Positions 1-41,088 of a stretch of 41,088 bases of DNA are shown one piece after another. Within the stretch, counting starts at the first letter, position 1, and each line of letters starts with the position of its first letter. The notes below the pieces were generated by a model. That model ran no database searches and was not told where the DNA came from. It worked only from the letters and a program-made list of their open reading frames with translations. The DNA comes from a virus (taxonomy: Duplodnaviria > Heunggongvirae > Uroviricota > Caudoviricetes). The stretch spans positions 1 through 41,088 of IMG/VR virus record IMGVR_UViG_2579778622_000013, one strand, 5' to 3'. The position numbers and the translations under genes were made by a program.

Positions 1-1251
1 GTGCTTACCGATACAAAATTAAAAAACCTCAAGCCGCAGGACAAACTGTACAAGGTCTCCGATCGTGACGGGCTGTATGTAGCTGTGCTTACGTCAGGCA
101 CGGTCTCGTTTCGCTATGACTACCGTATCAACGGTCGCCGTGAAACACTGGTAATCGGGCAGTATGGGCGTGACGGTATCAGCCTGGCAGAAGCGCGAGA
201 AGAACTGATTGCTGCAAAGAAGCTGCTTAAAGCAGGCCAGTCTCCGGCTGCGGCTAAACGTGACGGTATCAAAAAGATTCGTGGTGCCGAGACGTTTGCG
301 GTACATACCGACAGTTATATGAAACACGTCATCCTGGCTGACAGTACCCGCGCAATGAAGCAGGCGGTGATCGACCGTGACATACTTCCGGTTCTTGGCA
401 ACAAAATGATGGCTGAAATTACCACATCGATGGTTCGTGATTTGTGTGACCGGATTGTCGAACGCGGTGGTCGGGCAACAGCAGTACAGGCCAGGGAGAT
501 CATCAGCAGCGTATACCGTCACGCCAATGACCGTGGTCATGGTTTGTTTAATCCTGCGGCTGACATTAAACCTTCGTCTATCGCCATATTTAAACCACGA
601 GAGCGAACACTGACACCAGAAGAAATTGGCCTGTTCTTCCGCACGTTGGATGCCATTGGTGCTATGGGCACTATGAAAATGGCTTTAAAACTGGTGCTTA
701 TCACTATGGTTCGTAAGGGCGAATTCACCAATGCAACGTGGGATGAAATAGATTTTAAAAAATGGACATGGACAATTCCTTCAGACCGCATGAAGGGAAG
801 CCGGGCGCATGTTATTTACCTGCCTAAACAGGCTCAGGATATATTGGTCGGGTTGCAGATGTGCGCTGGTGGAAGTGAATATCTGGTTCCTGGTCGTTAC
901 AATTTCAGGAAGCCATTATCTAATGCCGCGCTGAACTCTCTGATCGACAGAACGGTGAAAATAATAAATGAAGATGGTGAGCATATTCAGGACTTCACCG
1001 TACACGATATGCGCCGTACAGCCAGTACGTTGTTGCATGAGGCTGGTTATCCTTCAGACTGGATTGAAAAGGCTCTGGCACATGAGCAGAAAGGTGTGCG
1101 CGCCGTATATAACAAAGCGGAATACGCCAGGCAGCGCGCCTACATGTTGCAGCAGTGGTCCGATATGATTGATTCCTGGATTAACGGGGAGCATACGGAT
1201 CTGATTCCGTTCTCCCCGTCGAAGTTTGAGAAGTGGATGGCGGGGGAATAA
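1..1251 (+). CDS. int: Tyrosine-recombinase phage integrase (P4/CP4-57-like, N-terminal arm-binding domain)
   Basis: 416 aa; N-terminus MLTDTKLKNLKP..DGLY..FRYDYR..SLAEAR matches P4-type integrase N-terminal pattern; C-terminal catalytic region ..VHDMRRTASTLL..VRAVY; GTG start at window position 1. Confidence 0.9.
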   Translation: MLTDTKLKNLKPQDKLYKVSDRDGLYVAVLTSGTVSFRYDYRINGRRETLVIGQYGRDGISLAEAREELIAAKKLLKAGQSPAAAKRDGIKKIRGAETFAVHTDSYMKHVILADSTRAMKQAVIDRDILPVLGNKMMAEITTSMVRDLCDRIVERGGRATAVQAREIISSVYRHANDRGHGLFNPAADIKPSSIAIFKPRERTLTPEEIGLFFRTLDAIGAMGTMKMALKLVLITMVRKGEFTNATWDEIDFKKWTWTIPSDRMKGSRAHVIYLPKQAQDILVGLQMCAGGSEYLVPGRYNFRKPLSNAALNSLIDRTVKIINEDGEHIQDFTVHDMRRTASTLLHEAGYPSDWIEKALAHEQKGVRAVYNKAEYARQRAYMLQQWSDMIDSWINGEHTDLIPFSPSKFEKWMAGE

Positions 1252-1254
1252 CGT

Positions 1255-1398
1255 TTAATAGTTCTGCTGATTTTCTTCCATCTCTGCTTCTGCTGCCAGT
1301 GATTCAATTTTGTTTTCGAATATTGCTGACAGTGTTGCAAATTCAGCATCAGTGACAGCGGGAATTGGAACAAACCTGATCCCGCTGTGTGCAAGCAT
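1255..1398 (-). CDS. Small acidic hypothetical protein (47 aa)
   Basis: ATG at 1398 downstream of methyltransferase stop; weak RBS; acidic C-terminus EAEMEENQQNY. Confidence 0.2.
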   Translation of the reverse strand: MLAHSGIRFVPIPAVTDAEFATLSAIFENKIESLAAEAEMEENQQNY

Positions 1399-1444
1399 GT
1401 TTGCAGTTTCAAGGCATTTCCTAAATCTGCTGGTGATGCCCTGT

Positions 1445-2095
1445 TCATGCTGCACGCTCCCGCCCCTGGTTGTCTGTTGGTGACAGCGGAGCATTGCTGA
1501 ATGCATTTGTTAATCTGGCAATATCCAACGCGTATCCAGGGTGTAGTTGCACTGCCGGGTCTTCGCACTGATTACCCCAAACATCGAAGCCATGAGACGA
1601 CTGGCGGGCGAACAGTTCAATGCGAGAAACATCGCCTAACAATTGCACAAGTTTTTCACGAACGACATCTGGTTTTCTTGAATGCTCAAGCCGCGGTGCG
1701 GTAAATGACTGAACGATCCCTGCATTAATGCGCGGAGGTAGTTTTCCCTTTACTGCAAACAGGCAATCTTCACTATTGGCGCGAGTCATGTGACCCATAC
1801 CCATAACCAGTTTATCTGGTTGTCGACTACCACATTTTATCCACGTGAATCCCTTCATGGTCATCAGACGGAATCCCCAGGCTTCAACAACTTTTAGTGC
1901 TTCGAGTGGTTGTGTTGGCACCCACCACATGGCCAACAGACAGTTTTCATCGGCCAAATCCCACACAGGAAGGCGGCAGATATCCAGCACACTCATAACC
2001 GGATATTTAAAACCGGCACCGCGATTACCATCTGCGGCTTTGTCCCGGTATACCCAGGGTGGATCTGCATAGATTAGTGTGTATTTCTTAGTCAT
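1445..2095 (-). CDS. DNA N6-adenine methyltransferase, MT-A70 family
   Basis: Catalytic motif LIYADPPW near N-terminus; ATG at 2095 overlaps stop of upstream ORF by 8 nt. Confidence 0.85.
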   Translation of the reverse strand: MTKKYTLIYADPPWVYRDKAADGNRGAGFKYPVMSVLDICRLPVWDLADENCLLAMWWVPTQPLEALKVVEAWGFRLMTMKGFTWIKCGSRQPDKLVMGMGHMTRANSEDCLFAVKGKLPPRINAGIVQSFTAPRLEHSRKPDVVREKLVQLLGDVSRIELFARQSSHGFDVWGNQCEDPAVQLHPGYALDIARLTNAFSNAPLSPTDNQGRERAA

Positions 2096-2387
2096 AAACC
2101 ACCCCACAACATCCTATGCCGCTATAGTCGCCACGGCGAAGGCCGTTACCTTTTGTGATACATTGGTCCCTGCGAACCGCGATCCTTGCACGTTCAACAT
2201 CACCAGAAGCAACATCCATACACTGAAGCCAAAGGTGAGCGGCAATGCGGAACTGCCCTTTTTTCTCTCTTTCAATCGCGCGTTTTTCGATCTCTATCGC
2301 CGCAGGAGTAACGGCGACAATCTTTGACTGACTGCGCATTGAAACCTTATTCATGTGATATTTTTCAAGTCGGCTTAACTTTCTCAC
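2088..2387 (-). CDS. Hypothetical early protein
   Basis: 99-aa ORF overlapping the methyltransferase start, same operon orientation; no recognisable motif. Confidence 0.45.
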   Translation of the reverse strand: MRKLSRLEKYHMNKVSMRSQSKIVAVTPAAIEIEKRAIEREKKGQFRIAAHLWLQCMDVASGDVERARIAVRRDQCITKGNGLRRGDYSGIGCCGVVYD

Positions 2388-2496
2388 TTAATCCAACCCT
2401 CTCTGAAAATTAATGCCAGCAGATAAAGCCATGCTGAAACAGAGGCCAGGAATAAGTACCATCCTGACCATTTGCTCCAGTGCCTTAGCAGCGCAC

Positions 2497-2745
2497 TCAT
2501 GCAGCGTTGCTCACGGGACGATATACACGTTGCTGAACAGGAGGTTTTTTACCCTGGAACTCTGCCGGGCTTGCTGCCTGACGTTCATCAAGCCAACGCT
2601 CAACTTCGTCACGGTTCCATGCGCAGCGTTTGTCAGTGATATACCAGCGTTTAGGAAATTCCCCTGCGCGCTCCATACGGTCGATAGTGCTCCATGACAG
2701 TGGCACCACCGCCAGGAGTTCCTTCTTACCTAATGCACCTTTCAT
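2497..2745 (-). CDS. AlpA-family DNA-binding regulator / excisionase-like protein
   Basis: Pattern V.PLS.STI.R...G.FP...RC.W...EV..W typical of AlpA/Xis-type winged HTH. Confidence 0.7.
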   Translation of the reverse strand: MKGALGKKELLAVVPLSWSTIDRMERAGEFPKRWYITDKRCAWNRDEVERWLDERQAASPAEFQGKKPPVQQRVYRPVSNAA

Positions 2746-2794
2746 AAATACCTCTCTTGGTTGCAGTGCGGCGCGTGTGGCGCCGCGGTGGTGG

Positions 2795-3736
2795 TTACAT
2801 AGATGTTTCGTTTAATTCTTCCCGACGAACGCTGTAAACGTCGGTGGCTTTTGCCAGCAGTTCGTCATCATCTGAAAGTTTTTGTGCAATGTATTTGTAA
2901 GCCTTATCCAGTTCGGAGACAGTGCTGTAATTCATCGCTGCGCTGGTAAAGGCCATCAGCATTTCTTCTGGATCACGGCTATCCGCTTTACGAGTTTGCT
3001 CATCAGGCTTTTTCACTGGTTTAGCGTTGATCAGACTGTTCATTCCCGCAGCAGTAGTTGTTTGCGGAGTAATGTCTCGCTCAACGCGCGGTGCCGTTTC
3101 CTGTAATTCGTCTGGTGTGTAGACGCCCATGATTACGTCAGGACAGTGCAAGCGAGACCAGCGTTTTGTCGCAAGGTATGCGAGTTGTTGTTTCGGATCA
3201 CTGGCCCAAAGTGTGGAGTTTCTTACCTGTGCTTGAGACAGCATTAACTCAAGCACTCGAGGTTGATCCTCGCCCTTCATGGTTGCCCATACGCGAACAC
3301 CGCAGCCTTCTTCGTCTTTTAGAGTCCAGCCTGGTGCGATATATGGATTGCCGTTTTTGGATGTTTTCTCAACAAACTTACCGATCACGCGTTCCCACGG
3401 CCCGAACCACTCGTAGTTGATGCGATCTTTTGTTGGCGACATCGTTGAGATAACTGCGTTTACTAATTGGGCTTCATAACCTAGCGTGCCGTTCACAACA
3501 TGGGTTTTCTGAGCAACGGCAAACGGGTTCATTCCCCACTGCGCAGCCTGCATTGCCACGGCCATGCAATCAGCTGGTTTCCCGGCGAGGTGCGCCGGTA
3601 CCGTTACGCGGCTTTGCGCCATTACCTCGGCGAATTTCATCAGTTGGTTCAAGCCGTCTGGGCTGAAAATAGTTGCAGCAGTTCCAGCGATTGCTGTGTC
3701 TACTGGTGCGTTGATGTTTGCGATGTCGTTGCTCAT
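2795..3736 (-). CDS. Single-strand annealing recombinase (RecT/Red-beta-like)
   Basis: 313 aa from ATG 3736 with AGGA RBS; immediately downstream of a PD-(D/E)XK exonuclease gene (exo-SSAP pair synteny); weak motif similarity only. Confidence 0.55.
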   Translation of the reverse strand: MSNDIANINAPVDTAIAGTAATIFSPDGLNQLMKFAEVMAQSRVTVPAHLAGKPADCMAVAMQAAQWGMNPFAVAQKTHVVNGTLGYEAQLVNAVISTMSPTKDRINYEWFGPWERVIGKFVEKTSKNGNPYIAPGWTLKDEEGCGVRVWATMKGEDQPRVLELMLSQAQVRNSTLWASDPKQQLAYLATKRWSRLHCPDVIMGVYTPDELQETAPRVERDITPQTTTAAGMNSLINAKPVKKPDEQTRKADSRDPEEMLMAFTSAAMNYSTVSELDKAYKYIAQKLSDDDELLAKATDVYSVRREELNETSM

Positions 3737-4554
3737 ATGTACATATCCTGTTTGCGTGCCCACTCAGGGCGTTTAATGATTTCCACACCGCCCCATTCAT
3801 CATTGATGCGGCATTCGTGATAGGTATTCAGATCCCGGCGGAACAGAGCGTGCCCGGCATCGACATCCTGCGCATCCAGCTCGAACACGCGTACCGGATA
3901 CCGACCACAATCAATGCTTTCGCTCACGGCAAGAAAGAAAAAACCATGCGGCTGACCAGTAACCCTCATTGCTCCTTCGCGGTACATTGCGTCCTGCACG
4001 TGGTAGCGGAATTCCTCGATGTGGCGTGCAAAACGGTCCATATCTGCAACCTTTTTCACGTCGACGATCACGTTGTGCTCGTTCAGCCATTTATCTGGGC
4101 GAATTCGGCACAACTCACCCGTCTCTTCATCGTTCCAGTACATTGATGCTTCGCAGTAACCAGGTGCTTCCAGCATCCAGCGTGCCGCCGGGTGAGCCAT
4201 TGCGCTATCACGCATCAGCTCCAGTTTCCGCCACTGCTCGGCATCAAGTACCGTAATCCCCATATCCGCTACATCACGAAGAAATGCTTCTTCGTCAGCT
4301 TTACCTTGTTTCGTCCGACGATCGAATTTCGGTGAAACAATGAAGCGTTTGTCGAACTCTCCAGGCTCCAGAAGCAGACAGTGCAATGCGGTTCCCATAT
4401 CCAGTGCAGACTTTTTCTCTTCGTCTTCTGGTGCTGCCTGAACCCATTTAAGAAGCGCCGGATTCTTGGCAACCATGTCCAGTTGCGACTTACTCACGCC
4501 GTCACCGGCGTGGTAGTCTTCGTTGCTGATGTCGAAATAGATGCCAGTATTCAT
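3733..4554 (-). CDS. PD-(D/E)XK exonuclease (RecE / exonuclease VIII C-terminal-domain type)
   Basis: 273 aa; D..(D/E).K-like motif RIRPDKW..IVDVKKV; located directly upstream of the SSAP gene. Confidence 0.6.
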   Translation of the reverse strand: MNTGIYFDISNEDYHAGDGVSKSQLDMVAKNPALLKWVQAAPEDEEKKSALDMGTALHCLLLEPGEFDKRFIVSPKFDRRTKQGKADEEAFLRDVADMGITVLDAEQWRKLELMRDSAMAHPAARWMLEAPGYCEASMYWNDEETGELCRIRPDKWLNEHNVIVDVKKVADMDRFARHIEEFRYHVQDAMYREGAMRVTGQPHGFFFLAVSESIDCGRYPVRVFELDAQDVDAGHALFRRDLNTYHECRINDEWGGVEIIKRPEWARKQDMYI

Positions 4555-4757
4555 AACTTAACCTTGTATTCGTTCTGCTTGTTGGAACGGGTTCCATCGT
4601 GGAAATATATTGCGCTCCTGGTTACCTCTACCCATTTGCGACGTTCAAGCTCAGCGATGAACCAAGAAACCTTCGATCTTGAGATACCAAGAATCTTTGC
4701 CATATCTCGGATGCTGTGTTTTCCACCTCGCAGCAATGAGAGGAGTGTTGGTTTCAT
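4551..4757 (-). CDS. Small HTH DNA-binding protein
   Basis: 68 aa; HTH-like segment IRDMAKILGISRSKVSWFIAELE. Confidence 0.5.
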   Translation of the reverse strand: MKPTLLSLLRGGKHSIRDMAKILGISRSKVSWFIAELERRKWVEVTRSAIYFHDGTRSNKQNEYKVKL

Positions 4758-5053
4758 GCCGCGTCCCTCTGTCCATCAAGCTGATCCGCCAGATCCCAGC
4801 GGGCGATAATTGCCATTGCCTCGCGCCGGTAGGCATCCATAAGTTCTTCGAACTCAGAGCTGTCTTTAGCTGCCTCCAGCACTTCCTGGCGAACTCCTTT
4901 GCCTGTTACAGCGTCAAAAGTTGAGGCCAGTTGATGAAGCCGGATGCTCTCGATCAGTTCAACTTGTCGGTCATATAACTGTTCTGACAGGCGGTAGTCC
5001 TTGTCGAATGCCAGCATGATTTTTTGAAGATTTTTCTGCTGATTAACGTTCAT
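4754..5053 (-). CDS. Hypothetical early protein
   Basis: ATG at 5053 preceded by strong GGGAGGG RBS. Confidence 0.45.
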   Translation of the reverse strand: MNVNQQKNLQKIMLAFDKDYRLSEQLYDRQVELIESIRLHQLASTFDAVTGKGVRQEVLEAAKDSSEFEELMDAYRREAMAIIARWDLADQLDGQRDAA

Positions 5054-5055
5054 TA

Positions 5056-5208
5056 TCAGCCCTCCCATATCTCGTTATCGTTGGCCACATCGCGAGCTTC
5101 TTTGCTGACGAAAGCCCACTTAATGCCTTCCTGTAAGGTGCGGAACTTCCAGCTCATGAATCCGCATGCAGTAACGCAGTACCAACCGTTGATGATTTTC
5201 CACTGCAT
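5056..5208 (-). CDS. Small hypothetical protein (50 aa), first gene of early-left operon
   Basis: ATG 5208 with GAGG RBS; below the 60-aa ORF-track cutoff; translated by hand as MQWKIINGWYCVTACGF... Confidence 0.3.
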   Translation of the reverse strand: MQWKIINGWYCVTACGFMSWKFRTLQEGIKWAFVSKEARDVANDNEIWEG

Positions 5209-5289
5209 AACTTGTTACCTCGGTCTGTTACCGTTGAGGTAATAATTATGCGTATCTGGTTTGATGTCAATAGATATGAGTTAAAAAAA

Positions 5290-5304
5290 TTACCCAAAAG
5301 GTAA
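5290..5304. promoter_or_regulatory. Operator-like palindrome TTACCCAAAAGGTAA at head of early-left operon (OL-like position)
   Basis: Perfect TTACC-N5-GGTAA dyad between repressor-gene terminator and first early-left gene. Confidence 0.5.
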
Positions 5305-5313
5305 TCTAACAGG

Positions 5314-5341
5314 CAATAAAAAAGCCGCCATGAGGCGGCTT
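5314..5341 (-). terminator. Rho-independent terminator downstream of repressor gene
   Basis: 8-bp GC-rich stem AAGCCGCC/GGCGGCTT followed by a T-run on the minus strand. Confidence 0.6.
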
Positions 5342-5361
5342 ACTTGCTGAAAACTATAGTT

Positions 5362-5946
5362 TTATTGTTTGTTTTTTTCGTTCTGGTTGATGACAAATTC
5401 AATGTAACTTTCGATCTTTGCTTTCTCGGTTTCGGGTAACAATGCGTAGCGCGAGCGGTCATAGTTGATAGTCGCAGGGTCGTGCGGGTGAATCAGTAAT
5501 TCATAGCCATGACGCCCGAATGCGGATGCAACATTCTCCAGGGTGGAAATGGAAACGCTGACCTCATTGTTTAACAGGCGGCTGATTGTCACCTGGGCGA
5601 CGCCGGATGCGCGGTGAAGTTTTCCCTGCGTTGAAAGGTCGCGGCTTTCGCTCATCCAGCGTTCCAGGTTGTGAGCCGCCAGCTGACCAATGTCGCTTGG
5701 GCCGACAGGCTGAAAACCTTCCTGAGAAAGCGAGCGATCGATATCAAGCCAGTTACGGGGTTTATTGGCGGCAGCTTCAATTTTTCGTGCAACCTGGTCG
5801 CCGATAACCTTCTTGCCAAGAGCCCAGCGGTTTACCAGATTTGCCTGAGTTCCAAGTTTTTCTGCCATCCGCGTCTGAACACCATTGAATTCACGGTCGA
5901 TCAAGTCGTTGAGATTTTGCCTGCGGACGTCCTGGATACTTTTCAT
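5362..5946 (-). CDS. Prophage repressor (CI-like), tandem HTH, no LexA-type S24 autocleavage domain
   Basis: 194 aa; divergent from cro-like gene with three operators between; HTH-like segments near residues 25-60 and 110-150; no Ala-Gly / GDSM / Lys motifs. Confidence 0.65.
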   Translation of the reverse strand: MKSIQDVRRQNLNDLIDREFNGVQTRMAEKLGTQANLVNRWALGKKVIGDQVARKIEAAANKPRNWLDIDRSLSQEGFQPVGPSDIGQLAAHNLERWMSESRDLSTQGKLHRASGVAQVTISRLLNNEVSVSISTLENVASAFGRHGYELLIHPHDPATINYDRSRYALLPETEKAKIESYIEFVINQNEKNKQ

Positions 5947-6001
5947 TTTCTGGAAAATCGCCTCATATATGAATCAGTAGATGATTCAATTTAAAGCAAT
6001 A

Positions 6002-6064
6002 TTACCCAACAGGTAAATGCACCTCATGGGTAACTATCCTTGATTTTTGTTACCTTATGGGTGA
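6002..6064. promoter_or_regulatory. Tripartite operator region between repressor and cro-like genes
   Basis: Three 15-bp dyads: 6002-6016 TTACCCAACAGGTAA, 6019-6033 GCACCTCATGGGTAA, 6050-6064 TTACCTTATGGGTGA. Confidence 0.65.
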
Positions 6065-6100
6065 ATATTTATTATCTGAAATAAATATCAGGCAATAGCT

Positions 6101-6331
6101 ATGAGCGATAACGGACATTTCGATTTCAAAAAGCACTGGCTTGCACTTACTCCGGATGAGCGTGAAGCCTTCGCACAGGAAGCCGGAACGACGAGTCACT
6201 ATATCCAGACTCACTTAACAGGTAAGCGCAAAATGCCAGGTAAAGTATTGATGAATGGGCTTTTTAAAGCCTGTAAAACAAGACAATGGCTGCGCTCAAA
6301 AGCAGAACTGGCATACTTCTTCTACTCATGA
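6101..6331 (+). CDS. Cro/CII-like HTH regulator
   Basis: 76 aa, divergent from repressor; HTH-like EREAFAQEAGTTSHYIQTHLTGKR. Confidence 0.55.
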   Translation: MSDNGHFDFKKHWLALTPDEREAFAQEAGTTSHYIQTHLTGKRKMPGKVLMNGLFKACKTRQWLRSKAELAYFFYS

Positions 6332-6353
6332 TATCCAGCTACAACCCTCTGTA

Positions 6354-6376
6354 GACCGCCACCCGGCGGTCTTTTC
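6354..6376 (+). terminator. Rho-independent terminator after cro-like gene
   Basis: Stem GACCGCC/GGCGGTC, loop ACCC, followed by TTTT. Confidence 0.55.
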
Positions 6377-6386
6377 ATATCTATTC

Positions 6387-6401
6387 GTACCTCAAAGGTA
6401 A
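6387..6401. promoter_or_regulatory. Operator-like palindrome GTACCTCAAAGGTAA
   Basis: TTACC-N5-GGTAA family site directly after the terminator, upstream of the zinc-finger gene. Confidence 0.4.
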
Positions 6402-6481
6402 TAAATAACCAAATCTGGTTGATATTTTTTTTGTGTCAGCACAAAATAACCGTAATCCCAATACTAATAGCAGGGCTTACC

Positions 6482-6682
6482 ATGGAAATCATTACACGTA
6501 TTGATGCCGCAAAGCGCGGACTTAAACGCTACTACACCGGAAAAACATGTAAGCACGGACATGACAGTGAACGCTGGGTTTACAACGGACACTGTGTTGA
6601 GTGCACCATGGAATCAAACCGTCGTATCAGGGCAGAGATTAAGCAGATCATGATTAATTCCTCCCCACAACATTCAAGCTGA
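6482..6682 (+). CDS. Small Cys/His zinc-finger-like protein
   Basis: 66 aa from ATG 6482; motif C-KHGH...C-VEC; ORF-track start at 6419 judged less likely. Confidence 0.4.
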   Translation: MEIITRIDAAKRGLKRYYTGKTCKHGHDSERWVYNGHCVECTMESNRRIRAEIKQIMINSSPQHSS

Positions 6683-6697
6683 TAGCGGAGATTAATC

Positions 6698-7513
6698 ATG
6701 AGCAGACATGCAACAGATTGGGCCTGGGAGACAGATCCAGGTAGCTCGTCATTAAAGCTCATACTGCTCTCGATGGCTGACAGAGCCGATGAATATAACC
6801 TCTGCTACCCCAGCATAGAACGCCTCGTTAAAGACACTTGCCTGAATAAAAAAACCGTGCAGGCCGGACTTATATCGCTCATGAAAATGGGGCTTATTTC
6901 AGATACCGGAGAGAGAAAGGGAGCGACGAAAAGAGTGCGGGTTTTCTCTCTTAATATAACCAAAAACGGGAACATTAAAGGCAACCGGGAAGGGGGTAAT
7001 GAACCCGAAAACGGTAATGTTACCGAAAACGGGAATATACCCAAAAACGGGATGTTGAATGATCCCAAAAACGGGATGTTGAATGATCCCAAAAACGGGA
7101 TCCAGAACCAGTCATATAACCAGTCATTTAACCAAGAGAGGGAGAGCAGGACAAAAACCGGGGATTCTGTTCCTCATGACCCCGGCGCAAACAACGCCGT
7201 GATGAATAACTTTGTTCCTCCTGGTGGGATAGGGCAATTAGGAAAATTTGTCATGCATGAACAATGGCAGCCATCAGATGACTTTCTTCGGAAAAGCTCA
7301 TTGCAGGGAATCTACCTGGACAGTCTGCCAACGGCACAGGAACTTGCAGAGTTCAGAATTTACTGGATGGCTGAGGGTAAGGCATACCATCAGGCACAGT
7401 GGGAGCAGAAGCTGGCAAGGCGGCTGCAGATTAGCAGACAGAAGCAATCAACATTACCTGATAACAACGTTCCGCACTGGAACAGCCCTGAAGCATGGGA
7501 GGATTTCTTGTGA
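6698..7513 (+). CDS. Replication initiator, lambda O-like (N-terminal DNA-binding domain, repeat-encoded linker, C-terminal domain)
   Basis: 271 aa; internal DNA iterons translate to NG-rich repeats (PKNGMLND x2); position directly upstream of P-like gene. Confidence 0.75.
   Translation: MSRHATDWAWETDPGSSSLKLILLSMADRADEYNLCYPSIERLVKDTCLNKKTVQAGLISLMKMGLISDTGERKGATKRVRVFSLNITKNGNIKGNREGGNEPENGNVTENGNIPKNGMLNDPKNGMLNDPKNGIQNQSYNQSFNQERESRTKTGDSVPHDPGANNAVMNNFVPPGGIGQLGKFVMHEQWQPSDDFLRKSSLQGIYLDSLPTAQELAEFRIYWMAEGKAYHQAQWEQKLARRLQISRQKQSTLPDNNVPHWNSPEAWEDFL
6957..7109. repeat. Replication origin iterons inside the O-like gene
   Basis: Six copies of ~CCNAAAACGGGA at 18-24 bp spacing, including two identical 24-mers CCCAAAAACGGGATGTTGAATGAT. 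Confidence 0.7.
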
Positions 7514-8295
7514 ACAACGTTTTTACCGCGATACAAAACCGTGACGGAGAAGCCCTTTCTCGCATGTCAGGTTATGAGCATCAGTACGTCAACAATGACA
7601 ATGTGGTTAACATGTCAGCAGAGAGGCTTGTTGATGCCCTTTTCAAACAGCTGAAACAACTGTTTCCGGCGGCAGTGGTAACCAACCTGAAGACGCCAGA
7701 GCAGGAAGTAGCTGCAAAACAGCAGTGGATTGCTGCGTTTGCCGAAGGGGGGATCCGAACCCGTGAACAGGTTTCTGCTGGTATGCGCCACGCCCGCGCC
7801 AGTGAATCTCCGTTCTGGCCGTCGCCTGGGCAATTCATCAAGTGGTGTAAAGACAGCAAGATGGTTCTTGGCGTCACCATTGACGATGTGATGGCGGAGT
7901 TTCACCGGTACAGCAAGGAAAAAAGTTTATATCCTGGTGGTCCCGAAAGATTCCCGTGGCGACATCCGGTTATGTACTGGGTCGTATGTGATACCCGCCG
8001 TGCAATGTATCAGCGCCAGCTTAGCGAGATTGAGGTTGAGAAACACGCGCGCAGGCTGCTCGATGATTGGGCGAAAAAGGTGGCTTCCGGACAGCAGATA
8101 CCCGATCCGGTGATCAGCATACAGGCAAAGCCAGAACCCATGAGTACACCTCCGGACACAGGGAGAGACGTTTACCATCCACCAGGGCGAAGTTTCGGGT
8201 GCATGCCTAACGCCGCCACCCTAGGGGGAATAACACCGGCGCAGTGGCTGATGGAGGAATACAGGCGGGGAAAGGCGGCAGGATTTATCAAGTAA
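7510..8295 (+). CDS. Replication protein P-like helicase loader
   Basis: Segment GGIRTREQVSAGMRHARASESPFWPSPGQFIKWC closely parallels lambda P NGITTMEQVNAGMRVARRQNRPFLPSPGQFVAWC (recalled from memory); GTG 7510 after GGAGGA RBS, overlapping O stop. Confidence 0.85.
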   Translation: MNNVFTAIQNRDGEALSRMSGYEHQYVNNDNVVNMSAERLVDALFKQLKQLFPAAVVTNLKTPEQEVAAKQQWIAAFAEGGIRTREQVSAGMRHARASESPFWPSPGQFIKWCKDSKMVLGVTIDDVMAEFHRYSKEKSLYPGGPERFPWRHPVMYWVVCDTRRAMYQRQLSEIEVEKHARRLLDDWAKKVASGQQIPDPVISIQAKPEPMSTPPDTGRDVYHPPGRSFGCMPNAATLGGITPAQWLMEEYRRGKAAGFIK

Positions 8296-8301
8296 TACCA
8301 G

Positions 8302-8320
8302 CGCGATAGCGCATTTTTTT
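8302..8320 (+). terminator. Weak intrinsic terminator after P-like gene
   Basis: GCGC-GATA-GCGC hairpin followed by ATTTTTTT. Confidence 0.35.
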
Positions 8321-8332
8321 ACGTCTCAATGA

Positions 8333-8409
8333 TTACCTGATGGGTAATAAAATATCCTAAAATCTATTGATTTCGTGTCTTATGTGGTTTTTAATTACCT
8401 CAGGGGTAA
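8333..8409. promoter_or_regulatory. Two operator-like palindromes upstream of nin-like operon
   Basis: 8333-8347 TTACCTGATGGGTAA and 8395-8409 TTACCTCAGGGGTAA; the second overlaps the RBS of the 8413 gene. Confidence 0.45.
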
Positions 8410-8412
8410 ATC

Positions 8413-8757
8413 ATGAGAAAACAGATACAGGCTCTTGGTCGACTCAAAACAGGCCAGATGAACAAAACAGAATCTGCGTATTGCCAGCACCTTGAGCTGC
8501 GTAAACGTGCAGGAGAAATCGTCTGGTATCGATTTGAGGGTATCAAGCTGCGGTTAGCTGACAACACGTTCTATACGCCCGATTTTGCTGTGATGCTCGC
8601 CACCGGCGAGATGGAACTGCACGAAGTGAAAGGTTTCTGGACCGACGATGCCAGGGTGAAAACCAAAGTCGCCGCAGATCAGTATCCGTTCCGAATCATC
8701 GGGGTAACGGTTAAGCCAAAGAAAGCAGGTGGTGGCTGGAACATCGAAGAGTTCTGA
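8413..8757 (+). CDS. DUF1064-like small phage protein, possible PD-(D/E)XK-type nuclease
   Basis: 114 aa; motif YTPDF ... ELHEVKG compatible with D..E.K nuclease core; nin-region position. Confidence 0.45.
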   Translation: MRKQIQALGRLKTGQMNKTESAYCQHLELRKRAGEIVWYRFEGIKLRLADNTFYTPDFAVMLATGEMELHEVKGFWTDDARVKTKVAADQYPFRIIGVTVKPKKAGGGWNIEEF

Positions 8758-8818
8758 ATCGACGATCTTTTTAGTTATCAATGTAATCAATAAGTTATGT
8801 GGATAAGCGAGGGTAAAG

Positions 8819-9298
8819 ATGGAAAGTAATATCAAAGGGTTAGTTTCCGCCGGGCATGAGATGGCTTCGGAACTGAAAGCAGAATGTGGTGCCGTTGATA
8901 TGCGTAGTGTGGCAAAGCTGATCAGCGATTTGGCAATGCAACTGGAAGTGCAACTGGTGCGTGCTAATGCGCTGGCGGCGGAGAATGCGGCAATGCATGA
9001 AACTATTGAAGCCGTTCGGAGTGTTGCGGATAACTCCAGTGGAATTGCCGGATGGCATTTGAATGGCGATATCGCTACATGGGAAGAGATTCTTCATGAA
9101 ATTAACGATATCGAAACCACAGCCACCGACGCTTTCTTGGCTGAAGTACGGGCGCAGGCGTTTAATGACCTTTGCTCGGTGTTCGTTAAGGACGCGACGG
9201 TTGCCGGGCTGGACGATGGCGACATCGTTACGGTGAAAGAAGCGACGGACGCCCTGCTGCATTGTGCGGAGCAGCTTCGCAAAGGAGGCAACCAGTGA
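8819..9298 (+). CDS. Hypothetical protein
   Basis: 159-aa ORF with RBS; no recognisable motif. Confidence 0.5.
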   Translation: MESNIKGLVSAGHEMASELKAECGAVDMRSVAKLISDLAMQLEVQLVRANALAAENAAMHETIEAVRSVADNSSGIAGWHLNGDIATWEEILHEINDIETTATDAFLAEVRAQAFNDLCSVFVKDATVAGLDDGDIVTVKEATDALLHCAEQLRKGGNQ

Positions 9299-9981
9299 GC
9301 GAAATTAATTACCAGGCACTGCGTGAGGCGGCGGAACGTGCAATTCCAGCAATGGAACGCCTGTTAATGTTGCCAGCTGATGATGATTTGTTAAGTGAAC
9401 AGGAACTTAAAGATTACGGTGTGGATATTGATGCGCTCAACGCCTTCAAATTTCTGACCGGACCAGAAACCGTGCTGGCGCTGCTGGATGAACGGGAAAG
9501 AAACCAGCAATACATCAAACGCCGCGACCAGGAAAACGAGGATATTGCTCTTACTGTTGGGAAGCTGCGCGTTGAGCTGGAAGGCAAAGACAGCAAAATA
9601 GCCAATCTTACCGCCGAACGCGATGCTCTTCGTGAAGGTTGGATGGGCGACGCTAGGCATAGCAACACACGGGCCGCAGCTGATATCTACTTCCAACTGG
9701 TCGAGGAGTGCGAAATTCCTGCTGGCGGATCTCTGGTCGAGTACGTTGACGATATGCGCGAGAAGCTGGAAGCCGCAGAGAAGCGCATTGCAGAGTTAGA
9801 AAGTGGTTCTCAGGCACAAAAGTTAGTTGAAGCAATCATTGTTGCGATAGAAAACGAACAGGAAAGGCTTTTTGATGAAGATTACCTAATGGATTCGAAA
9901 GAATGCATTGACGTAATTCGTGAAGAAGTAAAGCGATGGAATGATTCCCGCGCTACTGGCATTCGCATCAAAGGAGAGTGA
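9295..9981 (+). CDS. Hypothetical coiled-coil protein
   Basis: GTG 9295 six nt after AAAGGAGG RBS, overlapping upstream stop; coiled-coil-like central region. Confidence 0.5.
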   Translation: MSEINYQALREAAERAIPAMERLLMLPADDDLLSEQELKDYGVDIDALNAFKFLTGPETVLALLDERERNQQYIKRRDQENEDIALTVGKLRVELEGKDSKIANLTAERDALREGWMGDARHSNTRAAADIYFQLVEECEIPAGGSLVEYVDDMREKLEAAEKRIAELESGSQAQKLVEAIIVAIENEQERLFDEDYLMDSKECIDVIREEVKRWNDSRATGIRIKGE

Positions 9982-9982
9982 G

Positions 9983-10738
9983 ATGATTCACTACCACGGT
10001 GGGCCTATTACTCCTGATACGTGCGCAATGAGAGCATGGAAAGGGCGACATGCGTTTATCAGTTTTGCGCATTCAGGCCAGATCAATCTCGCGGCTGAAT
10101 ACTGTCAGTCGTTCGCGCTGGACAACGGTGCATTCACCGCCTGGAAAGCAGCTGGCAAAAACAAAATCAACTGGAGCGATTACTACGATTTTGTTGCTCG
10201 CTGGAAGAATCACCCGGGATTCGATTTTGCCATTATCCCGGATGTTATTGATGGCGGAGAGGAGGAAAATGATGCGCTTCTGAATGAGTGGCCTCACGGA
10301 AAACTAGCTGGCGTTCCAGTGTGGCACATGAATGAAAGTGACGAGCGATTTATTCATTTGTGCAATGAGTTTCCGCGAGTGGCTATCGGTAGTTGTGGCG
10401 ACTATGACGTAAAGCGCCCAACTCTTGCGGTAGCCAGAATGAAAGACCTGATTCGTCACATTGTTGATGGGCATGGTCAGCCGGTTACGAAACTACATGG
10501 ATTGCGCATGTTAAATCCGCTGATATTCACAAAATTACCCTTAGCCAGCGCAGATAGTACGAACGTCGCTCGAAACATCGGTATTGATAAAGCCTGGTCT
10601 GGGGCTTATGCACCTGCAAGTAAAGAGACACGCGCAGCATTAATGGTAGAACGGATTGAGGCACACAATAGCCCTGGTTCTCTTGCGTATTGTGAACAAC
10701 GCGACCGCTTTGAAATGCAATTGCAACTAGCAGTTTAA
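9983..10738 (+). CDS. TGT-fold protein, DpdA-like 7-deazaguanine DNA transglycosylase candidate
   Basis: 251 aa; motifs LDNGAF, IIPDVID, KLHGLRML, ASADSTNVARN parallel Tgt motifs TDSGGF, MIFDEC, LMGVGKP, FDCVMPTRNARNG; no zinc subdomain; strong RBS AAGGAGA. Confidence 0.5.
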   Translation: MIHYHGGPITPDTCAMRAWKGRHAFISFAHSGQINLAAEYCQSFALDNGAFTAWKAAGKNKINWSDYYDFVARWKNHPGFDFAIIPDVIDGGEEENDALLNEWPHGKLAGVPVWHMNESDERFIHLCNEFPRVAIGSCGDYDVKRPTLAVARMKDLIRHIVDGHGQPVTKLHGLRMLNPLIFTKLPLASADSTNVARNIGIDKAWSGAYAPASKETRAALMVERIEAHNSPGSLAYCEQRDRFEMQLQLAV

Positions 10739-10748
10739 GGACTAACAA

Positions 10749-11291
10749 ATGACCACTATTACCAAAGAACGTATTGAATTGTTCATTAAAAATCCGCTTG
10801 AAAACGGGCTTACTCGTGGCGAACAAATGGAACTGGCACGAATTGCACTGGCATCACTGGGAGCAGAACCTGTAAGCCAAACTTACAACTTGCCAGAATT
10901 AATCGAAGGCATGGAGGTTTCCATTGATGTAAGCACTTGTGATGCGGATTTAGGTAATCGCTATTTCGGTACCGTCACCGAGGCGTTAGAACTTGATACT
11001 GCCAAGAATGGTTACATCCTCCTGGTTCAGGACGCAGAGCCAAACTTCGATGTAAATGGCAACTCTCCGGGAACTCCGGATGGTTGGATAAGCTGTAGTG
11101 ATCGAATGCCGGAAGACACCAAAATGTTACTGGCATTTAGTCAAGGTCAAATAGTGGCAGCATATTGGAACTGGGTTGTAAATCCAATTGATTACAAAAA
11201 ATATAGAGCTTTCACGTATTTATCAGGAAATATCTTGGATGACGTAACTCACTGGATGCCGCTACCAGAACCGCCGCAGGAGGTGAAGTGA
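10749..11291 (+). CDS. DUF551-like phage protein
   Basis: C-terminus ..HWMPLPEPPQE characteristic of DUF551-type phage proteins. Confidence 0.5.
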   Translation: MTTITKERIELFIKNPLENGLTRGEQMELARIALASLGAEPVSQTYNLPELIEGMEVSIDVSTCDADLGNRYFGTVTEALELDTAKNGYILLVQDAEPNFDVNGNSPGTPDGWISCSDRMPEDTKMLLAFSQGQIVAAYWNWVVNPIDYKKYRAFTYLSGNILDDVTHWMPLPEPPQEVK

Positions 11292-11413
11292 TGAACAAGT
11301 GCAACGCTCTGCTTTATGCCATGGTGATTGGTTTCGGCCTGGCTGCTGGTATCCGGGTTTATATTACCTGGGAGTCATTAATCAATCTGGCGTGGAGTGC
11401 GATTCGTGGCTAA
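11291..11413 (+). CDS. Small hydrophobic membrane peptide (40 aa)
   Basis: ATG 11291 seven nt after AGGAGGTGA RBS; MNKCNALLYAMVIGFGLAAGIRVYITW...; not in ORF track (under 60 aa). Confidence 0.35.
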   Translation: MNKCNALLYAMVIGFGLAAGIRVYITWESLINLAWSAIRG

Positions 11414-11744
11414 ATCCCCCGCAGAACGCAAAGCCGCGCAGCGCGCTCGGCAGTCCGCCGCCGGTGAGCGCAAAATTGAACTGGTGCTGGATAAGCAGGA
11501 GCAGGAAATGCTGGAGCGTAACTGTGCCACGCGTCGCCCCGGGCGTGCGCCTTACGAATTTGGGGAGTATATAGCGTTACTGATCCGCCAGGATGATGCA
11601 CGCGTGCGCGGGCGTATAAAATCGATTAGCAGAAAACGTTGCGGTAAGTGCGGCGAGAAAGTTCCCGTTAATTCATGCCCGTGTAATGGTGACTCGCAAT
11701 GCTGGGTGACTAAAGGCTGGCATGAAACTAAATTAATAGTGTGA
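11397..11744 (+). CDS. Cys-rich putative regulatory protein, last gene before the late operon
   Basis: 115 aa; C-terminal RKRCGKCGEKVPVNSCPCNGDSQC zinc-finger-like cluster; start codon uncertain. Confidence 0.4.
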   Translation: MRFVAKSPAERKAAQRARQSAAGERKIELVLDKQEQEMLERNCATRRPGRAPYEFGEYIALLIRQDDARVRGRIKSISRKRCGKCGEKVPVNSCPCNGDSQCWVTKGWHETKLIV

Positions 11745-11793
11745 CATGTCACGAGTAGATTATGCATGATGAATTTGATGGGTTTTGAATACT

Positions 11794-11819
11794 GCCGCCA
11801 ACTATGGCGGCTTTATTTT
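11794..11819 (+). terminator. Rho-independent terminator preceding terminase operon
   Basis: 7-bp stem GCCGCCA/TGGCGGC, loop ACTA, then TTTATTTT. Confidence 0.6.
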
Positions 11820-11830
11820 GCATGGTACTA

Positions 11831-11845
11831 TTACCACAACGGTAA
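11831..11845. promoter_or_regulatory. Operator-like palindrome TTACCACAACGGTAA upstream of terminase small subunit
   Basis: Perfect dyad 18 nt upstream of terS RBS. Confidence 0.45.
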
Positions 11846-11862
11846 CAATTACCAGGGTGGTT

Positions 11863-12459
11863 ATGATGCCTGCTGAACCTAAAACCTATAAACGCAAATC
11901 AACGCAATTTAAGCCACTAACCGCAATGCAGGAGGCTTATTGCCAGTCATACATCAAAACGCCTGAAAACCAGACTCAGGCAGCGATTAACGCAGGATTC
12001 TCCCCAAATACAGCGGCAGTTAAAGCCAGTGTCATGATGCGCGATGAACGCATTCAAAAACGGATTGCCGAGTTGATGGAGGAGCGCAACAAACGAATGC
12101 GCGTCAGTGCCGATTACGTTCTCATGCGCCTGGTGGAGATCGACCAGATGGACGTGATTGATATCCTCAATGACGATGGGAGCCTTAAGCCAATCCGCGA
12201 GTGGCCGAAAATCTGGCGCACTACGCTTAGTGGCTTTGATCTGTCATCGACCATCATGAACATGAACGAGGATTCGATAGAGACAATCCTCAAAAAAATT
12301 AAATGGCCTGACAAGGTGAAGAACCTCGAACTGATTGGTAAGCACGTCGACGTCAATGCATTCAAAGAACGCCTGGATGTTAATGTGAATGTGACAATTG
12401 CTGATCGCATAGCGGCAGCCAGGAAGCGACTCAAAGAACGTCAGGATGGTAATCAGTGA
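11863..12459 (+). CDS. Terminase small subunit
   Basis: HTH-type segment AINAGFSPNTAAVKASVMMRD typical of terminase small subunits; overlaps terL start (GTGA). Confidence 0.75.
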   Translation: MMPAEPKTYKRKSTQFKPLTAMQEAYCQSYIKTPENQTQAAINAGFSPNTAAVKASVMMRDERIQKRIAELMEERNKRMRVSADYVLMRLVEIDQMDVIDILNDDGSLKPIREWPKIWRTTLSGFDLSSTIMNMNEDSIETILKKIKWPDKVKNLELIGKHVDVNAFKERLDVNVNVTIADRIAAARKRLKERQDGNQ

Positions 12460-13931
12460 CAGATACAGCGTTATCTCCTGAAGAGCAGTTGATCGAGGAT
12501 ATTGCAGGGTTCACTCACGATCCGCTTGGCTATGCCCTCTATGCGTTCCCGTGGGGGGAAGAGGGGACTGAACTGGCACATGCTACCGGCCCACGTCAGT
12601 GGCAGGCTGATGCGTTCCGAGAGATACGTGATCACCTGCAGAATCCAGAGACGCGCTATCAGCCGCTTATGCTGGCACGCGCTTCTGGTCACGGTATTGG
12701 TAAATCCGCATTCATCTCAATGCTGATCAACTGGGGCATGTCCACTTGCGAGGATTGTAAGGTCGTGGTGACCGCCAACACCGACAACCAGCTACGAACG
12801 AAGACCTGGCCGGAAATTATCAAGTGGTCGAACCTTGCTATCACGAAAGACTGGTTTACCTGTACCGCTACTGCGATGTACAGCAATGATCCTGGGCACG
12901 ACAAGCGGTGGCGAGCTGACGCAATCCCCTGGTCTGAGCACAACACTGAGGCATTCGCCGGACTACACAACGAGCGCAAACGCATCATCGTGGTATTCGA
13001 TGAAGCGTCGAACATTGCGGATCTGGTGTGGGAAGTTGCTGAGGGTGCGCTTACGGACGAAGACACTGAGATTATCTGGGTGGCGTTCGGAAACCCTACA
13101 CGTAATACCGGGCGTTTTCGCGAATGTTTCCGCAAATACAAACACCGCTGGAAAACTGCGCAGATTGACAGCCGGACGGTGGAAGGTACTAACAAACAGC
13201 AGTTGCAGAAATGGGTTGATGACTACGGGGAAGACAGCGACTTCGTTAAAATCCGTGTGCGCGGCATATTCCCTGATGCATCTGAATTGCAGTTTATCCC
13301 TACCGGTCTTACTGATGAGGCAATGAAACGGGTGGTAACCGCTGCGCAGGTGGCACATGCTCCGGTGATAATCGGTGTTGACCCGGCATATTCAGGCGTT
13401 GATGACGCGGTGATATACCTGCGGCAGGGGTTGCATAGTAAGGTGCTATGGACTGGCAACAAGACCACTGACGATCTGATTATGGCGAAGCGTATCGCTG
13501 ACTTTGAAGACCAGTATCAGGCTGACGCGGTGTTCATCGACTTCGGTTACGGAACCGGTCTGAAGTCAATCGGTGACGGGTGGGGGCGCACATGGCAACT
13601 TGTTCCGTTCGGTGGTGCGTCAACTGACCCTCAGATGCTCAACAAGCGCGGGGAGATGTTCAACTCATGCAAGACATGGCTGAGGTTGGGCGGGATGCTG
13701 GATGACCAGGAAACAGCGGACGATCTGTCGGCGGCAGAGTACAAAGTTCGCGTGGACGGTAAAATCGTTATCGAACCGAAGGAAGATATCAAAGAACGAC
13801 TTGGGCGTTCGCCTGGTAAAGGCGATGCGCTACTGCTGACGTTTGCTTTCCCGGTGTCAAAGCGCCTGCGACTTCCCGGGCAGCAGAACCAGCAAGGCAA
13901 GGCGCTTACCGAGTACGATCCATATGCTTAG
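12456..13931 (+). CDS. Terminase large subunit
   Basis: 491 aa; Walker A-like GHGIGKS, Walker B-like VVFDEAS, C-terminal nuclease-like region; position between terS and portal. Confidence 0.9.
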   Translation: MTDTALSPEEQLIEDIAGFTHDPLGYALYAFPWGEEGTELAHATGPRQWQADAFREIRDHLQNPETRYQPLMLARASGHGIGKSAFISMLINWGMSTCEDCKVVVTANTDNQLRTKTWPEIIKWSNLAITKDWFTCTATAMYSNDPGHDKRWRADAIPWSEHNTEAFAGLHNERKRIIVVFDEASNIADLVWEVAEGALTDEDTEIIWVAFGNPTRNTGRFRECFRKYKHRWKTAQIDSRTVEGTNKQQLQKWVDDYGEDSDFVKIRVRGIFPDASELQFIPTGLTDEAMKRVVTAAQVAHAPVIIGVDPAYSGVDDAVIYLRQGLHSKVLWTGNKTTDDLIMAKRIADFEDQYQADAVFIDFGYGTGLKSIGDGWGRTWQLVPFGGASTDPQMLNKRGEMFNSCKTWLRLGGMLDDQETADDLSAAEYKVRVDGKIVIEPKEDIKERLGRSPGKGDALLLTFAFPVSKRLRLPGQQNQQGKALTEYDPYA

Positions 13932-14746
13932 TCTTTATTTTTATCCTCGAAACCTGATAATCCAGATAGAACACCAAAGTTATTAAAAACGTTTGGCTTA
14001 CCAGATTTTAATCCGGATAAGTTGTGTTGCTCCAAAAAGTTGCTAATTGTTTGGCCGTTGCCAAGTGCAAGGCTTTTTATTTGAGATTTTTCAGGGTATT
14101 TGAGTTTGTATTCGTCGAAATCATTTTGGAGAGTCTTATATGCCTCATTCATTCTTCCAAGAGTTTCCGATATCTCTTTTAATGAATGATTTAGAGTTGC
14201 TAACTGAGCACTGGCGGATCTCAATTCGTCATCTTTAGCTTTCAACTCGGCAGTCAATTCCCCCATACTATTCTTTGATCGAATAATCTCTTCTTTCATC
14301 TCTTGGATGTCTTTTTCCGCGCCAGTCTTAACTTTGTCGTATGTAACATCTTTTTTAGCCAATAACCTCTGCAGTCTTGTTTCACGCTGGATTTTTCTTG
14401 CCTTCAGGTGATTTTCGATTGAGTCATTATTATCAAGAGGCTTTGCTTGCCATACGTTAATGATATTGTTTACCCATGGTAATAGGCAGCAGATAGCAAT
14501 TACAGATAAGCATGGATAAAACATAACAGTTTTCCATGTGCTGTTATCTGAGATATATGAAATTTTATCTATTATGTTTGATTTGCTAAAAAATAGATAA
14601 AGAATTGATTTCCAGTTGAAGGCGCACCAGGACATAACAAAAGCACCAAGCACAGGGTTTTTGGCTCGATTCACGGCAGTATTGGCAGTAGATAAAAACA
14701 GCTCTTTGAACGATTCAAACATGCTAATTACCTTGAAGTTTTTCAT
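13928..14746 (-). CDS. Membrane-anchored coiled-coil moron protein, function unknown
   Basis: 272 aa from ATG 14746; two hydrophobic helices then long coiled coil; AT-rich; stop overlaps terL stop (convergent). Confidence 0.55.
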   Translation of the reverse strand: MKNFKVISMFESFKELFLSTANTAVNRAKNPVLGAFVMSWCAFNWKSILYLFFSKSNIIDKISYISDNSTWKTVMFYPCLSVIAICCLLPWVNNIINVWQAKPLDNNDSIENHLKARKIQRETRLQRLLAKKDVTYDKVKTGAEKDIQEMKEEIIRSKNSMGELTAELKAKDDELRSASAQLATLNHSLKEISETLGRMNEAYKTLQNDFDEYKLKYPEKSQIKSLALGNGQTISNFLEQHNLSGLKSGKPNVFNNFGVLSGLSGFEDKNKD

Positions 14747-14750
14747 GATT

Positions 14751-14765
14751 ATACCTTTAAGGTAA
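14751..14765. promoter_or_regulatory. Operator-like palindrome ATACCTTTAAGGTAA at moron gene start
   Basis: Dyad immediately 5' of ATG 14746 on the minus strand, overlapping the RBS and a TATAAT-like hexamer. Confidence 0.4.
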
Positions 14766-14781
14766 TTTGCGGTCATCAAGC

Positions 14782-14805
14782 AAAAAAATGCCCGGCGAAC
14801 CGGGC
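14782..14805 (-). terminator. Rho-independent terminator (minus strand)
   Basis: Stem GCCCGG/CCGGGC, loop CGAA, followed by a T-run on the minus strand. Confidence 0.5.
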
Positions 14806-14876
14806 GAACTGGAAGCAATGAGTTATGCCTTCCGTGGCTGTACTGGTTTACAGCATGAAGTCATCGCAATGGCGTC

Positions 14877-14925
14877 CTGCTGTAAAAAGGGCGGTGATAG
14901 TCCTTCAAGGGAAACTATCACCGCC
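14877..14925 (-). terminator. 12-bp perfect stem-loop with T-run downstream of the tRNA
   Basis: GGCGGTGATAGT / ACTATCACCGCC with 12-nt loop, followed on the minus strand by CCTTTTTAC. Confidence 0.5.
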
Positions 14926-14968
14926 AAGCACCTGGAACTTCTGGCATCACGGTCCTTAGGCGTGATTC

Positions 14969-15045
14969 TGGCGTGGCATGCAGGATTCGAACCTGCGACC
15001 AACCGCTTAGAAGTCGGTTGCTCTGTCCAACTGAGCTAATGCCAC
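14969..15045 (-). tRNA. tRNA-Arg (anticodon UCU), phage-encoded argU-like
   Basis: 77 nt with CCA; cloverleaf GTGGCAT/ATGCCAC acceptor stem, D-arm GCTC..GAGC, anticodon loop CTTCTAA, T-arm GCAGG TTCGAAT CCTGC; similar but not identical to E. coli argU as recalled. Confidence 0.85.
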
Positions 15046-15367
15046 AACGCTGAGAGCACTTAGCCTGTTAAGGCACCACACTTTGTCGCGGCTCCATAAA
15101 TGCTCTCATCGTTGCACCCTCGTCTCTTCCGAGGTGTCACACCGAATCGCCGGGATGGTGAATCCCCGTGCGCGGAATAAAACCGCTCGACTTGCACATT
15201 CCGGCTATCTGGTTCGTTTGCCCGAGCAAGGGAGGGTGCCCCTTAAACGTATCCAGACCGCTATCGGCGCATGTGCCATACGCCGTACTGCTCAAAATAA
15301 AAGCTCACTCCACCTGTTCAATTTAACGACAAGCCAGTCAGGTTAGTAACCGGAATGAACCCTTTGC

Positions 15368-15382
15368 TTACCTGAAAGGTAA
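15368..15382. promoter_or_regulatory. Operator-like palindrome TTACCTGAAAGGTAA upstream of portal operon
   Basis: Perfect dyad ~90 nt upstream of the 15473 gene. Confidence 0.45.
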
Positions 15383-15472
15383 TAATTCGTGCGTTAAATG
15401 TCAACCATCTACGATAAATAAATCATATGTGGTTAAATTGGTAATAATTTAATTGCGTACGGAGTCATTGAT

Positions 15473-15679
15473 ATGTGCATGGGTAGCTCACCATCAGTGC
15501 CTGCAACACCAGAAGTTCAGGCAGCACCACAGGAGCAGGATGCCGCCGTTGTTGATGCCCGCGACGAAGAAACACGTCGCCGTCGCGCTGCTGCTGGTCG
15601 TAGTTCTACGCTGCTTACCGGTTCTCAGGGCGACACATCAACCGCTAATACCAGCGGTAAAACGCTGCTTGGTCAGTAA
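15473..15679 (+). CDS. Small protein preceding portal
   Basis: 68 aa; GGAG RBS; shares the initiation context CGGAGTCATTGA(T/A)ATG with the portal gene. Confidence 0.5.
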   Translation: MCMGSSPSVPATPEVQAAPQEQDAAVVDARDEETRRRRAAAGRSSTLLTGSQGDTSTANTSGKTLLGQ

Positions 15680-15693
15680 CCGGAGTCATTGAA

Positions 15694-17373
15694 ATGGCGG
15701 AAACAACTAAAGAGCGATTGAACAAACAGTTCGCACAACTTGAAAGCGAGCGTCAGTCGTTCGAGCCGCACTGGCGCGAGTTGAGTGATTACATCAACCC
15801 GCGTGGTTCCCGCTTTCTGACTTCTGAGGTCAACCGTAACGATCGACGCAATACACGCATTATTGATTCGACCGGGACTATGGCGGCGCGCACTCTCGCC
15901 AGCGGCATGATGTCAGGCATCACAAGCCCCGCGCGTCCGTGGTTTCGCCTGGCTACGCCAGATCCTGAAATGATGGATTATGGCCCTGTTAAGTTGTGGC
16001 TTGAGGCGGTGCAGAACCGCATGAACGATATGTTCAATAAGTCGAATCTCTATCAGTCTCTGCCGCAGTTATACGGAAGCCTCGGCACATACAGCACTGG
16101 TGCAATGGCAGTGCTGGAGGATGACGAGGACATCATTCGCACAATGCCATTCCCGATAGGCAGTTACTACCTGGCTAACTCACCTCGTGGCAGTGTGGAC
16201 ACCTGTTTTCGCAAGTTCTCTATGACTGTTCGTCAGCTTGTTCAGGAGTTCGGGCTAAATAACGTCAGCGAATCCGTAAAAAGCATGTGGGAAAGCGGCA
16301 CCTACGAGAAGTGGATTGAAGTGATGCATTCGGTTTACCCGAACATTGACCGCGATACATCGAAGCTGGATAGCAAGAACAAGCCATTCAAATCGGTTTA
16401 TTACGAGGTTGGTGGCGATAACGACAAGTTGTTGCGCGAGTCCGGATTCGATGAGTTTCCAATTATGGCTCCGCGCTGGGAAGTTAACGGCGAAGATGTT
16501 TATGGATCATCATGCCCGGGTATGCTGGCGCTTGGACCTGTTAAGGCATTGCAGCTTCTCCAGAAGCGCAAGTCGCAGTTGATTGATAAAGCCACCAATC
16601 CGCCGATGGTTGCTCCGACTTCCCTCAAGAATCAGCGTGCCTCCCTTCTTCCTGGCGACATCACGTATATCGATCAGATTACTGGTCAGGATGGTTTCAG
16701 GCCTGCTTATCTGGTTAACCCCAGTACAGCAGATTTGGTGGCAGACATTCAGGACACCCGTCAAATCATTAACAGCGCCTACTTTGTCGATCTGTTCATG
16801 ATGTTGCAGAACATCAATACCCGCTCGATGCCTGTTGAAGCGGTGATCGAAATGAAAGAAGAAAAACTTCTGATGTTGGGGCCGGTTCTGGAGCGTCTGA
16901 ACGACGAATGTCTTAATCCTCTCATTGACCGCGCTTTCTCGATGATGGTGCGTAAAAACATGCTGCCGCCACCGCCTGACGCGATGGAAGGCATTCCCCT
17001 GAAGGTCGAATACATTTCCGTCATGGCTCAGGCGCAGAAGTCTATCGGCCTGTCCAGTCTGGCGTCCACGGTTAACTTCATTGGTCAACTTGCGCAAGCG
17101 AAACCAGAAGCTCTCGACAAACTCAACGTTGATCAGGCGATCGATGCATTCGCTGATATGTCCGGAGTGTCTCCAACCGTCATTGTTCCGCAGGAACAGG
17201 TTGAGCAGGCTCGCCAGCAACGGGCACAGCAGCAACAGCAACAACAAATGATGGCGGTGGGGATGGCGGCGGCACAGGGTGCCAAGACGCTAAGCGAAGC
17301 TAAAACTTCGGATCCGAGTGTTTTGACAGCTATGGCGAATGCAGTTAGTGGTCAGGGTGGGCAATCACAATGA
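15694..17373 (+). CDS. Portal (head-to-tail connector) protein
   Basis: 559 aa, first large gene after terminase; size and position as T7 gp8. Confidence 0.8.
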   Translation: MAETTKERLNKQFAQLESERQSFEPHWRELSDYINPRGSRFLTSEVNRNDRRNTRIIDSTGTMAARTLASGMMSGITSPARPWFRLATPDPEMMDYGPVKLWLEAVQNRMNDMFNKSNLYQSLPQLYGSLGTYSTGAMAVLEDDEDIIRTMPFPIGSYYLANSPRGSVDTCFRKFSMTVRQLVQEFGLNNVSESVKSMWESGTYEKWIEVMHSVYPNIDRDTSKLDSKNKPFKSVYYEVGGDNDKLLRESGFDEFPIMAPRWEVNGEDVYGSSCPGMLALGPVKALQLLQKRKSQLIDKATNPPMVAPTSLKNQRASLLPGDITYIDQITGQDGFRPAYLVNPSTADLVADIQDTRQIINSAYFVDLFMMLQNINTRSMPVEAVIEMKEEKLLMLGPVLERLNDECLNPLIDRAFSMMVRKNMLPPPPDAMEGIPLKVEYISVMAQAQKSIGLSSLASTVNFIGQLAQAKPEALDKLNVDQAIDAFADMSGVSPTVIVPQEQVEQARQQRAQQQQQQQMMAVGMAAAQGAKTLSEAKTSDPSVLTAMANAVSGQGGQSQ

Positions 17374-17666
17374 CAGATTACGAAGACGATCAACTGAAAG
17401 AAGAAAACGCCCGTAAGCAACGTGACATGGCGCAGCGTGAAATTGATGACATTCGCTTTGTCATGAGCAGTGAACAAGGGCGTCGCGTTGTCTGGTCGGT
17501 GCTGGAGAAAGGCCGTGTGTTTTCCGCTATCTCACCGATGGACGCTATGGCAATGGCATTTAATGAGGGGCAACGCAATCTGGCGCTGGAACTGTTTCAG
17601 CGCGTTATGGCGCATTGCCCTGAACAGTATTTGAAGATGGCCAAAGAGGCCAGTGAACAGGAGTGA
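17370..17666 (+). CDS. Small head-assembly-associated protein
   Basis: 98 aa, start overlaps portal stop (ATGA). Confidence 0.5.
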   Translation: MTDYEDDQLKEENARKQRDMAQREIDDIRFVMSSEQGRRVVWSVLEKGRVFSAISPMDAMAMAFNEGQRNLALELFQRVMAHCPEQYLKMAKEASEQE

Positions 17667-17668
17667 TC

Positions 17669-18364
17669 ATGAATTTATTTGAGCGTTTGCTGTATAGCCG
17701 TCTTTGCAATGAGCAACCAGTCGATGGTGGAGCAGCTCCGGCTGCGTCAGAACCGTCAGCTCCTGCAGGTGATAACCCTGCTCCAGTTGGTGATCCATCA
17801 CAACAGGAAGGTGATAAGCCACAACCTGTTGCTGATGGCGATAAACCTGCTGATGACAAAAAGCCTGAAAACGATAAGCAGGATGAAAAAAAGGACGGCG
17901 ATAAACCAGAGGGTGCGCCTGAGAAGTACGAGTTTCAGGCTGCCGAAGGCGTAGAGCTGGATACAGAAGCGTTGAAGGAATTCGAGCCGGTGGCGCGAGA
18001 ACTTAACCTGACCAACGAGCAAGCGCAAAAGCTGGTTGATGCTTATCCGAAGATTCTGGCAGGTGTTCAGCAGCGCCAGGCAGAAGCCTGGCAGAAAACA
18101 ACCGAGCAGTGGGCTGCGGATGTAAAAGCTGACAAAGAAATCGGTGGCGACAAGTTGATTTCTAACCTTAGCGCCGCACAGCGTGCGCTTGACCAGTTCG
18201 GGACACCTGAACTCAAAGAATATCTGAACACCACCGGGCTGGGTAATCACCCTGATCTGGTCAAAACGTTCGTGAAAATCGGAAAGGCGATGTCTGAAGA
18301 TGGCATGGTCACCGGTGGTAATGAAGGCCAGCGTAGTGCGGCCGAAGTGCTCTATGGCAAATAA
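17669..18364 (+). CDS. Scaffolding protein
   Basis: Acidic, Pro/Ala/Asp/Lys-rich low-complexity N-terminal half, helical C-terminal half; between portal and capsid; ACAGGAG RBS. Confidence 0.6.
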   Translation: MNLFERLLYSRLCNEQPVDGGAAPAASEPSAPAGDNPAPVGDPSQQEGDKPQPVADGDKPADDKKPENDKQDEKKDGDKPEGAPEKYEFQAAEGVELDTEALKEFEPVARELNLTNEQAQKLVDAYPKILAGVQQRQAEAWQKTTEQWAADVKADKEIGGDKLISNLSAAQRALDQFGTPELKEYLNTTGLGNHPDLVKTFVKIGKAMSEDGMVTGGNEGQRSAAEVLYGK

Positions 18365-18372
18365 GAGAGGAA

Positions 18373-19365
18373 ATGACAATGGCTGTTAAAGGCTTAACTG
18401 CGCTAACGCTGGCTGACTGGGGTAAGCGCGTCGATCCAAACGGGAAAGTCGATAAGATTATCGAGCTTCTCAGTCAAACCAACCCAATCCTTCAGGATAT
18501 GCCTTTTGTTGAAGGAAACCTTCCTACCGGACACCGAACCACCATTCGTTCTGGTTTGCCTTCCGCTACTTGGCGTTTGCTGAACTATGGCGTACAACCG
18601 AGCAAATCAACAACGGTGCAGGTCACTGATTCCATTGGCATGCTGGAAACCTATGCTGAAGTCGATAAGTCTCTGGCTGATCTGAACGGTAATACTGCCG
18701 AATTCCGCCTGTCTGAAGACCGAGCATTTATTGAAGCGATGAATCAGGCGATGGCGCAGACGCTGTTTTACGGTGATTCCAGCGTTAACCCTCAGCAGTT
18801 TATGGGACTGTCCTCCCGCTATTCCAGCCTGTCTGCGGGTAATGCTCAGAACATCATTGATGCTGGTGGCACGGGTACAGATAACACTTCAATCTGGTTA
18901 GTGGTGTGGGGCGAAAACACCGTGCATGGCATCTTCCCGAAAGGGCAGAAGGCTGGCATCCAGATGGAAGATAAAGGCCAGGTGACACTGGAAGATGCTA
19001 ATGGCGGCAAGTACGAAGGTTATCGTACCCATTATAAGTGGGACAACGGGCTGACATTGCGTGACTGGCGCTATGTTGTTCGCATTGCAAACATCGATGT
19101 CAGCAATCTTGACGCTCCTTCTACTGCTGCGAATATCGCAAAACTGATGATTCGTGCCCTTCATCGAATCCCAAATCGTGGGATGGGACGTCCTATTTTC
19201 TACATGAACAGAACCATTAACGAAGTGCTTGACCTGCAATCTCTGGAGAAGAGTTCTCTGGCGATCAGCGTGAAAGAGACAGAAGGCGAATGGTGGACAG
19301 AACTTCGTGGTGTGCCGATTCGCGAAACTGACGCACTTCTGGAAACAGAAGCCCGCGTGGTGTAA
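18373..19365 (+). CDS. Major capsid protein
   Basis: 330 aa directly after scaffold; start may be ATG 18379. Confidence 0.8.
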   Translation: MTMAVKGLTALTLADWGKRVDPNGKVDKIIELLSQTNPILQDMPFVEGNLPTGHRTTIRSGLPSATWRLLNYGVQPSKSTTVQVTDSIGMLETYAEVDKSLADLNGNTAEFRLSEDRAFIEAMNQAMAQTLFYGDSSVNPQQFMGLSSRYSSLSAGNAQNIIDAGGTGTDNTSIWLVVWGENTVHGIFPKGQKAGIQMEDKGQVTLEDANGGKYEGYRTHYKWDNGLTLRDWRYVVRIANIDVSNLDAPSTAANIAKLMIRALHRIPNRGMGRPIFYMNRTINEVLDLQSLEKSSLAISVKETEGEWWTELRGVPIRETDALLETEARVV

Positions 19366-19416
19366 CGCCTGTTATTAACCTGTGGGTCGTAACAGACCCA
19401 CTAATGGAGAAAGAAG

Positions 19417-19854
19417 ATGATCACCGACAAACTGTTGATGTTCTCCGAAGCTCAGGCGGTTACGAATACCGCGGCTTCTACTGACGTAATCGATCTCGGT
19501 CCAATTGACGGAAAACGTCGTGATATCGGCGTGGGTTACCCGCTTGAGTTTTGGGCGCTGGTTAACGCAGCCGCCGCGGCAAGCGGTGATGCAACTGTAA
19601 ACATCCAGTTGCAGACGAGTGAGAATAACAGCTCATGGACCACTATTTATGATAGTGGCGCACTGGCAAAGACCGCCCTGACAGCAGGTAAACGAGTTGT
19701 TTCTGCAAAGGTGCCTGCCGGTGTTCAGCGATATCTGCGTGTTAACTACTCCGTCGCAACTGGCCCACTAACGGCTGGCAAATTCACTGCGGGTATCAGT
19801 CTGGATGTTGATGCCAATACGCCGTACCCGATCCGCTCAAAAGTAACTGGTTAA
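19417..19854 (+). CDS. Capsid-associated (decoration-like) protein
   Basis: 145 aa, Ala/Thr/Gly-rich, directly after capsid gene; GGAGA RBS. Confidence 0.45.
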   Translation: MITDKLLMFSEAQAVTNTAASTDVIDLGPIDGKRRDIGVGYPLEFWALVNAAAAASGDATVNIQLQTSENNSSWTTIYDSGALAKTALTAGKRVVSAKVPAGVQRYLRVNYSVATGPLTAGKFTAGISLDVDANTPYPIRSKVTG

Positions 19855-19864
19855 GGTGATATCG

Positions 19865-20200
19865 ATGTCAGGTGAGAAACCAAGATACCGCGTTCTGCGC
19901 CTCTCTCATATCCATAACACTCTGTGGCCGGAGGGGGCAGAAATCGAATACGAAGGTGAGCCTGGTAGCGCACTGGAACCTGTTAACGATGCAGCCAGAC
20001 AGGCAAAAGCAAAAGTTGCAGGAAAGGTGTCAATGGCAGCAACCAGCACCAAAATCATCAACGATGTGTCAGATGATGGTGAACTGGATAAGCTCCGTGA
20101 AGAGTACGAATTGCTCTTTAACGAGAAGCCACACCATAACGCCAAAGCCGAAACTCTCCGCGAGAAGATCGCAGATAAGCGTAAAGAACTGGGCGTGTAA
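19865..20200 (+). CDS. Hypothetical virion-module protein
   Basis: ATG 19865 five nt after TAAGGTGA RBS. Confidence 0.5.
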   Translation: MSGEKPRYRVLRLSHIHNTLWPEGAEIEYEGEPGSALEPVNDAARQAKAKVAGKVSMAATSTKIINDVSDDGELDKLREEYELLFNEKPHHNAKAETLREKIADKRKELGV

Positions 20201-20217
20201 GCCTCGCGAATCAGACA

Positions 20218-20238
20218 AGGGGCTTCGGCCCCTTTATT
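20218..20238 (+). terminator. Intrinsic terminator between head and tail gene blocks
   Basis: AGGGGC-TTCG-GCCCCT hairpin then TTATT. Confidence 0.5.
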
Positions 20239-20256
20239 GCAGGAGTATAGAAACTT

Positions 20257-20862
20257 ATGGCCTCTGTAGTAGAGATCTGCAATCGTGCGCTGTCCAATAT
20301 TGGCAACAGCCGCAGTATTAACAGCCTGACGGAAGCCAGCAAGGAAGCGGGGGAATGTTCGCTGCACTTTGAGGCCTGCCGTGATGCTGTGCTTTCTGAT
20401 TTTGACTGGAACTTTGCTACCAAACGCGTGGCGCTTGCAGATACGAGCAATCCGCCGCCAGACTGGGAATACGCATACCAGTACCCGTCCGATTGTCTGC
20501 GCATTACTGAAATTATGCTTCCTGGTGTACGCAATCCAACAGCAGCAATGCGCGTTCAGTACGAAGTTGGTGCAGACACCGACGGAACAGGAAAGTTGAT
20601 CTACACAGACCAGCCTCAGGCATGGCTCAAGTATGTCTCTCGCGTTACAGATGTGAACATGTTTGATGCCATTTTTATGGAGGCGTTGGCCTGGCGTCTT
20701 GCGGCAGCTATTAACATGGCGCTGACTGGGAATGCAGACCTCGGTACGTTTGCCCTCAATATGTACAATCGCGTGATTCTTAGTGCTGGCTCGCATAGCC
20801 AGAATGAATCACAGGAACCACAGCCACCGGTTGACGAGTTTACCATTGCGAGGTTGTCCTGA
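20257..20862 (+). CDS. Tail tubular protein A-like (adaptor), by synteny with T7 gp11
   Basis: 201 aa, immediately upstream of an 823-aa protein, mirroring T7 gp11 (196 aa) / gp12 (794 aa). Confidence 0.45.
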   Translation: MASVVEICNRALSNIGNSRSINSLTEASKEAGECSLHFEACRDAVLSDFDWNFATKRVALADTSNPPPDWEYAYQYPSDCLRITEIMLPGVRNPTAAMRVQYEVGADTDGTGKLIYTDQPQAWLKYVSRVTDVNMFDAIFMEALAWRLAAAINMALTGNADLGTFALNMYNRVILSAGSHSQNESQEPQPPVDEFTIARLS

Positions 20863-23333
20863 TGGCTATCAGTTGGATCCAGCCCAGCTTTGCCGGTGGT
20901 GAGATTGGACCATCGTTGTACGGTCGTATCGACATGGCGAAGTACCAGGTGGCATTGCGCAAGTGCGATAACTTTATCGTGCGGCAGTATGGCGGCGTTG
21001 AGAATCGACCTGGTACGCGTTTTGTTGGTGCCGCCAAATACCCAAATCGGAAATGCCGCCTGATCCCGTTCCAGTTCTCGACGGTTCAGACTTATGCTCT
21101 GGAGTTCGGACACCAGTACATGCGCGTTATCAAAGATGGTGCGTTGGTGCTGAACAGCAGCAATGTTATTTATGAAATTGCCACGCCATATACTGAAGCC
21201 GATCTGTTCCGAATTAAATTTACGCAAAGCGCCGACGTGCTTACGCTGGTTCACCCGGCATACCCGCCGAAAGAGTTGCGCCGCTATGCGCATGACAACT
21301 GGCAACTGGTTGATGTGGTAACGAAGAACGGGCCATTTGAAGATATCAATATTGACGAGTCAGTGACGGTTTATGCCAGCGCCAGCACCGGGACAATTAC
21401 GTTAACGGCAAGCGCCTCTATTTTTGGCGCGGAGCAGGTAGGCAAATTGTTCTATCTGGAACAGCCTGCAGTGGATTCAGTGCCGGTATGGGAAACCAGT
21501 AAGAGTACGTCGATTGGCGATATTCGCCGTGCAGACAGTAACTACTATCGCGCCGTTACAGCAGGCAAAACAGGCACTTTGCGCCCTTCGCATACAGAAG
21601 GCACATCATGGGATGGCTGGGGCGGATCCGGTGATGATGATACTGGCATTGAGTGGGAGTATCTGCACAGTGGTTTTGGCATTGCCCGTATCACTGCTGT
21701 AAACGGCACTACTGCAACTGCCGAGGTGATTTCCTATATCCCTTCGCAGGTCGTTGGCGAGGATAATGCCAGCTATAAATGGGCTAAATATGCCTGGAAC
21801 AGTGTTAATGGTTATCCTGGCACTGTTGTTTATTATCAACAACGTCTTTACTTCGCCGCATCGACTGCGTTCCCTCAGACTATCTGGGCCAGCCGTACCG
21901 GGGATTATAAGGATTTTGGCAAAAGCAATCCTACGCAGGATGACGACAGAATTATCTACACCTATGCCGGGCGTCAGGTTAATGAGATCCGTCACCTGAT
22001 TGATGTTGGTTCGCTGGTGGCGCTGACTTCCGGAGGTGAGTACGTCATCACCGGCGACCAGAACAAAGTGCTTACCCCATCATCATTTGCATTCAGCTCT
22101 CAGGGATCAAATGGCTCGAGCAATGTCCCACCAATTGCCGTGGCGAATATTGCTCTGTTCGTCCAGGAGAAAGGCAGTGTTGTCCGTGATCTCGCCTACT
22201 CATTCGATGTTGACGGCTATCAGGGGAACGACCTTACTATCCTTGCCAATCATCTTTTTCAGAAGCACAGCATTGTTGACTGGTGCTTCTCAATAGTCCC
22301 TTACTCCAGCGCCTTCTGCATCCGTGATGACGGTAAATTACTGGTGATGACCTATTTGCGTGATCAGCAGGTTTTTGCATGGGCACCACAATCCAGTACC
22401 GGAAAATATGAAAGCACATGCAGTATCAGCGAAGGCAATGAAGATGCGGTGTATTTCGTCGTTAACCGAACCGTTAACGGGCAAACAGTGAGATACATCG
22501 AGCGACTGTCCAGCCGTTTATTTACCAGCGATGAAGATGCTTTCTTTGTTGATTCTGGCCTTAGCTATGATGGAAGAAATACGTCTGACAGAACGATGAT
22601 CATCACTGGTGGTTCTGGCGAATGGGATTACCGCGCGGAATATACAATCAGTGTTTCTGGTGGTGCGTACTTCACCAGTAGTGATGTCGGCGCGCAACTA
22701 CAGTTCCCTTATACCGGAACTGATCCTGATACTGGCGATGAGGTGTCAAAAGAATTACGTTGCGACATTATTTCTGTAACCAGTAATACCGCTGTAGTGG
22801 TTCGTGCTAACAGGAACGTCCCGCCATCCCTCAGGAATGTGGCCACCACGAACTGGCAGATGGCGCGCCGGACATTTGGAGGCCTGTCTCATCTTGAAGG
22901 CCAGACCGTAAACATTCTCTCTGATGCGAACGTGGAACCACAGAAAGTGGTTTCCGGAGGTGCCGTCACGCTGGAATCTCCGGGGGCTGTAGTGCACATC
23001 GGCCTGCCAATAACTGCTGAATTCGAAACACTGGATATCAACATTAACGGACAGGAAACGCTGCTGGACAAAAAACAGGTGATCCCCTCCGTTACTCTGG
23101 TTGTGAATGCCAGTCGCGGCATCTGGGCGACTACGCCCGGCGGTAAATGGTACGAATATCCACAGCGTGAATTCGAGTTCTACGATGATCCTGTTGATGA
23201 TGCTACCGGAAAAGTAGAAGTGAAACTGGACAGTAACTGGGGCAAAAACGGGCGTGTAAAAATCCGTCAGCTTGATCCGTTGCCGCTGTCTGTTCTTGCC
23301 GTTATTCCTCGCCTTACTGTTGGGGGATTCTGA
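20862..23333 (+). CDS. Tail tubular protein B-like (nozzle), by synteny with T7 gp12
   Basis: 823 aa; size and position. Confidence 0.55.
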   Translation: MAISWIQPSFAGGEIGPSLYGRIDMAKYQVALRKCDNFIVRQYGGVENRPGTRFVGAAKYPNRKCRLIPFQFSTVQTYALEFGHQYMRVIKDGALVLNSSNVIYEIATPYTEADLFRIKFTQSADVLTLVHPAYPPKELRRYAHDNWQLVDVVTKNGPFEDINIDESVTVYASASTGTITLTASASIFGAEQVGKLFYLEQPAVDSVPVWETSKSTSIGDIRRADSNYYRAVTAGKTGTLRPSHTEGTSWDGWGGSGDDDTGIEWEYLHSGFGIARITAVNGTTATAEVISYIPSQVVGEDNASYKWAKYAWNSVNGYPGTVVYYQQRLYFAASTAFPQTIWASRTGDYKDFGKSNPTQDDDRIIYTYAGRQVNEIRHLIDVGSLVALTSGGEYVITGDQNKVLTPSSFAFSSQGSNGSSNVPPIAVANIALFVQEKGSVVRDLAYSFDVDGYQGNDLTILANHLFQKHSIVDWCFSIVPYSSAFCIRDDGKLLVMTYLRDQQVFAWAPQSSTGKYESTCSISEGNEDAVYFVVNRTVNGQTVRYIERLSSRLFTSDEDAFFVDSGLSYDGRNTSDRTMIITGGSGEWDYRAEYTISVSGGAYFTSSDVGAQLQFPYTGTDPDTGDEVSKELRCDIISVTSNTAVVVRANRNVPPSLRNVATTNWQMARRTFGGLSHLEGQTVNILSDANVEPQKVVSGGAVTLESPGAVVHIGLPITAEFETLDININGQETLLDKKQVIPSVTLVVNASRGIWATTPGGKWYEYPQREFEFYDDPVDDATGKVEVKLDSNWGKNGRVKIRQLDPLPLSVLAVIPRLTVGGF

Positions 23334-23797
23334 TGATCGATGTTCAAATTATTCCCGCAACCGAAGAGCATCTTCAGATGATTTTGCCGGATGTTCGTCA
23401 GGCTGATATTGACGAACTGTATGCGGTATCACTGATGACTACCGAAGATGCGCTGCGTGTTGGTCTGCGTACTGCGACTATGGCCTGGTCAGGATTTGCG
23501 AACGGAGAACTGGTAACCATGTTTGGCGTATCTCCGGCGTCAATGATCGGTGGCAATGGTACGCCCTGGCTGGTAGGAACCAGCCGTATTGAAAAATATC
23601 AGAAGACATTTCTTCGCCACTGCCGCCCTGTATTGCAGCAGATGCTGGCAGTTTATCCGCGCCTGGAAAACTATGTCGACGAGCGAAACCATGTTGCCAA
23701 AGCATGGCTGCACTGGCTTGGATTCAGGCTTGAAGAAGCCGCGCCTTATGGTGCTCTTGGTCTTAATTTCCACAGATTTCACATGGAGAGAAAATAA
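23333..23797 (+). CDS. Internal virion protein (gp13-like by position)
   Basis: 154 aa, overlapping start/stop coupling. Confidence 0.45.
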   Translation: MIDVQIIPATEEHLQMILPDVRQADIDELYAVSLMTTEDALRVGLRTATMAWSGFANGELVTMFGVSPASMIGGNGTPWLVGTSRIEKYQKTFLRHCRPVLQQMLAVYPRLENYVDERNHVAKAWLHWLGFRLEEAAPYGALGLNFHRFHMERK

Positions 23798-24372
23798 TGT
23801 GCGATCCGGTTATTGCTGGTGGCGCAATGCTCGCCATGAGTGGCATTCAGGCATACACCCAGTACCAACAGGGAAAGTATGCCTCGAAGGTTGCAGAAGC
23901 GAACGCAGATATAGCCACAGCTCAGGCAAATGATGCAATAAACAGGGGTAACGCTGAAGCTGAGCAACGGCGCAGAGAGACCCGACAGCGGCTTGGTACA
24001 CAGGCGGCGACAATGGGGGCTACCGGCGCTGATTTATCTACCGGTAACGCGCTGGATATATTTGGCGACACTGCCCAGTTTGGCGCTCTTGATTCGCTGA
24101 CGACGGTGAATAACGCGCAACGCGAGGCTTACGGTTATCAGGTTCAGGCTGCCAACTATAAAGCAGAAGCCAGTTCAGCCCGTAAACAGGGGAATGTAGG
24201 AGCAGCAACAACATTGCTCACTGCGCCTCTGAAGGCATACGGTGCGTACCAGATGTTTGGTGGGACGTGGAGTCCGTTCTCTAAAGGAAGTACATCTAGT
24301 GGTGGGACGCCAATGTTATCTAACTCAGGTTTTATGAATTCTGACTCCCGATTCAAAATAGGAGGTTACTGA
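23797..24372 (+). CDS. Internal virion protein (gp14-like by position)
   Basis: 191 aa, Ala/Gly/Gln-rich. Confidence 0.45.
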   Translation: MCDPVIAGGAMLAMSGIQAYTQYQQGKYASKVAEANADIATAQANDAINRGNAEAEQRRRETRQRLGTQAATMGATGADLSTGNALDIFGDTAQFGALDSLTTVNNAQREAYGYQVQAANYKAEASSARKQGNVGAATTLLTAPLKAYGAYQMFGGTWSPFSKGSTSSGGTPMLSNSGFMNSDSRFKIGGY

Positions 24373-26885
24373 TGCCAGTTGTACCAACAACATCGGGACG
24401 TCAGGTTGAGAGTCGTGGAGTTCAGTCAGCAGGCTTGCAGACGTTTTCTCAGCCAGGTATTAGTGATGCTTTTGTTCGGGCAGGGACAGAGGCAATTGAT
24501 GTTCTGGGTCAGGCAAAACAGCGTGCCAATATTGCCTTGGTTCAGGAGGCATCCCTTAAACTCAGTCAGACAGGCAGCGATCTGCTGAATAACCCTGAAA
24601 CAGGTTTGCTTAACCTGAAAGGGAAAAATGCTATTGGAAAAGGTCAGGAGTATACGCAGCAGTTTAATGCCCAGGTCGAGCAACTGGCTATGTCGCTGCC
24701 GGATGAACAAGCTCGTAATGCTTTCATGCAGCAGGCGCAGCAGCAGCGCATTCAGTTCACTACGCAGGCCGGGCGGCACGAGATAGGGCAAATAAATGCC
24801 TACGAAGAAGGCCAGTTTCAGGCGACGCTGCTGAACAATGGTAAAAATGCCGCAGCATTGTATGGCGACAACGCCGCATACGTATTGGCTAATAAGCAAA
24901 CTTTCCAGCAAATTGAGGATTACGGCATTGCACATGGCTGGAGTGACGAGCAAATCCAGGCCAAGAAAATCGAGTTTAAAGAGAAGGTTGCTGATGCTGC
25001 ATTGTCCCAGTGGTCGGCAAACAATGCGACCGCATTCATCCAAAGTAATGGCGAGTTAAGTGATACTGCTGCTGGAGCTCGCCGTGCTGTAGCAGATAGT
25101 GACTCTTCCGAGCGTGCCCGTGGCATACGCAACAATAACCCAGGAAATCTCGAATACAGCAAAACTAATCCGTGGGTAGGCCAGACCGGTGATGATGGTC
25201 GATTTGCTAAATTCGAAACACCTGAACACGGGATTCGTGCATTAGGGCGGAACCTGATGTCGTATCAGCGGCAGGGTATTGATACAGTCAGCGAGATAAT
25301 TAATCGCTGGGCACCGCCTACTGATAAAAATGACACTATGTCGTATATCAAAGCAGTGTGCGAACAACTTGGCGTTTCTGCTGATGATCCTCTCGATGCA
25401 TCTAATCCTGATACCCTGAAGGCGCTTTGTGCAGCCATTATCTATCATGAGAACGGTAGCCAGCCATACAGTGATCAGCAGTTAACTGCTGGTGTCAGTG
25501 CAGCACTTGGTTTATCAACAATTCCAACCAACACCAAACGCTATACCGGTAATGCAGCATTCGATGCGGCATCTCCTGAGGCGCAGGCAAGTTTTATGCG
25601 ACAGGCGGATCAACTGCGTCGGCAGCAGCAGGCTGAATATAAAACGATGATTGACAGCCAGGTTCGCGATGCGACAGCTGCGTATATGCGTGGCGTTGAA
25701 TTTCCTAACCCACCTGATGAGGCTGATTTTATTGCAGCTTATGGTGTCAGAGAAGGAAACCTGCGATATACCGAGTTTAAGAATACGCAGATCGCCGGAC
25801 AGTATATAGGCTCTTTCCGCAACATGCCGACAAGCAGCATTACAGCATATGTTGAGCAATTACGCCCGGATACTGGTGAGACAGGGGAGGGGTATGCGGC
25901 ACGCGCAGCTCTTTATGACAACGTTGTTTCGGCTGCAAATCAGGTGATAAAGCAGCGGCAATCGGATCCTGTGCAGTTCTCTCTTGCCGCCGGACAGGCA
26001 AAGCCTATCGACATGAGCAATAAGGATAACTTTGGACAGAGCGTTGCCTTGCGTGCCGCTCAGGTCAGTGACCTTGCCAAGTCATATGGCACTCCACTGA
26101 CGTTCTTTTCCAAAGACGAGGCCAATCAGATCGGTGTTTTCTTTCGTGATGCGCCCGTTTCCCAACAGGCAGCATATCTCGATACCATCAGGCAAAGCAC
26201 TGGTGGTGGGCAGGTGTATATGTCAGCACTACAGCAGATCAGTGCCAACGCTCCATCTGCTGCCGTTGCCGGGATACTGATGGATAAACCTGGTGGTATT
26301 TTGGCAGAAAAAAACTGGTTTAATCCGGATGTTTCCGTGTCACCTGAAACCGCTGCGCAGACAATTCTTGCTGGCGCGGCGGCTCGTAAAGGTACTGATG
26401 ATGCGAAAGGTATTCCGATGCCTAAAGATGCTGATCTTCGCCTTGAGTTTTCTGACATGGTGAAGGATGCATTTGCTGGTGATGCTCAGGGGGCATCAAT
26501 GGCATACGAGATCGCAAAGGACTATTACGCTGGTGTGATGGCGAAAAAAGGCGTGGTATCAGGCGAAATTGACAATGATATCTGGAAACAGGCTGTTAAC
26601 GTAGCTACAGGTGGCGTGCATGACTATAACGGAATGGGGAATGTTCTTTTGCCGTGGGGAATGTCTGCAGAGCAATTCGATAAGCAGGTTAATCAGGCTT
26701 GGAATGAACAAGTTGTCGGCACAGGGATAAAAACACCGCCTGGTCAGTATGGTTTGCAAAGTTACGGCGATAGTCAGTACCTGGTAAAACTTGGGACTGG
26801 ATATCTGCTGAAGGATGATGGTTCTCCTGTTGTTCTTGATCTGACACAGAAGCGTCAGAGATTCTCCGGAGATATTCCGCAATGA
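24372..26885 (+). CDS. Internal virion / ejection protein (gp15-like by position)
   Basis: 837 aa; contains GIRNNNPGNLEY segment. Confidence 0.55.
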   Translation: MPVVPTTSGRQVESRGVQSAGLQTFSQPGISDAFVRAGTEAIDVLGQAKQRANIALVQEASLKLSQTGSDLLNNPETGLLNLKGKNAIGKGQEYTQQFNAQVEQLAMSLPDEQARNAFMQQAQQQRIQFTTQAGRHEIGQINAYEEGQFQATLLNNGKNAAALYGDNAAYVLANKQTFQQIEDYGIAHGWSDEQIQAKKIEFKEKVADAALSQWSANNATAFIQSNGELSDTAAGARRAVADSDSSERARGIRNNNPGNLEYSKTNPWVGQTGDDGRFAKFETPEHGIRALGRNLMSYQRQGIDTVSEIINRWAPPTDKNDTMSYIKAVCEQLGVSADDPLDASNPDTLKALCAAIIYHENGSQPYSDQQLTAGVSAALGLSTIPTNTKRYTGNAAFDAASPEAQASFMRQADQLRRQQQAEYKTMIDSQVRDATAAYMRGVEFPNPPDEADFIAAYGVREGNLRYTEFKNTQIAGQYIGSFRNMPTSSITAYVEQLRPDTGETGEGYAARAALYDNVVSAANQVIKQRQSDPVQFSLAAGQAKPIDMSNKDNFGQSVALRAAQVSDLAKSYGTPLTFFSKDEANQIGVFFRDAPVSQQAAYLDTIRQSTGGGQVYMSALQQISANAPSAAVAGILMDKPGGILAEKNWFNPDVSVSPETAAQTILAGAAARKGTDDAKGIPMPKDADLRLEFSDMVKDAFAGDAQGASMAYEIAKDYYAGVMAKKGVVSGEIDNDIWKQAVNVATGGVHDYNGMGNVLLPWGMSAEQFDKQVNQAWNEQVVGTGIKTPPGQYGLQSYGDSQYLVKLGTGYLLKDDGSPVVLDLTQKRQRFSGDIPQ

Positions 26886-28684
26886 GTTACTTTGGCCTTA
26901 ATCCAGTAAACCAGAATCAGCAGCTTGACGAAGCAGTATCAAATCCAGCTGGCTTTAACAGCGATGTTGGTTTTTTCGACAATGCTGTAGGAGCGGCATT
27001 GTCTGGTTTGTACTCCGGGCTGGTGGCAAAGCCAGATCAGTTGCTATGGGCAGGGATGGATAAAATCGTATCCCCGATTGCTCAGTTTGTTAACGAAAAC
27101 ACCTCGCTCAATGACACTTCAGTTTCATACATTGCCGAGCAGAGAAAACTAGCAGAGCAGCAGGTTAAGCGGCTGACGCCTGATGCCGCGACAACCGGAA
27201 CCGCAGGGCAGGTTCTTTATGGGTTGTTCGATATGGGCGGGCAGGCTGTTGTCGGTACAACGCTCGGTGGTCCGCTCGGAGGTGCAGCGGCGGTAACTTC
27301 GCTACAGGGTTTTTCTGAGTTTGAACGGCTGACAGCACAGGGTGTTGATTTCAGGACAGCGCAGGAAGCGGGATTAGTGCAGGGCATTACTGCTGGGGCC
27401 GGGACATTGATCCCTATGAGCCTCGGGTTACGTGCTGGTGGTGCGCTGGCGGAAGGTGTGGCGGCTCAGCTCGCGCGGACGGGTGAAAGTTCAGTACGAC
27501 GCGCCGCAGCAACAGCAGTACGTGCAACGCCAGATATTGCCTATGCCGCAGGTACAAATATTGCGTTCGGTATGGCACAGCGTGGGCTTACTGCAAAAAC
27601 GCTTCGTGATGGTGGCTATAGCGAAATGGCTAACCAGTATGATGTGTTGGATCGACAGGCAATTGCTATTGATGCTGTTCTTGGGGTGGCGTTTGGTGGT
27701 GTCGGCAGATTTATTAACTCTCGCGGCGAGTCTACAAACGCACCAAATTTTTCACCAGTTGATATCGATGCTGCACTGGCGGCGAATGCCGCTCATCATG
27801 CTGAAATTGATATTGCGCCCGGCGTGCCGATCAACGTGCTTTCGCGCAATTCTCACATTCAGGCTCTGCGAAAAGCTATGTCTGATGTTAGCCAGGGGAG
27901 ACCTGTAGACGTTGCCAGCATTGTTGAGTCTGCATCTTTCAGTGAAATTCCTGGGCGCAAGAGTCTGCTGTCTCAGGCAGTTAATGAGGCTCTGTCATCT
28001 GTAGATGATGGAGTAACGGCGCGCGCTATAGAAAATCGGTTGCTTGAAGAACAGGCCGCGCAGCTTTTGCCGCGTGGAGATAGACAGGTTTACCAGTCTG
28101 AAATCGCTAATAGCCAACGAATTATTGAAAATCTCACTGAACAGCGTGCACAAATTCTTGCAGAAGAGCCAACCGGTAGCGGTAAAGCTTTGTCTCGTGC
28201 TCGATCAGATAAACAGGCCAGACTTCGCGATATTGATCAACGAATCCGGCAGGCACAAGAACGCCTGGAATTTTCCCGTAACGCGTTGGCACCGCACGAG
28301 CCTGGCGGTCAGCTTTTTGAAGCTCGAGCAGAACTGGCTCGGAGACAGCAGGCAGAAAGTGAACTTAATGCTCAGGCTGTTTCATTCTATAAAACAGCAG
28401 AGGTCAGGACGCCAGACGAAGTAGCTCCTTTTGAGCCTGATAAAATATTGCAACAGGCAGAACAAAAAATGATGTCAGATAAGGCAGGAGATATTGATCT
28501 GCGCATAGCTGAAGACTCGCTGCTTGAATCACCTGACATGATAATCACCGTGCTGGATGATGATGGTAATCCACAATCGCGCAGCGCGCGTGAAGTACTG
28601 GATGAAGCGAACAGGGAAAGTGAGCAGGCAATACAGGATTCCAGCCTGTTTGATGTCGCTGTGGCGTGTTTCTTGAGAGGTTAA
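26882..28684 (+). CDS. Internal virion / ejection protein (gp16 N-part-like by position)
   Basis: 600 aa, coiled-coil rich. Confidence 0.55.
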   Translation: MSYFGLNPVNQNQQLDEAVSNPAGFNSDVGFFDNAVGAALSGLYSGLVAKPDQLLWAGMDKIVSPIAQFVNENTSLNDTSVSYIAEQRKLAEQQVKRLTPDAATTGTAGQVLYGLFDMGGQAVVGTTLGGPLGGAAAVTSLQGFSEFERLTAQGVDFRTAQEAGLVQGITAGAGTLIPMSLGLRAGGALAEGVAAQLARTGESSVRRAAATAVRATPDIAYAAGTNIAFGMAQRGLTAKTLRDGGYSEMANQYDVLDRQAIAIDAVLGVAFGGVGRFINSRGESTNAPNFSPVDIDAALAANAAHHAEIDIAPGVPINVLSRNSHIQALRKAMSDVSQGRPVDVASIVESASFSEIPGRKSLLSQAVNEALSSVDDGVTARAIENRLLEEQAAQLLPRGDRQVYQSEIANSQRIIENLTEQRAQILAEEPTGSGKALSRARSDKQARLRDIDQRIRQAQERLEFSRNALAPHEPGGQLFEARAELARRQQAESELNAQAVSFYKTAEVRTPDEVAPFEPDKILQQAEQKMMSDKAGDIDLRIAEDSLLESPDMIITVLDDDGNPQSRSAREVLDEANRESEQAIQDSSLFDVAVACFLRG

Positions 28685-28689
28685 ATTAA

Positions 28690-31164
28690 ATGAGACAGGA
28701 ATGTATACAAGCGGTCCAGCAGGCGGCGCAGCGCACGTTAACGGCGCGAGAAATACAGAACATTGAAGACCGCATTTATCGAAATATGCGCTCTATTGCT
28801 CGTGATGACCCGATGTCGTGGAGACAACTTTCCGAATCAGAGCGGCTATATCGTGCAGCACAATTGGCATCTGAAGAATTACAGCGAGAAGCGGCATTAA
28901 AGAAACGTCGTGTGGCCCTCACTATAGCCGCACGTCAGAGATTGGATAAATTTATCAATAGCTATCAAGGGGCTGATGGGAAACTTGGCGCTCTTAACCG
29001 TACTATTGCTTTTAATGCAGACGGTAAATCGAATTTCCTCTCTGTTGAATCCAGAACAAAAGCCACCCGTGATTATGCATTGAGTCAATTGCAGGAGGCA
29101 TTCGAAGCAGTTGATCCTCGCTTTTTTGGTCTGTTTGAAGATGAAGCTGGCGTACGTGACCTGGTATATGAAATGCGGGGGCAAAATACTGGCAATGCTA
29201 AAGCAAGAAAAGGTGCTAAGGCGTGGAGAGAAGTTACAGAGCTGCTGCGCCGCCGGTTTAATGATGCTGGTGGGGACATTGGCTATCTCGAAAACTGGGG
29301 GATCCCTCAACATCATTCTATGGAAAAGGTTGGGGCGGTATCAAAAGATAAATGGGTTAGCGATGTTATAGGTAAGCTGGATCGCAAATATTATACCCGA
29401 GCCGATGGACAACTGATGAACGATGCCGAGTTGTCTGCATTTCTTGGAGAGGCTTATAACACGATCGCTACTGGTGGGTTGAATAAGCTTACTGATACCG
29501 GAATGCGAATTTCCGGCGCACGTGCTAACCGTGGTAATGCATCACGACAGATACATTTCAAAGATGCAGATTCCTATCTTCAATATCAGCAACTTTATGG
29601 CGATCGCTCTCTATGGGAAATCATGGTCGGTCACCTGGAAGGTATCAGTAAAGATATTGCACTGGTGGAAACATATGGCCCAAACCCCGATCATGTTTTC
29701 CGCTCTCTTCTTGATCAGGTGAAGGCAGAAACGGCAACAGCTAACCCGAGTAAAACCGGTAAAGTCGAGCGGCTGGCGAACAACACAGAGAATCTGTACA
29801 ACTTTATTTCCGGAAAGACACAGCCTGTAGCGAATCCGCACATCGCGCGATGGTCTGACAATATCCGCAACTGGCTGGTTGCCAGCAGACTCGGATCCGC
29901 GTTGCTGTCATCGTTCTCTGATCTTGGAACCATGTATCTGTCTGCGAAGGTTACCAACCTTCCAATGAACCAGTTATTCCGCAACCAGCTTGAAGCTATG
30001 GACCCAACGAACCGTACAGAACTTGCGCGGGCGCGCCGCGCTGGTCTGGCGATGGAATCTCTACTTGGCAGCGTTAACCGCTGGGCGATGGATAATATGG
30101 GGCCGTCTGTGTCTCGTTGGGCTGCAACGGCGGTAATGCGTGCCAGTGGGCTTACAGCATGGTCAGATGCGCACAAGCGCGCCTATGGCGTAACCATGAT
30201 GGGAAGCTTGGGAGAAGTAGTGTCACGGACACCAGACCTTCGTAGCCTCGATGATTCTGATTTTCGTATCCTGAAAAGCAAAGGGATTACTGACACAGAC
30301 TGGAGCGTATGGAAGCTGGCGCAACAGGAGGACTGGGGGAACGGCAATAATACGATGCTGACACCGGAAAGCATTATGCGTATCCCTGATTCAGCAGTTA
30401 AACATCTTGGTGAGCCTGAACGCGTGAAATTTGAGGCAATGCGTAAACTGCTCGGTGCCGTAACTGAAGAAGTTGATATGGCTGTTATTACACCGGGAGC
30501 ACGTGAGCAACTGATAACCGGTTCTGGTATTCAGCGTGGAACATGGAAAGGTGAATTAACGAGAAGTGTTTTCCTGTTTAAATCGTTCCCTATCTCGGTG
30601 GTTATGCGTCACTGGTCACGCGCTATGGGTATGCCGTCTGCTGGTGGGCGTGCGGCATATATTGCGACGTTTATTGCCAGTACGACCATTCTTGGCGCTT
30701 TGTCGCAGCAACTTAACGACCTTGCGTCTGGTCGTAATCCTCGCGAGATGACAGGAGAAGATGCTGCTAAATTTTGGCTTGGTGCTCTACTGAAAGGTGG
30801 TGGTCTTGGCCTTTACGGTGACTTTTTATTGTCAGATCACACTAGGTACGGAAGCGGCGCGCTGGCGTCGATGCTTGGCCCGGTAGCTGGTCTGGTTGAT
30901 GACGTAGTGAAGATTGCTCAGGGCATACCGTTAAATGCTGTGGAAGGGAAGAGTGAGCAGACTGGTGGTGATCTGGTGAAGCTGGGGAAAGGTTTGATGC
31001 CTGGTGCGAATCTCTGGTACTTGAAGGCGGCTCTCGATCACATGATCTTTAACCAGATGCAGGAGTATTTTTCACCAGGCTATTTGCGTAAAATGGAGCA
31101 ACGTTCGAAGAAAGAGTTTAACCAGACATACTGGTGGCGACCACAGGATGTCACTCCGCAATAA
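28690..31164 (+). CDS. Internal virion / ejection protein (gp16 C-part-like by position)
   Basis: 824 aa. Confidence 0.55.
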   Translation: MRQECIQAVQQAAQRTLTAREIQNIEDRIYRNMRSIARDDPMSWRQLSESERLYRAAQLASEELQREAALKKRRVALTIAARQRLDKFINSYQGADGKLGALNRTIAFNADGKSNFLSVESRTKATRDYALSQLQEAFEAVDPRFFGLFEDEAGVRDLVYEMRGQNTGNAKARKGAKAWREVTELLRRRFNDAGGDIGYLENWGIPQHHSMEKVGAVSKDKWVSDVIGKLDRKYYTRADGQLMNDAELSAFLGEAYNTIATGGLNKLTDTGMRISGARANRGNASRQIHFKDADSYLQYQQLYGDRSLWEIMVGHLEGISKDIALVETYGPNPDHVFRSLLDQVKAETATANPSKTGKVERLANNTENLYNFISGKTQPVANPHIARWSDNIRNWLVASRLGSALLSSFSDLGTMYLSAKVTNLPMNQLFRNQLEAMDPTNRTELARARRAGLAMESLLGSVNRWAMDNMGPSVSRWAATAVMRASGLTAWSDAHKRAYGVTMMGSLGEVVSRTPDLRSLDDSDFRILKSKGITDTDWSVWKLAQQEDWGNGNNTMLTPESIMRIPDSAVKHLGEPERVKFEAMRKLLGAVTEEVDMAVITPGAREQLITGSGIQRGTWKGELTRSVFLFKSFPISVVMRHWSRAMGMPSAGGRAAYIATFIASTTILGALSQQLNDLASGRNPREMTGEDAAKFWLGALLKGGGLGLYGDFLLSDHTRYGSGALASMLGPVAGLVDDVVKIAQGIPLNAVEGKSEQTGGDLVKLGKGLMPGANLWYLKAALDHMIFNQMQEYFSPGYLRKMEQRSKKEFNQTYWWRPQDVTPQ

Positions 31165-31175
31165 AAGGAGATATG

Positions 31176-31298
31176 ATGGTTCAAATAACTTTTATTGTAC
31201 TAATATGTGCAGCGTTTTTATGCTATTCATACATTTTGATAAAAATGGGTTTCAATTGGAATCTCTGTTGCGTGCAGCGGCATGGTTCGGCTTTGTAG
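31176..31298 (+). CDS. Small hydrophobic peptide (40 aa)
   Basis: ATG 31176 five nt after AAGGAG; MVQITFIVLICAAFLCYSYILIK...; AT-rich; different frame from ORF-track entry 31148..31336. Confidence 0.35.
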   Translation: MVQITFIVLICAAFLCYSYILIKMGFNWNLCCVQRHGSAL

Positions 31299-31383
31299 TA
31301 TTCGGAATTGTATTGTTCGGAAGAATAATAAAATAACTAGTTAATTTGTGGATTGGTGCTGTTTTTCCATGATAGGGGTAATT

Positions 31384-31764
31384 ATGAGAAAAGTATTTTT
31401 GATTTTTGGATTTATGCTTCTCGTTGGATGCCAGTCAGCTGCACAGTTTGAAAGAAATATGCTTACGTGGCGCGGGCAGAGTATAGACGCAATGGTTCAG
31501 CAGTGGGGGTATCCTCAGGGAGAGCTTACATCTCCAGATGGAAACAGAGTGTATGTTTACTCAAGCTCTGGTAGTTATAACGTACCACAAACCACAACGT
31601 ATAATACTACGTCTAATCTAATTGGTAATACTATATATTCAAACACATACGCAACAACTGATGGCGGTTATACACTCCATTTCAGTTGCTCTGTTTACGT
31701 TGAGTTTGGTGCTGATAAGATTATTAAAAATGTTACATGGCGCGGTAATAATTGCGTTGCGTGA
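31384..31764 (+). CDS. Moron lipoprotein (signal peptide plus lipobox LLVGC)
   Basis: MRKVFLIFGFMLLVGCQS...; Ser/Thr/Tyr/Asn-rich mature part; AT-rich. Confidence 0.6.
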   Translation: MRKVFLIFGFMLLVGCQSAAQFERNMLTWRGQSIDAMVQQWGYPQGELTSPDGNRVYVYSSSGSYNVPQTTTYNTTSNLIGNTIYSNTYATTDGGYTLHFSCSVYVEFGADKIIKNVTWRGNNCVA

Positions 31765-31772
31765 CATGTCAC

Positions 31773-31797
31773 AGGCCGCTTTCGCGGCCTTGTTTTT
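31773..31797 (+). terminator. Rho-independent terminator after lipoprotein gene
   Basis: Stem AGGCCGC/GCGGCCT, loop TTTC, then TGTTTTT. Confidence 0.6.
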
Positions 31798-31957
31798 AAC
31801 GAATGCCACCGTCACCCGGGCGGGAATCCGCAGAACGCCCACCGCAGCGGGAGCCGTCAGCGGCAGTATCGCTGTCGTGCTGACAACGACCGGCAAAGGC
31901 CTGAGTTGAAGCTACCAGAGACAACAAAACGAACAGTGCAGCAAATGCTTTTTTCAT
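31796..31957 (-). CDS. Small secreted Cys-containing peptide (53 aa)
   Basis: MKKAFAALFVLLSLVASTQAFA signal-peptide-like N-terminus; weak RBS. Confidence 0.3.
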   Translation of the reverse strand: MKKAFAALFVLLSLVASTQAFAGRCQHDSDTAADGSRCGGRSADSRPGDGGIR

Positions 31958-32027
31958 TGTGAAATTTCCATCTATAAGCCACCTCAATGTGGCGTCAATG
32001 AGTGTAGCACTGACTTTTGTTTCGTCC

Positions 32028-32050
32028 ACAAAAAAGCCCGCGCTGCGGGC
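32028..32050 (-). terminator. Rho-independent terminator after the 210-aa moron gene
   Basis: Stem AGCCCGC/GCGGGCT followed by a T-run on the minus strand. Confidence 0.6.
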
Positions 32051-32055
32051 TTCTA

Positions 32056-32688
32056 TTAATGCAGTTTATCTTTGCTTATAACCAGTAGTCTGTGGGTATG
32101 CACATCTTTATCACTGCCCCAACAGAAATCAGCCCACTGGCTATAGAAATCATCCCATGATGCCATGAAGCTAAGAGGTCTATCTTCTTCAGAGCCATCT
32201 GAAACGTATACATTATATCCTGGGGTGTTTATAGCCCAAGAAATCATTCTTTCCCAGAATCTTCTCCCATCGATTGTTTGTTGCTCATCAGATACAACGA
32301 TCGCATATTGCTCTAGGAAGAACTGAAAAAAAATCTGAGGCAAACCATGAACAGCACGGTCATGAATAACATTAGGCGTACGCCATACCATGATCTGCGT
32401 ACATGTTCTTTTGGCTTCGACGATATCTTCCCGAAAGATTAACTTAACCGCATACACCGTTTCTGGAGTATCGCTGGTAGTAATCATTCTGTAATGATCG
32501 CCATTACAAGATTTTACAAGGCGATAACCATAAGGTGTTGTGAATCCCGGAAGAACGAAATCAACCACACCTTTCGCTAAGTAGCTTTCGGTGTGACTAG
32601 TGTTCTTCTCAGACATGTTCAGTTTTCTATCGAAATCTGCTTCTGGGATAATGTATGGCATCGCTTTTCTTGTTGTATTTGTTCTCAT
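32056..32688 (-). CDS. Hypothetical cytoplasmic moron protein (210 aa)
   Basis: Strong GGGAGGA RBS; AT-rich; no recognisable motif; own operator-containing upstream region. Confidence 0.6.
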   Translation of the reverse strand: MRTNTTRKAMPYIIPEADFDRKLNMSEKNTSHTESYLAKGVVDFVLPGFTTPYGYRLVKSCNGDHYRMITTSDTPETVYAVKLIFREDIVEAKRTCTQIMVWRTPNVIHDRAVHGLPQIFFQFFLEQYAIVVSDEQQTIDGRRFWERMISWAINTPGYNVYVSDGSEEDRPLSFMASWDDFYSQWADFCWGSDKDVHTHRLLVISKDKLH

Positions 32689-32747
32689 TTCGTCCTCCCA
32701 TGTTTGGCTACAGGACGCGTTTTGAAGGGAAGATTAAAAATGCTTTC

Positions 32748-32762
32748 TTACCCTTGAGGTAA
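32748..32762. promoter_or_regulatory. Operator-like palindrome TTACCCTTGAGGTAA
   Basis: Perfect dyad ~60 nt upstream of the 32688 start codon. Confidence 0.45.
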
Positions 32763-32834
32763 TAGTACGCTATTCACCCCCAGTCTGCAATCTGTACAGA
32801 ATTATTTAAAGGCACATCCCTGTGCCGCCGCCCG

Positions 32835-33545
32835 TCAGAAGAACCCTGCCTTGTCGTTGATGTACTCCGCGTGCGTCTGGATATCACGCAGGCATTTGCT
32901 CACACCGACGATGTAGCAGAACATGGTGGTCAGCTCCGCCGCCGCGCCCGATACGTCGTGCCCGTCGTCCTGTAACTGGTTCAGCAGATTCATCAGCAGT
33001 GAGTTCTCCGTCAGGCCGAGAACACCAGACGGCGAGTGAATCAGGCTGCGGTAGCCGGGCTTCAGCGGGGCGCTGTAGGTTTTGTTCTCTATCTTCATTG
33101 CCTGCATCACTGCTGACGCCGTGGCGTTGGCTACCTGGTCGGCAACCATCTTTATGCGTTCTTCCTGCGGGAGCGAGTTTTTAATGTAACTTCCGGTGCG
33201 GCGGATCTGAGGAAGAACCTCACCTGTAACCCATTTACGAAAGCGGTAGGGGATAGTGCCTGGTGTCACTGCGTCGCGGCAGCGGAGGATCAGTGTGTAG
33301 AGGCCTGACTCGGAGATGATGTTGATCTCTTTTACTCGGCTGTCAAAAATTGCACGATGTTCATGCCCTATGTTGAACATAGACCTTTCATCATCATCCA
33401 GTTTTTCAAGTGCTTGGGTGACGTTTTGGATACGCAGCGCACTACAAACGTCTTGGGCTACAAACCATGGTTGGCCATCGATAATGATGGAACGGATAGG
33501 GTTAACAGATTCAAATTTGAAGATGGCAGTTTGAGCATTAGCCAT
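32835..33545 (-). CDS. Antirepressor, Bro-N/AntA-type N-terminal domain
   Basis: N-terminus MANAQTAIFKFE..IRSIIIDGQPWFVAQDVCSALRI typical of Bro-N/AntA; ATG 33545 with GGAGA RBS. Confidence 0.75.
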   Translation of the reverse strand: MANAQTAIFKFESVNPIRSIIIDGQPWFVAQDVCSALRIQNVTQALEKLDDDERSMFNIGHEHRAIFDSRVKEINIISESGLYTLILRCRDAVTPGTIPYRFRKWVTGEVLPQIRRTGSYIKNSLPQEERIKMVADQVANATASAVMQAMKIENKTYSAPLKPGYRSLIHSPSGVLGLTENSLLMNLLNQLQDDGHDVSGAAAELTTMFCYIVGVSKCLRDIQTHAEYINDKAGFF

Positions 33546-33942
33546 GGTGGTTATCTCCACTTAGTGATTTTAATCACCACCGCAACGCCAATTACTGGTG
33601 GTGAACTGGACAAGGTTGGCGTACCGGCCTAAGTGGTACCGGCGTCCTTTCGGACCCCTGCCCAGCCCACCATAATTCGGATATAGCTGTGCTTAACGCA
33701 TAAAAAAACCACGTCTGGCGTGGTATGCGCCACTTAGTAACTCGGGACGCCAATCCCGGCACTGGATTTTGCCAGTACCCGATTACTATGGCACAAGAGG
33801 AGTGCGATGTAAATTTACCGCAAAGGTAATGATAAACGCGTAGAAATATCAAAATCAACCGTATTTGGTTGATTGCGTTTAACGCTTGATCACCTGAAAG
33901 CAAGATATTACCTTTAAGGTAATGTTATTGTGAGGAAAAGCA
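33546..33942. promoter_or_regulatory. Divergent control region and long antirepressor leader
   Basis: Dyads at 33815-33829 and 33908-33922; minus-strand intrinsic terminator 33702-33724; palindrome GTGATTTTAATCAC at 33564-33577; three mutually complementary 9-mers. Confidence 0.45.
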
Positions 33943-34671
33943 ATGGAAGTTTTCTGGATAGTTGTTGGTGTGGTTGCGGTGATTATTTACGTTATCAACC
34001 AGAACAAGACTAAGATCTCTGATCGTACGGTCGTTAATCATAACAAAACGATAAAGACCGAAGATGGGGAGATAACGATTAATCGTACACAGGTGATAGA
34101 ACACACCTCTACTCAGTTTCAAAAAACTGGAGGTAATGCGCCTAATATTTCCGCACCTCCTGCTTATGATAGTGCGGTAATCCAGACATATTATAAACAG
34201 CAGGAGTTAGCAAAAGAGAGGCAACTGATTCAGCCAAAGCCATTTACAGCAGAGCTTCCACCTGGAGTGTCAACGCGTCCGGCATATCATGGAAGATTCC
34301 CTGGTGATGACACATCGTCTCAGTCACCTAAAAAAGCACCTCAGGCAGTATCAGAGCCAGCAAGAATACCTTCTGTATCGCCGCCAAAAGAAGAATCAGC
34401 TAACAGAGTTTCAAGTGGTAGCAAGCAGTGCTTGCGATGCAGAATAAATCTTCCATATGAAAAATTCAGGAAATCGTCAAAAAATCCAGATGGATTGACT
34501 AAGTGGTGTGCAAGGTGTCTCGATGGCCCAAAGAATACACGCCATATGAAGTGGTGCCCAATTTGTAATGTCCGCAGAAAACGAACAAGCTTTTACCCTA
34601 ATAATCAAAATGCGGACGGCTTAATGGCATGGTGCAAAACGTGCTGGGATGAGCACAAAGCGAAACGATAG
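33943..34671 (+). CDS. Membrane-anchored protein with tandem CxxC zinc-ribbon repeats
   Basis: N-terminal TM helix VFWIVVGVVAVIIYVI; two repeats C-x2-C..DGL..WC-x2-C at the C-terminus. Confidence 0.6.
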   Translation: MEVFWIVVGVVAVIIYVINQNKTKISDRTVVNHNKTIKTEDGEITINRTQVIEHTSTQFQKTGGNAPNISAPPAYDSAVIQTYYKQQELAKERQLIQPKPFTAELPPGVSTRPAYHGRFPGDDTSSQSPKKAPQAVSEPARIPSVSPPKEESANRVSSGSKQCLRCRINLPYEKFRKSSKNPDGLTKWCARCLDGPKNTRHMKWCPICNVRRKRTSFYPNNQNADGLMAWCKTCWDEHKAKR

Positions 34672-34694
34672 GCCGCTCTTGCGGCCTTTAAATT
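34671..34694 (+). terminator. Rho-independent terminator
   Basis: GGCCGC-TCTT-GCGGCC then TTTAAATTT. Confidence 0.55.
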
Positions 34695-34951
34695 TACCGG
34701 GTTTGTTTTCGTAATTGTTCGGCACAATAGTCGAGATGTGTTTGCAGATCCCGCATAGACATCTGTGAGCTGGTGACGTAGTTAATCAGTGCAGTCAGTT
34801 CGGCAAGTGGGCCATCGACATTAAATCCATCCTTATCGAGATCCCGGAGTAATTTCATCAAGTGCGATCCCTCCACCAGTGACCTGACGCCTCCCGGCGT
34901 GTGAATCCTTTCGGTAAATCCGTCTTCCAGTGGATAGTGATACCGCTGCAT
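34694..34951 (-). CDS. Small protein homologous to the antirepressor C-terminal domain; LexA-boxed (candidate SOS antirepressor)
   Basis: 85 aa from ATG 34951 with GGAGA RBS; TPGGVRSLVEGSHLMKLLRDLDKDGFNVDGPLAELT..MRDLQTHLDY parallels the Ant C-terminus SPSGVLGLTENSLLMNLLNQLQDDGHDVSGAAAELT..LRDIQTHAEY. Confidence 0.6.
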   Translation of the reverse strand: MQRYHYPLEDGFTERIHTPGGVRSLVEGSHLMKLLRDLDKDGFNVDGPLAELTALINYVTSSQMSMRDLQTHLDYCAEQLRKQTR

Positions 34952-34972
34952 CTTATCTTCTCCATGCAATAA

Positions 34973-34988
34973 CTGTATATTTATACAG
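34973..34988. promoter_or_regulatory. LexA (SOS) box CTGTATATTTATACAG
   Basis: Matches CTGT-N8-ACAG with AT-rich spacer; 22 nt upstream of the 34951 start codon. Confidence 0.65.
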
Positions 34989-35027
34989 TATCAAATAATT
35001 TGTTTGCTATCCAGCACGTTTTGCAAA

Positions 35028-35042
35028 TCACCTGAAAGGTAA
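35028..35042. promoter_or_regulatory. Operator-like palindrome TCACCTGAAAGGTAA
   Basis: Dyad in the divergent region between the small SOS gene and the tailspike. Confidence 0.4.
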
Positions 35043-35146
35043 TATCTATTCGTATTTACAGTCTTTCTATCCATATGTGGTTTTTCAGGTAATAGAATAA
35101 CCAGATATGCGGCGCAACGGGCGCTGCGACTATCTGGAGATTTAAC

Positions 35147-37462
35147 ATGACGGTCTCAACCGAAGTTAACCACAACGAATACACAGGTAACGGCGTTACG
35201 ACATCGTTTCCGTATACTTTTCGAATTTTCAGAAAATCAGACCTGGTTGTTCAGGTGTCTGACCTGAACGGGAACGTAACAGAATTGGTTCTGGATACCG
35301 GTTATACGGTAACTGGGGCGGGCACTTATAGTGGCGGTTCAGTGGTTCTGCCGTCTCCGCTTGCTGCTGGCTGGCGAATTACGATAGATCGTGTGCTTGA
35401 TGTAGTGCAGGAGACAGATCTTCGCAATCAGGGAAAATTTTTCCCCGAAGTGCATGAAGATGCTTTTGACTACCTGACGATGCTGATCCAGCAATGTTTT
35501 GGGTGGTTCAGACGTGCATTGATGAAACCATCTTTGCTTGCAAAATATTACGATGCAAAGCAAAACAAAATTTCTAACCTTGCAGATCCATCACTTGAGC
35601 AGGACGCTGTAAATAATCGCTCAATGCGTAATTATGTCGATGCTGCAATCGCCGGGGTTGTTGGTGGTTTTGGTTGGTTTATTCAGTATGGTTCTGGAGC
35701 AGTATACCGAACGTTCCAGGATAAGATGAGAGACACCGTTAGTGTTCGCGATTTTGGGGCAAAAGGCGATGGTATAACAGATGATACATCTGCATTGATC
35801 CTGGCTGCAGAATATGCACGAGAATCATCCAGAACATTACGAGCGGAAGGTAATTTTATTATTACGGAGACATTAAATCTTCGTAATGTCAGCCTCGAAA
35901 TGACCAATGCTGTTTTTACCATATCCCACTCAGGAATAGGGGTATTGCTTGGCGGGAATGCATCAAACCCTAACAACCCAAGACAAAACTTCGGAACGAT
36001 TATCAGAAATTCTGGTATTTCATCTGAAACGACACCGGATATTCGTATTATCGGGGCAAAAGGGCAGCATATAAACATTGAGCGTTGCGACTACTTACAG
36101 TTATATGCAAATTATAATGCTTCGGTGGCATCGACGGATTATTCAATAGCATACTCAACCTTTAACCTGAAAAAGGTCGATACAATTCATTTTCTTGGAG
36201 TTGAGAAAGGATGGATAAATGAAAACTATTTTTATCTGAATCGTACGAATAATATCATTTTCGCTGATAATCCATATCATCATAACCACAATAAGTTTTA
36301 TGGTGGAACTATGGAGGGGGCAGGTAAAATTGATATTCAAAGAGGTGATAACAATTACTTCTACGGGTTTCGTTTTGAACGAGATCCATCATCCCAAACT
36401 AACCAACAGTTGATAATTAACTTTGGTGAATATACGTGGAATAACTCAATTGAAGCTACATGGTTAAGTTCTCCTTACTATACAAATGAGCCATACAATC
36501 CATCACCTTACACTTATGTCGAGGTAACTGATAATGGCAAGGGGAATGCAGTATTTCATATTCAGGAAAATATATCCGATGAAGTAACATTGTTTTCTTT
36601 AAATGCTAACACCCCATTTATATCCAGTGCTAACAATGGAGAAGTTGGTGTATTAGCATTTCAAACAGATGTAGATGGTTTATATAATATCCGTCACCTG
36701 GTTTCTTCTAAGTTTGCTTTTATGCGGAATTTTGGGTTGTTATGGGAATCTGGAGATGTACCAGTAAGAAATGGTGATATGTTTACATTCTCAGCAGATA
36801 CGGCATCGTTTCGCATTTACCTGTATGCATTAGATGGAGATGGGAATGTCATAACTTCACAAACAGAAGCAATAACTTCTTCTATGCAATGGGATTCATC
36901 TAACCATAGATATGCTACTGTTGCTAACATTTCTTCCATTAAGATCAGGATTAATAATGAAGGGGTTCCAGTTAGTGCAATTCGTTTAGCTGTGTATTCT
37001 GGTGGTAATGTAGCGAATACTGCATTTTCATGGCTATGCTTAACTGGTAGATATTACAAAAATAGCACATCCTTGCCAAGGAAAAGCAAAGATAACTTCA
37101 CCTTAAAACAAGGAAAAGCAATTACTTATTATAGTGATACTGATATTAGTATGGCTAACATTGGTTCAGGAATTACCTGTTATAAAACCGATTTATCTGA
37201 ACTCAAAATTAATCTTGTAAGGGGCAGGTATTTAGTGAAATCAATTTCAGGCAGTGAAATATATGTATACCAAGGAACAGTCACTTATTACCCTCCATTC
37301 AGTGATGTCAAATTGGTATATACGGATGGGGTTGAAAATAAATTATTAGATGTGCAAAACATCTCTTCAGAAAAGATTACTCTTGCAGATACAGTACCAT
37401 CAGCTATATCTGCAGGTGATTTTGTAGATATTATTGTTACAAAGACGAAATCTATTTTATGA
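35147..37462 (+). CDS. Tailspike with N-terminal particle-binding domain and pectate-lyase-like beta-helix (polysaccharide depolymerase)
   Basis: 771 aa; N-terminal segment ..RNQGKFFPEVHEDAFDYLT..; VSVRDFGAKGDGITDDTSAL pectate-lyase-superfamily hallmark; AT-rich C-terminal two-thirds. Confidence 0.85.
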   Translation: MTVSTEVNHNEYTGNGVTTSFPYTFRIFRKSDLVVQVSDLNGNVTELVLDTGYTVTGAGTYSGGSVVLPSPLAAGWRITIDRVLDVVQETDLRNQGKFFPEVHEDAFDYLTMLIQQCFGWFRRALMKPSLLAKYYDAKQNKISNLADPSLEQDAVNNRSMRNYVDAAIAGVVGGFGWFIQYGSGAVYRTFQDKMRDTVSVRDFGAKGDGITDDTSALILAAEYARESSRTLRAEGNFIITETLNLRNVSLEMTNAVFTISHSGIGVLLGGNASNPNNPRQNFGTIIRNSGISSETTPDIRIIGAKGQHINIERCDYLQLYANYNASVASTDYSIAYSTFNLKKVDTIHFLGVEKGWINENYFYLNRTNNIIFADNPYHHNHNKFYGGTMEGAGKIDIQRGDNNYFYGFRFERDPSSQTNQQLIINFGEYTWNNSIEATWLSSPYYTNEPYNPSPYTYVEVTDNGKGNAVFHIQENISDEVTLFSLNANTPFISSANNGEVGVLAFQTDVDGLYNIRHLVSSKFAFMRNFGLLWESGDVPVRNGDMFTFSADTASFRIYLYALDGDGNVITSQTEAITSSMQWDSSNHRYATVANISSIKIRINNEGVPVSAIRLAVYSGGNVANTAFSWLCLTGRYYKNSTSLPRKSKDNFTLKQGKAITYYSDTDISMANIGSGITCYKTDLSELKINLVRGRYLVKSISGSEIYVYQGTVTYYPPFSDVKLVYTDGVENKLLDVQNISSEKITLADTVPSAISAGDFVDIIVTKTKSIL

Positions 37463-37496
37463 AGTGTTTATTTATCCTTATGTTAAAGGAGCGATA

Positions 37497-37781
37497 ATGG
37501 ATATAACACCTTTCCTTCATGCGTTTTGTGCTGTGGCTGCGCAGGTACTGATTGGCCTTTTTACCGGAAACTGGGCTTACGGAGCGATAGCTGGTTGTAC
37601 GTTCTTCATTGCGCGTGAACACACCCAGGCAGAATATCGCTGGATTGAAATGTTCGGGCATGGCAAGCGTATGAATATGCCGTGGTGGGGAGGTTTTGAT
37701 CCGCGCGTATGGGATGTTGGAAGCCTGTTTGACTTTGTTGTTCCTGTTACTGTTTGTTTTGGTGTTTATTTCTATATTTGA
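37497..37781 (+). CDS. Small membrane protein of unknown function
   Basis: 95 aa, hydrophobic segments, AAGGAG RBS; between tailspike and lysis genes. Confidence 0.5.
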   Translation: MDITPFLHAFCAVAAQVLIGLFTGNWAYGAIAGCTFFIAREHTQAEYRWIEMFGHGKRMNMPWWGGFDPRVWDVGSLFDFVVPVTVCFGVYFYI

Positions 37782-37990
37782 CTGCTACCGCGCCATTTGA
37801 TGGCGCGGAATTCAACTAAGCCTCTATATTTTAAATAATTTCTGTACTGCAATCTCTTCAGAGTTATGTAAAAGGCGAGCCTTATTATCGACATCAAAGG
37901 CAGGGGATTTACGATGCTAGGGTAACAAAAAACCATAAATGGTTTATCATGCATGATGCTTTACTATTTAGGGGGTCGTTATGCATATAA

Positions 37991-38407
37991 ATGGTGGAAA
38001 ATATGTCAGCTCAACTAACCAGTGAAACATTAAATCAGTGGCTTAGCATGAGTTCTCTGGCGGCGGTGATAGCAGGAGTGCCTCCTGAGGTTGCTTTGGG
38101 AGCTTTGGCTGGCGCGGTAATTTTTGTTACCTCTGCGGTAGAGTACCCAATTCGTCGTCGCGTACTCTTGTCGATGCTTAGTTTTCTCTGCGGACTTCTT
38201 TTCTACAAACCAGCAGCATCAATTCTTATCGGCATAGCCAGCCTGATACCTACCATCACGCAGGACTCTTTCGAGAAAGGGATTGTTTTCTCTGCTGGCG
38301 CATTTGTGTCAGCAATCGTCGCAGTACGAATTGGCATCTGGCTCTATCACCGTTCCGATAACCCACGCGAGTTAATTCCGGGGAGAAAAGAAGATGGTAA
38401 CGCATGA
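37991..38407 (+). CDS. Holin-like multi-TM membrane protein
   Basis: 138 aa with about four hydrophobic helices; two in-frame Met codons (M1, M5); upstream of endolysin. Confidence 0.45.
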   Translation: MVENMSAQLTSETLNQWLSMSSLAAVIAGVPPEVALGALAGAVIFVTSAVEYPIRRRVLLSMLSFLCGLLFYKPAASILIGIASLIPTITQDSFEKGIVFSAGAFVSAIVAVRIGIWLYHRSDNPRELIPGRKEDGNA

Positions 38408-38702
38408 GTTTTTTTTGCTTATCACTAATGCAGTTATTTGCACTGGCATAGCAATTCGCGTTGTCACATTCCGGCGTAACGGCTCTCAACATCGAAGGTG
38501 GGGAGGATGGCTTGCTTATTTCCTGATTGTTGCTGCGGCCAGTATTCCTGTTCGAGTCGCCTATGCAATCTGGTTACGTACGCCAATGGCTGTGGATTTA
38601 TCTGAGGTCATTATCAACGCTGTCATGCTGGCTGCGGTTATTAAAACGCGCGGTAACGTCGTTCAAATTTTTAAAGTATCGAGGTCTAAACATGGAGATT
38701 AA
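38394..38702 (+). CDS. Holin-like membrane protein
   Basis: 102 aa, three hydrophobic helices, basic C-terminus; overlaps endolysin start. Confidence 0.5.
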
Positions 38703-39321
38703 ACAATTCCAGCGAGCTGCTGGTATCAGCGAGGCACTGGCCGCACGCTGGTTCTCGCATATAACTTCTGCGATGAAAGAGTTTGGTATCAGCAAAGCAG
38801 AAGATCAGGCAATGTTTATTGCTCAAGTCGGGCATGAGTCTGGGGGCTTCACCAGGTTGCAGGAGAATTTCAACTACAGTGTCAGCGGACTGGCTAACTT
38901 CGTTCGGGCTGGGCGTCTCACTCAGGGGCAGGCTAATGCACTGGGGCGCCGTGCTGGTGAACCACCATTGCCACTTGAGCGCCAGCGCGCGATCGCAAAT
39001 CTGGTATACAGCAAACGCATGGGGAACAATGCCCCTGGTGATGGCTGGAATTACCGAGGGCGCGGACTTATCCAGATTACCGGTTTGAATAACTATCGTG
39101 ATTGCGGAAACGGTCTGAAGGTTGACCTGCTGGAGAGCCCTGAACTGCTGGCGCAGGACGAATATGCGGCTCGTAGCGCGGCGTGGTTCTTCGCCAGCAA
39201 AGGATGCATGAAGTATACCGGCGATATTGCACGTGTAACTCTGATTATCAATGGTGGCCGGAACGGCATCGACGACCGGCGAGCGCGGTACATCACTGCC
39301 AGTAAGGTGCTGGCGGTATGA
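38692..39321 (+). CDS. Endolysin, glycoside hydrolase family 19 (chitinase-like lysozyme)
   Basis: [21 protein letters not shown] ... [16 protein letters not shown] signature of GH19 endolysins. Confidence 0.85.
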
Positions 39322-39800
39322 TCTGGGCATTCGTAAAAGCATACTGGAAACAGTTGATTATCGTGGCAGTGCTTGCTGTTCTGGTCATATCAGGAGTTGT
39401 TGCCTGGAATATACACGGCAGTCGCCAGTACGATGCCGGGTATGCTCAGGCGGAAGAAGACCGCAAAGCCGAAGAAGACAAAGTTCGTCAGTACTACGAA
39501 CAGGAGAAAGTGACCAATGAACGTGAAGCTCAGCAGAGGATCGACCAGGCGCGCAATGATGCTCTTGATGCTGCCGCTAGCGCTGGCCGGTTGCAGCAAC
39601 AACTCTTTGCCATCCGTGAGCAGCTCAGGCAGTATAACGCCATTGTCGGCGCTGGGTCGTCAGCCGCAGACACCGGAGTTTTGCTTGCCGACGTGCTCAG
39701 CAAATCTCTCGAGAGAAACAGACAACTGGCAGAGTATGCTGACCGGGCAGCCGAAGCCGGAAGAGTCTGCGAAAAACAGTACGACACTTTGACCAGATAG
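39318..39800 (+). CDS. Rz: Rz-like inner-membrane spanin
   Basis: N-terminal TM helix then coiled coil; directly after endolysin; contains embedded +1-frame lipoprotein gene. Confidence 0.8.
39556..39792 (+). CDS. Rz1: Rz1-like outer-membrane lipoprotein spanin, embedded in Rz
   Basis: [14 protein letters not shown] lipobox, Pro-rich mature part, entirely inside the Rz gene in another frame. Confidence 0.75.
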   Translation: MMLLMLPLALAGCSNNSLPSVSSSGSITPLSALGRQPQTPEFCLPTCSANLSRETDNWQSMLTGQPKPEESAKNSTTL

Positions 39801-39951
39801 CATGGCATTTTTCATGGTACTGATTTCCGGTGACGGTATATAAAACGGTACGGGAAAAATTGAGATTTGGAAAAATGTTATCACTCAATTGGTTATGGTT
39901 ATCGTAAATAATTGAGTGGGAATGATTTGACCCTGCACTATGAATGAACAA

Positions 39952-39981
39952 AACCCTCTGTTACTACAGAGGGTTTTTTAT
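39952..39981. terminator. Bidirectional Rho-independent terminator at prophage/host junction
   Basis: 9-bp stem AACCCTCTG/CAGAGGGTT flanked by A-run and T-run. Confidence 0.65.
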
Positions 39982-40017
39982 CTTCAAGAATTATAGGATT
40001 GAAGTTACTAACATCGA

Positions 40018-40557
40018 TTAATTAAACCAGCTGTCCGATTTGTTCTCTTCTGCTTTGCCCACGCTTTTCATCAGATCGCGACCGCCTTCAGTCATATTTC
40101 TGTTGGCGTCAGCTTCAGATTGCACCACATCGGTTTGCGCAGCTTTGTGCTTCAGTTCCTGATCGATAAATTCGTTTTCTCGCTTAACGCGGGCTTCTTC
40201 TTTCGCCAGCGCCAGTTTTTGTTTCTGAATCTCTAAGCTGCGTAGCTCATCTTCATAACTTTGATCGCGTTTTTTGTCCGCAGAGGCTTCGGCGTCCAGT
40301 TTATCCTGACGAGCTTTCTTATTTGCCGCTGCCGTTGCCGCTCTTTTGTTAGCGGCGGCCTGGGCATTTGCGCGACGTTGCTTCTCTTGCTGGATTTCCC
40401 TGTTGCGCTCCGCGACCCATTCGTCATGCTGCCTTTGCTCTTCATTTTTACCTTGCTGTTCCGCTTCTGCGACAGCAGAGAGTTGATCCTGCAATGATGA
40501 GGCGATAGCCGGATAGCTTAAGGAGGCTAAGATGGCGCAAAGAAAAACTTTCTTCAT
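40018..40557 (-). CDS. Host-like periplasmic coiled-coil protein (signal peptide, Lys/Ala/Glu-rich)
   Basis: MKKVFLCAILASLSYPAIASS signal peptide; charged coiled-coil body; lies beyond the terminator. Confidence 0.55.
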   Translation of the reverse strand: MKKVFLCAILASLSYPAIASSLQDQLSAVAEAEQQGKNEEQRQHDEWVAERNREIQQEKQRRANAQAAANKRAATAAANKKARQDKLDAEASADKKRDQSYEDELRSLEIQKQKLALAKEEARVKRENEFIDQELKHKAAQTDVVQSEADANRNMTEGGRDLMKSVGKAEENKSDSWFN

Positions 40558-40572
40558 GACTCCTCCTGATTA

Positions 40573-41088
40573 TTAGCTCTTTTCAGGACATTTGGTATTT
40601 GGCTGAATACGCGTTTCGTTATACGTCGTGGTAATAACAACGGCTAAACCTGTCGTAAACTGGCACTCTTTACCCACCTGGGTAGAGGTATACACTTTGG
40701 TGCCTTCCTTATAGGTTAAAGAAACACCTTCCACTAAGGTTTTATCATTCACCATAGAACCCGCTGCCGCGCCTACAGCTCCGCCGCCAACTGCACCTGC
40801 CGTCGTTCCGGAATTGCTGCCAGACCCGACGTTGTGGCCGATAACACCGCCAGCGACTGCGCCAATAAGCGCGCCGAAGGCTTGTGCGTTCCGTTTATTT
40901 TGGGAGTTGTCTACGGCAACTTTTGCGGGAAGAATGGAAATAATATTAACGGTTTTAGTTTCTTGTTTGGTATTCAGTTGATCGGTTTGATAAACATCGG
41001 CAGCATGATCGTCAGCATTTGACTGGCATCCTGCCAGAGTGAATGACGCTAACATTGCCACAGGCAGAAGACATTTTTTAAATTTCAT
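40573..41088 (-). CDS. Host-like lipoprotein with glycine-zipper segment
   Basis: Lipobox LAGC; GALIGAVAGGVIGH glycine zipper; ATG coincides with window end. Confidence 0.6.
   Translation of the reverse strand: MKFKKCLLPVAMLASFTLAGCQSNADDHAADVYQTDQLNTKQETKTVNIISILPAKVAVDNSQNKRNAQAFGALIGAVAGGVIGHNVGSGSNSGTTAGAVGGGAVGAAAGSMVNDKTLVEGVSLTYKEGTKVYTSTQVGKECQFTTGLAVVITTTYNETRIQPNTKCPEKS

Follow-up and report, generated by a model that had tools for sequence, protein, structure and literature searches.

The exclusion proteins RexA/RexB of phage lambda, SieA of P22, and Imm of T4 are the described systems that appear closest to the protein reported here. In P22, sieA is flanked by the injection-protein genes and the tailspike gene, and both P22 sieA and lambda rexAB are expressed from the prophage. 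The window analyzed, a stretch of 41,088 nucleotides from a Caudoviricetes virus (IMG/VR record IMGVR_UViG_2579778622_000013), carries a gene for a membrane-anchored zinc-ribbon protein that would be analogous to these. Like them, it appears to be a dispensable accessory membrane protein of a temperate phage, encoded in immunity regions. Its gene lies, as sieA does, between injection-protein genes and the tailspike gene, and in 7 of 31 homologue clusters the gene is found directly behind the repressor gene, which is the position of rexAB. There are also differences. The protein has no sequence similarity to any annotated exclusion or defense family, its gene is predicted to be repressed in the lysogen, and most of its chain, a large zinc domain included, is predicted to lie in the cytoplasm behind a single membrane span, not to be largely membrane-embedded.

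The zinc domain is most similar to the ribbons of the Stc1 family (PF12898), with which it shares two consecutive C-x2-C...C-x2-C units and an F...DG...WC signature. In S. pombe, Stc1 binds Ago1. Related ribbons serve as an N-terminal accessory module in HNH and endonuclease VII proteins of phages and giant viruses, whereas no domain of a nuclease, a helicase, or any other enzyme is found in the present protein. A further difference from Stc1-type ribbon proteins is its predicted anchor, an N-terminal transmembrane (TM) helix with a conserved hairpin. A phage HNH nickase without its N-terminal zinc-ribbon domain, which may or may not be of the same ribbon family, had weaker activity and relaxed site recognition (PMC3592412). 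Literature searches on Stc1 and phage, and on TL-2011b/phiV10 and superinfection, found no paper on the protein or on an architecture of TM anchor and ribbons.

Two other proteins share the general design. In ZipA of E. coli, an N-out/C-in bitopic protein, the juxtamembrane region is charged, and a long, flexible, P/Q-rich tether leads to a globular binding domain at the C-terminus. That domain binds the FtsZ tail and contains no zinc, and the likeness is one of architecture only, with no homology. The p16.7 protein of phi29 serves that phage's own protein-primed replication, and we know of no link between it and immunity loci. Made early in infection and anchored by an N-terminal TM segment, it has a cytoplasmic domain that binds nucleic acid and recruits phi29 DNA to the membrane (PMC4974454). 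The present protein is unrelated to p16.7 in sequence and fold, and its gene is accessory and linked to immunity loci.

The gene and the anatomy of its product

The phage is epsilon15/phiV10-like (Uetakevirus) and not P22-like. The first-pass annotation had compared the locus to that of immI and sieA in P22; the position is analogous, but given the phage type the analogy is one of position only. As it had also reported, the gene is adjacent to and divergent from ant, a Bro-N antirepressor gene (32835-33560, minus strand; Pfam E=1e-19; PHROG 130 'anti-repressor Ant', E=1e-56), and is upstream of the tailspike gene (35147-37462), with one 91-aa gene between. The feature had been given as 33908-34671. 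Its end and its length of 242 aa hold, but 33908 is the first base of the upstream dyad and the gene itself starts at 33943 (Table 1).

Table 1. Features of the zinc-ribbon gene and its control region, in positions of the window
Feature	Position	Strand	Remarks
Partner operator TTACCGCAAAGGTAA	33815-33829	.	93 bp centre-to-centre from the 33907-33923 dyad; beside the isrK/ant promoters
Putative sigma-70 promoter	33886-33914	+	-35 TTGATC 33886-33891, 17-nt spacer, -10 TACCTT 33909-33914 = operator left half
Operator, perfect 17-bp palindrome ATTACCTTTAAGGTAAT	33907-33923	.	ends 19 nt upstream of ATG
Shine-Dalgarno GAGGAA	33932-33937	+	5 nt upstream of ATG; read off the sequence
CDS	33943-34671	+	242 aa, ATG start; member of PHROG 6762 (function not annotated)
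Single TM helix, residues 3-20	33949-34002	+	AF2 helix; predicted N-out/C-in
Juxtamembrane module, residues 21-55	34003-34107	+	NQNKTK..DRTVV....TIKTEDGEI.I.RTQV; predicted beta-hairpin
P/Q/S/T/A-rich tether, residues 56-156	34108-34410	+	variable, mostly low-confidence in the model
Zinc ribbon 1, residues 161-193	34423-34521	+	C163, C166, C189, C192; pLDDT >90; sub-threshold Pfam Stc1 match
Zinc ribbon 2, residues 203-236	34549-34650	+	C205, C208, C231, C234; PHROG 'endonuclease VII', HNH, and Lar-like profile matches here
Intrinsic-terminator-like hairpin AGGCCGCTCTTGCGGCCT	34670-34687	+	overlaps the stop codon; common to the gene and the convergent 91-aa gene

The gene is real and conserved in temperate phages, and its protein is uncharacterized. 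It matches the PHROG 6762 profile over its full length (E=2.3e-149, residues 1-242 against profile positions 1-242), and full-length copies are present in 129 of 5426 complete E. coli genomes (2.4%), pathogen lineages included. Thus, it is not a chance open reading frame. It is strongly predicted to be a self-contained unit with a weak promoter, operator, Shine-Dalgarno sequence, coding sequence, and terminator. phiV10 does not possess the gene; the indel corresponds to 33820-34693, and the partner operator forms the left boundary of the missing segment. A 103-aa open reading frame on the minus strand (33592-33903) was rejected as a gene, being covered by the isrK and C4 RNA genes. The copy in TL-2011b carries no annotation beyond a misc_feature, and tblastn matches it only from residue 19 onward, but the idea that it is a pseudogene was rejected. 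Across the TM region the 5' end of this copy does not differ from the window, so the short match is an effect of the low-complexity filter.

The N-terminal TM helix, the Pro/Ser/Gln-rich linker, and the two C-terminal C-x2-C...C-x2-C repeats of the first-pass annotation, with the sequences quoted for them, were all recovered. The hydrophobic stretch spans residues 3-19, and the AF2 helix has a pLDDT of about 90. Among 71 proteins with the same architecture, the flank before the helix has a median of 2 residues and a mean charge of -0.9. The 20 residues that follow the helix have a mean charge of +2.6. Topology is predicted to be N-out/C-in because the C-terminal side is the more positive in 64 of the 71. 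The product is therefore strongly predicted to be a bitopic inner-membrane protein with only Met-Glu in the periplasm and the remainder in the cytoplasm.

The juxtamembrane module is kept even in distant family members in the homologue alignments. AF2 places strands at residues 26-39 and 42-55 within it at low confidence, and the model is of low confidence across almost all of residues 49-155. Pro, Gln, Ser, Thr, and Ala together make up 51% of residues 56-156, most of which have a pLDDT below 50. The stretch that separates the TM helix from the first Cys, hairpin module included, varies from 51 to 144 aa across the family. In a profile search, the N-terminal TM helix and hairpin module alone returned only truncated fragments of the protein's own family, a result that is uninformative about other partners. 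This conserved part probably has a role in oligomerization or in contact with a membrane partner rather than being a plain anchor.

The zinc ribbons and their relatives

The eight cysteines in Table 1 are the only ones in the protein and form two C-x2-C-x22-C-x2-C units. Aligned to each other without gaps, the units score 69 (BLOSUM62), against 22.8 +/- 5.0 for shuffled sequences, and none of 2000 shuffles reached 69. By this measure, the two Cys4 ribbons are homologous to each other. The four Cys of ribbon 1 are invariant in 28 homologues from about ten genera (38-96% identity). Those of ribbon 2 are present in all 27 full-length homologues, the sole exception being a 173-aa sequence that ends inside ribbon 2. 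Conservation of the Cys pattern, which the first-pass annotation had named as a point on which its proposal could fail, thus extends to all eight residues in the full-length homologues. The two-ribbon domain is compact and very basic, with a net charge of +14 here and a mean of +14 over the 71 family members.

Eight conserved Cys arranged as two consecutive Cys4 units are a feature of the Stc1 type. The match to Pfam Stc1 (PF12898) has 20.4 bits and E=7.6e-4, which is below the gathering cut-off of 24.8 bits. Stc1 is matched at E<=0.1 by 24 of the 28 family members (best E=1.2e-4), and distant relatives found by an exhaustive HMM search exceed the gathering score (P0034, 33.9 bits; P0069, 39.2 bits; P0083, 31.1 bits). 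In relatives the ribbons are N-terminal to separate HNH domains (P0121 and P0130) or Endonuclease_7 domains (P0168 and P0172). Further relatives combine them with helicase domains, with Bro-N plus T5orf172, with a DnaJ J-domain in one case, and with HEAT repeats.

A Foldseek search of the full-length model against the PDB gave nothing significant (best E=1.2). Residues 157-242 were re-modelled alone because the disordered two-thirds of the protein swamped this small domain. Against viral models, the C-terminal domain matched, with E near 1e-6, HNH and EndoVII proteins and proteins named 'Stc1 domain', and the structural similarity is in the Cys4 module. A phmmer search of the domain against PDB sequences returned only a chance match to a RING finger (E=0.62). 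The PHROG 'endonuclease VII' and HNH matches are confined to the N-terminal portion of each profile (in one case, positions 8-52 of 142). There is no Pfam match to an HNH or Endonuclease_7 catalytic domain even at E<=1. The homologue alignment was also inspected for a conserved catalytic His and Asn/His metal ligands, and no invariant His lies within either ribbon. The conserved turn in the ribbons is D-G (D183-G184 and D225-G226), and the only near-invariant His, H201, lies between them.

From these profile and structure matches, the ribbons are strongly predicted to be an Stc1-like accessory module, which in relatives precedes a separate HNH or endonuclease VII domain; no nuclease is predicted here. 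The ribbons could possibly be functional beta-beta-alpha-Me (HNH-type) fingers of an active membrane-bound nuclease, and the best structural matches are HNH-type enzymes, but this is barely credible given the missing catalytic profile match, the missing His, the D-G turn, and relatives whose ribbons sit beside a separate, complete nuclease domain, and an active HNH nuclease was rejected.

The ribbon domain may bind DNA, as its net charge and its domain family suggest. If it bound DNA at the membrane without specificity, the host chromosome would be a target too, so some specificity (for DNA ends, single-stranded DNA, or a protein) has to be assumed. Ribbons of the Stc1 type can also be protein-binding modules, as in the case of Stc1 and Ago1, and there are relatives with DnaJ or HEAT fusions. 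Both points speak against exclusion.

Regulation and genomic contexts of the gene

The dyad upstream of the gene had been described as operator-like, and the whole window agrees with this; the gap to the ATG is 19 nt. The core TTACC-N5-GGTAA, with one mismatch allowed, is found at 16 sites in the window where 0.70 are expected, and none of 100 shuffles reached 16. Two of the sites (6002 and 6050) are between the repressor gene (5362-5946, minus strand) and a cro-like gene (6101-6331, plus strand), and two more (5228 and 5290) are at a PL-like position. Judged from their number and placement, the 16 sites are operators of the prophage's main repressor, which here is of a two-HTH type without an S24 domain. 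A literature search on epsilon15 and operator found no paper on these operators.

The zinc-ribbon gene and the divergent isrK-C4-ant operon have a two-operator control region in common. The predicted promoter scored below the threshold of the promoter scan and was identified by inspection of the sequence. Its -10 hexamer, the sole plausible one for the gene, appears to be supplied by the left half of the dyad. Since the operator overlaps the predicted -10, the gene is probably off in a stable lysogen of this phage. Repression in the lysogen is unlike classical prophage exclusion genes and counts against exclusion. The arrangement of TTGAnn, 17 nt, and dyad left half recurs upstream of homologues in five more clusters (L079, L085, L004, L007, and L023). 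The geometry is kept in the six clusters even where the operator specificity is TTAACC-N5-GGTTAA. The repressor was also considered as an activator of the promoter; this was rejected, as a site centered near -42 would put the start of transcription inside conserved coding sequence.

The same architecture is found in at least 71 proteins among the matches examined, spread over Gamma- and Betaproteobacteria and all named 'hypothetical protein'. The family ranges from Enterobacterales to Aeromonas, Acinetobacter, Oceanobacter, and Kingella. In 13 of the 31 clusters the gene is between injection-protein genes and the tailspike gene. In the seven clusters with a rexAB-like position, which include those of Kingella and Aeromonas phiARM81mr, it lies 15-63 bp 3' of a CI-type repressor gene on the same strand, so co-transcription is predicted. 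Most of these gaps are too short for a terminator plus a promoter. In such lambdoid relatives the gene appears to belong to the repressor operon, and lysogens would be expected to make the protein. The gene converges on the repressor gene in 3 clusters, and antirepressor-type genes are within two genes of it in 5. Other neighbors include hicAB, a RloB/AAA pair, and a small integrative island, and one member is in a nin-like region. S24-type repressors are found elsewhere in the family, the associated antirepressors (the one here included) are Bro-N, KilA-N/ANT, or pRha, and Providencia prophages have the gene with no antirepressor in the region. Three settings for expression are represented: the cI operon, a separate CI-controlled unit of the gene's own, and the early-right operon.

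Possible functions of the protein

The best explanation is that the protein is a cytoplasm-facing, membrane-tethered nucleic-acid binder for exclusion or defense. This is proposed tentatively, at somewhat less than an even chance. Exclusion fits best because it would do the host no harm and be of use in every phase, and such a function suits all three expression settings. The rexAB-like position in 7 of the 31 clusters, and convergence on the repressor gene in 3, give it indirect support. None of the 11 PHROG matches of the protein is an exclusion family. The PADLOC defense models gave no match at E<=1, and NCBIfam gave no significant or above-cutoff match.

The mechanism could be as follows. 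The prophage repressor would bind the 17-bp dyad, whose left half would be the -10 hexamer, and the gene would be repressed. Synthesis of the protein in this epsilon15-like phage would follow infection or induction, alongside the products of the isrK-C4-ant operon, and would not take place in the settled lysogen. The protein would be a dispensable accessory factor in conflicts between phages, either superinfection exclusion or defense, that acts at the inner face of the inner membrane. When an incoming genome enters the cytoplasm, the tethered ribbons may capture its nucleic acid or a protein associated with its DNA. Such capture could block the release, circularization, or expression of that genome.

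The protein could instead be a host-takeover or counter-defense factor whose ribbons sequester a host protein (a nuclease, or a component of the divisome or of replication) at the membrane in early lytic growth. The predicted expression in this phage, which is repressor-controlled, of an early type, and co-regulated with ant, would be appropriate for this. The N-out TM helix, P/Q-rich tether, and C-terminal globular domain resemble ZipA. Stc1-type ribbons can be protein adaptors, and relatives have a DnaJ fusion in one case and HEAT fusions in others. There is also a match to a PHROG profile named 'Lar-like restriction alleviation protein' (E=2.6e-9), but the name is a family annotation and not a tested function. 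The fusion partners of the ribbons are mostly nucleic-acid enzymes. The repressor-operon position in seven clusters would mean continuous production in lysogens, which is unlikely for a protein that harms the host. This explanation is considered unlikely.

Less is to be expected from a modulator of the lysis-lysogeny switch, in which the tethered protein would bind the repressor, the antirepressor, or their RNAs and so tune establishment or induction. A membrane-tethered regulator had been offered in the first-pass annotation beside an exclusion protein, and it fits the range of contexts less well than exclusion does. The repressor gene adjoins in 10 of the 31 clusters, antirepressor-type genes are near in 5, the control region here is common with isrK-C4-ant, and one relative fuses the ribbons to Bro-N, the N-terminal domain of Ant-type proteins. 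However, immunity regions attract accessory genes in general. Neither the repressors nor the antirepressors found with the gene are of one related type, so a single conserved partner is unlikely. The Providencia prophages without an antirepressor and the members in a nin-like region and a small island also do not agree with it. A switch modulator is thus quite unlikely.

An abortive-infection protein would combine sensor and effector in one chain, with ribbons that sense foreign DNA or protein and a TM helix and hairpin that oligomerize and damage the membrane. A TM helix with a cytoplasmic sensor is common in defense effectors, the N-terminal module shows more conservation than mere anchoring would require, and the rexAB-like position would be suitable. 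Against these points, the PADLOC models were not matched, the hairpin is predicted at low confidence only, and one TM helix with a 2-residue periplasmic end would be a minimal pore former. This function is improbable.

It is very improbable that the protein organizes the phage's own DNA at the membrane, for replication, transcription, or packaging. It would share the design principle of p16.7, in which an early protein is anchored through an N-terminal TM segment and binds DNA on the cytoplasmic side, and early expression is predicted in this phage. The gene is dispensable, however, as close relatives such as phiV10 do not possess it. In the census of 31 clusters no replication module contains it, the repressor operon is a frequent location, and the phages that have it use unrelated replication systems.

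If exclusion or defense is the function, the protein could be the founder of a widespread, so far undescribed family of temperate-phage factors that each consist of one protein. In these, the DNA-targeting zinc ribbons of homing-type nucleases would have lost the nuclease part, would be tethered to the inner membrane, and would intercept incoming genomes where they enter. This further claim is possible but doubtful. The combination of a known DNA-targeting module with a membrane anchor was not described in the literature searched. Phage accessory genes near immunity loci mostly have no known function, and several of those that have been studied are for defense or counter-defense. The dispersed-operator repressor around the gene is a second regulatory question that can be tested separately. 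The family is widespread, and the protein is small and easily tested. Exclusion at the step of DNA entry, if true, would be a new class of mechanism and, for strains of E. coli, Salmonella, and Serratia with these prophages, would be relevant to phage therapy and typing.

Architecture and conservation of the membrane-anchored ribbon protein

The 242-aa protein is made up of a transmembrane (TM) helix, a hairpin, a linker and two Cys4 ribbons. The first-pass annotation had described the TM anchor, the linker, the tandem Cys4 repeats and an operator-like dyad, and this anatomy is accurate; the finding is real. It had also placed the gene start at 33908. The ORF itself stands, but it runs from 33943, and the earlier coordinate, 33908, is where the upstream dyad begins. 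All eight Cys are within two C-x2-C-x22-C-x2-C units (163/166/189/192 and 205/208/231/234). These align without gaps at a BLOSUM62 score of 69, against 22.8 +/- 5.0 for shuffles (0/2000 reach 69), and thus represent a true internal duplication. In an AlphaFold2 model built from a 28-sequence alignment, residues 3-20 are a confident helix, residues 26-55 a beta-hairpin at low confidence, and residues 160-242 a confident domain (pLDDT above 90). Residues 157-242 modelled in isolation gave a mean pLDDT of 88.6 and a pTM of 0.67. Residues 56-155 are mostly low-confidence and are, from this, read as disordered.

Topology prediction had been proposed in the first pass. In 71 proteins sharing the architecture, the TM helix begins at about residue 3, behind an N-terminal flank with a median of 2 residues and a mean charge of -0.9. 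The 20 residues past the helix have a mean charge of +2.6. Of the 71, 64 carry more positive charge on the C-terminal side, so that the protein is predicted to be N-out/C-in by the positive-inside rule. A C-in topology would suit Cys4 zinc sites, since such sites need a reducing compartment.

Homologues with 38-96% identity are found in Escherichia, Superficieibacter, Enterobacter, Citrobacter, Salmonella, Serratia, Providencia, Pectobacterium, and Buttiauxella, and the whole architecture is kept across them. Lack of a conserved Cys pattern would, by the first-pass annotation, have refuted its reading, and the pattern is conserved: all four Cys of ribbon 1 are invariant, and those of ribbon 2 are present in 27/27 full-length homologues, the sole exception being a truncated 173-aa sequence. 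Conservation of the TM helix and hairpin suggests a possible role for this module in oligomerisation or in contact with a membrane partner. PHROG 6762 matches the protein over its full length (E=2e-149). Full-length copies of the gene are present in 129 of 5426 complete E. coli genomes, every one labelled "hypothetical protein". The family is uncharacterised, and its novelty is a known ribbon module joined to a membrane anchor.

The prophage locus and its putative operators

The prophage in the window is epsilon15/phiV10-like (Uetakevirus) and not P22-like; the nearest phage record is TL-2011b (95% nucleotide identity). A parallel with P22 had been drawn earlier. It holds for gene position and not for phage kinship, so the analogy is positional only.

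Features of the window considered in the analysis
Feature	Position	Strand	Remarks
Presumed immunity repressor gene	5362-5946	-	194 aa
cro-like gene	6101-6331	+	
Small ORF	6419-6682	+	cII-like position, operator 6387 ahead
tRNA gene	14972-15045	-	inside prophage; Rfam tRNA, 67.7 bits; adjoins operator 14751
Injection-type protein genes	end at 31164		
Small ORFs			after injection-type protein genes, before 210-aa ORF
210-aa ORF	32056-32688	-	downstream of ant; operator 32748 between the two genes
Bro-N antirepressor gene ant	32835-33560	-	
C4 antisense RNA	33594-33677	-	Rfam, 66 bits
isrK Hfq-binding RNA	33702-33778	-	Rfam, 63.5 bits
Control region			between isrK and 242-aa protein gene
Only plausible promoter of 242-aa protein gene	33886-33891 (-35 TTGATC), 33909-33914 (-10 TACCTT)	+	17-nt spacer
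242-aa protein gene	33943-34671	+	
Hairpin terminator	34670-34687		overlaps stop codon of 242-aa protein gene
91-aa gene	34694-34969	-	between 242-aa protein and tailspike genes
Tailspike gene	35147-37462	+	
Putative operator sites, 15 bp each	5228, 5290, 6002, 6050, 6387, 8333, 8395, 11831, 11849, 14751, 15368, 32748, 33815, 33908, 35028, 38127		

With one mismatch allowed, the window has 16 copies of the dyad TTACC-N5-GGTAA, against 0.70 expected (0/100 shuffles reach 16). Two sites are found between the repressor and cro-like genes, and two further sites are at a PL-like position. The remainder are spread across the genome, almost entirely intergenic and often paired 18-93 bp apart. Some precede late and structural transcription units. 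The dyads look like operators of one repressor, dispersed over the prophage. Precedents are the C1 operators of P1 and the "stoperators" of mycobacteriophage L5. No description of dispersed operators in epsilon15-like phages was found in the literature searched.

The presumed repressor contains two HTH modules, YdaS/Cro-like at 21-61 and HTH_3 at 106-147, and may read the dyad as a single chain. An S24 peptidase domain was not found in it. It must presumably be inactivated by an antirepressor and not by RecA-mediated cleavage.

The operator of the 242-aa protein gene is a perfect 17-bp palindrome (33907-33923), and the left half of it is the putative -10. There is no same-strand upstream gene able to supply transcripts. 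The same geometry, TTGAnn, 17 nt and a half-operator, is found ahead of homologues in five further clusters: two IMG/VR prophage clusters (L079, TTGACC; L085, TTGATC), one of Serratia (L004, TTGAAC), and two of Providencia (L007 and L023, TTGAAT), where the dyad is altered to TTAACC-N5-GGTTAA. It appears from this that the prophage repressor directly represses the gene, which is predicted to be repressed in a lysogen of this phage. Expression would then come with infection or induction, together with that of the divergent isrK-C4-ant operon.

The C4 and isrK RNAs lie in tandem within the leader of ant. This order resembles the P1 immI and Gifsy-1 isrK arrangement, here in a podovirus. A promoter predicted there (TTTACA/17/CATAGT) would place the transcription start at the 5' end of isrK. 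A 103-aa ORF (33592-33903, -) overlaps both RNAs and is probably spurious. The 210-aa ORF has a full-length match to PHROG 1349 (function unknown) and no match in Pfam, PADLOC or NCBIfam. The 91-aa product (PHROG 450) is a homologue of phiV10 gp24, annotated as similar to epsilon15 gp19. It reproduces the Ant C-terminal domain as a separate protein (43% identity over 74 aa to Ant 160-233, E=6e-16), and these phages keep it even without ant, as Providencia shows. It could compete with Ant or act as its partner. The small ORF at the cII-like position encodes a Cys/His motif (GKTCKHGH...NGHCVEC) and may be another small zinc-binding regulator.

Segment 33820-34693 is missing from phiV10 (L002, 5218-5260 compared), which makes the 242-aa protein gene a dispensable cassette. 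The entire cassette is an insertion/deletion polymorphism among Uetakeviruses. The left edge of the segment is inside operator 33815 and the right edge is at the stop codon of the 91-aa gene, which suggests that operators serve as recombination boundaries in module exchange.

Relatives of the ribbon domain

An exhaustive profile search with the ribbon domain yielded 2968 cluster representatives at E<=1e-3, indicating a large family of prokaryotic and viral ribbons, for the most part undescribed, which Pfam Stc1 captures only in part. Several relatives pass the Stc1 gathering score. The 242-aa protein itself scores 20.4 bits, below the 24.8 cut-off, and sub-threshold matches are found in 24 of 28 family members. 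About 40% of the best 150 representatives have the same membrane-anchored plan. The others among these are soluble proteins with 3-12 ribbons, or ribbons fused to helicases (ResIII/DEAD, AAA_11/12), Bro-N and T5orf172, a DnaJ J-domain, or HEAT repeats. Among P0034-P0181, the soluble proteins consist of tandem ribbon repeats and nothing else, and the fused helicases belong to both SF1 and SF2.

In several relatives, the ribbons precede an HNH or Endonuclease_7 domain that is separate from them, and Foldseek against viral models returned HNH, EndoVII, and "Stc1 domain" proteins at E ~1e-6. That the 242-aa protein is an active nuclease is nevertheless very improbable. Neither a catalytic His/Asn pattern (28-sequence alignment) nor an HNH or EndoVII profile match (Pfam) was found, and by sequence it has the accessory ribbon module but lacks the enzyme. 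A phage HNH nickase has an N-terminal zinc-ribbon domain, which may be of a different ribbon family, that aids activity and site recognition (PMC3592412). The ribbon domain has a net charge of +14 (family mean +14, range +7 to +19). Taken together, the nickase ribbon, the charge, and the fusion partners make nucleic-acid binding the most likely activity. Protein binding is the alternative by analogy, Stc1 itself being a protein adaptor.

Genomic contexts and possible roles

Homologous loci were drawn from genomes and IMG/VR. Grouping of the proteins at 80% identity gave 31 clusters, for which the neighbours were classified. All identifiable contexts are temperate phages, prophages, or small integrative islands. 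In 13 clusters, the gene is between the injection-protein and tailspike genes of epsilon15-like podoviruses. A CI-type repressor gene is directly upstream on the same strand in seven, including Kingella and Aeromonas phiARM81mr, with gaps of 15-63 bp, most of them too short to hold a terminator and a promoter. In lambda, rexAB lies in this position. Three further clusters have the gene convergent with the repressor gene (gaps 0-38 bp), and antirepressor-type genes (Bro-N, KilA-N/ANT, pRha) are within two genes in five. Further neighbours are typical accessory cargo: hicAB, an RloB/AAA pair, a secreted SNase-like nuclease, and small-island serine recombinases. In Buttiauxella gaviniae (L009, 2119-9685), the homologue is on an element of about 7.5 kb inserted among chromosomal genes. 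Besides the homologue, this element codes for a large serine recombinase, a small resolvase, a CI/Cro-like pair, and a YagK/YfjJ-like protein; it may represent a satellite, or else a prophage that has degenerated.

The gene occurs in three expression settings: its own repressor-controlled unit, a repressor operon, and an early-right (nin-like) operon. A function in conflict is favoured because it fits all three. The tentatively preferred explanation is a membrane-tethered binder that would act on the cytoplasmic side of the membrane, catching nucleic acid as it comes in or a protein associated with DNA. Such a protein would do the host no harm, would be of use at any time when entry of a second genome is possible, and would be movable as cargo at immunity loci. 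Sequestration of a host protein, or counter-defence, is a less probable role, and the continuous expression predicted where the gene follows cI would count against a host-toxic takeover. A role in tuning the lysis-lysogeny switch is somewhat less likely again; the gene does neighbour switch genes, and the repressors and antirepressors that accompany it are of unrelated types, which disfavours one conserved regulatory partner. An abortive-infection sensor and effector in a single chain is improbable. A protein that organises the DNA of its own phage in the manner of p16.7 (PMC4974454) is more doubtful still, since a role in the phage's own replication is disfavoured by that same predicted expression with cI.

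The first-pass reading of the gene product as an exclusion protein or a membrane-tethered regulator is supported in part. Exclusion is still the leading idea for the function of the 242-aa protein, strengthened by the occurrence of homologues in cI operons. The family is widespread and cheap to test, and it possibly represents a new exclusion mechanism.

Follow-up and report, generated by a model that had tools for sequence, protein, structure and literature searches.

The 41,088-nt stretch of DNA analysed here (the window) very probably, at a rough probability of 0.9, carries the SPC32H-type lytic switch of epsilon15-like phages. A stand-alone antirepressor gene of 85 codons (ant, 34694..34951, minus strand) has a LexA (SOS) box in front of it, and the immunity repressor gene (rep, 5362..5946, minus strand) encodes a 194-aa homologue of SPC32H Rep that lacks an S24 domain for autocleavage. 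In the lysogen, Rep would sit on ATTACC-N5-GGTAAT operators and keep the early promoters off, and host LexA, bound to the SOS box at 34971-34990 overlapping the ant promoter, would keep ant silent. Upon DNA damage RecA would become active and LexA would cleave itself; the 85-aa Ant would then be made, bind Rep and free it from DNA without Rep cleavage, and the lytic genes would be turned on. A second antirepressor would be kept in check on its own by a C4 RNA from the same transcript, through pairing with the ribosome-binding site of its gene, and Rep at the adjoining operator probably represses it as well.

The mechanism is not new: it is established for SPC32H, and a pair of one SOS-gated and one RNA-gated antirepressor is known from N15. 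In the SPC32H studies, the Ant tetramer reportedly binds Rep dimers and breaks the DNA-binding Rep tetramer, with Rep left uncleaved. The order of events in SPC32H (LexA cleavage, Ant production, inhibition of the repressor) is attributed to Kim & Ryu 2013 (J Virol 87:11775) in a passage of PMC7380047, and the disruption of the Rep tetramer by an Ant tetramer is touched on in a passage of PMC9638917; the mechanism is also treated in a bioRxiv discussion. The sequence-only reading had proposed induction by a LexA-repressed antirepressor that acts on a non-cleavable repressor, and as far as sequence comparison goes this is supported, both proteins matching chains of PDB entry 5D50 and the box being orthologous. 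Its claim to novelty, that such a system is found "here in a podovirus-like prophage", has to be given up because the switch was already worked out in the epsilon15-like podovirus SPC32H.

Positions 32000-35200 of the window are 92-98% identical to Escherichia phages TL-2011b, HEMP4, vB_EcoP_ZX5 and phiV10, all four of which are epsilon15-like podoviruses of the genus Uetakevirus; the ant region is 98% identical to that of vB_EcoP_ZX5. A tyrosine integrase gene (1..1251) stands at the start of the window. The att core ATTGAGTGGGAATGATT lies at 39911-39927, and after it come two genes of host type, one for a DUF5384 protein and one for a glycine-zipper lipoprotein; the same core has been described at the guaA 3' end in phiV10, epsilon15 and ZX5 (PMC9782041). 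With the integrase at one end, and the att core and two host-type genes at the other, the window is, by its sequence, an epsilon15/phiV10-like (Uetakevirus) prophage, close to complete and inserted at E. coli guaA.

The ORF at 34694..34951 encodes 85 aa, as first read, and GGAGAAG (34963-34957) lies upstream of its ATG. The only solved structure matched by the product was chain 5D50_E in PDB ("Anti-repressor protein", E=3.5e-46), and the product is 87% identical to SPC32H Ant. Entry 5D50 is the crystal complex of Rep and Ant from Salmonella phage SPC32H, and 5D4Z is a Rep fragment; the two genes are named ant and rep in the SPC32H GenBank record. The dN/dS ratio of ant relative to SPC32H is 0.06 with nearly saturated synonymous sites, which indicates strong purifying selection. 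A small ant that is merely a decaying fragment of a Bro-N gene is ruled out by this ratio together with its genus-wide conservation and the lineage-specific occurrence of the Bro-N fusion. A Pfam search with the small Ant gave no family (DUF724, at E=0.005, fell well short of the cut-off and was dropped), and in PHROGs the protein belongs to phrog_450, whose function is listed as unknown. The Pfam, PDB and PHROG searches recovered the SPC32H-Ant family alone, with no homology to Tum/DinI or GfoA. The gene is divergent from the tailspike gene, at an intergenic distance of ~195 bp, and is located far from rep-cro; the arrangement in SPC32H and epsilon15 is alike. At its other end, a GC-rich hairpin (34670..34687), likely a bidirectional terminator, separates the 3' ends of ant and of ORF 33943..34671 (plus strand).

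The second antirepressor gene (32835..33545, minus strand) encodes a 236-aa protein in which Bro-N is joined to an SPC32H-Ant-like C-terminal domain (residues ~155-231). Its identification as a Bro-N antirepressor agrees with Pfam, where Bro-N (PF02498) covers residues 22-117 of the 241-aa ORF (32835..33560) with 71.4 bits against a cut-off of 25.6 (E=1e-19). The 85-aa Ant aligned with residues 160-233 of this ORF (43% identity over 74 aa, E=4e-16), corresponding to residues 155-228 of the 236-aa protein if translation begins at the ATG at 33545, and residues 155-231 of the latter matched 5D50_E at E=2.2e-13. The homology of the small protein to the C-terminal part of the larger one, first seen over ~60 residues, is thereby confirmed, and its length is corrected to 74 aa. 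Compared with ORF4 of vB_EcoP_ZX5, the 236-aa protein shows 81% identity, and the C-terminal 167 aa are nearly identical. Over-expression of ZX5 ORF4, a Bro-N antirepressor, lowered the number of lysogens from 10^9 to 10^6 (~1000-fold), and vB_EcoP_ZX5 can be induced by mitomycin C from 10^7 to 10^9 PFU/mL (PMC9782041).

The effect of the ZX5 Bro-N antirepressor on lysogeny (PMC9782041) is one argument for taking Bro-N::Ant as the main inducer, with the LexA-gated Ant acting as a mere trigger or modulator, or in trans on the repressors of co-resident prophages. Trans-acting antirepressors are documented in Gifsy phages (PMC3121763), and conservation is much higher for Ant than for Rep (87% vs. 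42% relative to SPC32H), as expected if Ant were not tuned to a single Rep. However, the Salmonella members SPC32H and epsilon15 carry the small Ant only, at one place per record, and the consensus scan of the window found no LexA box ahead of the Bro-N gene. In SPC32H the small Ant is reportedly sufficient. On balance we regard a leading role of Bro-N::Ant as unlikely, and we retain the LexA-gated small Ant as the inducing antirepressor.

The repressor itself gave a full-length match to 5D50_A ("Repressor", E=4e-42), with 42% identity to SPC32H Rep. Because of this figure, compared with 87% for Ant, we can only extrapolate from SPC32H that this Ant binds this Rep. Pfam identified HTH_3 at residues 106-147 and, less strongly, an HTH-like segment at residues 21-61, in keeping with the two HTH-like segments noted previously. 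Neither a Peptidase_S24 match in Pfam nor an Ala-Gly dipeptide in the sequence was found, which places Rep outside the S24/Ala-Gly autocleaving class and agrees with the earlier statement that autocleavage motifs are missing. Cleavage of Rep by RecA-stimulated autocleavage as in lambda, with the LexA box and ant as accessories, is the default paradigm for temperate phages, and we found no support for it here; in view of the missing S24 peptidase domain and Ala-Gly, and of a homologue described as uncleaved and inactivated by Ant (a passage of PMC7380047; the 5D50 complex), it is very improbable. Divergent from rep is a cro-like gene of 76 codons (6101..6331, plus strand; phrog_35, transcriptional repressor).

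A palindrome search of the rep-cro intergenic region found ATTACCCAACAGGTAAA and two degenerate copies of it (6001..6065), and these operators align with three ATTACC-N5-GGTAAT sites in SPC32H. With up to two mismatches allowed, ATTACC-N5-GGTAAT was found 14 times in the window vs. 1.1 expected, and 13 times vs. 0.5 expected in the 16-kb stretch of SPC32H that holds the early region (KC911856 22400-38689). The copies in the window, 17 bp each, start at 5227, 5289, 6001, 6386, 8332, 8394, 11830, 11848, 14750, 15367, 32747, 33814, 33907, and 35027. Nearly all of them are intergenic and they are spread across the whole prophage beyond rep-cro, a pattern that is the same in SPC32H. Because of this spread, Rep may control many promoters, including those beside both antirepressor genes and gene 32056..32688. 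The copy between ant and the tailspike gene (ATCACCTGAAAGGTAAT, 35027..35043) has half-sites that are invariant in an alignment of nine phages, and the equivalent site is annotated as a "repressor" protein_bind feature in the epsilon15 record. A perfect copy (ATTACCTTTAAGGTAAT, 33907..33923) is found 20 bp upstream of ORF 33943..34671. Since the palindrome is shared by both phages, the rep-cro sites align and the epsilon15 site is annotated, this Rep and SPC32H Rep probably read similar operators despite their 42% identity.

To locate LexA boxes, the whole window was scanned with the 20-bp consensus TACTGTATATATATACAGTA at a threshold of 3 mismatches, with 100 shuffles as control. The 20-mer at 34971..34990, which reads TACTGTATAAATATACAGTT on the ant strand, has 2 mismatches to the consensus and is the sole site in 41 kb with 3 or fewer mismatches; no site this close appeared in the 100 shuffles. 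Its core CTGT-N8-ACAG lies at 34973-34988 (CTGTATATTTATACAG). Measured from its near edge, the box is 22 nt away from the A of the ant ATG (a 21-nt gap); the tailspike start is at a distance of ~160 nt. The near-consensus box reported at 34973-34988, 22 nt from the 85-aa gene, is therefore confirmed and is unique in the window. Two other occurrences of CTGT-N8-ACAG, at 14838 and 19380, were not accepted as LexA boxes, since both exceed 3 mismatches to the 20-mer, have GC-rich centres and lack a sensible downstream gene.

We aligned the intergenic region between tailspike gene and ant from the window, phiV10, SPC32H, SPC32N, epsilon15, Tyrion, BUCT554, and two Klebsiella phages. The position of the LexA box is identical in all nine, the Enterobacter and Klebsiella relatives included, and the DNA flanking the conserved box shows ~67-75% identity across phages. 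SPC32N and SPC32H have a single difference in this region, a C to A change (ACAG to AAAG) within the LexA box. Kim & Ryu 2013 reportedly showed that the SPC32N box mutation renders Ant constitutive and gives a virulent-like phage. The predicted ant promoter (34985..35013, minus strand), as read from the sequence, is composed of the -35 element TGGATA (35013-35008), a 17-nt spacer and the extended -10 element TGaTACTGT (34993-34985). Its hexamers are weak, and a generic sigma-70 scan did not call it; the assignment is made because both elements are conserved in the nine-phage alignment, where CTGGA.A and TG.TA.TGT are invariant. From these positions we infer that the ant promoter overlaps the LexA box and that LexA binds at 34971-34990. 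The site does lie in intergenic DNA common to ant and the tailspike gene, but a chance AT-rich inverted repeat, or an element that controls the divergent tailspike gene instead of ant, deserves hardly any weight given the empty shuffles (0/100), the conservation of the box in diverged flanks, its distance of 22 nt from the ant start vs. ~160 nt from the tailspike start, and the SPC32N change within it.

For the Bro-N paralogue, the sequence-only reading expected a different control, and an isrK/C4 antisense-RNA cassette with Rep-operator-like palindromes was indeed found. Upstream of the Bro-N gene, Rfam reported an isrK-like RNA, a c4-a1b1 element and C4, with C4 and isrK above their gathering thresholds. 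The isrK-like leader sRNA (33702..33791, minus strand; RF01394, 63.5 bits; RF03163, 43.4 bits) contains a1/b1 target sites and, at 33724-33708, an intrinsic terminator; the isrK match itself spans 33702-33778. The C4 antisense RNA of the P1 immI type (33594..33677, minus strand; RF01695, 66 bits vs. a gathering score of 45) lies 49 nt ahead of the start of the Bro-N gene and belongs to the same predicted transcript. The C4 hairpin loop CCACUUAG is the exact complement of CUAAGUGG at 33737-33730 and 33564-33557, and the C4 segment ACGCCAA complements UUGGCGU at 33753-33747 and 33591-33585. The copies nearer the gene are the candidate C4 target sites a2 (UUGGCGU, 33591-33585) and b2 (CUAAGUGG, 33564-33557), assigned by complementarity and covariation (33557..33591, minus strand). 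In the fold, the target pairs are exact 7-8 nt complements of single-stranded regions of C4. C4 and the Bro-N gene have no ORF between them, at the position of icd, so that b2 overlaps the antirepressor gene's own Shine-Dalgarno sequence, GGAG.

In ZX5, phiV10, TL-2011b, and one Klebsiella phage, the Bro-N gene has the same isrK/C4 cassette in front of it. The C4 loop and target are CCACUUAG with CUAAGUGG in this prophage and CCUUUUAG with CUAAAAGG in ZX5, phiV10 and TL-2011b; in the Klebsiella phage the loop is CCGUUUAG and the targets are CUAAACGG and CUAAGCGG. The concerted change of the loop and both targets across phages is good evidence, at the level of sequence, for functional antisense pairing of the P1/P7 immI type, with specificities that differ from lineage to lineage. 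The loop and targets of this prophage differ from those of ZX5, phiV10 and TL-2011b although the controlled Ant-like domain is nearly identical, which suggests distinct immI specificities among otherwise similar phages. Palindrome and promoter scans (33785..33830, minus strand) also placed a Rep-operator-like palindrome (ATTACCTTTGCGGTAAA, 33830-33814) against the -35 element of a predicted isrK/C4 promoter, TTTACA-17-(TG)CATAGT (33813-33785), whose start is predicted at ~33778, the same place where the isrK model begins. This layout is kept in five of five phages (the window, ZX5, phiV10, TL-2011b, and the Klebsiella phage). The elements point to control of the paralogue by antisense RNA plus, probably, Rep.

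The prophage shares with SPC32H an orthologous Ant (87%), a homologous two-domain Rep without S24, the position of the LexA box, the divergence of ant from the tailspike gene, the ATTACC/GGTAAT half-sites and the genus Uetakevirus. SPC32H differs in its host (Salmonella vs. E. coli here), in its Rep (42% identical), and in having neither an isrK/C4-controlled Bro-N::Ant-like gene nor the two extra ORFs between ant and the virion block. In N15, according to passages of PMC4488713 and PMC3121763 that cite Mardanov & Ravin 2007 and Ravin et al. 1999, induction needs AntC of the SOS regulon, and an immA anti-immunity operon is controlled by a small processed RNA. The two-tier logic, a LexA-controlled AntC plus a separate antirepressor operon under a small processed RNA, is the same, but N15 is a linear-plasmid siphovirus and the two antirepressors here share a homologous domain. 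AntC was discarded as a homologue of the small Ant, N15 being absent among the 35 records found by tblastn, and is an analogue only. LexA-repressed small proteins that bind a non-cleavable repressor are also known as Tum of 186 and GfoA/GftA of Gifsy phages (PMC3121763); this likeness is functional only, and Pfam, PDB and PHROG searches detected no sequence relationship.

With the immI system of P1/P7, the cassette has in common a C4 RNA over the Rfam threshold with flanking a1/b1 and a2/b2 targets, loop/target covariation between phages as expected for immunity specificity, and an operator of the main repressor at the operon promoter (here the Rep-operator-like palindrome). The gene order in P1 is C4-icd-ant whereas icd is missing here, and a Bro-N/SPC32H-Ant fusion and Rep stand in the places of P1 Ant and C1. 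In the Gifsy-1 isrK-orf45-anrP locus, too, a leader RNA of the isrK kind, ending in a terminator, precedes an antirepressor-like gene (PMC4825925), but no orf45-type ORF precedes the Bro-N gene here and a C4 match lies between. Because the intervening sequence matches the C4 model, we favor a P1-type repressive reading over activation of the IsrK type.

Several observations concern the accessory genes. ORF 33943..34671 encodes 242 aa (phrog_6762) with repeated CxxC zinc-ribbon motifs and weak endonuclease VII / Lar-like matches. This ORF is an insertion that separates ant from the isrK/C4 cassette and is absent from this place in ZX5 and phiV10; its counterpart in TL-2011b is covered by a misc_feature ("similar to hypothetical protein") with no CDS. 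TL-2011b also has an Arc repressor of the P22 type together with an Ant gene and sar antisense RNA (segment 1038-2222, 1209-1276; Rfam 44.8 bits for sar), which brings its antirepressor modules to three, each differently controlled. Between the virion block and the Bro-N antirepressor, ORFs 32056..32688 (minus strand), 31796..32029 (minus strand) and 31348..31764 (plus strand) belong to phrog_1349, phrog_3117 ("membrane associated") and phrog_3716, respectively, and a Rep-operator-like palindrome (32747-32763) is located upstream of the first. In a different part of the prophage, ~1.7 kb (13931-15694) separate the portal gene from a 491-aa ORF (12456..13931) and include a tRNA-Arg(TCT) gene (14969-15045, minus strand). 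Nothing in this interval looks convincingly protein-coding (ORF 13928..14818, minus strand, is without Pfam match), and it is flanked by Rep-operator-like palindromes at 14750 and 15367.

The small Ant was found by tblastn in 35 of 50,697 phage records, all of them epsilon15-like. E. coli and Klebsiella phages and Tyrion mostly have two or three matching places per record (small Ant plus fusion), and Salmonella phages have one. A stand-alone Ant of 84 aa (P0138) looks recombinant in the alignment, its N-terminal half resembling the LexA-type Ant and its C-terminal half the Bro-N-fusion type. When 1.84 billion representative proteins were searched exhaustively with a profile, only 65 clusters with the Ant domain were found, in several of which the domain is C-terminal to Bro-N, AntA, Phage_pRha or ORF6N. 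A word-indexed search with the C-terminal domain of the Bro-N protein returned 25 mostly short proteins and under-samples fusions relative to the exhaustive profile search. We found no Pfam family that matches the Ant-like C-terminal module. Domain swapping is typical of the Bro network (PMC10111431).

The role of the second antirepressor is likely anti-immunity, or amplification after Rep loss. The domain shared by both antirepressors suggests two further ideas, which we offer tentatively and hold to be rather doubtful at present. The E. coli/Klebsiella branch may have a two-stage circuit that uses one Rep-binding domain twice, first in the LexA-gated Ant and then in a Bro-N::Ant whose translation is set by C4 through phage-specific loop/target pairs; more generally, SPC32H Ant might represent, in free form, a C-terminal module of the Bro network that binds repressors and is as yet undescribed. 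If the two-stage reading were true, more Bro-N::Ant would be transcribed once Rep had left the operator that adjoins the isrK/C4 promoter, providing a feed-forward lock-in of induction as well as immI-type anti-immunity on superinfection.

Among complete E. coli genomes, 534 of 5,426 match part of the region and 128 have the full arrangement. The small Ant is annotated as "hypothetical protein" in 12 RefSeq E. coli genomes among the matches listed, and in most phage records too. The study of vB_EcoP_ZX5 examined the Bro-N antirepressor alone and leaves the LexA-gated gene unmentioned (PMC9782041); because of that absence, the ZX5 work is open to re-reading. The value of the finding is mostly one of annotation: recognition of the switch would explain how these guaA-integrated, serotype-converting prophages respond to DNA-damaging antibiotics.
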